DNA from: Ylistrum balloti
Lineage: Eukaryota
Reading direction: 5' to 3'
DNA: 64,000 nt
Assembly: GCF_031769215.1 (NCBI RefSeq)
Contig: NW_026782032.1
Span: 434,001-498,000 of the forward strand
Below the pieces are notes generated by a model. It made no database searches, had not been told where the DNA came from, and worked only from the letters and a program-made list of their open reading frames with translations. Both the position numbers and the translations under genes were made by a program. Below, piece by piece: positions 1-64,000 of the stretch. The stretch's first letter is position 1; each line of letters opens with the position of its first letter.

Positions 1-412
1 TTAGAAAAATTATTTATTTCCTACAATGATAAGTTTTGTTGTGTGGTTGAGGAGGTAGATATCTACATTGGTAAGTTTTACTGTGTGGTTGGGGTGGGGG
101 TAACATGGACATCTTTGCGAGAATCTCGAGAATCCCTCTATTCCTGGCAGATTGGCAAAAATGGTTGACTAGCTTATTTATAGGGGAGAGCTTGTTTACG
201 TAAAAATGCTGTTCTGCTTTTGGTATATATAGAACATACTGACTACTTATACATTTCACAAGTGAGAAAGTCTTCAGAAAAGATTTATACCTGTCTACAA
301 GTACAGTGATATAGGGTTGCCAGTCATTGGCAATGTAGGAGATTATTTACTCATAAATCATTTATGCTATTCGTAAAAAATATATTACCCTAAATAACCA
401 TCATTTGAAAAG

Positions 413-1111
413 CATTACAGTATCATATATCTGTACACACCTTTACATTACAATGTTATATACCTGTACACACCTTTACATTACAATGTTATATACCTGT
501 ACACACCTTTACATTACAATGTTGTATACCTGTACACACCTTTACATTACAGTATCGTATACCTGTACACACCTTTACATTACAGTATCATATATCTGTA
601 CACACCTTTACATTACAATGTTATATACCTGTACACATCTTTACATTACAATGTTATATACCTGTACACACCTTTACATTACAATGTTATATACCTGTAC
701 ACACCTTTATATTACAATGTTATATACCTGTACACACCTTTATATTACAATGTTGTATACTCTAACACACCTTTACATTACAATGTTATATACCTGTACA
801 CACCTTTACATTACATTGTTATATACCTGTACATACCTTTACATTACAATGTTGTATACCTGTACACACCTTTACATTACAATGTTATATACCTGTACAC
901 ACCTTTACATTACAATGTTGTATATTTACACACCTTTACATTACAATGTTGTATACCTGTACACACCTTTACATTACAATGTTATATACCTGTACACACC
1001 TTTACATTACAATGTTATATACCTGTACACACCTTTACATTACAATGTTATATACCTGTACACACCTTTACATTACAATGTTATATACCTGTACACACCT
1101 TTACATTACAG
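413..1111. repeat. 33-bp minisatellite (ACCTGTACACACCTTTACATTACAATGTTATAT), about 21 units; the last unit supplies the splice acceptor of the SLC6 exon
   Basis: Periodicity read directly; the array ends ...CTTTACATTACAG|GTGTATTG at 1111. Confidence 0.97.
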
Positions 1112-4100
1112 GTGTATTGTGCCTCATTAGTTGTATGATTGGTATCCTGTTCGTCCTTGGGAGTGGATCGTACTGGGTCGCCTTATTTGACTCCTATGCC
1201 GGTTCTTTCCCCTTGATTAGTGTGGCCCTAACAGAAGCAATTGCCATTGGCTGGGTTTACGGAGTCAACAGGTAAGTCAAAGGGTAATCGTTTAAATATC
1301 GGATGGAAATCTGTCAGACCAAGCAATTCAAGCTATTGTGTTCTTACTGACCAGTTTCTCCTCTGTAAATATCACTGATTGTAGTATCTTAATAGCAAAC
1401 TTGATCTAAACATCCTCATTCACATCATTAATGATCTGATCATCATTCAGTTTGAGACAAAATGGGGAGTTTGCAGACAATTTATTGGGATTGTTGAGTA
1501 ATATTAATGTTCCTAATTAAAGAAATGCCAAGTTATATCTTCAATGGCTTGGAATGTGCTTCAGTGTTAATATCGAGGTAAAAGGTACACCATTATTCTA
1601 GGAGGTTTAAGGTAAAACTCACATCATTACAATGTGTTTATAGGGTTTGAGGTAAAATGACACGTTTTCATTCTTTTTGCAGATTTGGAGATGACCTTGA
1701 GACAATGATTGGTCACCAGCCCCACATCTACTGGAAGATCGTATGGAAGTTCATTGCTCCGTTTCTGATCGCAGGGCTCCTTACTTCCACGCTCATCAGC
1801 AAGTTTGTCAAACCCATCACTTACAAGGCCTACGACAGGGAAATAGTAAGTCATTTTTATCCTTTCTATGCCTGATTTCATCCCAGAATACTGGTGTGCA
1901 GGCTGGTACAATAGATCCACAATAGGTGAGACACAAAGAAATATGTATATAATGAGTATGACACTCGTACAATGGACTGGACAAGAGATATGTTTACAAT
2001 GGGCAAGACACAGAGATATGTATTTAATGGGAGAGACACAGAGATATGTATTTAATGGGTGAGACACAGAGATATGTATTTAATGGGTGAGACACAGAGA
2101 TATGTATTTAATGGGTGAGACACAGAGATATGTTTACAATGGGCAAGACACAGAGATATGTTTACAATGGGCGAGACACAGAGATATGTTTACAATGGGC
2201 AAGACACAGAGATATATTTACAATGGGCAAGACACAGAGATATGTATACAATGGGTGAGACACACAGATATGTATTTAATGGGTGAGACACAGAGATATG
2301 TTTACAATGGGCAAGACACAGAGATATGTTTACAATGGACAAGACACAGAGATATGTATATGATGCCTGAGACGTTGAAATGAACATTTAGTGTGTTATG
2401 TATAATGCATTGGTGTGTAAACTTGGATGCAGACTTCATGAACATAAAAAGAGTACATTTAGTCCTAATATTTTGATTCATGTTACATATGACATGAACT
2501 GTTACCATATACATATATATAGTGGAATATATCAATAGTAAGACAGTACTTATCTTTACTTATCTGTGATAGACAAATGTAAGATATCTTATACTTTCTG
2601 ATTTTTATGTCTCTGCAGTTTTAGGGGATATGTAGACATATAGTGTTATTGTGTTGCCAACCTCTAGTTATCTAATATCTGGACATAGCACTTCAAAATC
2701 AAGGGTGACAGGACATTTTAAAGGGTTATCATATGTATTTAGATGATGTTCTATGTTATGTTTGTATTGTATAGCTATCACATCTGTATGTATTTATAGT
2801 TATCACATCTGTATGTATTGTATAGTTATCATGTCTGTATGTATTGTATAGTTATCACATCTGTATGTATTTTATAGTTATCACATCTGTATGTATTGTA
2901 TAGTTATCATGTCTGTATGTTTTGTATAGTTATCACATCTGTATGTATTGTATAGTTATCACATCTGTACGTATTGTATAGTTATCACATCTGTACGTAT
3001 TGTATAGTTATCACATCTGTGTATTGTGTAGTTATCACATCTGTATGTATTGTATAGTTATCACATCTGTATGTATTGTATCTCTGCAGTTATCACATCT
3101 GTATGTATTGTATAGTTATCACATCTGTATGTATTGTATAGTTATCACATCTGTATGTATTGTATAGTTATCACATCTGTATGTATTGTATAGTTATCAC
3201 ATCTGTATGTATTGTATAGTTATCACATCTGTATGTATTGTATAGTTATCACATCTGTATGTATTGTATAGTTATCACATCTGTATGTATTGTATAGTTA
3301 TCACATCTGTACGTATTGTATAGCTATCACATCTGTATGTATTGTATAGTTATCACATCTGTGTATTGTGTAGTTATCACATCTGTATGTATTGTATAGT
3401 TATCACATCTGTATGTATTGTATAGTTATCACATCTGTATGTATTGTATAGTTATCACATCTGTATGTATTGTATAGTTATCACATCTGTATGTATTGTA
3501 TAGTTATCACATCTGTATGTATTGTATAGTTATCACATCTGTATGTATTGTATAGTTATCACATCTGTATGTATTGTATAGTTATCACATCTGTATGTAT
3601 TGTATAGTTATCACATCTGTATGTATTGTATAGTTATCACATCTGTACGTATTGTATAGTTATCACATCTGTACGTATTGTATAGTTATCACATCTGTAT
3701 GTATTGTATAGTTATCACATCTGTATGTATTGTATAGTTATCACATCTGTATGTATTGTATAGTTATCACATCTGTATGTATTGTATAGTTATCACATCT
3801 GTATGTATTGTATAGTTATCACATCTGTATGTATTGTATAGTTATATCTGTATGTATTTAGATAATGCTCATTTTTATGTTTGAACAGTATTTTGACTTT
3901 AGTAGATCAAAACTTTACGTTGAAATTTCACAAACTGTTCAAAATTTAAGAAATATCAGGTGATTAGAATGTTATCCACAATTTAGTGGGTAACACAGTG
4001 TTACCTGTATCCTTTCATCCTTACTCATCTGGTGTTGTTCCTAATATATGTCAAATCTTCAGAACTTTTCAAGAGATTTCATTCATATTAACCATATACA

Positions 4101-4536
4101 TTTATTAACATAACAGTTCTACACCTGAGGTGGCCATCGGTCAAGGTTAAAGGTCGGCACACTGTAATTTGATTGGTTTATATCCTTGTATTACACTTAC
4201 ATCTACTGTTTACAGGCAGAAATGACGGACAGATTCTATCCATGGTTTGCTGGGCTTATGGCTGCCTTCCTGGTCCTTGTGTCAGTCCTCTGTATTCCTG
4301 GCGTGGCAATTCTACGGAAATTGGGCATTCTACGATACAAGGATTATGCTAAAGGCGCTCAGGCACAAACAGGTGGTCACACCACCTCTACCGTAGCTTT
4401 CATGAGAACAGCTGCTGAAGATAATGACTCCGGACATAATTCTGATGAAATCAATGAAGATCAGGATCGTGGAACGAGCTGTGCTGTGATCGATGAGCAT
4501 GTAACATTTGGATTAGGGACAGACAAAGATGTTTAA
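1112..4536 (+). CDS. SLC6A19-like: 3' part (last 3 coding exons) of an SLC6 Na+-dependent neutral amino-acid transporter, B0AT/SIT1 (SLC6A15-20) type; 5' exons lie upstream of the window
   Basis: Exons 1112-1271, 1683-1845 and 4216-4536 have AG/GT boundaries and compatible phases. They give GVLCLISCMIGILFVLGSGSYWVALFDSYAGSFPLISVALTEAIAIGWVYGVNRFGDDLETMIGHQPHIYWKIVWKFIAP...FYPWFAGLMAAFLVLVSVLCIPG...KDV*. This matches the late TM helices of SLC6A19-type proteins as recalled (SGxYWxxLxDSYAGS, VYGxxRF, MIGHxP). The exact paralogue cannot be assigned. Confidence 0.93.
1925..2360. repeat. 28-bp intronic minisatellite with two unit variants (GAGACACAGAGATATGTATTTAATGGGT / CAAGACACAGAGATATGTTTACAATGGG)
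   Basis: 28-nt period, e.g. GAGACACAGA at 2061 and 2089. Confidence 0.95.
2770..3856. repeat. 26-bp intronic minisatellite (TATAGTTATCACATCTGTATGTATTG), about 41 near-identical units
   Basis: 26-nt period, e.g. ACATCTGTAT at 3121 and 3147. Confidence 0.97.
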
Positions 4537-5574
4537 AAGAAAACAATAATTTTCATTAACAAAGATATTTTAATGAAGATGTTGTCTTCATTCAACTCTC
4601 AATTTGCCTTTAAAATCTCACTGGCTTGAATTGATTATGAATGTATCAGAGGGTTACTTCTAATGCTCTCATTGGTAGACCCATCAACTGACGAACAAAA
4701 TTTATCAGATTAAAATTTTTGTTTATAACCTGATAAGCCCCCTCCCCCTGATGATCTCCTGTCAAAACTAAACATCACAACCCCTCACCATGGCTTGCCA
4801 TCTTGAAGAAATACTTAATTGATATGGTAATTTCATGCCCTACCACAATGGGATATGTATATAATATATATATATACTGTAACCTTTTTATATAGACTTC
4901 GGGGAGGTTGTGAATTTTTTGGGTTTTTTTTCAAATTATAGGGTGCTTTTGTGGTAAAACGTAGTGGGATACTGTCTTAATGTACAAAGAAAAAACATAG
5001 AGAATCATTTGTCTTGATAGTGTTATGAGAAAATCCTGAAAATTTTTCAATGTCTGCTATTTACTTATTTTAACTGCTCGTGAAATGTTTTGTTAAGTTT
5101 GCTTAATTCTTTTTAACTTCATGAAGAGAACTATATCTACTGTTTCCTCCCCCTTAAGACCATGTCACTAGTCCACACACCCTGGTATAAGAAAGCAGGA
5201 TAGGACCAGTGCAAGGTGTAAAACCATTTTTTCCCTCATGCAATAGAAATTGACAATATATTTTTAGGAGGAAGGGAGATAACTCTAAAATTTTAAAAGT
5301 AGGGCTTAATTGGCTTGTCTTTCTGTGACACTGGCAAATGCAGCTTTTGATTATTTACTTGCAAGTACATATCTATCAGTCAGATTTTTTTCAGTTAGTG
5401 CTTCAAAACTCATTTTCAGGTTTGAAAAAATTGCCTAAATAGAAATTATTTTTTGACTTGTCATAGAGTTGCTTTTTAATTTTTTTTTGACAATTGTAAC
5501 ATAACTGAATCCTTGATGTCTTTCATTGTCACATTGTTTTTTTCATTGTTGTGATTTCTTGTTTGTTTAATCAT

Positions 5575-5945
5575 CAAATTCCATAGATTAACTTGGATTC
5601 AATTTCCATGGATTAACTTTTATTTAAATTTCATTGATTGACTTTGATTCAAATTCAGTGGATTGACTCAGCTTCAAATCCCATTGATTGACTCAGATTC
5701 AAATTTCATTGATTGACTCAGATTCAATTTTTATTGATTGACTTGGATTCAAATTCTAGGATTGACTTGGATTCAAATCCCATTGATTGACTCAGATTCA
5801 AATTTCATTGATTGACTTGGATTGAAATTCCATCGATTGACTGAATTCAAATCCCATGGATTGACTTGGATTCAATTTTCATTGATTGACTTTGATTCAA
5901 ATTTCATTGATTGACTTGGATTCAAATTCTATTCATTGACGTGGA
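5575..5945. repeat. Diverged 25-bp minisatellite (ATTGATTGACTYRGATTCAAATTTC)
   Basis: About 14 degenerate units read directly. Confidence 0.9.
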
Positions 5946-6177
5946 TTACGTTTTAATCAATGCAATGTTTAGTTGACTTATTGATCTAATTCTGTGACCA
6001 TCTTTAGTCATACAGGTGTGAGATTGTTGTTGAAATAAGAAAATTAATTTTATTTTCATATTACCAGTAATTCTACCTGTAAGAAAGTATGAAATACTGG
6101 CAAAAGTGAATTCAGTGGTGAAAGTGCTATTGTGTGTGTGTTACTGTAATTATATGTTGTGTTGTTATCACTGCTGG

Positions 6178-6898
6178 TTGTACATGTCTAGTACATGTTG
6201 TATGTGCAAGGTACATCATATACATGTCTGGTCCATGTTTTACAGGCCTGGTACAAGTTGGAAATACCAGGTACGTGTCGTACATGCCAGGTGCGTGTCG
6301 TACATGTCAGGTATGTGTTGTACATGCCGGGTACGTGTTGTACATGCAGGGTACGTGTTGTACATGCCGGGTACGTGTTGTACATGTCGGGTACGTGTTG
6401 TACATGCCGGATAAGTGTTGTACATGCCGGGTATGTGTTGTACATGTCGGGTACGTGTTGTACATGCCGGGTACGTGTTGTACATGCAGGGTACGTGTTG
6501 TACATGCCAGGTAAGTGTTGTACATGCCGCGTACCTGTTGTACATGCCGGGTACGTGTTGTACATGCGGGCTACGTGTTGTACATGCCGGGTACGTGTTG
6601 TACATGCGGGGTACATGTTGTACATGCCGGGTATGAGTTGTACATGCGGGGTACGTGTTGTACATGCCGGGTATGAGTTGTACATGTCGGGTACGTGTTG
6701 TACATGCTGGGAACGTGTTGTACATGCCGGGTACGTGTTGTACATGCGGGCTACGTGTTGTACATGCCGGGTACGTGTTGTACATGCGGGGTACATGTTG
6801 TACATGCCGGGTATGAGTTGTACATGCGGGGTACGTGTTGTACATGCCGGGTATGAGTTGTACATGTCGGGTACGTGTTGTACATGCTGGGTACGTGT
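6178..6898. repeat. 20-bp CpG-rich minisatellite (GTACGTGTTGTACATGCCGG) with a 180-bp higher-order duplication
   Basis: 20-nt period; 6541-6720 is almost identical to 6721-6898. Confidence 0.97.
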
Positions 6899-8344
6899 CA
6901 GTTGCAGCGTAATTTCTGTTTGATTGAGATTTTATCAACCATTGATTTAAATATTTTTTTAAAGATTTAAACTATTTTATGGGGACATTTTTATGCCGAA
7001 GAATCTCGTGCTACACATTTTACTGACATTTTATGATAGTTTAATTTTACATTTGTCTGACCTCTTAGTAGATTAAGATGCAGTTATGATAAAAAGTCAG
7101 AATGTTTTGTAAGTGCTACTGATGTGATAGCTTATTAAGATTGCTACACATTACCAGGATTATACCTCATCATTTACCAGGGTAATTGTGCCTCTTTTGA
7201 GTTCTGAAGTAAATGTCTAACACATCTAACAAAATAACACGGACTTAATTAACAGCTTGTAATTCAGATGTTGCTCTTTTTCTGTTTCAAGAGATTATTT
7301 GATGTAAATTGTACATAACTCTTAATAGGGCACCTGTTTAAGAGAAAGATGATGGCGTTTTGTGAGAACACTTTCTGTCTTGTAGAGAATCAGAAGTTAT
7401 AAAGCCATCAACATTTATCACTGTCTGATGTATGATCACCCTTACCCTCAAAATCCATATTACAATGTACAGTAGCTGTTCTTAAAATCACATTAAAGTA
7501 AAAACTGTCCAAGTGTCAAGTTACTTTGATAAAGGAAGGAGGAAGAATATTTAATTAAAGGGAAGACAAGAAATATATGCAAACTTTAAAAAAAAATTTT
7601 AAAATGCATTTTGGAGTAATTTAACAACAGTATGCTACTGTACACACTGAAAAGTGAAAATAGAATGGACAAACACTAATATGTTAGCTTGATTAAAAAA
7701 AAATGAAAAAGAAATGTTGACACGAAACATAACCGATATTATCAATTGAATATGTAAATTCAAGAAACAGAATCTCAGCTTGATTTTACATCCAATTTCA
7801 GCTCTGTATTTCTTCAGTATTTCCTTGTAACTGTCTGATGTAAACTTATATTTGTGAAGAGGTTGAATGATCTCATTTGCTTGTATTTTGACGTCTATGA
7901 ATCTCATTTACATTTATCAAGATCTATAATTGTATCGGTCTATGAAATGCTTTCAGCTGTCTTAGCTTATTTGTGTAATGGAGTCAAAGTTAAATGTACA
8001 AATGTTGAAAATAATTGAACATATTAAATTTGGATAAATGTGGGAAACTTGGTCACATATATTTCATTTAAATAAAAAAATTTATGGCACCTATGGAAAG
8101 ATAAGAAAATAAGAAAAGTAGGATATTTCCCTTGCAGTGATGTTTACATCTGATAAAAGTTATGACCTGGTGTAATGATCAGCTCTAAACATAGAAGTTA
8201 GTTAGGGTTTTGACTATCTATGTCCAGGAGATACTGATCACCCATAAACAAAACATAGAAACCTATAGAAGATCCTTCTGAACTATACATTGTTATCACT
8301 TATCAAAATTTGTGATAATAGCACCATATGGTAAGCATTGATTA

Positions 8345-8941
8345 ATGGTGATCAGCCCTGATAGCACTAACTATATGGTAAGCTCTGATTTTATGGCTGT
8401 TATCAGCCCTGATAACACTAACTATATGGTAAGGTCTGATTTTATGGCTGTTATCAGCCCTGATAACACTAACTGTATGGTAAGGTCTGATTTTATGGCT
8501 GTTATCAGCCCTAATAACACTAACTATATGGTAAGGTCTGATTTTATGGCTGTTATCAGCCCTAATAACACTAACTATATGGTAAGGTCTGATTTTATGG
8601 CTGTTATCAGCCCTGATAACACTAACTATATGGTAAGCTCTGATTTTATGGCTGTTATCAGCCCTGATAACACTAACTATATGGTAAGGTCTGATTTTAT
8701 GGCTGTTATCAGCCCTGATAACACTAACTATATGGTAAGCTCTGATTTTATGGCTGTTATCAGCCCTAATAACACTAACTATATGGTAAGGTCTGATTTT
8801 ATGGCTGTTATCAGCCCTGATAACACTAACTATATGGTAAGGTCTGATTTTATGGCTGTTATCAGCCCTGATAACACTAACTATATGGTAAGCTCTGATT
8901 TTATGGCTGTTATCAGCCCTAATAACACTAACTGTATGGTA
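8345..8941. repeat. 51-bp minisatellite; nearly every unit contains the hairpin TGTTATCAG-CC-CTGATAACA
   Basis: TATCAGCCC at 8401 and 8452; about 11.7 units; explains the 17-aa repeat ORF. Confidence 0.96.
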
Positions 8942-10305
8942 AATATTACTCCATGGTGCTTTCTAGTATAACTTCTTGTTGTCGTCACCACAATTTCTAT
9001 TTTTTTTTCGCAAGGCAGCTATTCTGAACAATGTGATACAGCCAAATATTGCAATTATTTAATTAATTGGTTCATTAGTTATTTACATTATGAAGCTGTT
9101 GATTAAGGATGCAAGCTAAAAATTGTATCATTTTTCCTATCTCTGATCTTTTATGTGCCGGCAGCCATTTACAGGCGAGACTACATGTCCGTCCATGCTG
9201 TACAATTCACACTTAAATGAAAGTTAAGTTCGAAGCTCAATATTTGTTTCATTTTTAAAGCTAAAGGTCATTTTAAGACAAAAGCGCAGGATACTGATTA
9301 ATTTGTTACAATCGTTGTTAATGTCCAGCAGAAATTCAATTCATACAACTTGTGATTTCAGATAAAAATCAATTTTTTATCTAATATCCAATTAGCATGG
9401 TTAATTACAAACCACTTAAATTGGATTTCATATTTCTAATTGTATGAAATTTAGTCAGAGGAAACTTGACACATAGAGGTGTTGTTTGGGGGGGCTCATT
9501 GCTGTATGTTGTATATAAAAATCATTATATGTACGTTCTTTTTATCTTGTGAATGTTTGAATGACAGGGTATGACTAAAAAGCTTGTCAGATTGTGGACT
9601 TCATGGTCTGACATTTTGATTATGAGTGAAATCTTATGACGGGAAATAATGAAAATTTAATATGTTTAAAATATATAATTGAAACGAGCATGGATCCTGT
9701 GCAGATGTAGAAATACCTGCAGGAAAAATGGTGTTTGATACATTCTGTAGAGTGACAGGCTGATTTAGTGTAAAGAAACATGAAATTTGGGAGTTTGCAC
9801 ACTTTAAATAAGTGTATGTTTATCTTCAAAATATGTATATGTGTACAGGAATGTATAATTATATATGTCCCTAATGTGTATTACTGGTATGTGTAAAAAT
9901 AATTATAAACTTATTACAAGGGCGAATGAGAAGAAGAGAAAAAAGATGGTATTCATTTATACTGATATTACTGAAATTTTATATGCAATTTTTGGTTGAA
10001 AATTATTGAAGTGGTAACACAAAAAAGAGGCAATTTATCTGAGCTTTATTCAGTGTTCAATGTTTTTGAAAGTACTTAAAAGAGGAGCATAACTACTGAA
10101 ATATTGTATTGTATTTGTCTTACAATGAGTTGTGGGGTGAAACGCATTTCTTAGATTAGGGGAGGGCTTATTACAAGACAAAGCTTGGGTTAATAAGTTT
10201 ACTAAATAATTATATACATGAGTGGTCTTATTATCAGGCATGGGCTTTTTGGCGAAATATGTGTGAGTGCTTCATGTGTAAGAGGCAGTGCATATACAGT
10301 GATGA

Positions 10306-10490
10306 AGTAATGAAAGATTAACTGGTTAATTTTAATGGAGTAATGAAAGATTAACTAGCTAATTTTAATGGAGTAATGAAAGATTAATTGGTCAATTTTA
10401 ATGGATTAATGAAAGATTAACTAGTTAATTTTAATGAAGTAATGAAATATTAACTGGTTGGTTAATTTTGATGAAGTGATGAAAGATAAA
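10306..10490. repeat. 33-bp minisatellite (TGAAAGATTAACTRGTTAATTTTAATGGAGTAA), about 5 units, palindromic core
   Basis: TGAAAGA at 10311, 10344 and 10377. Confidence 0.9.
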
Positions 10491-12429
10491 CTAAGATTTA
10501 ATTAAAACTTCTTATATGTAAAATATGATGTTTCTGACCATGTCTTATATCTTAAGTGTCTGTAAAATATTTGTCTTCTCCCTCTGGGACAACAACTTAC
10601 ATTTGAACATGTATTTATATATATCATAAAATATTATAAAAGAACATATATATTGTAATCATTTTAAAGCAGTTTTTCACCTTTTAAAGTAACTTTTGTG
10701 TTTTGATCACAACTATAATATAGGTTAAAGGATGTGTGTAACAATAGATGTTGATTTTTGTTGCTGTTTGTTCGCTGTCTAACGGAAAATTCAGCGAAGG
10801 TCAAGGCCTTGTTTTCTGAAGTACTGATTAGTCACTCACTGTACATATGATTCTGTTTCAGTCCTGGTATAAAGACTGACTGACTGACATAAATAATTTT
10901 GGTGGTGGTGTAGTTATATAAATATATACTATTATTGAGTTCTGTCCACCAACATATCCTCATCTTGTATGAACCCTATAGAGATTTCTGTGTTTTAAAA
11001 TCAGTCAGAATATTGATTGTTAAGATATACCTAGACATTACATCATATTTGAACTTTCATTATTATGTTGACCTCTAATACTATACATTATTATGATATT
11101 CATCGTTTTGTCTTTGAAGACTCTCCATATTAGGTCTACTTGAGGTCCGTGTTAATCTGTTGCCCCTAACCTTGAGATTTCTGGTTTGCCAACTTTGGCG
11201 GTCATTTCTGAATCCATTTCGTTATTTCATGTCTTGATGAACAACTTTGACACATGATTCCAGTTTAAATACACTGTGATCTGATATTGACAGATTTGTT
11301 TTAATTTGAAGTTATGTGGGTATGTGACTGTTCTGTGACCATGATGTGACTCGTGTGACCTAATGCCATCATATTGTGACCTTAGAGTAAGATCTTACTG
11401 TGTGACCTTTCGTTTCACCTTTCTCTAACCTCACAGTTAAGTTAGAGTGGACCTAGTCATGTGTCTAGGTTAACCACTAAATGTAAATTAAATTAATTAA
11501 AGTGTGATTTTGTGTATCTTATACCCCACCTCTTAATCACTTTGATAGTGCAGACATCTTACCTAAATCTATACACTACATCTCATGAAACCCTCAAGAT
11601 CGCTGACACCTTGCTGTGGCAACATCAAGTTGTACACCAAATAAAAGAATTTGATAGTTACTGTCACAAACATACAAGTTAAAGGTTACACTTGACCAGT
11701 TATAGGGTAAATTTGATGTAAATTTTGAGGGGTGGAGGTATATTTAGACGTTAATTTCAAGTTATTTGAGAATATCTAATATTGATTTTGACAGGTGGGG
11801 TATATCTTGTATGTATGTGAGCCTGTGCTCATTTGATAACCCGGGTATGTTTGTTATCAATTTGTTATGTTAAGATGTCTGTGATTGTATTTTTCATGAA
11901 AACTAAATTGATGCTTTGATTTTTTTTTTTTCATTTTCCAACAATATCTTTCTCTGGAAGAAAATCCTATGACCAGATTTTTTATCTGCTTGGTTAAAAC
12001 CAGTAATTGAAATAACTGATGAAATAACACATTTTGAAGATAATTGTATCGGTTGTTCATCTGTTCAAAAGTAGTCTGTTTTTAGTTTTCACATCAAAAT
12101 GTTATATACTTTTAAGTTCCACATCTGTTTCTGTTGTATCCATCGTCTTTTGTAGTCAACCTTACTCCTATCTCATGTTTTATCCATATTTTTCTGTTGT
12201 CCACAAATATTTCAACAAACACTTCATAAACAGGCATTTCTGTAGGACTGTACTATATTTTATTGTTTCAGTTAAACACAATTCTTACAATAAATATAAA
12301 TAGTTCTACAACCATTGCTGAATACAATGTAGTTTTACAGTATCTGTTATAGGAGTAATACATCATTGTCTTAGGAGCTTGAATACATTGTTTAACAGTT
12401 ACTGTTGTATACAATGTGTATTTCTGTAG

Positions 12430-13170
12430 TTAACCAGTAACAACGTAGTTTTACTGTAATTGGGAAATACATTAACTGGTAAATAAAATGTAGTTTTACA
12501 GTAACTGGTAAATACAATGTAGTTTTACTGTAACCGGTAAATACAATGTTATTTTACAGTAACTGGTAAATACAATGTAGTTTTACAGTAACTGGTAAAT
12601 ACAATGTAGTTTTACAGTAACTGGTAAATGCAATGTTATTTTACAGTAACTGGTAAATACAATGTTATTTTACAGTAACTGGTAAATACAATGTAGTTTT
12701 ACAGTAACTGGTAAATGCAATGTAGTTTTACAGTAACTGGTAAATTCAATGTTATTTTACAGTAACTGGTAAATACAATGTAGTTTTACAATGTTATTTT
12801 ACAGTAACTGGTAAATACAATGTAGTTTTACAGTAACTGGTAAATACAATGTAATTTTACAGTAACTGGTAAATACGATGTTATTTTACAGTAACTGGTA
12901 AATACAATGTGGTTTTACAGTAACTGGTAAATACAATGTAGTTTTACAGTAACTGGTAAATACAATGTAGTTTTACAGTAACTGGTAAATACAATGTAGA
13001 TTTACAGTAACTGGTAAATACAATGTAGTTTTACAGTAACTGGTAAATACAATGTAGTTTTACAGTAACTGGTAAATGCAATGTATTTTTGAATTACTAG
13101 TAAATATACAATGTAGTTTTACAGTCACTTGTACATACACAATGTACAGTGACAGTTAATACAATGTAGA
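12430..13170. repeat. 29-bp minisatellite (ACAGTAACTGGTAAATACAATGTAGTTTT)
   Basis: ATACAATG at 12541 and 12570; degenerate edges. Confidence 0.95.
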
Positions 13171-13774
13171 TTAATGGTAACTCTATTTTACACATCACAA
13201 TTTCACAGAAACATAATTACATTGTATTTGTTAGAGAATTACATGGAATATCTTTGTACAGAATAATGTATTAGTATGATTTGATTTTGTTGAGTGTTTT
13301 TTTCTTGTATTTGTGTGTTTGTTGGCGATCACAAGATGTTTCCTTCAGTTGTTAAACAGACTTGGATGTGGAAGGTTACAAATCTATGCAATTTTGACAA
13401 CAAGTTGTATTTGACTTCTTATTGAGGTTTATAAATCATGTTTAAAAACACATTAGTTAAGTTTACTTACACAAGACCTTTTGGTAGACAAGGTCTAGAA
13501 ATCTACAAATCTTTTTGCTTTCCAACACACTTGTGCTGAGAGCTGTGTGAGCTTGTGTTGAATGCTCGTGTTTTCTTATTGTGAATATGGAGTGTAAACT
13601 TCACTTAAGTCATGTGCTTGTTGTCTTATCATATACTGTATATATTGTATATAGCGAGGCTCACATGCACTGCATCAGGTGAACTGCGTGTTCACTTCCC
13701 AAGTGAGCACATTTTTTAAGCATTGAGAGTGAGCTGTATCATTTTGATCATGTTATTTTGAATGCTTATTATTT

Positions 13775-15155
13775 GGTACATGATCATCAGGGTGATTATT
13801 CTGTGGTACATGTTCCCCAGGGTGATTATTCTGTGGTATGTGTTCCCCAGGGTGATTATTCTGTGGTACATGTTCCCCAGGGTGATAATTCTGTAGTACA
13901 TGTTCCCCAGGGTGATTATACTGTGGTACATATTCCCCAGGGTGATTATTCTGTGGTACATGTTCCCCAGGGTGATTATACTGTGGTACATGTTCCCCAG
14001 GGTGACTATTCTGTGGTACATGTTCCCCAGGTTGATTATTCTGTAGTACATGTTCCCCAGGGTAAAGATTATGTGGTACATGTTCCCCAAGGTGATGATT
14101 CTGTGGTACATGTTCCCCAGGGTGATGATTCTGTGGTACATGTTCCCCAGGGTGATGATTCTCTGGTTCATGTTTCCCACGGGGATTATTCTGTGGTACA
14201 TGTTCACCAGGGTGATGATTCTGTGGTACATGTTCCCCAGGGTGATGATTCTGTTGTACATGTTCACCAGGGTAAGTATTCTGTGGTACATGTTCCCGAG
14301 GGTGAGTATTCTGTGGTATATGTTCCCCAGGGTGATTATTCTGTGGTATATGTTCCCCAGGGTGATTATTCTGTGGTACATGTTCCCCAGGGTGAGTATT
14401 CTATGGTATATGTTCCCCAGAGTGAGTATTCTGTGGTATATGTCTCCCAGGGTGACTATTCTGTGGTACATGTTCCCCAGGGTGATAATTCTGTTGTACA
14501 TGTTCCCAAGGGTGAGTATTCTGTGGTATATGTCCCCATGATGATTATCCAGTGGTACATGTTTCTCATTGTGATTATTTTTTTTGTGGTATATGTTCCA
14601 TTGGGTAACTCTGTGGTATATGTTCCCTAGAGTGATTAGTTTGTGGTACATGTTTCCCAGGGTGACAATTCTGTGGTACATGTTCCCAAGGGTAACTCTG
14701 TGTTACATGTTCCCCAGGGTAACTCTGTGTTACACGTTCCCAGGGTAACTCTGTGGTACATGTTCCCCAGGGTAACTCTGTGGTACATAATCCCCATGGT
14801 AACTCTGTGTTACATGTTCCCCAGGGTAACTCTGTGTTACATGTTCACCAGGGTAACTCTGTGTTACACGTTCCCAGGGTAACTCTGTGGTACATGTTCC
14901 CCAGGGTAACTCTGTGGTACATAATCCCCATGGTAACTCTGTGTTACATGTTCCCCATGGTAACTCTGTGTTACATGTTCCCCAGGGTAACTCTGTGTTA
15001 CATGTTCACCAGGGTAACTCTGTGTTACATGTTGCCCAGGGTGATTATTCTGTGGTACATGTTCCCCAGGGTGATTATTCTGTGGTATATGTTCCCTAGA
15101 GTGATTATTTTGTGGCACATGTTCCCCAGGGTAACTCTGTGGTACATGTTCCCAA
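13775..15155. repeat. Compound minisatellite: 30-bp units, then 27/26-bp derivative units with a 134-bp higher-order period, then 30-bp units again
   Basis: Units GGTACATGTTCCCCAGGGTGATTATTCTGT and GGTACATGTTCCCCAGGGTAACTCTGT; the variant ATAATCCCCATGG recurs at 14787 and 14921. Confidence 0.96.
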
Positions 15156-17448
15156 GGATGATGATTTTTGTGATGATCATTCAGTGATGTTACCTTGGGT
15201 TATAATCCAAGGTACGATATACTACAGAACTGTACATTTATTTGGTTTAATTCAAGTTTGCTTCACTCTTGCAAAATTAACTGTCAAATGATGATGAAAT
15301 GAAATAAACAAAAAAATGTGACAAATTTCATTGTTCTTGATTTTTGTTTGTTAATGAAATACGTTGTCAACCATCTATCACAATCTTTCAGGATTTCAAA
15401 CTTTTCTGGTGATGGAAAATCTTCAACTTTTGTGAAGATATCTTGATGACTACCTACTCTCCTTTCAATTAACATTACTCTTCTGCATTCACCAAGGTTT
15501 CCAGCAGTTTACCAACTGTTGTAGATTTATGGGATTTCTTTTGAAATTTGTTTTAACTCCACTGATATATCTGCTGTATGTATATAAGATATATTTGTTT
15601 GGCTTATGAGATTTTATATTGTAACAAGTTTTCTGAGATTAAACTGTAGACAGTTGGCCATGGCAGTTGCGGTCAGCTTCACAACTATAGATCGCACTTA
15701 CATGTGTATATTCAGTCTTGTTTTATGAGCAAATTACTAGTCCACCAACAAAGAGTGTCCAAATCACTCTTTGTTCATTGTTTCTTTCCCAAATTTCATA
15801 TGTAGGTTTCCTTGGTCCCTATTTGTTTATTGTCCATTTAAGGACTGATCAAACATTCAAAATGGCTGACAGGAGGCCATTTTTTATTTTGACATTAATA
15901 ATTTGTCATTTTTCTTTCTTGAGTACTTTATAGATAATTATTAAATTTTGTATGTAGGTTCCCCTTTGTCACTTGTTTTGGAGGATGCTCAGAAAACGAA
16001 CCTTCTTGATTTTTTACAAGTTTATTTCTTTTTAATCTTTTCTCATGAAGTATGAGAGAGGAATCATTCTAAAATTTACCATAAAAGGTTTTCTTTGATT
16101 TGTGTTGACCGAAAGGTAGCCATATTGGATTTGACAAACAAGTTGTTAATTGTCTTACTATTCTGATAGCGATTGACACATCAGTATCAAATTTTGAACG
16201 TCAGTTTTCCTTATGATGAATTCATCAGTCATTATTATAAGTACTGTAACTGATAGCAAATTAGAGGAGAGAACAGAAAAGGAAAAATATCCAATTTATA
16301 CAGAACCAATAAAGATCATACAATGGACTCAACCTGTGTGATAAGAAAACAGTTTAAGATGTCCAAAGGAGCTGACCACAGCTACTGTATTTAAAATGAT
16401 ATTGATCACAGTGATTTAAGGGCATGTAATTCTAGAATTATAGATTGAGGCACAGGAACTTGGCACAAATTTCTGACTATGGTCCATATTTATGTATTAT
16501 AGTTACTATGTTTTTTGCTACAAGTCCCAGTGAATTGATGACTGGTAACAAAGTTCTACTGAATGAGTGAAGGAACACTTACACAGTGTACAAACTATCT
16601 AAAAAGGGAGTACAAAGTAAAAGTAACGCCCTCTGTTACATGTTCGAAAAGAAATATCTGATGTAGAGGATTAGAACCAATAACAAGATTTGTCAAGGGG
16701 AATAACTCTTCCAAAACTGAAAAACTCCTCCATCAACACACAACATAGTCTGACATTCCTGTACTAGTACAAATGTCCTATGTCCTACCTATAGGAAACA
16801 AATACAAAAAAAACAAGTTTGATGATATCACATTTTATTGTTGATTTTATGTGCGGTACAGAAATAACATAGTAACACAGTAAAAGTTAAGGATATGTGG
16901 GTCATGACACACTATTTCAGATCATTGTAATCAGAAATAGGTCACAATAAATGTTTTTATACATCATATGTAAAAAAAATATATAGAAAAATGACTTATA
17001 AATACTAATGATAAAACTTCCCTTCTTCTTTAAAACCACAATACTTAAATTCATTATCCAACCATTGCACAGATGGAAAAATAGGACATCTAACTTGGAT
17101 AAAAGCTAGATTCTAAAGTTTTAACAGTCTGTCTGTTGATACAACGAACCAACAACGGACAGTCTAGCATTATTTCACTGATCTTTGCAGGCAGAAACTT
17201 TTTTTTTCTCCGAACACTCAATAAGAAAATTTAGAAAATGTCAAAAAAACATAGAAGCTCCCACTCCAGTGAACATTAGTTTGTAATAGCTTTGATAAAA
17301 ATTCAAAACTAACTGATGATATCAATTCAGGACAGCATGGCAGATATGACAAGACAGAATTGGGTAACACTATAATCCCCCCACCCCATAACATGGTTAT
17401 GGAATAAAAATTCATTATTGTTTGCAGGTAATTGTAAAACATTTACCA

Positions 17449-17454
17449 TTTATT
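17449..17454 (-). terminator. Candidate polyadenylation signal (AATAAA on -) for CCDC113
   Basis: TTTATT on +, about 415 nt past the stop codon; position only, no transcript support. Confidence 0.35.
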
Positions 17455-17496
17455 GAAAAAAAAACTTGCTAAAATATTTTTCTCAACTGATTCTTT

Positions 17497-17680
17497 TCCA
17501 GTGAAATCATACAGGATTTCCAGAGAAATCTTATGTGGTTCTGATGAAATCTTAAGGATTTCCAGTGAAATCTTACGGAATTTCCAGTGAAATCTTATGG
17601 AATTTCCAGTGAAATCTTACGGAATTTCCAGTAAATTCTTATGTGGTTTCCAGTGAAATCTTAAGGATTTCCGGTGAAAT
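17497..17680. repeat. 22-bp minisatellite (TTTCCAGTGAAATCTTAYGGAA) in the presumed CCDC113 3' UTR
   Basis: TTTCC at 17581 and 17603; about 8 units. Confidence 0.9.
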
Positions 17681-17867
17681 CAGCTGAATCAGAACTGATA
17701 GTAGACCATAGTATCACCTAGCCTAACACAATGCTTGATTCCAGGTCACATATATCTTAGTTCTAATCAATGCTTATTCAACAACAATACAATCACATGG
17801 AAGGTCTCATTATTTAATCGGAGTCATTCACTTCTTGTTATTATAAAGTTTTATATAGGACATCTGC

Positions 17868-20800
17868 CTACACAGCTTCCATCATACGCCACTGTGTCCC
17901 TTGCATCTGATTGGCTCCTGCCTGCAGTTGGTTCCAAGACTTCCTGTGGGTCTTCAATGCCATCTAACAACGAAAATAAAAGAGAAGATTAAACAAAGCA
18001 TTCCTGTATGCTTGTAAGAAAAATAGTTGAAATCAGGAAGCGTTGTCTCCATCTTGCTAAACATTTCACTGTTATCTCTCTATTACAATGTGTAGTGTAT
18101 TTCTTGACAGCAACATTTCTATAGTGTAAGAGTGACAGCAAATAACTGAAACCATTCATAACCAGCTGACTTATTTCTTTTCATTTTTGTTTCCAAATTA
18201 CTTAGATAACAGTAATCTGATTATAAAAGTACATAAAATATGGAAAATGTGTTTCATATGGAATTTTGGTTAGAATACAGATTCAATATTTGAAATATTA
18301 AGTATTCATCAATACCTTAAAGTGAAAAAAATTAATAAAGAATATAAGGATATGATCACAGTAAGTAAACAGTGCTGACATCCAGTTATGTTACCTCTGC
18401 TATTTCCACCTTCCTTTCCCAGCTTCGGACTTTCTTTTGAAGTTCATACAAATCTGCTTTTTCTGTGACATATTCCATCACCTCTGGGACTCTGTAATCT
18501 GCCAGTTGTTGGCGTAACTTTCTGTTTATTTTCTCTGCTTTTGCACGTTCCTGTAAAAAGTATTACATTAATCTAGAAAACAAAATTTCACAAAAAGCTT
18601 TGTCCATGTTTATTTTTTTTGGCTTGGAGGCTATTGGGTAAAGTCATGCAATACTTAAAAGTCTCACATAACCTTGACCTTGACCAAACAGACTGTTGTG
18701 TGGTTGGCATCAAATGACCCCTGAGTCCTTAAATACAGGTATAAACCAACATTTGGTTTCAGTATAAAAACAAAAGTTACGTTTTCACAAGTATTCAGTG
18801 ATTTCCACCTTTGACCTCTTGCTCTCACCTAGACCTTGACCTTGAAAGTTTTATACCTATTTTGGTAACTTGCAAATATTTATAAAGTTTTGATAAGTTA
18901 AGAGGAAAGTAAGAGTTTGTGTTCCTGACTGCACTTATGCCTGTACCTAACTTAATACCTTTATTCTATTTATAAAGTGGCCTTGACCTTGGGAGCTTGC
19001 AAAAAGCAGTAAATCATTATGAAACTAGGAAATATCTTAGACATAAATGTCCCAGTGGCCAGGCCTTGACCTTTGACTCCTAAAACATAACTATGTCCAA
19101 AGTCTACTCATAATTGACCCTTATAAAAAATTTGACAAAAATCTGCCAAAGATTGCAAGGTGCTTACACTGAATTGGGATGAGACAGGATCTGTTAAGAT
19201 GGACATGGACAATGCTACCCAGCAGGGTGCATAAAAACAAAAATTTAGAAATTTTAGTTCTGTGTCAAACAATGTCTGGAAATGAATGTCTGGAGGGCCA
19301 AGTAGAAAGAAACAGGGATGGTTACATAACTATGGGGCACCAGAATGTCTGGCCCTTACTGCATGTACATTTTCTATGTCTGATATCTAGAACATAGTTT
19401 ACAAAAATAATATACATACGTCACATTGATAGACCAAATTGTCTTATATTTCTTGTTACCAGCTCTGACAGTGGTTGCTCTACAGCCATATGGGCTTTTA
19501 ATGAAAGTTTTACAAAATTTGCACCCCTCCATGTAGCGAGATATTCACCACTTCCACTACACACTGTCACTACAAGAAGACACTCACCACTTCCACCACC
19601 TTTGTTTCTGCGTCTATCCTTGTCAGCAGGTCGTTCCTGGCAGTAATTTCTGATTTAAGTCTCTCTGACTCCATTGTTAATGTATGCAGCTTTTTCTATA
19701 AAATCAAAATGAAATAGAATATCGTTTATTATATTTTCCATCAAAAAAACTACAAACAGGTCTTGAGTCTTGCATTACGACAAGGTTTTAAGGTCTCAGC
19801 AGTTTTATTTTGAATTAAAACATGTTATTCATTTTCAAAAATGAAACCTCCATACAATACCAATGAATTGAATGATTATGAATCATTTTGAAAGGAAGAT
19901 GCTGTTTCACTAAATTTGTTAAATTTTAAGACTATAAACAAATATCTGTTATTTTCCATGTAAGTTCAATATTGAAAAGAGGAGAACTTTTCCAAACTTA
20001 AGTACTGTACTTCATTTTGAGGTGGATTGTCAACGTTTTATCCAGGACTGACTTTATCATATTTAACAAATTGGTTAATAATACCAAAGATACAATTAAA
20101 TCTATGTTACCTTGTACGAGTTGAGAACCTGCAGTGTCTTGCCAGCCATTAATTTTAGTCGCAGAAGATCCTGATTTCTCTCATCGATCTTTTCCAGGTA
20201 CTGCTGGTTTTCTATTTTCAGCTGATTGAAGTCTACCTCATGTAGTACCTCTCCCATCTCTTCTTTCTGAATGTAGAGTGTCACTTTATCAAGGGAATAT
20301 CTATACCCGAGTTCTCAGTGTTTAAGGCACTTTGAGACAAAGTATTCCTGGTCTATGATTACACGGTAATACTGCTGACTTTAAGTGGTATACATATGCA
20401 CATCTATTTATAAATTAAGGTTACCAATATGATTCTTAAAAAAAAATTAAAATAAAAAAAATTGAAGACTATTGGCATATATGTGTAGTTGATTATAACT
20501 TTAGAATAAATTAAAAGTAATAGTTACCTGTTTCAGCTGTAGATGTAATTTTTTCTTTTGTACTTTTAATGTTGAATTTTTCAGACGTAGTTTTTCAACT
20601 AAGGCATCCTGTTCAGAGAGAGAAAGGGAGAAAAAAAATCATAATTCTTTCTACACAATAATATCTGTATGTACATCTACAGTATACCCTATATATAATG
20701 AATTCGGATATAATGGAAACTCATTTTTTATGAACACATACACAATCTTCATTCAAATTCAAAGTATTTTATGTATTTTTGCTTGAATATGATAAATGGG

Positions 20801-23800
20801 CTATGATGAAATCCTGTATTTTCTGAAAAAAATTTTCAGTCCCCACAGCTAATTTGTTGACTTTGTTTACCAAGATATGGTGTAAACACCTACAAGGTAC
20901 TTCATTAATTACCCAATTAATATCTATGCATATTCATCAAATTAATAGTTCATTCATGTATATGATAATAAATATGTTGATCTAACCCTGTAGTTATCCA
21001 ATCATGTCTGACAACTTTATTCAGCTGACACATAACCAATAAGAGAGATAACATTCAAAAGCTTGACAATATATCTGCTTTTAATGAAACCCATTTATTA
21101 TGAACAAATAATGAGAGTTCCTAGGATTTCCTTATATCTGGGTTAGACCGTGATTTATAACTGAAAGACACATTATGTTTACTCTTACATATCAGGACAA
21201 GATACTTTCATTTAAAAAAAAATGAAAGTAAAAATAAACATTGCCCTTCTTCCAAAAAACACATACAAAGAAACATGTTTTAAAATCTTATACTTCATAG
21301 ACTTACTCGAGATCTTAATTTATCCTCAAAGTACCGTACAACTTTCTCAGCCATAACTGTGGCTGTTCGTGCATTCACTGAGCCTTTCAATATATCACGA
21401 TCAAATTCGTAGGATTCCTTCTTAGTCTCTGCTAATCTCAAATCTGCCTCTTCCATTATCGCCTACAAAGAAAAATTCAGTAAAGTGATACAAATGATTT
21501 TTATTATTTTTTTTTTAACTTTATATACAAGTTAAAACATTCAACAAGTTAACTTCAATTTAAATTCAAATTTGTGATACAGTAACCTGGTAATCATCAG
21601 TAGTTTATACTTAATCTCTTTCATCAATATGAAGATATAGTAAAATTGACTCAAGCATACCTTGAATGTATCTAGAATCTTTTCACAATTTTCTTTCAGT
21701 TTTTCAATTTCTTCTTTGAGTTCATCAATTTCTTTTTGTGCAATGTCACATTTCTGCTCTGTGTTAAGACGCATTGACGACTTGTCAATGTTACTACTCC
21801 GAGATTTTGACCGCTTCCTGTTTACACCACGCATTACATCCTGGTTGGAGGTTGATGGAACAACACCTGTTGTAGCTGTACCCGGTCCTGGTGTCCCCAG
21901 GGTATCTTTTGTTTCGTTTCTTTTGAGGTATTTTTCAAACATCTGCGTTTCTGTTGCAAGAACATCATTTTCTTTTCTGCAAAAATAAAAATAAATATTT
22001 TTTAGATATAATTGCACGTTTTAGTCATGTGGATTATTAGAAAACATACAAGCACAAGACTTTATAACCATTATCAAACAATTTACCAGAAATGGCAGAT
22101 TTTTGTAATGCAATAACAGATCATAGTACCAAAGACAAATAGATACCATCATAACACATTTTCCAATTAGATAAGTTCTGCCATCACCAGATTTTCAAGG
22201 AAAGAAATTCAGGTATTACTGAACCGTAGGTGTTTCCTGAACAATTGATTTCCATGTATGTTTATTCATATACTGATAAAGTCATTAAGTGCAAGGCAAC
22301 ATACATGTATGTGTTTTGGTAAAGGCTGAGACTGCTGTCTGCTTGCATAATTGAAACAAATACTAATTCAGAAAATTTATGGCATTGTGTACCAGGGGTT
22401 ATATTCCCAATTGTATTCAGCTTCTCCTGGTATCCTAATTATAGCTAGCTTATTTGAAAAGACAGGAAAAAAGAGCTAAGCCAATGAGTGTGTATGAATA
22501 AATGATATGAATGAGCAATACTTTCCTTATTTTTCAAAATCGTTTGTTTATTGAAGCATTTATTTGCTTATGATAAAGTGTTCAGATGTTATGAACACAA
22601 CAGTACAGGTTCATCATGTGATATCATTGCCTTGACCAAGTTAAGCAAGACACATAATATACAAAGGTTCATGCATCATCACAGCAGCATGAATATCCTG
22701 TGTCATGGACAAAAATGATAAACAGAAGTGATCAATCTTATATAATATACAGATCAATGATACAAAACCATACAGAAAAATTAAACATTGCTATAACTCA
22801 ACAATTTAACAAAATTAATTACAAAAGACATAAAAAAAGGAAGTATTTCATGTCTGGACCTGAAGGGAAACAAATGGCACTGAAGATTTTAGTGTACAGC
22901 TGCAAAGTACACAGGTGTAACTACAACTCATTGTGAAATAAACAGACAGTACTTTAAGGCTCATCACAACATTCATTTTTATATACAATCGTACTTTTAT
23001 GGGAAAGTGTTCAAACTATTAATACAAACACTTATCAGACCTCATCTTTATACTTCCAGTGTTAATTTCTTTATTCTGAGGTGAGTGCCAAGTGCCCATT
23101 AAGGGAATAAGAAATTGCCTTATGTCCATAATCTACAGAGCCTTTGCAGAATGATTGAGATTGTACTGATGGAAAATGTCCAGAGCCACAAAACTAGCTC
23201 TTAAGTACCTTGAAATTCACTAAGCACTGAAAAATAGTACACCTCATAACCTTGAAACTGTGAAACCTTGAAACAGCATAGGACCAAGTGGAAACTGTAA
23301 ATGGCTTACAAAATTAAATTCTAAATAACATAAACTATTGTATAATGAAAGTGTCATCTCAAATGTAGCCGAGATGGATACCGACAGCAGGATATGAAGA
23401 CATCCACAAAAAAAAAAAAAAAATAGAAAAACAGAAACACAGTAACTAATTAACGGAGATGTAAAATACAGGTCCCTATGTTGGTATTTCTTTAATCATG
23501 AATGTCTGTTACATCCATGTTTTTGAAGATGAATCTGTTCTATTTTAATGGCTTTTTGTTTATATTGGATTTGTTTTCTTTAATCTAGTAAATAAATATG
23601 CTCCATAGAGCCTTGTGTAGCAAAAGACGATAACTAAACCAACTTACGAATGTTATAATGACATTGATGAAGGAGTGTCCTACAAATTATGAGTTTATCA
23701 TGAACTGATAGTAAGGCAATCATGTCAATAATTAAAGTTTGGTTAATACAGCGAATACAGTACTGATCATCGACATTTGTTTTCATTTTGTTTAAAACGT

Positions 23801-23991
23801 AAAGCGTACTTTAGAGGGCATTAAGCGCAGCTCATGAACCTAGAAAAACAACAACTTTGCCTCTGATTAGCAGGTGTTACTTACTGCATATCCTCAACCA
23901 TATGAAAAAGTTGTTCATCGGACAGATCCTGTAGTGGATCGTCCCCAGCATCATTGCTGGTATCGAGACTCATTGATTCCGAGTCGGCCAT
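17868..23991 (-). CDS. CCDC113: Coiled-coil domain-containing protein 113 (CFAP263), complete, 391 aa
   Basis: Exons (-): 23991-23885, 21976-21661, 21462-21307, 20608-20528, 20266-20111, 19695-19588, 18550-18395, 17963-17868. All GT-AG, total 1176 nt, open frame. Peptides LATETQMFEKY, RSKSRS, AIMEEADLR, LRLKNSTLKVQKKKL, QKEEMGEVLHEVDFNQLKIEN and WERKVEIAEMALK match CCDC113 as recalled. Confidence 0.95.
18600..19240. mobile_element. Degenerate non-autonomous (Helentron-associated-like) element remnant in a CCDC113 intron
   Basis: Repeated CCTTGACCTTGA motifs (about 18672, 18836, 18981, 19065) and a ...CCAGCAGGGTGCATAAAAA end typical of bivalve elements; boundaries uncertain. Confidence 0.4.
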
Positions 23992-24006
23992 TTTTTATGC
24001 TTTCTT

Positions 24007-24045
24007 GTTGCTAATGGAAAACATCCGGGCTACTGCCATGGGCGA
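24007..24045. promoter_or_regulatory. Two RFX X-box-like motifs just upstream of the CCDC113 ATG
   Basis: GTTGCTAATGGAAAC (24007-24021) and CTGCCATGGGCGAC (24032-24045), compared with consensus GTTGCCATGGNAAC; fits a ciliary gene. Confidence 0.6.
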
Positions 24046-24637
24046 CAACTCGTGCGAGTTCCTAAATGAAGGTATTACAAACGAATCAAGTTCGCACTGA
24101 ACTCGTCTCCAATGAATCAACAACTTGCTTCACATGCAATCTAGTAAATATTACTTAACTACATAAAAAAATAGAAAATGCATATCTTGAACACTCGAGA
24201 AGCTGGTGGTGAGCGAAATCAAACTCTATTTTAGGCAATTACAACGAAGTGATGCGACACGTTTTGGTCTTCCGAAAAGTGAAAATACATTGTTTTCGTA
24301 TAAACATACTAATGAGTAATAAACAAAATGTCTATTTTTTAAATGTGTGTAGCCAGATCTTGGAGACAATAAGCATACAGAAATACTCTAAAACTATAAA
24401 AAAAAAAAAAAAAAAGAGTCCAATATAGAGCTACTAGAATGCTTAGTAAATTAAAAGCGGCATGGTGCTATAGTAATGTCTATGATTTTAACCCTGTCGG
24501 AAAATTTATTAAGATGAAATTGTTTTCGTCTGCTTTAATTGGGTGTAAAATTTTAAGTCACTTTTCACAACTGAAATCTTAATCTTGAACGTGTATAATA
24601 ATGGCGATATAACGAAGTCCGTTTTGTCTGGTAGGAC

Positions 24638-24663
24638 CAGGGACGTTAATATATACGTCCCTG
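24638..24663. mobile_element. 26-bp TIR-only micro-element flanked by a 7-bp direct repeat
   Basis: GTAGGAC|CAGGGACGT-TAATATAT-ACGTCCCTG|GTAGGAC. Confidence 0.5.
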
Positions 24664-25759
24664 GTAGGACCAATGTATTGTATAAGGTATATAGTTATTT
24701 AGTACGCTGTACATGCTGTTTATGCAGTTTTTTTGTGTGCGGATGTTGAAAAGCGAATATTATTTCTTTTCATTACATTATCCGCTTGTTACATAGTTAA
24801 TTCTTCCGGGTAATAATTTGTATGAATATGTCATTAGTCATTAGTGAGTCATGTGATTAAATCTAAAAAAGTAAATTTTTGGCAAGACTGGCAACCATAA
24901 AAATAACTTCTGTGACTCGTGTTATAAATGTTATTATGAAATGACTGAAACTTATGTATGTTGACGTTGGCGTGTCCCATATAAAGGTCAGAAAATGGGG
25001 CGGGGGGGGGGAGAGGCTGTTCTTACTCGAGAACCATAAATTCTCTCTACCATATAGGTCGAAAACATGGTTTTAATTCCTTCTGTCGTCTCTTTTTTTC
25101 GAATTTTTGAAAAGATAAACAAGTTCTTCATAGAACATAAATATCAAAAATAGAAATGGAACAGATACGACATAAATGAAGACATCGATTACTAATTGTT
25201 ATGAAAAAAAATCACCATTTGACATGCCATAGATAACGAAGACATGGCGATTCTTAAACATATCAGCTACAACACAATGTATCATTTAAATCCGTCTAGC
25301 TGTCCGCTGAAAGTTTACAAAGACGTAAGAAAACCGTTGTGAATAAGGAAGGATGTGCAAATTCGGGCAATATGTTAATAACGTATCGACAAATGGCTAC
25401 GATTGCATATAAACAAAGAAGAAAAAATATATACAGTTTTCTCGTGTCTTTGTTTTCGTGCTGGGGTTATCGCACAAACCGGTTCAAGTATTCATCTGAA
25501 AATGCGTTTTCCCTGTTCAAAAAGTTCTTCCAACCAATGTCCCAGCACTCTTGTTTATATGTATATGTATTCCGCTTGCAATCTTTGACTACACTAAAAT
25601 ATGGACCTACACTGCAGTTCAGTTTCATTTTTCGAATGCAGCAATTTTCATCCCGGAGTGCAGATTTATTATTATTATTTTTACCTGTATTTTCTTCCGC
25701 ATATATTTTTGTACTATATCATTCTTCGTAATAGAATGAAGATTTCTTTTGGTGATCAT

Positions 25760-25870
25760 GGTTCGATTCCCGGCTCGGACATGAAAAGGTATGAGGTCAC
25801 CTACCCGACCACGTAGGTTTTCCCCGGTTACTCCGATTTTCTCACACAACAAGACTCCTCACCCGCTCCT
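25760..25870 (+). mobile_element. 5'-truncated tRNA-derived SINE (V/Meta-type core) in the divergent CCDC113-CK2alpha intergenic region
   Basis: B box GGTTCGATTCC at 25760, followed by GGTTTTCCCCGGTTACTCCGATTTTCTCACAC, which resembles the conserved SINE core GGTTTTCTCCGGGTACTCCGGTTTCCTCCCAC; no clear A box. Confidence 0.7.
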
Positions 25871-26399
25871 TTCCGGGCCAACATGAGTGGTTAATATAAA
25901 CTTAAAGCTTGTCTCGCAATTGTCTCCGTTATAACATCGATCCCGTTTAAACAAAAAACCTCGGAATCGATAAAACATGCATGGGATTAAGTGTTGCAGA
26001 AGAAAGCAACAATGATAATGATACCTACTATCCATGAATGGTAAGCGTTTTCTGCTAACGCGACGACAAGGCAAATTTTTGATCAACCTAACCAGATTTA
26101 TGCAAGGATCTCGAAAATAGAACGGCTTATATGTTTAATAAATTATACACACGCACACGTGAGGAATAAAAAGAGAAAATAAATCAAGTTCTTTCCAAAG
26201 TGAACTGCTCGTGGAACACCCGCCAAATACCTTATACAATGTGACACCAACATGTTTTTTTTTTTTAATTATTCAACATATTCAGTATCCCATGATTTGA
26301 AGAAACACTACACATCAAACACATTCGCTGAATCGATTTCCGTACATTTACTTAACTACGAGATATTGGACATGTTTTGATTGGTGTAGTATAAATAAA

Positions 26400-26893
26400 A
26401 AGGTGAAACCAGTCGCTTCACATTCCGACCAAGGGAAACAACTCGTAAATACACGAGGTAGGTAAGCCTCGTTCCTGCACCTTCGCGGGTCATCCTTGGC
26501 AGCCATTTTGACTTGAGAGAATGGAATACGGACTAAAAAGGAAATTCATCGGTGTCGACCTCCTTTGAAACGGTCACCACGGTGGTTTACGTGGCACCAA
26601 TAGCTTCATTAGTTATTGAACTTTGAGATAGTGAGAGTAGATATTTCCTCGATGTAGGTCTGTATGGGAAACGAAACAACATTTTACATGGTACAACTAA
26701 CGAGAGTTTCCAGTTTTACGGGAACCGGGAGGGTGCTGTCTCGGGTTCCACGCATATGTTTAGTGTTTGTCGTGAAGTAAACACTAAAATTCTCCTAGTT
26801 CGTTCCGTCCAAAAAGCAGTCATTTTTCGTACATTTAGCAAGTACTTTAGGGAAATAAGTCATTTAGGACAGTCAATACGAAAATTTACAAAA
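26400..26893 (+). promoter_or_regulatory. Probable CK2alpha promoter and non-coding first exon, with an intron at about 26462-26850
   Basis: CpG-rich; donor AG|GTAAGC at 26462; acceptor TACTTTAG at 26850; YY1-like GCCATTTTG at 26502-26510. Confidence 0.5.
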
Positions 26894-39074
<12,181 letters not shown>

Positions 39075-39706
39075 GGGGCCAGCAAACGTCACATTGCCTG
39101 CCTGTCTGCCTGAATGCCTGCCTGCCTGTCTGTCCGCTCTCAGATCAAATCTGTCGGCTAGTCGGTCTGTCTGTGGGCACATCCAGATCAGTATGTGAAC
39201 ATTTGTGACCAAGTGAATGTGCTATATGGAAGTTTTAGTATCAAAGAGGGCCCAATCAGTACATTAATGATGATGAATATTATTATAGTACCTGGTCTGA
39301 AAGTCAACATGTTCCATTGTGATTTAGTTTATGATGAAATGTAGTCGGTACATTTGTGACGATCATGTTTCTCGGGTGTATTGACTTTACCGCTATTAGT
39401 GATATTGACTTCTAAATGGGAGTGAAATGTTCAGATTTCCTCTCATTTGCAGTATATATGGTATACAGTGCAAACATTTGCAATTTTTAGTGTTCTGGTT
39501 CATGTACTAGGCAGTGTGAGGACAGTGATTTGTTTACGGTGACGATGTACTCCTCACTATGTACATGACTGGGCAGTTTAATTACATAGATGCTAGGTAA
39601 CTAACAAAGTAAATGTTGATTAATGCAGTATTTGGTGTCTAACTCTTTGTGCTACAGATGTTTTATTGGTGTATATCAATATTTAAGGGGACGGGGGGAA
39701 TTAAGT

Positions 39707-39788
39707 TACAGTACCTATTATAGTGAGAGATCTACAGTACCTATTATAGTGAGAGATCTACAGTACCTATTATAGTGAGAGATCTACC
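39707..39788. repeat. Three perfect 26-bp units (TACAGTACCTATTATAGTGAGAGATC) in the presumed CK2alpha 3' UTR
   Basis: Read directly. Confidence 0.95.
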
Positions 39789-42109
39789 CTTTATGTTTCC
39801 ATAAAATATCACACCTGTGGTCATTCACTTACATTTATTTATTTATAAGAGATATGTATATTGTATTGTGATGTAAATCATTTTATACAAATAATCAAGA
39901 ACAATTGTGAAGAGCAAAACACTAGCGTTAAAAGTTATTTTGAGTAAAACAAATATTATTTGTATAAACTGATGTAAAACAGTATAATATATTTTCGTGA
40001 TTGTCTCAAGTAAGAATATAGCAAATCCCAGTTATACTTATACATTGTACAAGTCATTTCTGAACATCAATTTTGAATCTGTATCGGCTTCACTAATCAC
40101 TGTTTCTGTTGGATATGTAACATGGTATACACATCTGTCAACTCCAGCTCTCTTGTTCTTCACACTACAATTTCATGCTTTTTGATCAACAGTCTGAGAG
40201 ACCATTAAACTTATAAATTGGATGCGTAAGACTAATTGGTTTGTTGACACCTGACAGGTAAACACGTGTTTTGGAGGTGACAAAATACAATGTGAACAAC
40301 AGAATGAAGGTTACCAGGGTATTACTATGTATTTCCATGTCTCCCCTTGTTGCCTGTATGGCTTTGTCTGGAACAGTCTCCTCTCTGTCATGTATCACTT
40401 CATTTAGAGCAGTCTCCCCTCAGTTCCTGTGTAACTACGTCTAGAGCAAATTTTGTTCCTGTGTCATAACATTTAGAGCAACTTTGTATTCTCTGTCGCA
40501 TACAGTGCCAAATTTTGCATGTGTGGACCTCCTATGATGGTGAAGTGTTGCATATGATACTGAGGTCTCTTGTCCTACTTCATATTACTGCCCTTTGTTC
40601 ATCATGCTTTATTTTGTCTGTGTCATGTCTTTATCACCTACAATTGGCAATTTATTTTTAATTTTGGTTTTACCTTGTTTTTTTGTTTTTTTGGTTTAGC
40701 TTAGTATGACACAATTATTTATACTATGTTGGGTTTCAGGTCCAGTTCATGGAGTTATGGCCCATTGTTCACCTTGTATCACCTTTCCTCGAAAAAATCT
40801 ATATTCATTATTGCTCTCTGAAAGGCAGGTCCATCACTTTACATACTCAAACTTTAAATTTTGTGTTATATCATAGTTGTCAGGTCTGATTGTATAAAGA
40901 TTTAAGTGGTAATTACTGAAGATTGTTGTATCTGTAACCAATTCTTTTGAACAGCAGGATACTTTGGTGATTGATGACATTAAGACCAATCACATTGAGT
41001 CTGTATAGACAAGACAAGATAGATGTTTCATTGGTGTCTACTTGTTACATGTATTTGCTAATTAACTGGGTCATACTATCCTGTTGGTTCGTATCACTTG
41101 TCATATCTGCATATTTTAGCTTTGGACTGGCAACAGACCACAGTCTTGGGGGATTGTATCATAATCTCTTAATTAAATAGTGTGATGAAAGTATGATAGA
41201 AGGGCATTGACAACCTGAGATATTTATGTGATATCGTAATCTTGGGAATGAATGTGTGCTTTATATGCCAAAAAGTGATGGAAGAAAATGTGCGGTTTGT
41301 GAATTTTTTTTTAAGAAGGCTGAAACGGGATGATAATATTTAAAGTAATCTTTTCAGGTAGGTTTTTCTCTGATAGACTAAAGAGTTTACAGCCTTGCAT
41401 TGTGAATAAATATTAAAGATATTGTAATTTTTTCAAAAAAACGTAAAATTTGTTTTTGAAGTGTTGAAAAATTTGAGATGTTGTAATTTCCGAGTGACTG
41501 AATTAATACACATGTGTTTGCATTAACATCCTGTATATGAGAGTGCCAATAAATAAAAGTACAAAATATTGTTATAGGATTATGGAAGTTCAGACTTACT
41601 AGTCCTGTAATCAGTGGAATCACATTATTCCAGATCCTGTTTTCTGTGTATAGTGGGACCTTGTCCACATCGCTTAAAATGTACAAATAACAACCCAACC
41701 AGTCCAGACATAGAGGTTTTAGGCAGCACAGAACCTCAGTAGTGGTGGCTCTATAATTTACATGCTCAAAAACAACCCAGAAGTCTTGCTACAGTTTCGT
41801 GGTAGTACAGAATCTTTTCTCTATACACTAGCTTATGTGCTCAACAAACAACCCCTGAAAAAGACTTCTGTGTGTATGAAACCTCATTGGCACAGGCATT
41901 TTGCACACAATGAATTTACAGATGTTTGGCTCCCTGTAAGTCCTGTCAATGATAAGTAGCACAAATAAGTCTGGTCAACACTATACGCAGAAGACTGCCT
42001 GGTCAATGCATCATGCTAAGATTGAATCTGGTCAATACTTTGTACGGTAGAATCTGGTCAATGTTGGTACCACAAACTGCCTCAGGTCAAGGCTTTGTGT
42101 CACAAACTC

Positions 42110-42535
42110 CGTGTGATCAAGGCTTTGTATTACAGACTTGTTCAGGTCAGTAATTTGTACAACAGATTTATTCAGGTCAATACTTTGTACTACAGACCAA
42201 GTCTGGTCAGTACTTTGTACTACAGACCTAGTTTGGTCAGTACTTTGTACCATAGACCTAGTCTGGTCAGTACTGGTCAGTACTTTGTACTACAGAACTA
42301 GTCTGGTCAGTACTATGTACTACAGACCTAGTTAGGTCAATACCTTGTACCACAAATTAAGTCAGGTCATTACTTTGTACCACAGATCTAGGTTTGGTCA
42401 GTACTTTGTACCACACATCTTGTTTGGTCAGAACTTTGTACCACAGACATTGTTGGGTCAGTACTTCGTACCACAGACAGGTCAATGCTCTGTACCATAG
42501 ATTTAGGTCGGTGCTTTGTACCACTGACTGTCTGG
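42110..42535. repeat. 30-bp minisatellite (TACTTTGTACYACAGACCTAGTCTGGTCAG)
   Basis: 30-nt period at 42181 and 42211; internal dyad CAGAC-CTA-GTCTG. Confidence 0.92.
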
Positions 42536-43540
42536 TCAAAGTGGTAAAAGAACCATCTTTACCTTGTCAATTCATTGGTGCAATCTTAGAGTAGGGTATA
42601 TATAAACTTCTATAACAATTTCATTTACATTAGGATTTCATTCCTTGACCTGTCATTAACCCATCATTTGTAGCATCAAATTGCTGAAATAACATGTTTT
42701 TAACATTGTGAAAAATCCAGGTTGTCATGTGAGTGAATCAAAGAATTTCAAGTATATGATGTTGATAACATAATGATTTTTGATTAAGGTAAGGAAAACC
42801 AATACTAGAATCAATCTGGTTTTATTTAGGAATTCTAATGACTACTTTAACAATGATATCGGATATGAAAATTGTTGTTAGATTTGTTCCAAATTATTGC
42901 ATTGAATTCACATTCATAAGATGGCATAAATCATTCTAAATTCTTTGTGAAATATATTTCTGTGTTGAATGAAGTACTAAGATCCATGTTAGTATCTTTT
43001 TTCTTGGAGCTGTTAATGAACCTACCCACAAGTTGGCATTTCCAAAGTGAGTTGGTTTTCGCATACTGAAAATTTCATGATGAAGGTAGTTCTGCAAATA
43101 TACAAATGACCAAACAAAATCTTATATAGAGTAAGATATTATTGATACACCGTGTGTGTTTTATTTATAATTTTCCTCTAAATGTTGTAGAGGTGTGAGG
43201 GTGGGAGGAAATTATTACTGCAATTTAGTGTGGCCTAATTTGGAGGGAAAGATGAAAGGAAGTGGCTCAATACAACTGGTGTAAGTTTCTCTAGCATTTT
43301 TTGGTAAATTAGAGAAACATTCGTTACAGTATATTATTCATTGATCTGCAAAGAATTTTAAAAAATAAAATTCTGAAATCTAAGTTGGTTTTGTCTTTTT
43401 TTTATGAAGCATTATAACTTGTCTTTGTGATGACAGTTGTCATCATGTCTCCTTTGTAAGAGCATTGGTTGCAGAAGATACATGTTGATAGAGATTTTTA
43501 TAAAGGCCCTGCATTGAAGGTGCATGTCTGTTTTTTTTTC

Positions 43541-44603
43541 AATAGCTTACTTGGCCGGAAGGGCCAAATGAGCTGAAGGAAGACCTCGTGTCTGTTGTCT
43601 GTAAACTTTTTCTAGAAATTGCTACTAGTCATGGACGACTGACAGGATTTTGACCAAAATTGGTCAGCAGCATTCTCAGGGGAAGGGGAACTGTTTTTGT
43701 ATAAATGAGTTTTTCAAAATCCTACTCTTGTAGTAATATTTTTGGCCAAATTTGGTCTGAAAATCTTTGGGTTAAGAGGAATCAAGTTTGTATAAACGGT
43801 TGATCTCTGGGGGCCCCTTGGGATGGGAGGGGCAGGGCCCAATAGGGGAAATTGAATAAATTCTGAATATCATACTCGTCCTATAGGAATGATTGGATTT
43901 TGTCAAAATTTGGTGTGAATCATGTTTTGGTGTAAGGGAATCAATTTTGTATGAATTATGGATCTAGGCAGGGCAGGAAGTATTAGCTTAATATGGGAAA
44001 TGTGATGGAAACAGCTTAGATCCCTATCTCATAAAACCATGTATAGCATTGCTGGGCATAAAGAGATCAACACAATAGTGATGTAAGACTTGGCTCTGGG
44101 GTCCAGCCCCACCCTCAGACACCTAGTTCCTTGTTATATCTTTGAAACAGATTATACCCATCTTTAACATATAAAGCAACAGGTAAAACACAATCATGAT
44201 ATTAGAATTGGTCCTTGAGTCTGGCCCCATCCATCTGGACTTAAATTTCTGGGTGATATCTTTGACACAGTTGAAATCCCCACCCCATAATCAAGAGATA
44301 AACACATTCGTTATATAATAATTGACCGGTGGGTGTGGCACACCACTAGGGACATTATTTCTGGGTCAATATGTTTGATAAAGTTGAGATACCAACCCGA
44401 TAACCATAGAAACACTTAATTGGAATCAATAGAGAAAGACAGTCATGATATCAGGATTTACCGATTGGTCTTGTCTCATCAAAGTGGTTAAGTGACAGAG
44501 CTTTAATTTGGAAATATTTGAAATACCCAACCTTTAGGCATGAATACCATTGCTGGGCTTTAAGATCCATATGAGTGATACAGGCCCGGAATGTCTCTTG
44601 TTT
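43541..44603 (+). mobile_element. Non-autonomous Helentron-associated (HINE-like) element, about 1.06 kb, degenerate
   Basis: 5' end TAGCTTACTTGGCCGGAAGGGCCAAATGAGCT after a T-run; short GTCT/GTCC microsatellite; internal repeats (AAAATTGGTC...AGGGGAA...TTTGTATAAA); 3' end ATGAGTGATACAGGCCCGGAATGTCTCTTGTTTT. This matches the bivalve HINE layout as recalled. Confidence 0.7.
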
Positions 44604-46699
44604 TGTGTATTTTTTCAAGCACATCAATCTCAAGACCTGTTTGGGCAATAGCACTTTACTCAAGGCTTCCTCGAGTGGTAATGATTTTCATTTACTGAAT
44701 TCAAATGTCAAGGTCAGTAACTATAAATCGAAAAGCAGTTTCCGGAAAATGTCATCTGTCGCTTGGTTAAATACAGTCGGACTTTTTTATATTGCTTCCC
44801 ACAGAAAGTGCAAGCTCGCGATGGCATTTTATATTCAACTTCACCGTTGTAAAAATAGAAATGGGAATAACAGAAATCAAATTTGAAGTCGCCCAACCAC
44901 AGGTCAAGGGTGAAAGTGAATTTTTACATATTTTATAGGTAACACAGTTTCATTAAAATTGTCACCAATTTCACGTTGTTTAATTATTCAGAGCACATAT
45001 AAACAGTAATTCTTTATAAACATGGCAGTTTTCTAGTTAAAAAGTTAAAAAGTGAGAGATGAATATAATCACTGCATGGAAATTTACCGGTTTATTCATC
45101 CCAGGAGTAATATCTCCCATAGAGTGAAGGCACGTACTACAGATCAGGCTTCATCAGAGAGATCTTGGAACTAAATCTCCTGGTAAGTTTGCCGAGCCTG
45201 GACTTTCGAACCAAAAATAGAAATTAACTTATTCAGCTATTCAATAGAACATTAAGCATGTCTTGGTGTTGCTAGCCCAAGTATTCTCAGACATTTTGGT
45301 AGACAGCTTTCTGGGATGAATATCTGGTGAAGGTCAGATACAACATGAGAACCTCGGGCTACATGGTTACCGACATCGCTCAACAGAAATCGAAGTATAC
45401 TCTGTCGTGTTAACCCTCTCCTCATCCTCTATACTTCAGGGGATACGATCACTTTACCTCTCTGCACCTCTGGAACAGGTCATGGCAAAACTGAAGGCGA
45501 AAGCGATGTGGTTTTATTAGTTCCAGTAGAAAAAAAAACCCTGACCAATCACGGGCTGATACGCTCCTTTTGAAGATTACAAAGGAGCGACACCCAACTT
45601 CCAAGAAATTACAATATAATGTCACTCGACCTCGAGATTCGTTTGATGTTTGATGGGTCAAACAAGTCATTTCGTCTTATCCACAAGTTGTCGCACTTGG
45701 AACCATCACTTTTGCCATGGCATGTTCCAGGGGTGTAGAGATCGAGAGTGATCGTAACCACTTGCCAAAGGTTACACCGACATTGACTTTCCCATTTAAG
45801 ATGACCATGGCAATCAAATGTACCTGGTCATTAATATGCAAACATGTTTTTCTTTGAAACAAATATCTGAATTTATTCTTTTTTTTTCTCAATTGGTCAT
45901 AGTAAATTGTTTGTAATTTATAAAAAGTTGATGAATATGCTTATAAATACAATTTGATGCTAATTCGATTGGCATCTAAACTTCTAGAAATCTTTAATGT
46001 GAAGTTTCCTTAGGAATCGCAACGATGACATTTCGTGACCTTGAAATATGACCTTGCTCAAGAACTGGGGTAAGGAACGATTGCTATTCCACTTAGGAAG
46101 CTAACAATGTTTTATATTAAGGTTCGCTGAAATGCTGTAGCCCTGACAATATTTTAGTTTTGTTTACCTTGTGCTCTGGCCATAAGGAGGTAGGGTATTA
46201 GTATTAGTACAACGTAATCATTACCTTGTGTGTACACGTATTTTCTTCCGAAAGTGGCATTCTTAAATGAGTCGGTGATCTATACTTTTTGTACATTAAT
46301 TTGAAATTCAGTTCGCGTTCGGAACTCCGTGCAACTCAAGAAAATTTCTTTTTCAGTTCACTTCAAATCGATAAGTTATATTCCCAGGATGCTGTAAACA
46401 AGAATTTTAAGGTTTTGGACAATTCTGTAGTTGTAACAACAACTTTTAAAACCGAGGAAGCGACTGAAGAAAGTCGAGATTAGTGTAAATAAAAGTCGAA
46501 AACTAGATAAAGAAGTAAAATTGTACGGTACATCTTATAAGAATTTGATTTGTCTGTCACCTTCAGACTAACCTTGTATGGGTGGTCAGATGAGTATGAT
46601 TAGTCGGTCATTTTCACTTGTCTGTCACTGTCAATCTGATATCGTACGGCGGATCAGGTGAGGCTCTCATTCGTCACCTTTATTAGTGCCATCACAACG

Positions 46700-47170
46700 T
46701 AATATGACTGTTGATGACATCACAAGATGATATGATTGTTGATGCCATCACAAGATGATATGACTGTCGATGCCATCAAATTATTGTGTTACTATTGGTT
46801 TCATCACAATGTGATATGATTATTGGTGTCATCACTGGGCGATATGACTTAATCTCCAAATGGTTCGGTCACATCGTCCATTCATCATAGTGAAAATGTG
46901 TGTACTACTGTCTTAGTGTATTGCTCGTCAGTTAGGAGTTGTCGCATCACTTTAGGTCTCTTAACATTGACTATTGGTGTCATCACAAGGTGATATGACT
47001 GTTGATGTCATCAGAATGTGATATGATTATTGGTGTCATCACTGGGTGATATGACTTTATCTCAATCACATCGTCCATTCATTCTTTAGTGAAAACGTGT
47101 ATACTAATGTGTTGGTAATATTGCTCGTTAGTTAGGAATTGACCAATCACTTTAGGTCTCTTAACATTGA
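46700..47170. repeat. Compound repeat: 26-bp CATCACAAGRTGATATGACTGTTGATG units plus a duplicated block of about 185 bp
   Basis: About 46790-46970 recurs at about 46970-47170; both blocks end CACTTTAGGTCTCTTAACATTGA. Confidence 0.85.
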
Positions 47171-48226
47171 ATTTCATCGTGCTGTAGATTTTCATTGCAA
47201 GATAGGATTAGATATAGTATCGCTAAGCATCACACAGAATTTATGAAAATTGTACGGATCAAAATAATAGGATGTTTTCAACACTTCAATAGACTGACAA
47301 TATACTTTCAACAACCGAAGGCTTAAAAAACTAACAAAATACATTTCGAAGTCTGTGCGCCGCTCATTCTTTACAAACAAACTAAAAAAAAATCGAATCA
47401 TTTTACCTACATACATGTTCATCCGATGTTGTGATCTTAGGTATTTAAGAACAAACACAAATTTATATAAATACTAGTTTTATGTATGTAACGAATGTAA
47501 AAAGGAAGGAGGAAACAAAAACACACACCCTTCTCTGGTCATCGCCCGTAATAATATTAACAGAGGTGAAACTTAAAATGGAATTAAAGGATGGGTAAAG
47601 TTAAACATAAAAAATTTTAAATTTATCATTCAAATCGATCTATGTGGACTATATGAAATTAATGCGAAAATGTGATTCTAATGTGGCATGTAAAGCAGTC
47701 AGTCATATGTTTAATCTGACAGTAACAAATAACATAAACGATTGTTTACATATTGTAGAAAATATGTTATGGTTTGTAAACGCGAAATAAATGTGTTTTT
47801 TTTATGAAATAACTTAAAGAGTATGATCATAGTTACCGTGGTTGCTAACATGTCATCATATCCTATAAACCTATGCCCGAATCAAGAGTGTTGATTACTC
47901 TAAGATAGTATAAATCTAGTGTAAACACCATACAATGTAACATAACATAGGTACGCGAGTTAAATGTTGACATGTTATCCCTTCTACGGTTTAGGGTAGT
48001 ACTAAATCATGATACATTGTACCTAATATAGAAATGCTATATTTGACCGGAAGGACGAAGCACGACCATAACCGGATATCCATGTTTTTATGTAGCGCCA
48101 GGATGTTTTACTAAAATCATTGTAATGATCGTGAGTAAACGTAACATAATATATTTTTTCATATATGATGTATAAATATCTTATCATTTACACAGTTTGA
48201 AATAGTTTGGTTGCAAAAAGGTGCGT

Positions 48227-48252
48227 AGTGCCTTGGATACAAGCGTAGCAAC
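48227..48252. promoter_or_regulatory. RFX-like sites upstream of CFAP20
   Basis: AGTGCCTTGGATAC (48227-48240) and half-site GTAGCAAC (48245-48252), about 170-190 nt before the ATG; imperfect matches. Confidence 0.35.
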
Positions 48253-48420
48253 TATATCCATGCGCGGCCTTCTTACCGCCCTTGACAACTTGCTAAGACT
48301 AGCTACACACACTCTGTCTTTCACTTGACAACGTGAACACCGAGGGAGCAGGACCTATGATAGTCAGCGGTCCAGAAGTACTGTTTTGATACGTATTAGT
48401 GTAAATTCAAGTCTTTAAAA

Positions 48421-50456
48421 ATGTTCAAGAACACATTTCAGAGTGGCTTTTTATCAATACTATACAGTATTGGAAGTAAACCCTTACAGATTTGGGACAA
48501 AAAGGTAAGAGAATTATCTTTGTGTGAGACGACAGTTATCAGTCGATCGCCATAGTGACATGGCTGGCAACAAGTGCATCGAGTGCTTCTTACTTGATAT
48601 TTAGTCAATAAATGTTGATGATTAACTGTATTTTTACATTTAAACATTTAAATAATGATCAAAGACATGTTATATTTTGTCAAACGGCATTTTAACCAAC
48701 TTTTTATTATAAAAATGATTCGAGATATCTAAAACGGAAGTGGCTGTAACAGTTTTCATTGTGTATTACATACATATGCCAGTTTATGGCTTCGGTTAAA
48801 ATTCTTCTCCCATGTTAACTGTATTACGTATGTCACGATTAATTAACATTATTATTCTGAAGGAAATAAGACATTATACTTTAAAAATCGTATAGACATT
48901 GCGACGAAAACGATTCAACAATTGATCTGCATGTAATCACACGTGTTTACTCTATCAACAGCAATCATTGAGGTTCTGTTTAAATTTAATCGAATATTAT
49001 TTCAAATTTACCACAAGATAATGTAAAGACTTATTGTCATTATTGTTATCACAATATGTTTCTGGGGAATTAACATTTAACTGATGATGTACTCGTAATG
49101 TTACCGTTGCTATGATGTGATCCGCCATTTGCAATTTTTTTGTTTATTTCGTTTTCGACAACGAAGACAGTTTGAATTTAAATTTGCGTTATCATTGTTT
49201 TTCAGGTGCGAAATGGTCACATAAAACGTATCACAGACAACGACATCCAGTCTCTAGTTTTAGAAATTGTCGGTACAAATGTTAGGTAAGTTGTATCAAT
49301 ATCAAAACATAAAAATTGTGGAGAAGTTATCTCCCCTGTTGTTAAAGATGAAAGATAATGAGTCACTTTTCATTTTAAAAACGGTATCGCTTCGTTGTTT
49401 CTATAAACTGTTGATTAAAATTTCTTTATGAAATTATTTCATATCATTGTTTTGAAAGTATGCATGTATGATAAATTTCCATTTGCTCCTGAAATTTGTT
49501 TACTGAAGGTTTCAACTTTTAACAGCAATATATAGCATATAGACTACTGCAAAATAAATTACATTTTAGTTTTTAAATTAAGGCCAAAACATAGTTCCTG
49601 TGGATATGATGGTTGAATAGTAAATATTGATGGCATATATTTTTTCTTTTGCAGTACAACATACATCACATGTCCAGCAGATCCAAAGAAAACACTGGGT
49701 ATCAAACTCCCATTCTTGGTCATGATCATCAAAAATCTCAAGAAATATTTCACATTTGAAGTACAGGTGAGTACTTATTGCATAGGTGATGCTTGCAAAT
49801 TACTGGTGCTTAAATTCATCAGTTTTTCAATATAGTTTTTGACACATTTCAATTTCAAAAGTAAATTTCTTAAAATTGACATTTCAAGAAAGAAATTACA
49901 TATTTTTTAACTTCGTTTCCAAATATTCATTCACATGTTGCGTGTGTAATTTCAGGTTTTAGATGACAAGAATGTACGAAGGCGTTTCAGAGCAAGTAAC
50001 TACCAGAGCACAACAAGAGTGAAGCCCTTCATCTGTACTATGCCAATGAGGTTGGACGATGGCTGGAATCAGATTCAGTTCAACTTGTCAGATTTCACAA
50101 GAAGAGCTTACGGAACAAATTACATTGAAACACTTAGGGTTCAGGTGAGTTATAAACCTTTCACATTTGAATTATCAAATAAAATGGTTACTGAACCACA
50201 AAGAAATTTGAACCATAATTCAGAAATTAATTTTCTAAATCAGGCTTTTAAAATTTGACAAAAAAAAATTGTGCAAATGGAACAAAAAGTCTGAAACATG
50301 TTCACTAAGTAATTTCCTATGTTCTTGTTTTTTCAGATTCATGCAAACTGCAGGATCCGTCGTGTGTACTTCTCAGACAGACTTTATTCAGAAGATGAAT
50401 TACCTGCAGAATTCAAATTATACCTACCAGTACAATCGAAGCAACAAAATAAATAA
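48421..50456 (+). CDS. CFAP20: Cilia- and flagella-associated protein 20 (BUG22), complete, 194 aa
   Basis: Exons 48421-48504, 49206-49285, 49655-49766, 49956-50144 and 50337-50456 encode [109 protein letters not shown]...[19 protein letters not shown], near-identical to CFAP20 as recalled. Confidence 0.99.
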
Positions 50457-53400
50457 CATCATTTTGACATTAAACATTGACAATGTATATATATATGCAA
50501 CAAATTTTAAAAATGCTACTCAAGAAGAACAACAATGTGAAAAGAAATTAGGAAGAGGACATTTTTCAGGCAGTATGATCATCGGGCATGGCTCAATTAA
50601 ATTGTCATCGAGCACTAGTAATTCTGCCAGTGTTTACAGTCAAAGATATTCATTATGGAAACAGGATGGGGAAGATTGTACCATAACATAGTGCTGTCTT
50701 GTGATATCAAACCAAAAAGTGAAATGCCATGGCCATTGCTGAAGTGTTCATTTTACAATCATATCCATGTACCTGCCTGTTGTTGAGTGCTAGTTAAGGC
50801 ACTTAATAGCCATATTTAATATTTAAAACTAATGGCCATTTCTCCACAAAATGAACAAAACAATCTCAGGAATATTTTTGGCAAAACACTGCAGTTATAC
50901 AGGGGATGGCTAGCTGAATTTCGATTATGTGAACTCATGCCAGATGAAAGAAATTTTTATAAATGTTGGAATAAAGATAACTAGAAATGAATCTAGGTGT
51001 CTTGTATTCAGTTGGGGATATGTTGCAATATATACCAGATTACTTGTTAAAACTTGTTGAACGTATGTCCCAACTTATCATCACAGTAAAATCTCATTTC
51101 AGTCCGAGTCATGGTAATATTACAAATGTTACTACACACATTATGATCAATTTGTAAATACTTCCATATAGTAAATAAATTGTATATTGATGTACATACA
51201 TGCCAAATATACTTATCAGTTATATTTGTTGTTTTTCAATCACAGACTCTATTAGGGTTTTACACGATCAAGCACTTTGGTCTGATGGGGAAAAATGATA
51301 GAAATAGGCAAAGAGAGTTTTGTTGGAAACTTGATTTACACAGTGGGTGATGTGTGGTGACAAATTTGAGCACCACGAAAAAAAAAGGTTAAAAGCATGG
51401 ATGATATCCGAGTGCTTGAATTGTAATTCCCATACTAGATTCTGATTTGTAGTCAGTTAAAAGACTACTGATGAATAGAAGATCAAGAGAATTCAAAATT
51501 TCTGAGTCCCACCTAAGAATATTGGATTTCTTTGAAAAGGTTTGGATGATATGCTGCTACACCTTCAGACAACTGGTTTAAAAATGAGACTAAATTTATA
51601 CCACCATCAAACTGTTCACAGTTACAGCTTAATTCTCTTTAAAAAATTGTGTTTAGACGGGTTCCTTGAGAAGTATAGTCCAACATAACCAAGACGCAGC
51701 ATTTAGAAAGACTAGTTGACACCTCAACATATCATTAGGGATGCTGAGAGACTGGACTTGGGTTTCAACTTGGTGAATATTTTGGTTTCTTGTAAAGTAC
51801 TTGTACTTTTCCATTCAAACATGGAATAGGATTACATTGTAGAATATACATTTGAATGCACCGATTAGATGATATGAAGTTTACTTTCTTGATGTAGTTT
51901 CGAGACAAAAACTTTGACTTTGAGACGTGACTACTAAAGTTAATATTCACTTCAGATTTAGTTTAGAGACATACTGAAACGACTGCAAAATTTCAGACAA
52001 ATTTTCTGCTACCTCATTGCAAAGGGTAATTTAGGGGTAATGTCATATATGTGTATCTCCGATGCACATATTAAAAGTAGTTTCCTATGCTAATTGTAGT
52101 ACCTCTATTCATAAAACAAACGATAGTTATGGTTAACGGAAAAAAAATTCTGCTTTTACGAACAGAATATCTTGGCACACTAGCCTATTGGCGCAGCCTG
52201 CCAACATGACTTTGAAATATTGAAACCTGTGTGCAATGTATAGTATGAAATTAGGGATATACACAATGTTACTTCTGTTATTGAGTCAAAACATCTGAAA
52301 TGGTGATTAGTGTTAACTTAGCTGATATTTGGGCTTCATCTGAACTACGATGTTCTGTCGGGAAACTGAACCAGTTATGTGCATGCCAAAATTTCTCTAT
52401 CTGAAAATAGGAACCATTGATTTCATACGAAAACAAATTCCATTAAATTTTACACGTTTAAAAGAAAGAGATTTGATTGAACTTAATTTTGATATCACAG
52501 TAAACTCACAAATATTTGATGCCAGATATATAATTTAACTTTTAAATTTTTGGAATAATTTACATCACAAAAATGGACTTTAATGTTGAACACTTTGTTT
52601 TGATGAAAAACTATAACATTATATGGTGTTAAGGAATTTAACTCAATGATCCAGGAAAAGGACCAATTTACCAATCCAGGGTTGATGAAATCCAAATAAT
52701 TTTACATCTTAACTGTGACTGATTATGGCAGAGTCAGTAGATAACAGAGCAAATACAGGGATAGTTTTCGCTCCACTTACTACGATTAAGTGATGTTATA
52801 AAGCATTAGAAAGCGTCTTTGTTTTAATCTCTATTCACGTCTTTTTATAATATGTATCAAACTTTAATGATGATGTTCACTATAGGAATATGAAATGAAT
52901 TGAGAACTGTCTACTCAAAAGATATTATCTAGCTACATTTGCCTACATTTCATTCTGCCCCTAACATTAATTTAAAATGCAGGTTACGCCAATATCATTT
53001 AAATTTTTACCAGTACATAAACTGACATTAATGAAGGAATATCAAAAGTAATTAAAAAACTGAAAAAAAATCTCTTCAAAGATGAATATTGAAAATAATA
53101 AATAGAAGCATCATGCTTCGTTTAGCTGACATTCCAGGGCATAACCGCCTCATATTGTATTTACCTTTATCCTTTTGGTATTTATAACGCATATGATTGC
53201 CATCTGCAAAACTAAACGACGCTATTGATGTTACCTGGTTACGTGACTCTTGAATTCTACATATGGACTTATTAATGGGATTGCCTCTTGCTTAGCACAT
53301 TTCTGTAATCTCATACTGCATTCATTTAATCTGATTTGAGTGTGGATATTTATAGACCAGCTTTTTGATACCGGAAGGAAATTAAGAGTCACAATCGATA

Positions 53401-55783
53401 GACAGAAAAAAAACGTGTTTTTGAATAAACAATAAATCAAGCAGCTAGAAATGTGAACCGGACAGGAGTCTAAAACACTGTGTTAAACATTAAGTACAGA
53501 TTTATTCGTAAGTGTCGATATATTTCAGTAAATTTTGAATGTAACAGTAGCACTTCCCATTTAGCAGGGAAATAATTGGCAATGTGACATTTACGAAAAC
53601 AGGAGAGGTCTGTGTGCTAGGTGAACAGTCAACTGACTGTACTGTGTAATATCGATAGTTTTTCTATCTTAATTGTCCGACAGCACGTTCCACTTATGTG
53701 AAGTCTTGTTCAACCTTCACTACAACACGCGGTATGTACATATACAGGTAAGAAATGACACTCGCTATACTATGTCGTTAAGGGGGGAGACACAGCAATG
53801 TGTACGTTTAAAACCACATTTTTTTTACTGGACGTTAACACACAACCAATAATATCGTATGTTTCTTGGAAAAGGTTTCGTGTTAGTCAAAGCACACTTC
53901 ACTGAATGAATCTTTGTGTATGGGAGTTTTCTTTTTTTTTTTCTCCAGCTGAACTTTTAAATCGAATTTACGTTTCCAGAGGTATAAATTTGATTTAAAA
54001 AAAAAAAAAAAAAATCAATAACATTTTCAACTCTATTTGAAAGAACTTACTTATACATATTAGCCTATAATAACGCAAAGGTACACCACGGGATTTTTAA
54101 AAATATAAGTTCCTTGATCTCTCGAGATTTTCCAATGTCTATTCTCTGATTTAAGTTACAAGTTATTTCATGAATTGCGTTTAGTTTCTTATTTACACAG
54201 ACTTGGCTATAGTCTTTATCATAGTCCATAATTTTACAAAATATTAGCCACCCGTGATACAACTTTAAGTGTTTGTATGAATCGCCTTATTATTAATATC
54301 TAAATCGAAAAGGTTGAGAATGTGATTGTTAATAAACGCAAGAATCCCCTGTGCTGATTTATTTTGCATCGGTATAATTAACAAACAGGTAACTAAGCAG
54401 CGGTGATGTAGCAGTGCTCATCATCTGTCGCCGCCCAGATACAGATGGGCGGGGATGGGCAGCATGCATGCAACCCGTTCGGTGATATGAACAATTCAGA
54501 GGCGCATACGTCATCGCCTCCGCCAGATAGTGTGTCGAATCGAATAAAAAAGTTCTTTGATGAATCTAATAAATTTTTATAATCAGTTTGTGCGCGGGAT
54601 TGAAAATTCATCAACTATAACTATTCTCTTACTTATTCTTAAATTGCACATATTACAAAACAATATCACATAACATTGATTACGTTAAAAGCGATCAATG
54701 TCTTGTTTTATTTATTAACTATCCAATCCTCAATCCGGAAATCGATTTCACTTGTACTTGTATTGTGACACCGACATGTGCAGTCTGGTGTATACGTTAC
54801 CATGGATATTAACATGCAGACAGAGACAGGAGACGGTGGGTGGAAGGCCATTTTTTGAAAATTAATTGATTATTCCAGGAATCCAGACCTGACTGACGTT
54901 GTGTCAGTTTTGACACATTATCAAACTCGTTTACATTGAATATACTATTTACGGTATCATATTAAAAAAAATACATTAACAACACAATGATTGTATAAGC
55001 GATAACATTTACAGGTCAACGAAAGACTAGAACGATGAGCTCGTGATATACCGGAAAGTCATCATGTTATTGGTCTGTACACGTAGAAGTGTTTTGCCTT
55101 GAAATGCCGTTGTCAGGGAAAACACTGAAACTAGTCGTTAATTCAGTATCAATTTAAAATTTAGGACAGTATAAACATGGAGGATTAATACTTAGAAGTT
55201 TTGCCAAAGCACCTTTATATTCTCGTCCATTGGTAATCAAAACTACAGTACAACTGTTATGCTGTATGTTCAGTATCCATGGCATTGATGGGGGCGTGCA
55301 CGTACACGCGGAGAGATAGAAACACGTGCAGTCACGGCATAATCAATATCTGAGCTAGATAGAAATTCCAGGAACATTAAGTACCACGTGACATTCTATC
55401 AACGATATCTTCTAATATTTCAATAGGGGAGTGATGTTGTCATTGAAAACTCAGTTGTATTTATTTGTAATTATTGATAATTTACATATCTAATCCATGT
55501 CTTCGTGGACATAGGCCAAACTGATGTTTTTTTTCTAGTGCCGTGTTTCAAAACAAATCGATATGCACCACATTTAAATCATGCACGATACTTGTTTCAT
55601 GCGTAATTTTTTGAAGTTAAGTGAGCCTATACTTCTAGCTGTATCTCGTGTCGTCTAGATAACAATTTGTTGTTCACTGTAAATCTTCAGAAACGTCTTT
55701 GTTTACGGTATCCAGGAAGCAGAGACAAGACAGGACTATACTCGCACATGTGTAACTGTTTACGTTCGACAGAGGACACGCCC

Positions 55784-55791
55784 ACTTCCGG
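55784..55791. promoter_or_regulatory. ETS-type motif (ACTTCCGG) in the CpG-rich region upstream of the ligase-like gene
   Basis: Motif about 170 nt before ATG 55962; CACGTG E-boxes at about 55323 and 55385. Confidence 0.3.
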
Positions 55792-55961
55792 TATTACATA
55801 CTCGTTTCACAGAACTACTTATGTGTTACTCAGATGTTGCATCTTCCTTATCACGGGTAACTCACGTGATATTACATTATTTGTGCAATCAAAAACTTCA
55901 TAACCAGAAGTAATGCAAAACTTAGCGAACACTGAAAGCAAACGGGTACGACATAAGTGAC

Positions 55962-58900
55962 ATGGCTTCTGCAACGGGACATCATGACCAACTGAGACAA
56001 TGTATTCTAGATAAGTTGGATGGAAATCCATTTTACAAAGAGACAGATGTGTTTCTGAAGTTATTATTCGAGAGATCACTTTTGAAACAAGACCAAAGGG
56101 ACCACGAACAAGCTGAGAAGTAAGTTGGTTTTTCGTTATCTTGAACGGGACTAATGGAAGGGAAGTAACTCTAGATATGAATTGTATACAAGTATTACTG
56201 ATAATTGTGAAAACTGGTGAATTATACCTTGGCTATCTTATTATCCACTATTTTTTTTTATAGAGGCTCAATAATATTCCGCGAAGATGACGAAGAAAAT
56301 AATTCACTAAATACATGAATGAAATGATAAAAAAAAAAGAGTATAATGTATTTAATAACTAATTATTTTTATCAAAATATAAATGACATGCTTTTAAATT
56401 AAAATCTTTACTGTCAGGTGGTTATTTTGGGCCCGGCATGAATCCAAACTTCGGTGTGTGAAAGCTGGTGTTCCAATTGGTATTTTGCCAGAGGGTATTG
56501 AGGGTGAATTGGTAGATGTCAAAGTTTTCTCCAGAGGGCCTGATGATGCTATTTATGACAACAACGATCTTATCAGACGCAAGGTTTGTAACACCCGACA
56601 TCATGTAATTTAATAATTTTTTATTTAATCAGATACAAGTTCTATGATTAGTTACTTCATCTTCTTCTAAGGTATCTAGTATATTGGAGAAAAAAAGAAC
56701 CCATCATTACATAGATATGAAGGGATCCTGAAAGTGAGTTTTGATAGCTCAGTGGTAGTAATGTTGGCATACACAACCACATTTGAAGTTATGTGGTTGA
56801 AGTCATTCCCAACCTTAACAGTTCGTATTTCTCAGGAAGCTGAAATAGGGATAGGTATATGTGATTGTGTCGTTTGCAAGAGATTATTCCAATTACTCTT
56901 GACTGCCTGTGAGGAGCCTCCTGCATGTTGTTCAGTGAAACCTTGCCACAAAATTACCCAGGCTGTTGACAGGACAATAAACCCAGCTATTAATCCACCA
57001 ATCAATAGAAGTCTGTAGAATCGAGAACCAAACTCATATTGGGTACTAACTTGGTAGTCCTTGGTGGTGTTTTTCTACATGCTCAAGTTCAGATCAACAT
57101 AATTATGATATTTTGATGTTTGACCAATATAATTTACATGCATTTCAGAATTTTGAAACCCTAAGATGATGAAAGTGATAAAATTTACTTTATTTTAGTA
57201 GGACTTTTCATTTGTTGTGATGGAGCTAAAAACTTTAAAATTTCAATTTTTGTGATCAGTTCCTAGTGTCATAATTCATCCATCGAAAAATGAGAAAGAA
57301 ATCTGCTGAACTAGGTCAATTTTTTTCTTTAAAGTCATCAATATGATGACTCCTTCCATCCATCTGTCCATCCGTCCGTCCATCCATCGGGACATTCTGC
57401 CATCCTTCCGTCCGTCTTCACCTGCCATCATTCTTAAATTTTGTGTTTTATTTCATTAAGTGAGAAAGAAGTCTGTTGAACAAGGTCAATATTTTTTCCT
57501 TTAAAATCAATGTAGTGATTTTATAGGCTTTCCTATAAGAACAGGTTTTGATAAAAAATCATGAAAACTTTTATCAATCACTTGATATTTGTAGGTGGCA
57601 AGAGGTAATTGCTTCCTCCACCTGACATCGGGACCAGAGACAGGTGTGTCATGTGTTCTACAGGCCATGAAAAAGTTTACAGGAGGCCTGGGTGATGATG
57701 ACGACAGAGAGAGTGGAGACACTTTTGTATGGCAGAAGTATTTCACAAAGGTTAGTAGAAAATGATGAACACAAAATACTTCTATTTCTGAAACACATAC
57801 ATTTTTTCATTTGTATAGGAATATTAGTAATGAAAACAGAGAGGAAGATCTACCGTAAAGTCATTGAGATTTGTGGGGGATTTTTGTTGTTGTTGATTTT
57901 ATGGGTCAACTGAACCTAGAAATTCATATACCGATGAATTGTTGAAATTAGTATAAGTACATATTTTTATTTATAGTTTACCATGAAATCAAGTGTCTTA
58001 GAAAAAGTTAAAAACCACATAAATTGAGTCCCACAAAAATGTGATCCTGCAGTAGTATGTACACAACATTCTTATTTATCTACTTTTGTTTAGTGAATAT
58101 AAATTTTTCTTTACAAACAATGAATACTGTGTCTTTTGTTTAACAATATTGGATATTATGATATAGAGAATACATGGTCAGTGTCTTACAATGTAAGCTG
58201 TGTTTTGGCGAGGGTTAAGAAAGTGGCTCACCACTTTTGCCTTTCTGTATTCTATCTATCCAGCAACATTGATTGAAAAGCAGACTATTGAAACTTAAAC
58301 AGTTTGTGTTTACCTGACATTGATGTTACGCTGAATTGTGCCTGATTACGGACATAAAAATAATTGCTCCGCGTGGAAACATAGTTCCAAACTTCATTGG
58401 ATATTACAGCGATTTATGTTTATTCATCAATAAACTTGTTCATTACAACATGTAAAATCACTTATTTCGACTACTGTTAATATTTCTAATCGTAACATTT
58501 AAGTAAATTTAGAGAGTAATTCTATCAAATTACCACATATGCTAAAATACAGCTGTTTTCTGTCAATGCCAATCTTTTAAGATCAAATAACAAAATAATT
58601 TTTCCTTTTTTCTGATTATTGTTCAATATTTTGTTACATTAGTCCCTAGATGATGCATCTGTTGTCATAGCAACAAGGAAAGCCAATGGAGAGGCAGCCC
58701 ATTTGAGCTGTTGTATGATTGGTGGAGAGTATGTGTTGTGCGGGGGCTCCAAAAATGTTCACATGCTTTTCAGGAGAAAAGGTAAGAAAAAAAAGTAAAT
58801 GAAATAAAATTGTTTTACAGTAATTTTGTTCTGTATGTAATAGAAAACCATATTCTGATTTCATTTAATGGAAAATTTAAAGTTATGTTTCACAGAAATT

Positions 58901-61900
58901 TGAAAAATTTTATTTAATTTAAATCTGAAATTTCTCAATACATTTTCAATAGATAAGATTTTGTTTACAAGTGAATATTTTTTCTGTTGTTATCAGCAAC
59001 TCATATATATGACAAACAAATTAAATAGCTGTTATACATATCATTAGATACAACAAAGGTTTTACATATTACTTCTATACTTAATCTTCTATAAGAGGAT
59101 ATCAGAAGATATGGAGAGCCTCGCTTCCGTATTGCCAGAGAGGTGTGTTCGACGATCATGGACTCCATAGATAAAATGAATCCCCAGGAGAAGGAGAGGT
59201 AAAACATTAGTTCAACATGTCTTATATCTTTTTTTATGTTGAAGTTTATAAATTTAATATTTTGTAAATTGACGTAAAAATTTTTGAATTTTGATGTTTA
59301 ATGCTGAAACTTATGTAACACTTTAAACATTACTTTACATATAGATTTGTATTCTCTATAGGCTGTTGAAATTCCTGGTGACAAGTAAGTTCACTGGAGT
59401 GTTTGAGATCCTCGCACCTGACCACCAACATGTTGAAGATCTTTCTCATCTGTCTGGGTAAGCAGTGAACTTGGTGCAGAGGAATGGTCGAAGGGAGATA
59501 ATTTGAAAAAAATTTGGCAGTGAAAATTCTTCCTATATCCTATTTCTGAACCTTCTCTCTATATTGATTAAAAATCAATAATTTGAACATTTGAAGTTTT
59601 TGTTACCTTCAAAATGAATAATTACAAGGATAGGATCACAAAGGTGATTATTTTACATACTTAAGTAGCAGAAATTGCCACATATTATAAATCACAGGGA
59701 CTTGGCACTAATTACAGACCCCATGGTCCATATATATATGTATATATGGTTGGGAATTCACGCCAAGTCCCTGTGCAGTAAACCTTGATATATTTTAGGG
59801 TTTCTTTTTTCGTTTTACTTGGGAAAGAGGCTTTTTATCTCATTTTAGGAAGAAAATTGATCAAATGGGATGGAAATTTTAAGGAGTGAACTATTTGTTT
59901 TGGGAATCATTTCATGCATGTATTATGAAATAAATCTGACGTGGCCAATATTCTGCCATATTCAGTGTGGTAGCCACTAGCTACTTTAAGGAGATGCTTT
60001 GGCCTGTTTTTGTTTACTGTGCTTGGTATGTGATTTTTCATAAAAAGATATATTGAATCCAAAATACCAGAAGTGTGAATGATATTGCTACTGTTTCAGT
60101 CCAGAGCTACACTTTATCACATGGACACGCTGTGACCTTGACCCCTCAGGAGAAGATGTGGCAGCTGTTCCACCACACATTGGTATAGAGGTAAGGTTAC
60201 ATGCCCACCTATGTTTTTTCCCTATGCATCACTTTTGTAATGTTTGCTTTAGTTGTACACTGGTCTTCTGGTCTATCTGTAAACCTCTCAACAATTTAGA
60301 AATATCATAATGCTGTTGAACATTGTTAATTTGAACTCAGAAAACCTGTTTGACTTAGAGTACTTTGTCTGTCCTGGCAAAATTCTCTCATTATGTAAGT
60401 AATAAAATCTTGGAAATTCTTGAATTTCGAAAACTTGATAAACTCTGATAATTCAAAGTAAAAATCATAATAATACTCTCTAACCGAAGTTAAAAATTTA
60501 AGTCATAAATAGCACAGGCTGTCCAGCGTCCCTAAAATTCCTAAAAATTCCCAATTATTTTCAATTTTGCTAAAATTCCTAAAAAAAAATGAAAAATTTA
60601 AAGGGAATTCCTAAAAAAAGCCCTAATTTTTCACTTCAGTTCCTACTTTTTTATATTTCTTACAATTTACTGAAAATGTTTTCATTAAATTTATACTTAA
60701 AATGTATTTTAATGTAGTCTGTAGTTCTAATTCAGGGTAGACCATGAAAGGCAGTTTAACAGTGGATCTATGTACCCAGATTGTTATTGGTTGTGACTGA
60801 GTGACAGAGGTGTGATTCTTAAGGTCACAGCCAACAGCAGCTGGGACACTGAAACCCTGGAAGACACCTTTCCTGCTATTAAGGCATTGTATGTTAGTTT
60901 CTATTTTGTCAAATTTGCAACGGTAAGTCAGTTTAATGCTTTCATACTCCCTATTCTAGTTACAAAATTCCTTATTTTAGCCCTAAAATTGCCCTAAAAT
61001 TTTGTAATTTTAGCCCTAATTTTTTGTCAAGAAGTGCTGGACAGCCTGATAGCACTTTGAACTTCTGATGAGGTTTTAAAAGCGACAAACTGTGTCTTGG
61101 TACATTGTTATCAAAAGACACTGTATGCTCCAGTAGCACTTTAATTTTTGAAGAAAAACATGTTCGTCTAATATTACTATAAAACAATTTCTGATTTCAT
61201 AAATTTTGATTAAAAATAAAATGGTTCTTAAGTAAGCCTTTTATTAACACTTAAGCTTATGATAGTGTGATATGGAAATATGGGTAAACATACAGTCATG
61301 TGATGTACACTTATAGATTTTAATACTTTTTATAATTTCCAAGGAAAAGCACATAAAAATGACATACATTGTATTTATGTTGTATAGATATTTTCTAGTT
61401 CCCTACAACTTATTTGTTTCTAACTTTACAATCTTACCTAAATTGTATTACAGTCATTTGTCATAGGTTTTACCATAGGTCCTGCTGTACTCTGATTCAG
61501 CGCCATAATGATACATTTCATTAATGTGTAAAAGTGTCTCTCTTGGGGTTGACAGATTCAGTATTACCAATATTTAGTTTAAAAAATATTTTCATTCAAT
61601 ATTATAAATATTTAGAATGAACAGTGAAGCAAGATGTGGAAACATTCTTTATTTTTTTTCAATGATTAATCTCACATAACAAACGTTCATGTACAATGGA
61701 TACTGGTTAATAACATGATCCATTTGTGATGGATAATGTGATAATAAACTGATCTTTTATTTGGGAATCGTGAGATGTGAATAATCGGCCATTAGGGTAG
61801 CTATGATGTTTACATATGGCATCCAGGAGTGACGAATGGCTGTTGAGTTCTTGTCCTCACTTACCTGTGATTTACCTGTGTTTTTTTAATGATAGTTGTC

Positions 61901-64000
61901 ACAATGAAGCGATATTAAGCATTGTCCACATAGAAATAAATCACAATATCAGATGTTGATTACATGAAATATATAGGGATTAATGAGATGTTTGAAGCGA
62001 AATGTGGTATTAACTGGAAAGGGACATACACTTAATGACATTAAGTGGTTTCCAATGAATTTCCTTGTAGAACCACTAAAAGAAAAACTGTATATTTTTT
62101 CCACAGATAGCTCAAGCTTTAGGTCTAAAGACAGTTAAATACAACAGAGTAGACATCCCAGATCTGGACAAAAGGATGAAGGAGGTAAAAAAAGTTAGGA
62201 TCTGTTCAGCTCCTGAATTATTTTGCATACATCTTAATTTTAAGTATACAAGTAATGATATAATGAATACCCCAGGGAAATTTAAAAAAGGTGATTTATA
62301 CAACAATACAGAATAGTTATATAAGTAATACACAGTATTACAGGGCTGAGAAGTTACCAGTGATTTTTTGTGTCATTTTGTTACAAGAATTTTGAAATTA
62401 ATTGAAATGTCATTAATTAAATGGGTTAACAGCATTTTACTTTGAAAACAAAACCTGAGCAAAGAAATATATATGCGAACATATTGTTGACCTTGCAGGT
62501 CAGACCTCAACTCTCTTATGCATTGGAAACACTTTCTGATAAAAACTGTAATTTTTTCCCCCCAGATACGAGGAGGTTACCAGTTTGAGGGAGAAGTGTT
62601 ATATTTCCTTGACAATCAGGGGGTAGTCATGGGACTTCTAAAGAAGAAGACAGTATGGTAAGGTTATGTGAGGATTCCTTCAAACATGACCAATAAAGAC
62701 AGTGAGAAAATTCTCTACCCACACTTATAACACTTTACATATTTATATATGGCATATATTGTTTCCAAAAAGTATATTGGAAACTTTTTAATTAGACGCA
62801 ATCAAATTTGAGAGTTTAATTATTTTTTGGCAAATTGCATCCACAAGAATTCCTATATCAACAGTATATAGAGACTTCATTTCGTGCTATCATGTAGCGG
62901 AATAGTTTCAGCATGGATGTGCTGAATCAAGATCACCGTTTAAACTTGTATGTATGTTTATAGTGTTTATTCTGGTGATTAAAATCATCTTGTTGTTATT
63001 GTGACGATACCTAAGTAACTCACTTCGGTATCATTTTTTTGCCTACTGTGACACAAAAAAAAACAAAAAACAAAATGAAATGAGGCCAAACATCTGTGGA
63101 TCACTATGGAGACCATAGATATAGAGCTGAGTAGTCTTATTCAGCCAGGCTCTTGTAGTCTATACACACTATTAAGTGAATTGAACTGTTATATGCACCT
63201 ATCAATTTAACGGTGCTGACAAATGAAAACCAAAAGTGACAATTTCATAGTACTACATTTGACCAGATAGTTGGATAATGAATCAATCAAAGATGAACGA
63301 GACTGACATCCGGTAGGACTTAAACTGTGATGTAGTGAAATATGCTTTCTGCAATATTTATAAATAATAATTGATCAGGTGAAAAAATAGTTATGAAATT
63401 TCTTTCCATTTATTATATGTTTATGAAACTTGTCACAAATTTTTCGTTTTTATCTCATCAAAGGAGAAGTTCTCAGATTTGGTTCATAAATCACATATGA
63501 AATGGAAGCTCTGTTGTATTTATCAAGATAAGAAGGCACTAGAGAATTCATAAATTTGGGGTGGACGGATGGTGCACTGGGTAATGTTCTTACCATTAGC
63601 CAGGTTTTCAGGATTTCAAATCAATGATATTCCCTGCGTATGCAGGTTTCCTCCCCTAGTAATATCCTTGATATTCTTTAATCTGGGTCAAAAAGGGTGA
63701 TTTATTGGTATAACTTGTTTGACAGTTGTTGTAAAAAGAATTTAGCAAATTATTTTATAACTACACATATATCTGCTGTATTTAGGGCTGTGACAGGGAT
63801 ATGTTTTAGTTTCATGCTTGTGTGAAAGAAAAAACCTTTTTACAAATTTATCATGAATATGCTAAACACAATCATTCAGCATGCAAACCAACTTAAGATA
63901 ATGGAATGTGTTTTTGTTTCAGGTACATAATGTGCCGAGCAATCAGGGAAAAGCTACGGGCTGCATGTACCTCACTATCAAAATACAGGGAAAAATTCAC
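55962..64000 (+). CDS. Uncharacterised protein; predicted ATP-dependent RNA ligase of Trl1/T4 Rnl1 type (first 10 exons, about 385 aa; continues beyond the window)
   Basis: Exons 55962-56119, 56418-56583, 57595-57750, 58643-58781, 59096-59198, 59362-59457, 60100-60190, 62107-62184, 62566-62657, 63923-64000+. All GT-AG with matching phases and no stops. Motifs: ARG..F..KKF, TRKANGE (I), GGSKN (Ia), TGVFEI..DHQHV (III), FEGEV (IV), LKKKT (V), YIMCRAIRE. The gene structure is high confidence; the function is inferred. Confidence 0.8.
57280..57520. mobile_element. HINE-like remnant: two ~60-bp direct repeats about 170 bp apart around a (CCAT/CCGT)n microsatellite
   Basis: TGAGAAAGAARTCTGYTGAACWAGGTCAAT at about 57290 and 57460. 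Confidence 0.35.
59693..59775. mobile_element. 83-bp MITE-like element with perfect 14-bp TIRs
   Basis: CACAGGGACTTGGC (59693-59706) / GCCAAGTCCCTGTG (59762-59775); internal (TA)n hairpin; no TSD found. Confidence 0.6.
60515..61048. mobile_element. 534-bp non-autonomous DNA transposon (hAT-like), intact
   Basis: 13-bp perfect TIRs CAGGCTGTCCAGC/GCTGGACAGCCTG; 6-bp TSD ATAGCA at 60509-60514 and 61049-61054; subterminal CCCTAA(AATT) repeats near both ends. Confidence 0.88.

Follow-up and report, generated by a model that had tools for sequence, protein, structure and literature searches.

An intron-rich gene at positions 55962 to 64000 of the 64,000-nucleotide stretch of Ylistrum balloti DNA analysed here (the window) encodes, with a probability of roughly 80%, a holozoan stand-alone ATP-dependent RNA ligase with the architecture of the Trl1 ligase domain (Trl1-LIG), a putative 2'-phosphate-dependent chemistry and a probable orthologue in BfRNL, the ligase of the amphioxus Branchiostoma floridae. 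The scallop ligase does not represent a novel enzyme type; it is of note mainly because its family, DUF7920, still lacks a functional annotation. In current reviews, RtcB joins tRNA and XBP1 exons in animals and RLIG1 is named as the animal 5'-phosphate ligase, the lancelet enzyme having so far been treated as a curiosity. With DUF7920 connected to Trl1-LIG and to BfRNL, this gap is closed, and a yeast-like sealing enzyme appears to be common in invertebrates, alongside RtcB.

Gene structure

Ten exons on the forward strand, spliced in a script, give a frame of 385 codons with zero stops, and all introns are of the GT...AG type. All 385 residues of this frame (100%) agree with the first 385 of RefSeq XP_060066417.1, which is filed as an "uncharacterized protein" of Y. 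balloti and, at 605 aa, has 220 residues beyond those encoded in the window. This agreement is far beyond chance, and the gene is real and intron-rich. Taken on its own, each exon is an ORF of only 26-55 aa, so that the gene is invisible in an ORF list, as the initial annotation had claimed for its ten in-phase exons. The peptides quoted there and the codon of the presumed catalytic Lys were all recovered at the residue numbers and positions given: TRKANGE at 171-177, GGSKN from 194, FEILAPD from 255, FEGEV from 336, LLKKKT from 353 and WYIMCRA from 360. A gastropod protein is collinear with the scallop model (E 1e-137). An Rfam scan of positions 49000-64000 found nothing. The features are as follows.

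55962..56119, + strand: exon 1, from ATG, residues 1-53, ending in phase 2; N-terminal helices; matches the start of XP_060066417.1
56418..56583, + strand: exon 2, residues 53-108; beginning of the Rnl1-like N-terminal subdomain; D86, D96 and R106 invariant
57595..57750, + strand: exon 3, residues 109-160; R111 at 57601-57603, K135-F136 at 57673-57678
58643..58781, + strand: exon 4, residues 161-207; motifs I and Ia
58673-58693, + strand: motif I, T171-R-K173-A-N175-G176-E177; K173 codon AAA at 58679-58681
58748-58762, + strand: motif Ia, S196-K197-N198-V-H200
59096..59198, + strand: exon 5, residues 207-241; helical insert separating motifs Ia and III
59362..59457, + strand: exon 6, residues 241-273; motif III E256 at 59405-59407
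59429-59431, + strand: H264 (exon 6), candidate 2'-phosphate-site histidine
60100..60190, + strand: exon 7, residues 273-303; motif IIIa aromatic F278 at 60113-60115
62107..62184, + strand: exon 8, residues 304-329; both flanking introns missing from the amphioxus gene
62566..62657, + strand: exon 9, residues 330-360; motif IV E337-G-E-V340 at 62587-62598, motif V K355-K-K357 at 62641-62649
63923..64000, + strand: exon 10, residues 360-385, running past the window; R365-x-x-R368 at 63936-63947, start of the helical C-domain

It had also been suggested that kinase or CPD domains might lie beyond the window. This is not borne out, as all that the protein adds 3' of the window is the helical C-domain, a low-complexity tail that is disordered and a single helix at the end, and the full-length 605-aa XP_060066417.1 has no kinase or CPD match in Pfam. 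Residues 483-582 are disordered.

Family assignment

The scallop protein matches Pfam PF25536 (DUF7920) with 41.1 bits over residues 84-367, above the gathering threshold of 27 bits, and DUF7920 is likewise matched by all 45 aligned relatives. The search against PF09511 (RNA_lig_T4_1, covering T4 Rnl1 and Trl1 ligase domains), proposed in the initial annotation, gave no match for the scallop protein at the gathering threshold of 28.3 bits. Sub-threshold matches to PF09511 occur in 12 of the 45 relatives (E <= 0.1; best 3.5e-6; listed scores 16-19 bits), which indicates remote homology rather than membership by that model; PF09511 is carried by 75 of the 100 nearest clusters in the ESM Atlas. 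Neither phmmer with the full-length scallop protein nor hmmsearch with the 45-sequence family profile retrieved a ligase, Trl1 and Rnl1 included, from the PDB sequences, so that the family cannot be placed by sequence comparison alone. Exon 4 alone sufficed to retrieve the family, single exons searched against Pfam and PDB giving just a weak DUF7920 match (exon 4) and chance antibody and G-beta matches; exon 3 alone was uninformative against the ESM Atlas.

Predicted fold

The AlphaFold model of the scallop protein has a pLDDT of 81 and is confident over residues 1-480. In a Foldseek search against PDB, fungal Trl1-LIG structures take the first 7 places (E 4e-11 to 7e-10), followed by T4 Rnl1 (8e-9) and Rnl3. 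Identity to fungal Trl1-LIG (PDB 6N0T, 6N67, 8RBJ, 9QW7) is only 15-17%, and HMMER does not detect the similarity. In AFDB Swiss-Prot, the top 3 are Trl1 of Candida albicans, S. cerevisiae and S. pombe, matched over their residues 1-393. The structural alignment with Trl1-LIG starts at model residue 22 versus chain residue 21. The Trl1-LIG/Rnl6 clade is defined by a distinctive all-helical C-terminal domain, residues 328-406 in Chaetomium (PMC6379707), and the scallop model has such a domain. The predicted architecture thus holds as an Rnl1-like N subdomain, a nucleotidyltransferase core and a Trl1-type helical C-domain of the 'Rnl6' clade. Compared with Trl1-LIG, the scallop protein has a 10-residue acidic loop (GGLGDDDD) ahead of motif I and three N-terminal helices as extras, and it lacks the kinase and CPD domains to which the ligase is joined in fungal Trl1.

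Active-site residues

The covalent nucleotidyltransferase motifs I, III, IIIa, IV and V are all present, in order, on the nucleotidyltransferase fold. Across 140 relatives, catalytic and 2'-phosphate-site positions are 97-100% conserved. Indeed, K173, N175, G176, S196, K197, N198 and H200, as well as E337, G338, V340, K355, K357 and R365, are kept in 140/140, R368 in 139/140, E256 in 139/139, H264 in 137/139 and F278 of motif IIIa in 135/139, whereas position Y342 of motif IV is Tyr in 120/140 and Phe in 19/140; R111, K135 and F136 are invariant. The conservation of the motif Lys and Glu residues in orthologues, which the initial annotation had made a test of its proposal, is thereby established.

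Residue equivalences to Trl1 were based on motif pattern, spacing by eye and global superposition of the predicted structure. By pattern and spacing, E256/H264 would correspond to E218/H227 of Chaetomium Trl1, and the spacing H264-F278-E337 (14 and 59 residues) equals that of H227-H241-E300 in the same enzyme. The 18 residues from the motif IV Glu to the motif V Lys, already pointed out for the scallop gene, match yeast Trl1 E266-K284. H264, R365, R368 and N175, equated by pattern, are spaced like H227, R334, R337 and N150 of Chaetomium Trl1, in which R334xxR337 is the proposed 2'-PO4 site (PMC6379707). The His...RxxR arrangement is described as unique to the Trl1 clade and has been assigned to 2'-PO4 binding (PMC6379707). 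Two positions differ from Trl1: the motif IIIa aromatic is Phe in scallop and His in Trl1, and Y342 stands where Trl1 has the motif IV Arg (R305 in Chaetomium, R271 in yeast, the latter essential) that contacts adenine N1 (PMC6379707). The link to Trl1 is thus one of predicted structure and of motifs matched by eye. Fold, motifs, residue conservation and conserved introns agree and support a Trl1/Rnl1-type covalent nucleotidyltransferase encoded by a metazoan gene, and the AlphaFold and Foldseek check, with Trl1-LIG on top and T4 Rnl1 next, upholds this central claim of the initial annotation.

Proposed mechanism

The chemistry, the 2'-phosphate requirement and the partners are assigned here by homology. 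K173 would attack the alpha-phosphate of ATP to form ligase-(lysyl)-AMP, with a catalytic metal held by N175, E256 and E337, the alpha-phosphate by K355 and K357, the gamma-phosphate by R111, K135 and K197, and the adenine stacked by F278. AMP would then be passed to the RNA 5'-phosphate, giving AppRNA, which would be attacked by the 3'-OH of an end also bearing a 2'-phosphate. The latter may be bound by H264, R365, R368 and N175 and would be kept at the junction. The 5' kinase, the 2',3'-cyclic phosphodiesterase and the activity removing the 2'-phosphate would act in trans, as in amphioxus.

Alternatively, the protein could be a generic Rnl1-like repair ligase that, like T4 Rnl1 and human RLIG1, joins plain 3'-OH/5'-PO4 ends; it would then need no 2'-phosphate and have no link to heal-and-seal splicing. 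This is unlikely, as the Trl1-LIG match is clearly better and spans the Trl1-specific C-domain that the Rnl1 match leaves uncovered, the Trl1-clade-specific His...RxxR residues (PMC6379707) are essentially invariant in the family, and the probable amphioxus orthologue is described as requiring the 2'-PO4. T4 Rnl1 (PDB 2C5U, 5TT6) has a C-domain that does not correspond to that of the scallop protein, and neither a 2'-PO4 site nor a 2'-PO4 requirement.

RLIG1/C12orf29 is a human ATP-dependent 5'-3' RNA ligase acting on 5'-PO4/3'-OH RNA ends (PMC11494293). No RLIG1/C12orf29-titled entry was found among the 50 best fold matches of the scallop model, and an RLIG1 match was rejected on this ground. 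Both are animal ligases of the ATP-dependent type, but they belong to different families; amphioxus has a separate C12orf29 orthologue. The 'sealing-only' tRNA ligase of Mucorales, a homologue of Trl1-LIG, is monofunctional as well; it depends on a 3'-OH,2'-PO4 end and on healing enzymes in trans (PMC10946426, PMC10680797). The sequence of the Mucorales enzyme nevertheless identifies it as an orthologue of fungal Trl1; the animal family forms a lineage of its own that has diverged much further.

Relation to the amphioxus ligase

Family searches returned one amphioxus member of DUF7920 (a single cluster), which shares about 53% of its residues with the scallop protein. Between both genes, 7 introns agree in alignment column and phase, the scallop gene having two introns more. 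The scallop gene is thus orthologous to the sole amphioxus DUF7920 gene.

BfRNL (gi 260818956; Englert et al. 2010, PNAS 107:16834) is the 5'-phosphate RNA ligase of Branchiostoma floridae, a stand-alone enzyme. It is described in the literature as Rnl1-like, with weak similarity to the ligases of yeast and plants and no match to the RNA_lig_T4 model of Pfam, and as requiring a 2'-PO4 and complementing trl1-delta yeast that is given a kinase-CPD. BfRNL and the scallop ligase are both stand-alone proteins of about 480 residues with no healing domains, Rnl1/Trl1-like and missed by PF09511; the scallop and Pecten proteins are longer by the disordered, low-complexity tail, which accounts for about 120 residues. 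The amphioxus DUF7920 protein fits every published description of BfRNL, with which it is equated by description, sequence aside. Furthermore, an interpolation from gi to XP numbers, calibrated on one published gi/XP pair, puts gi 260818956 at the place predicted for XP_002604648, to within about 200 in a set of roughly 28,000 proteins. On this circumstantial evidence, the amphioxus protein is very probably BfRNL, and the scallop gene most probably the orthologue of this biochemically characterised enzyme. The earlier suggestion that the lancelet enzyme may be unrelated finds no support, given the shared introns and the descriptive fit of the single amphioxus member.

More improbable still is a distinct uncharacterised animal family, with BfRNL arising from another amphioxus gene, under which the originally claimed novelty would stand. 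Database names tie neither DUF7920 nor any amphioxus member to BfRNL, the comparison is by description and the interpolation has a single calibration pair; yet amphioxus has just one cluster, its features (stand-alone, Trl1/Rnl1-like, missed by PF09511, 2'-PO4 site present) are those expected, and the gi falls at the expected place. A straightforward BfRNL orthologue, in a family found across invertebrate phyla and choanoflagellates, is most likely instead; orthology to a ligase already characterised is an outcome that the initial annotation had itself named as refuting its proposal. A ligase-like pseudo-enzyme or another covalent nucleotidyltransferase, such as a DNA ligase or capping enzyme (types ranking lower in the fold lists), is scarcely credible.

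Distribution and inheritance

Named matches of the family include no vertebrate, tunicate, echinoderm or nematode. Members were found in molluscs, annelids, nemerteans, bryozoans, flatworms, rotifers, tardigrades, crustaceans and a springtail, as well as in hemichordates and choanoflagellates, every database entry being labelled "uncharacterized" or "DUF7920". An enzyme similar to that of the lancelet is thus widespread in invertebrates, its active site and 2'-phosphate site being all but unchanged across the groups found. Identity to the scallop protein follows a species-like gradient, with 88% for the Pecten maximus orthologue, 61-63% for oysters, 54-60% for gastropods and 53% for amphioxus. 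Together with the conserved introns, this gradient rules out contamination or recent gene transfer, in agreement with the initial annotation, and the gene is inherited vertically.

It is possible, though doubtful, that DUF7920 is the ancestral holozoan sealing enzyme, acting independently of RtcB in 2'-phosphate-dependent tRNA joining or repair or in XBP1 exon joining; such ligases would have been kept in most invertebrate phyla and the pathway would be physiologically relevant. In copepods, the family version is fused to a PheRS-type B3/4 tRNA-binding domain, which, if DUF7920 is such an ancestral ligase, points to tRNA as the substrate.

Gene structure and protein identity

Positions 55500-64000 were read, their ORFs were listed, and exons were joined at canonical splice sites by script. 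The ORF listing of this region contains no long ORF, the coding pieces of the gene appearing only as fragments of 26-56 aa. The joined exons encode 385 codons, stop-free and open at the window end, with GT...AG borders on all introns, which confirms the ten in-phase exons that the initial annotation had described as hidden from the ORF track; every peptide and residue number that it gave proved correct, as did the position of the K173 codon (58679-58681).

Exons of the scallop ligase gene (all with GT...AG splicing)
55962-56119, +, exon 1
56418-56583, +, exon 2
57595-57750, +, exon 3
58643-58781, +, exon 4, holds motif I
59096-59198, +, exon 5
59362-59457, +, exon 6
60100-60190, +, exon 7
62107-62184, +, exon 8
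62566-62657, +, exon 9
63923-64000, +, exon 10, continues past the window end

Exon 4 alone (46 aa, with motif I), searched against 1.84 billion representative proteins, returned 77 matches, including full-length proteins of 455-490 aa with which the spliced model is collinear, e.g., a 487-aa Nucella lapillus protein (E 1e-137). A second search with the latter as query retrieved P0098, the full-length scallop protein XP_060066417.1 (605 aa, "uncharacterized protein LOC132546716 [Ylistrum balloti]"), which is 100% identical to the spliced model across all 385 residues; the NCBI gene model and the ten-exon model agree. Identity to the scallop protein drops with phylogenetic distance, from 88% in Pecten maximus to 61-63% in oysters, 54-60% in gastropods, 56% in a hemichordate and 53% in amphioxus.

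Family and predicted fold

The Pfam family PF25536 (DUF7920) is matched by P0098 and by all 45 aligned relatives. PF09511 (RNA_lig_T4_1) is reached only below its threshold: the Pfam search gave no match in P0098 itself, and 12 of the 45 relatives match below threshold (best E 3.5e-6). Among PDB sequences, no ligase was found with P0098 or with the family profile. Database names of the relatives are "uncharacterized", "hypothetical" or "DUF7920", save a few spurious "actin-binding protein ipp". In NCBI, 'actin-binding protein ipp(-like)' is the name given to several gastropod orthologues (Biomphalaria, Plakobranchus, Elysia marginata); because they carry DUF7920 only, this looks like propagated misannotation.

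An AlphaFold2 model of P0098, built from the 45-sequence alignment, has a mean pLDDT of 81 and is confident for residues 1-480. In Foldseek against the PDB, its first seven matches are all ligase domains of Trl1, the fungal tRNA ligase (E 4e-11 to 7e-10), followed by T4 Rnl1 (8e-9) and then archaeal Rnl3, Rnl5 and Rnl2. Against reviewed AlphaFold models, the three highest-ranking matches are the Trl1 proteins of Candida albicans, S. cerevisiae and S. pombe, aligned across roughly their N-terminal 390 residues. An independent protein-language-model search also pointed to ligases of this type: of the 100 nearest clusters, 75 carry PF09511.

Past the window lie 220 residues of P0098, completing the helical C-domain at about residue 477, followed by a Ser/Gly/Asn-rich and acidic disordered tail (residues 483-582) and one terminal helix. 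For the kinase or CPD domains that the initial annotation placed there, if present at all, a Pfam search of full-length P0098 gave no match. The tail, in which 'GSSNCGSSNS' repeats occur, is common to the Ylistrum and Pecten (587 aa) proteins; most orthologues do not have it and stop at 460-490 residues.

Active site and predicted 2'-phosphate site

The residues essential to Trl1 of yeast and of Chaetomium are listed in PMC6379707 (Table 2 and text). Equivalences were drawn from local pattern, spacing and global superposition, and every listed residue has a scallop counterpart with matching local pattern and spacing.

Equivalent residues of Chaetomium Trl1 and the scallop protein
ATP gamma-phosphate contact: R99; scallop R111
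ATP gamma-phosphate and adenine contacts: K120-F121; scallop K135-F136
Motif I: T-L-K148-E-N-G; scallop T171-R-K173-A-N175-G176
Motif Ia: S-K169-H-S; scallop S196-K197-N-V-H200
Motif III: E218; scallop E256
2'-PO4 site histidine: H227; scallop H264 (by pattern)
Motif IIIa: H241; scallop F278
Motif IV: E300-G; scallop E337-G338
Motif V: K323/K325; scallop K355/K357
2'-PO4 site RxxR: R334xxR337; scallop R365xxR368 (by pattern)

The spacings from the histidine to motif IIIa and on to motif IV (14 and 59 residues) equal those of Chaetomium Trl1, and 18 residues separate the motif IV Glu from the motif V Lys, as in yeast (E266-K284). Among 140 relatives, each 400 aa or longer, the mapped active-site positions are 97-100% conserved. 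Two positions differ: the motif IIIa aromatic is Phe in place of the His of Trl1, and in motif IV the Arg with which Trl1 reads adenine N1 gives way to Tyr or Phe in the scallop family (Y342). Fold, motifs and conservation together support the ligase interpretation. According to PMC6379707, the His and RxxR that bind sulfate occur in the Trl1 clade only and account for its 2'-PO4 requirement; since both are invariant in the relatives, the same requirement is predicted for the scallop ligase.

Distribution, descent and relation to the lancelet ligase

Named relatives occur in molluscs (gastropods, bivalves, a chiton), one annelid, nemerteans, one bryozoan, one flatworm, rotifers, one tardigrade, arthropods (barnacles, copepods, an ostracod, a springtail), two hemichordates and Branchiostoma and, outside animals, in three choanoflagellates. 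Vertebrates, tunicates, echinoderms and nematodes are absent from the 120 best matches to the amphioxus protein, down to 38% identity. The amphioxus gene was retrieved and its exons derived exactly for intron comparison. Seven of its eight introns share alignment column and phase with scallop introns 1-6 and 9, and exons 3-6 are equally long in both (156, 139, 103 and 96 nt), which marks the gene as ancient and vertically inherited. These common introns and exon lengths exclude contamination or recent transfer, already doubted in the initial annotation.

That the gene might encode an unknown animal ligase, or one unrelated to the lancelet enzyme, is not supported. BfRNL, the Branchiostoma floridae ligase of Englert et al. 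2010 (gi|260818956), is described in PMC10946426 as rescuing yeast trl1-delta if kinase-CPD is supplied, and in PMC4408790 as Rnl1-like and dependent on 2'-PO4. Amphioxus genomes hold one DUF7920 cluster only, including XP_002604648.1 (BRAFLDRAFT_126791), which by description matches every published account of BfRNL taken up here. From the single published gi/XP pair, GI:260834895 = XP_002612445 (PMC3750612), XP_002604648 is expected at about gi 260818956 if ~2.04 gi numbers are allotted per protein; interpolation at exactly 2.0 leaves an offset of about 170 proteins. Published descriptions and gi interpolation thus make it very probable (roughly 0.9) that the amphioxus DUF7920 protein is BfRNL. 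If this identity holds, the scallop gene is orthologous to that of a ligase already characterised, an outcome that the initial annotation itself had named as refuting its proposal. DUF7920 probably represents the animal Trl1-LIG/BfRNL family and is far more widespread among invertebrates than recent reviews suggest.

Proposed mechanism and longer relatives

With residue roles as mapped onto Trl1, sealing would follow the classic three steps: the ligase lysine would be adenylylated, AMP would then be moved to the RNA 5'-phosphate, and the 3'-OH of a 2'-phosphorylated end would attack. Amphioxus encodes a CNPase-like PNK/CPDase apart from its ligase (PMC5434554); end healing would likewise be carried out in trans here, and the 2'-phosphate would be taken off by a Tpt1-type enzyme. 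For the scallop protein, we infer these steps by homology.

Longer relatives include P0165 (Neocalanus flemingeri, a copepod, 709 aa), P0180, P0183, P0186 and ~20 more marine-metagenome proteins of 640-710 aa; in several of them the DUF7920 ligase is followed by a putative C-terminal B3/4 domain, with scores just under threshold (22-29 bits vs 29.3). Phenylalanyl-tRNA synthetase beta has a tRNA-binding domain of this B3/4 type, and the putative fusion hints at tRNA as substrate. In P0056, an 802-aa relative from a Logan assembly, a P-loop kinase-like AAA_33 (residues 16-118, E 3e-5) lies N-terminal to a DUF7920/RNA_lig_T4_1-like ligase domain, the reverse of the Trl1 order.

Neighbouring gene and intronic repeats

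50019-50700, +, exons of CFAP20 (cilia- and flagella-associated protein 20)
57351-57388, 12-nt tandem repeat in intron 2
60515-61048, MITE-like insertion in intron 7

The CFAP20 exons lie on the same strand, about 6 kb upstream of the ligase gene, and the residues encoded by 50022-50147 match Pfam CFA20_dom (E 1e-16). The MITE-like insertion (about 534 bp) is bounded by perfect 13-nt terminal inverted repeats at 60515-60527 and 61036-61048. Within it lie a second inverted pair in sub-terminal position, at 60569-60583 and 61000-61014, and repeats of 'cctaaaat'. The intron 2 repeat, TCCGTCCATCCA in 3.2 copies, adjoins two similar ~40-nt stretches at about 57293 and about 57463, reading 'gagaaagaa(a/g)tctg(c/t)tgaac(t/a)aggtcaat...', and together they suggest a small repeated element.
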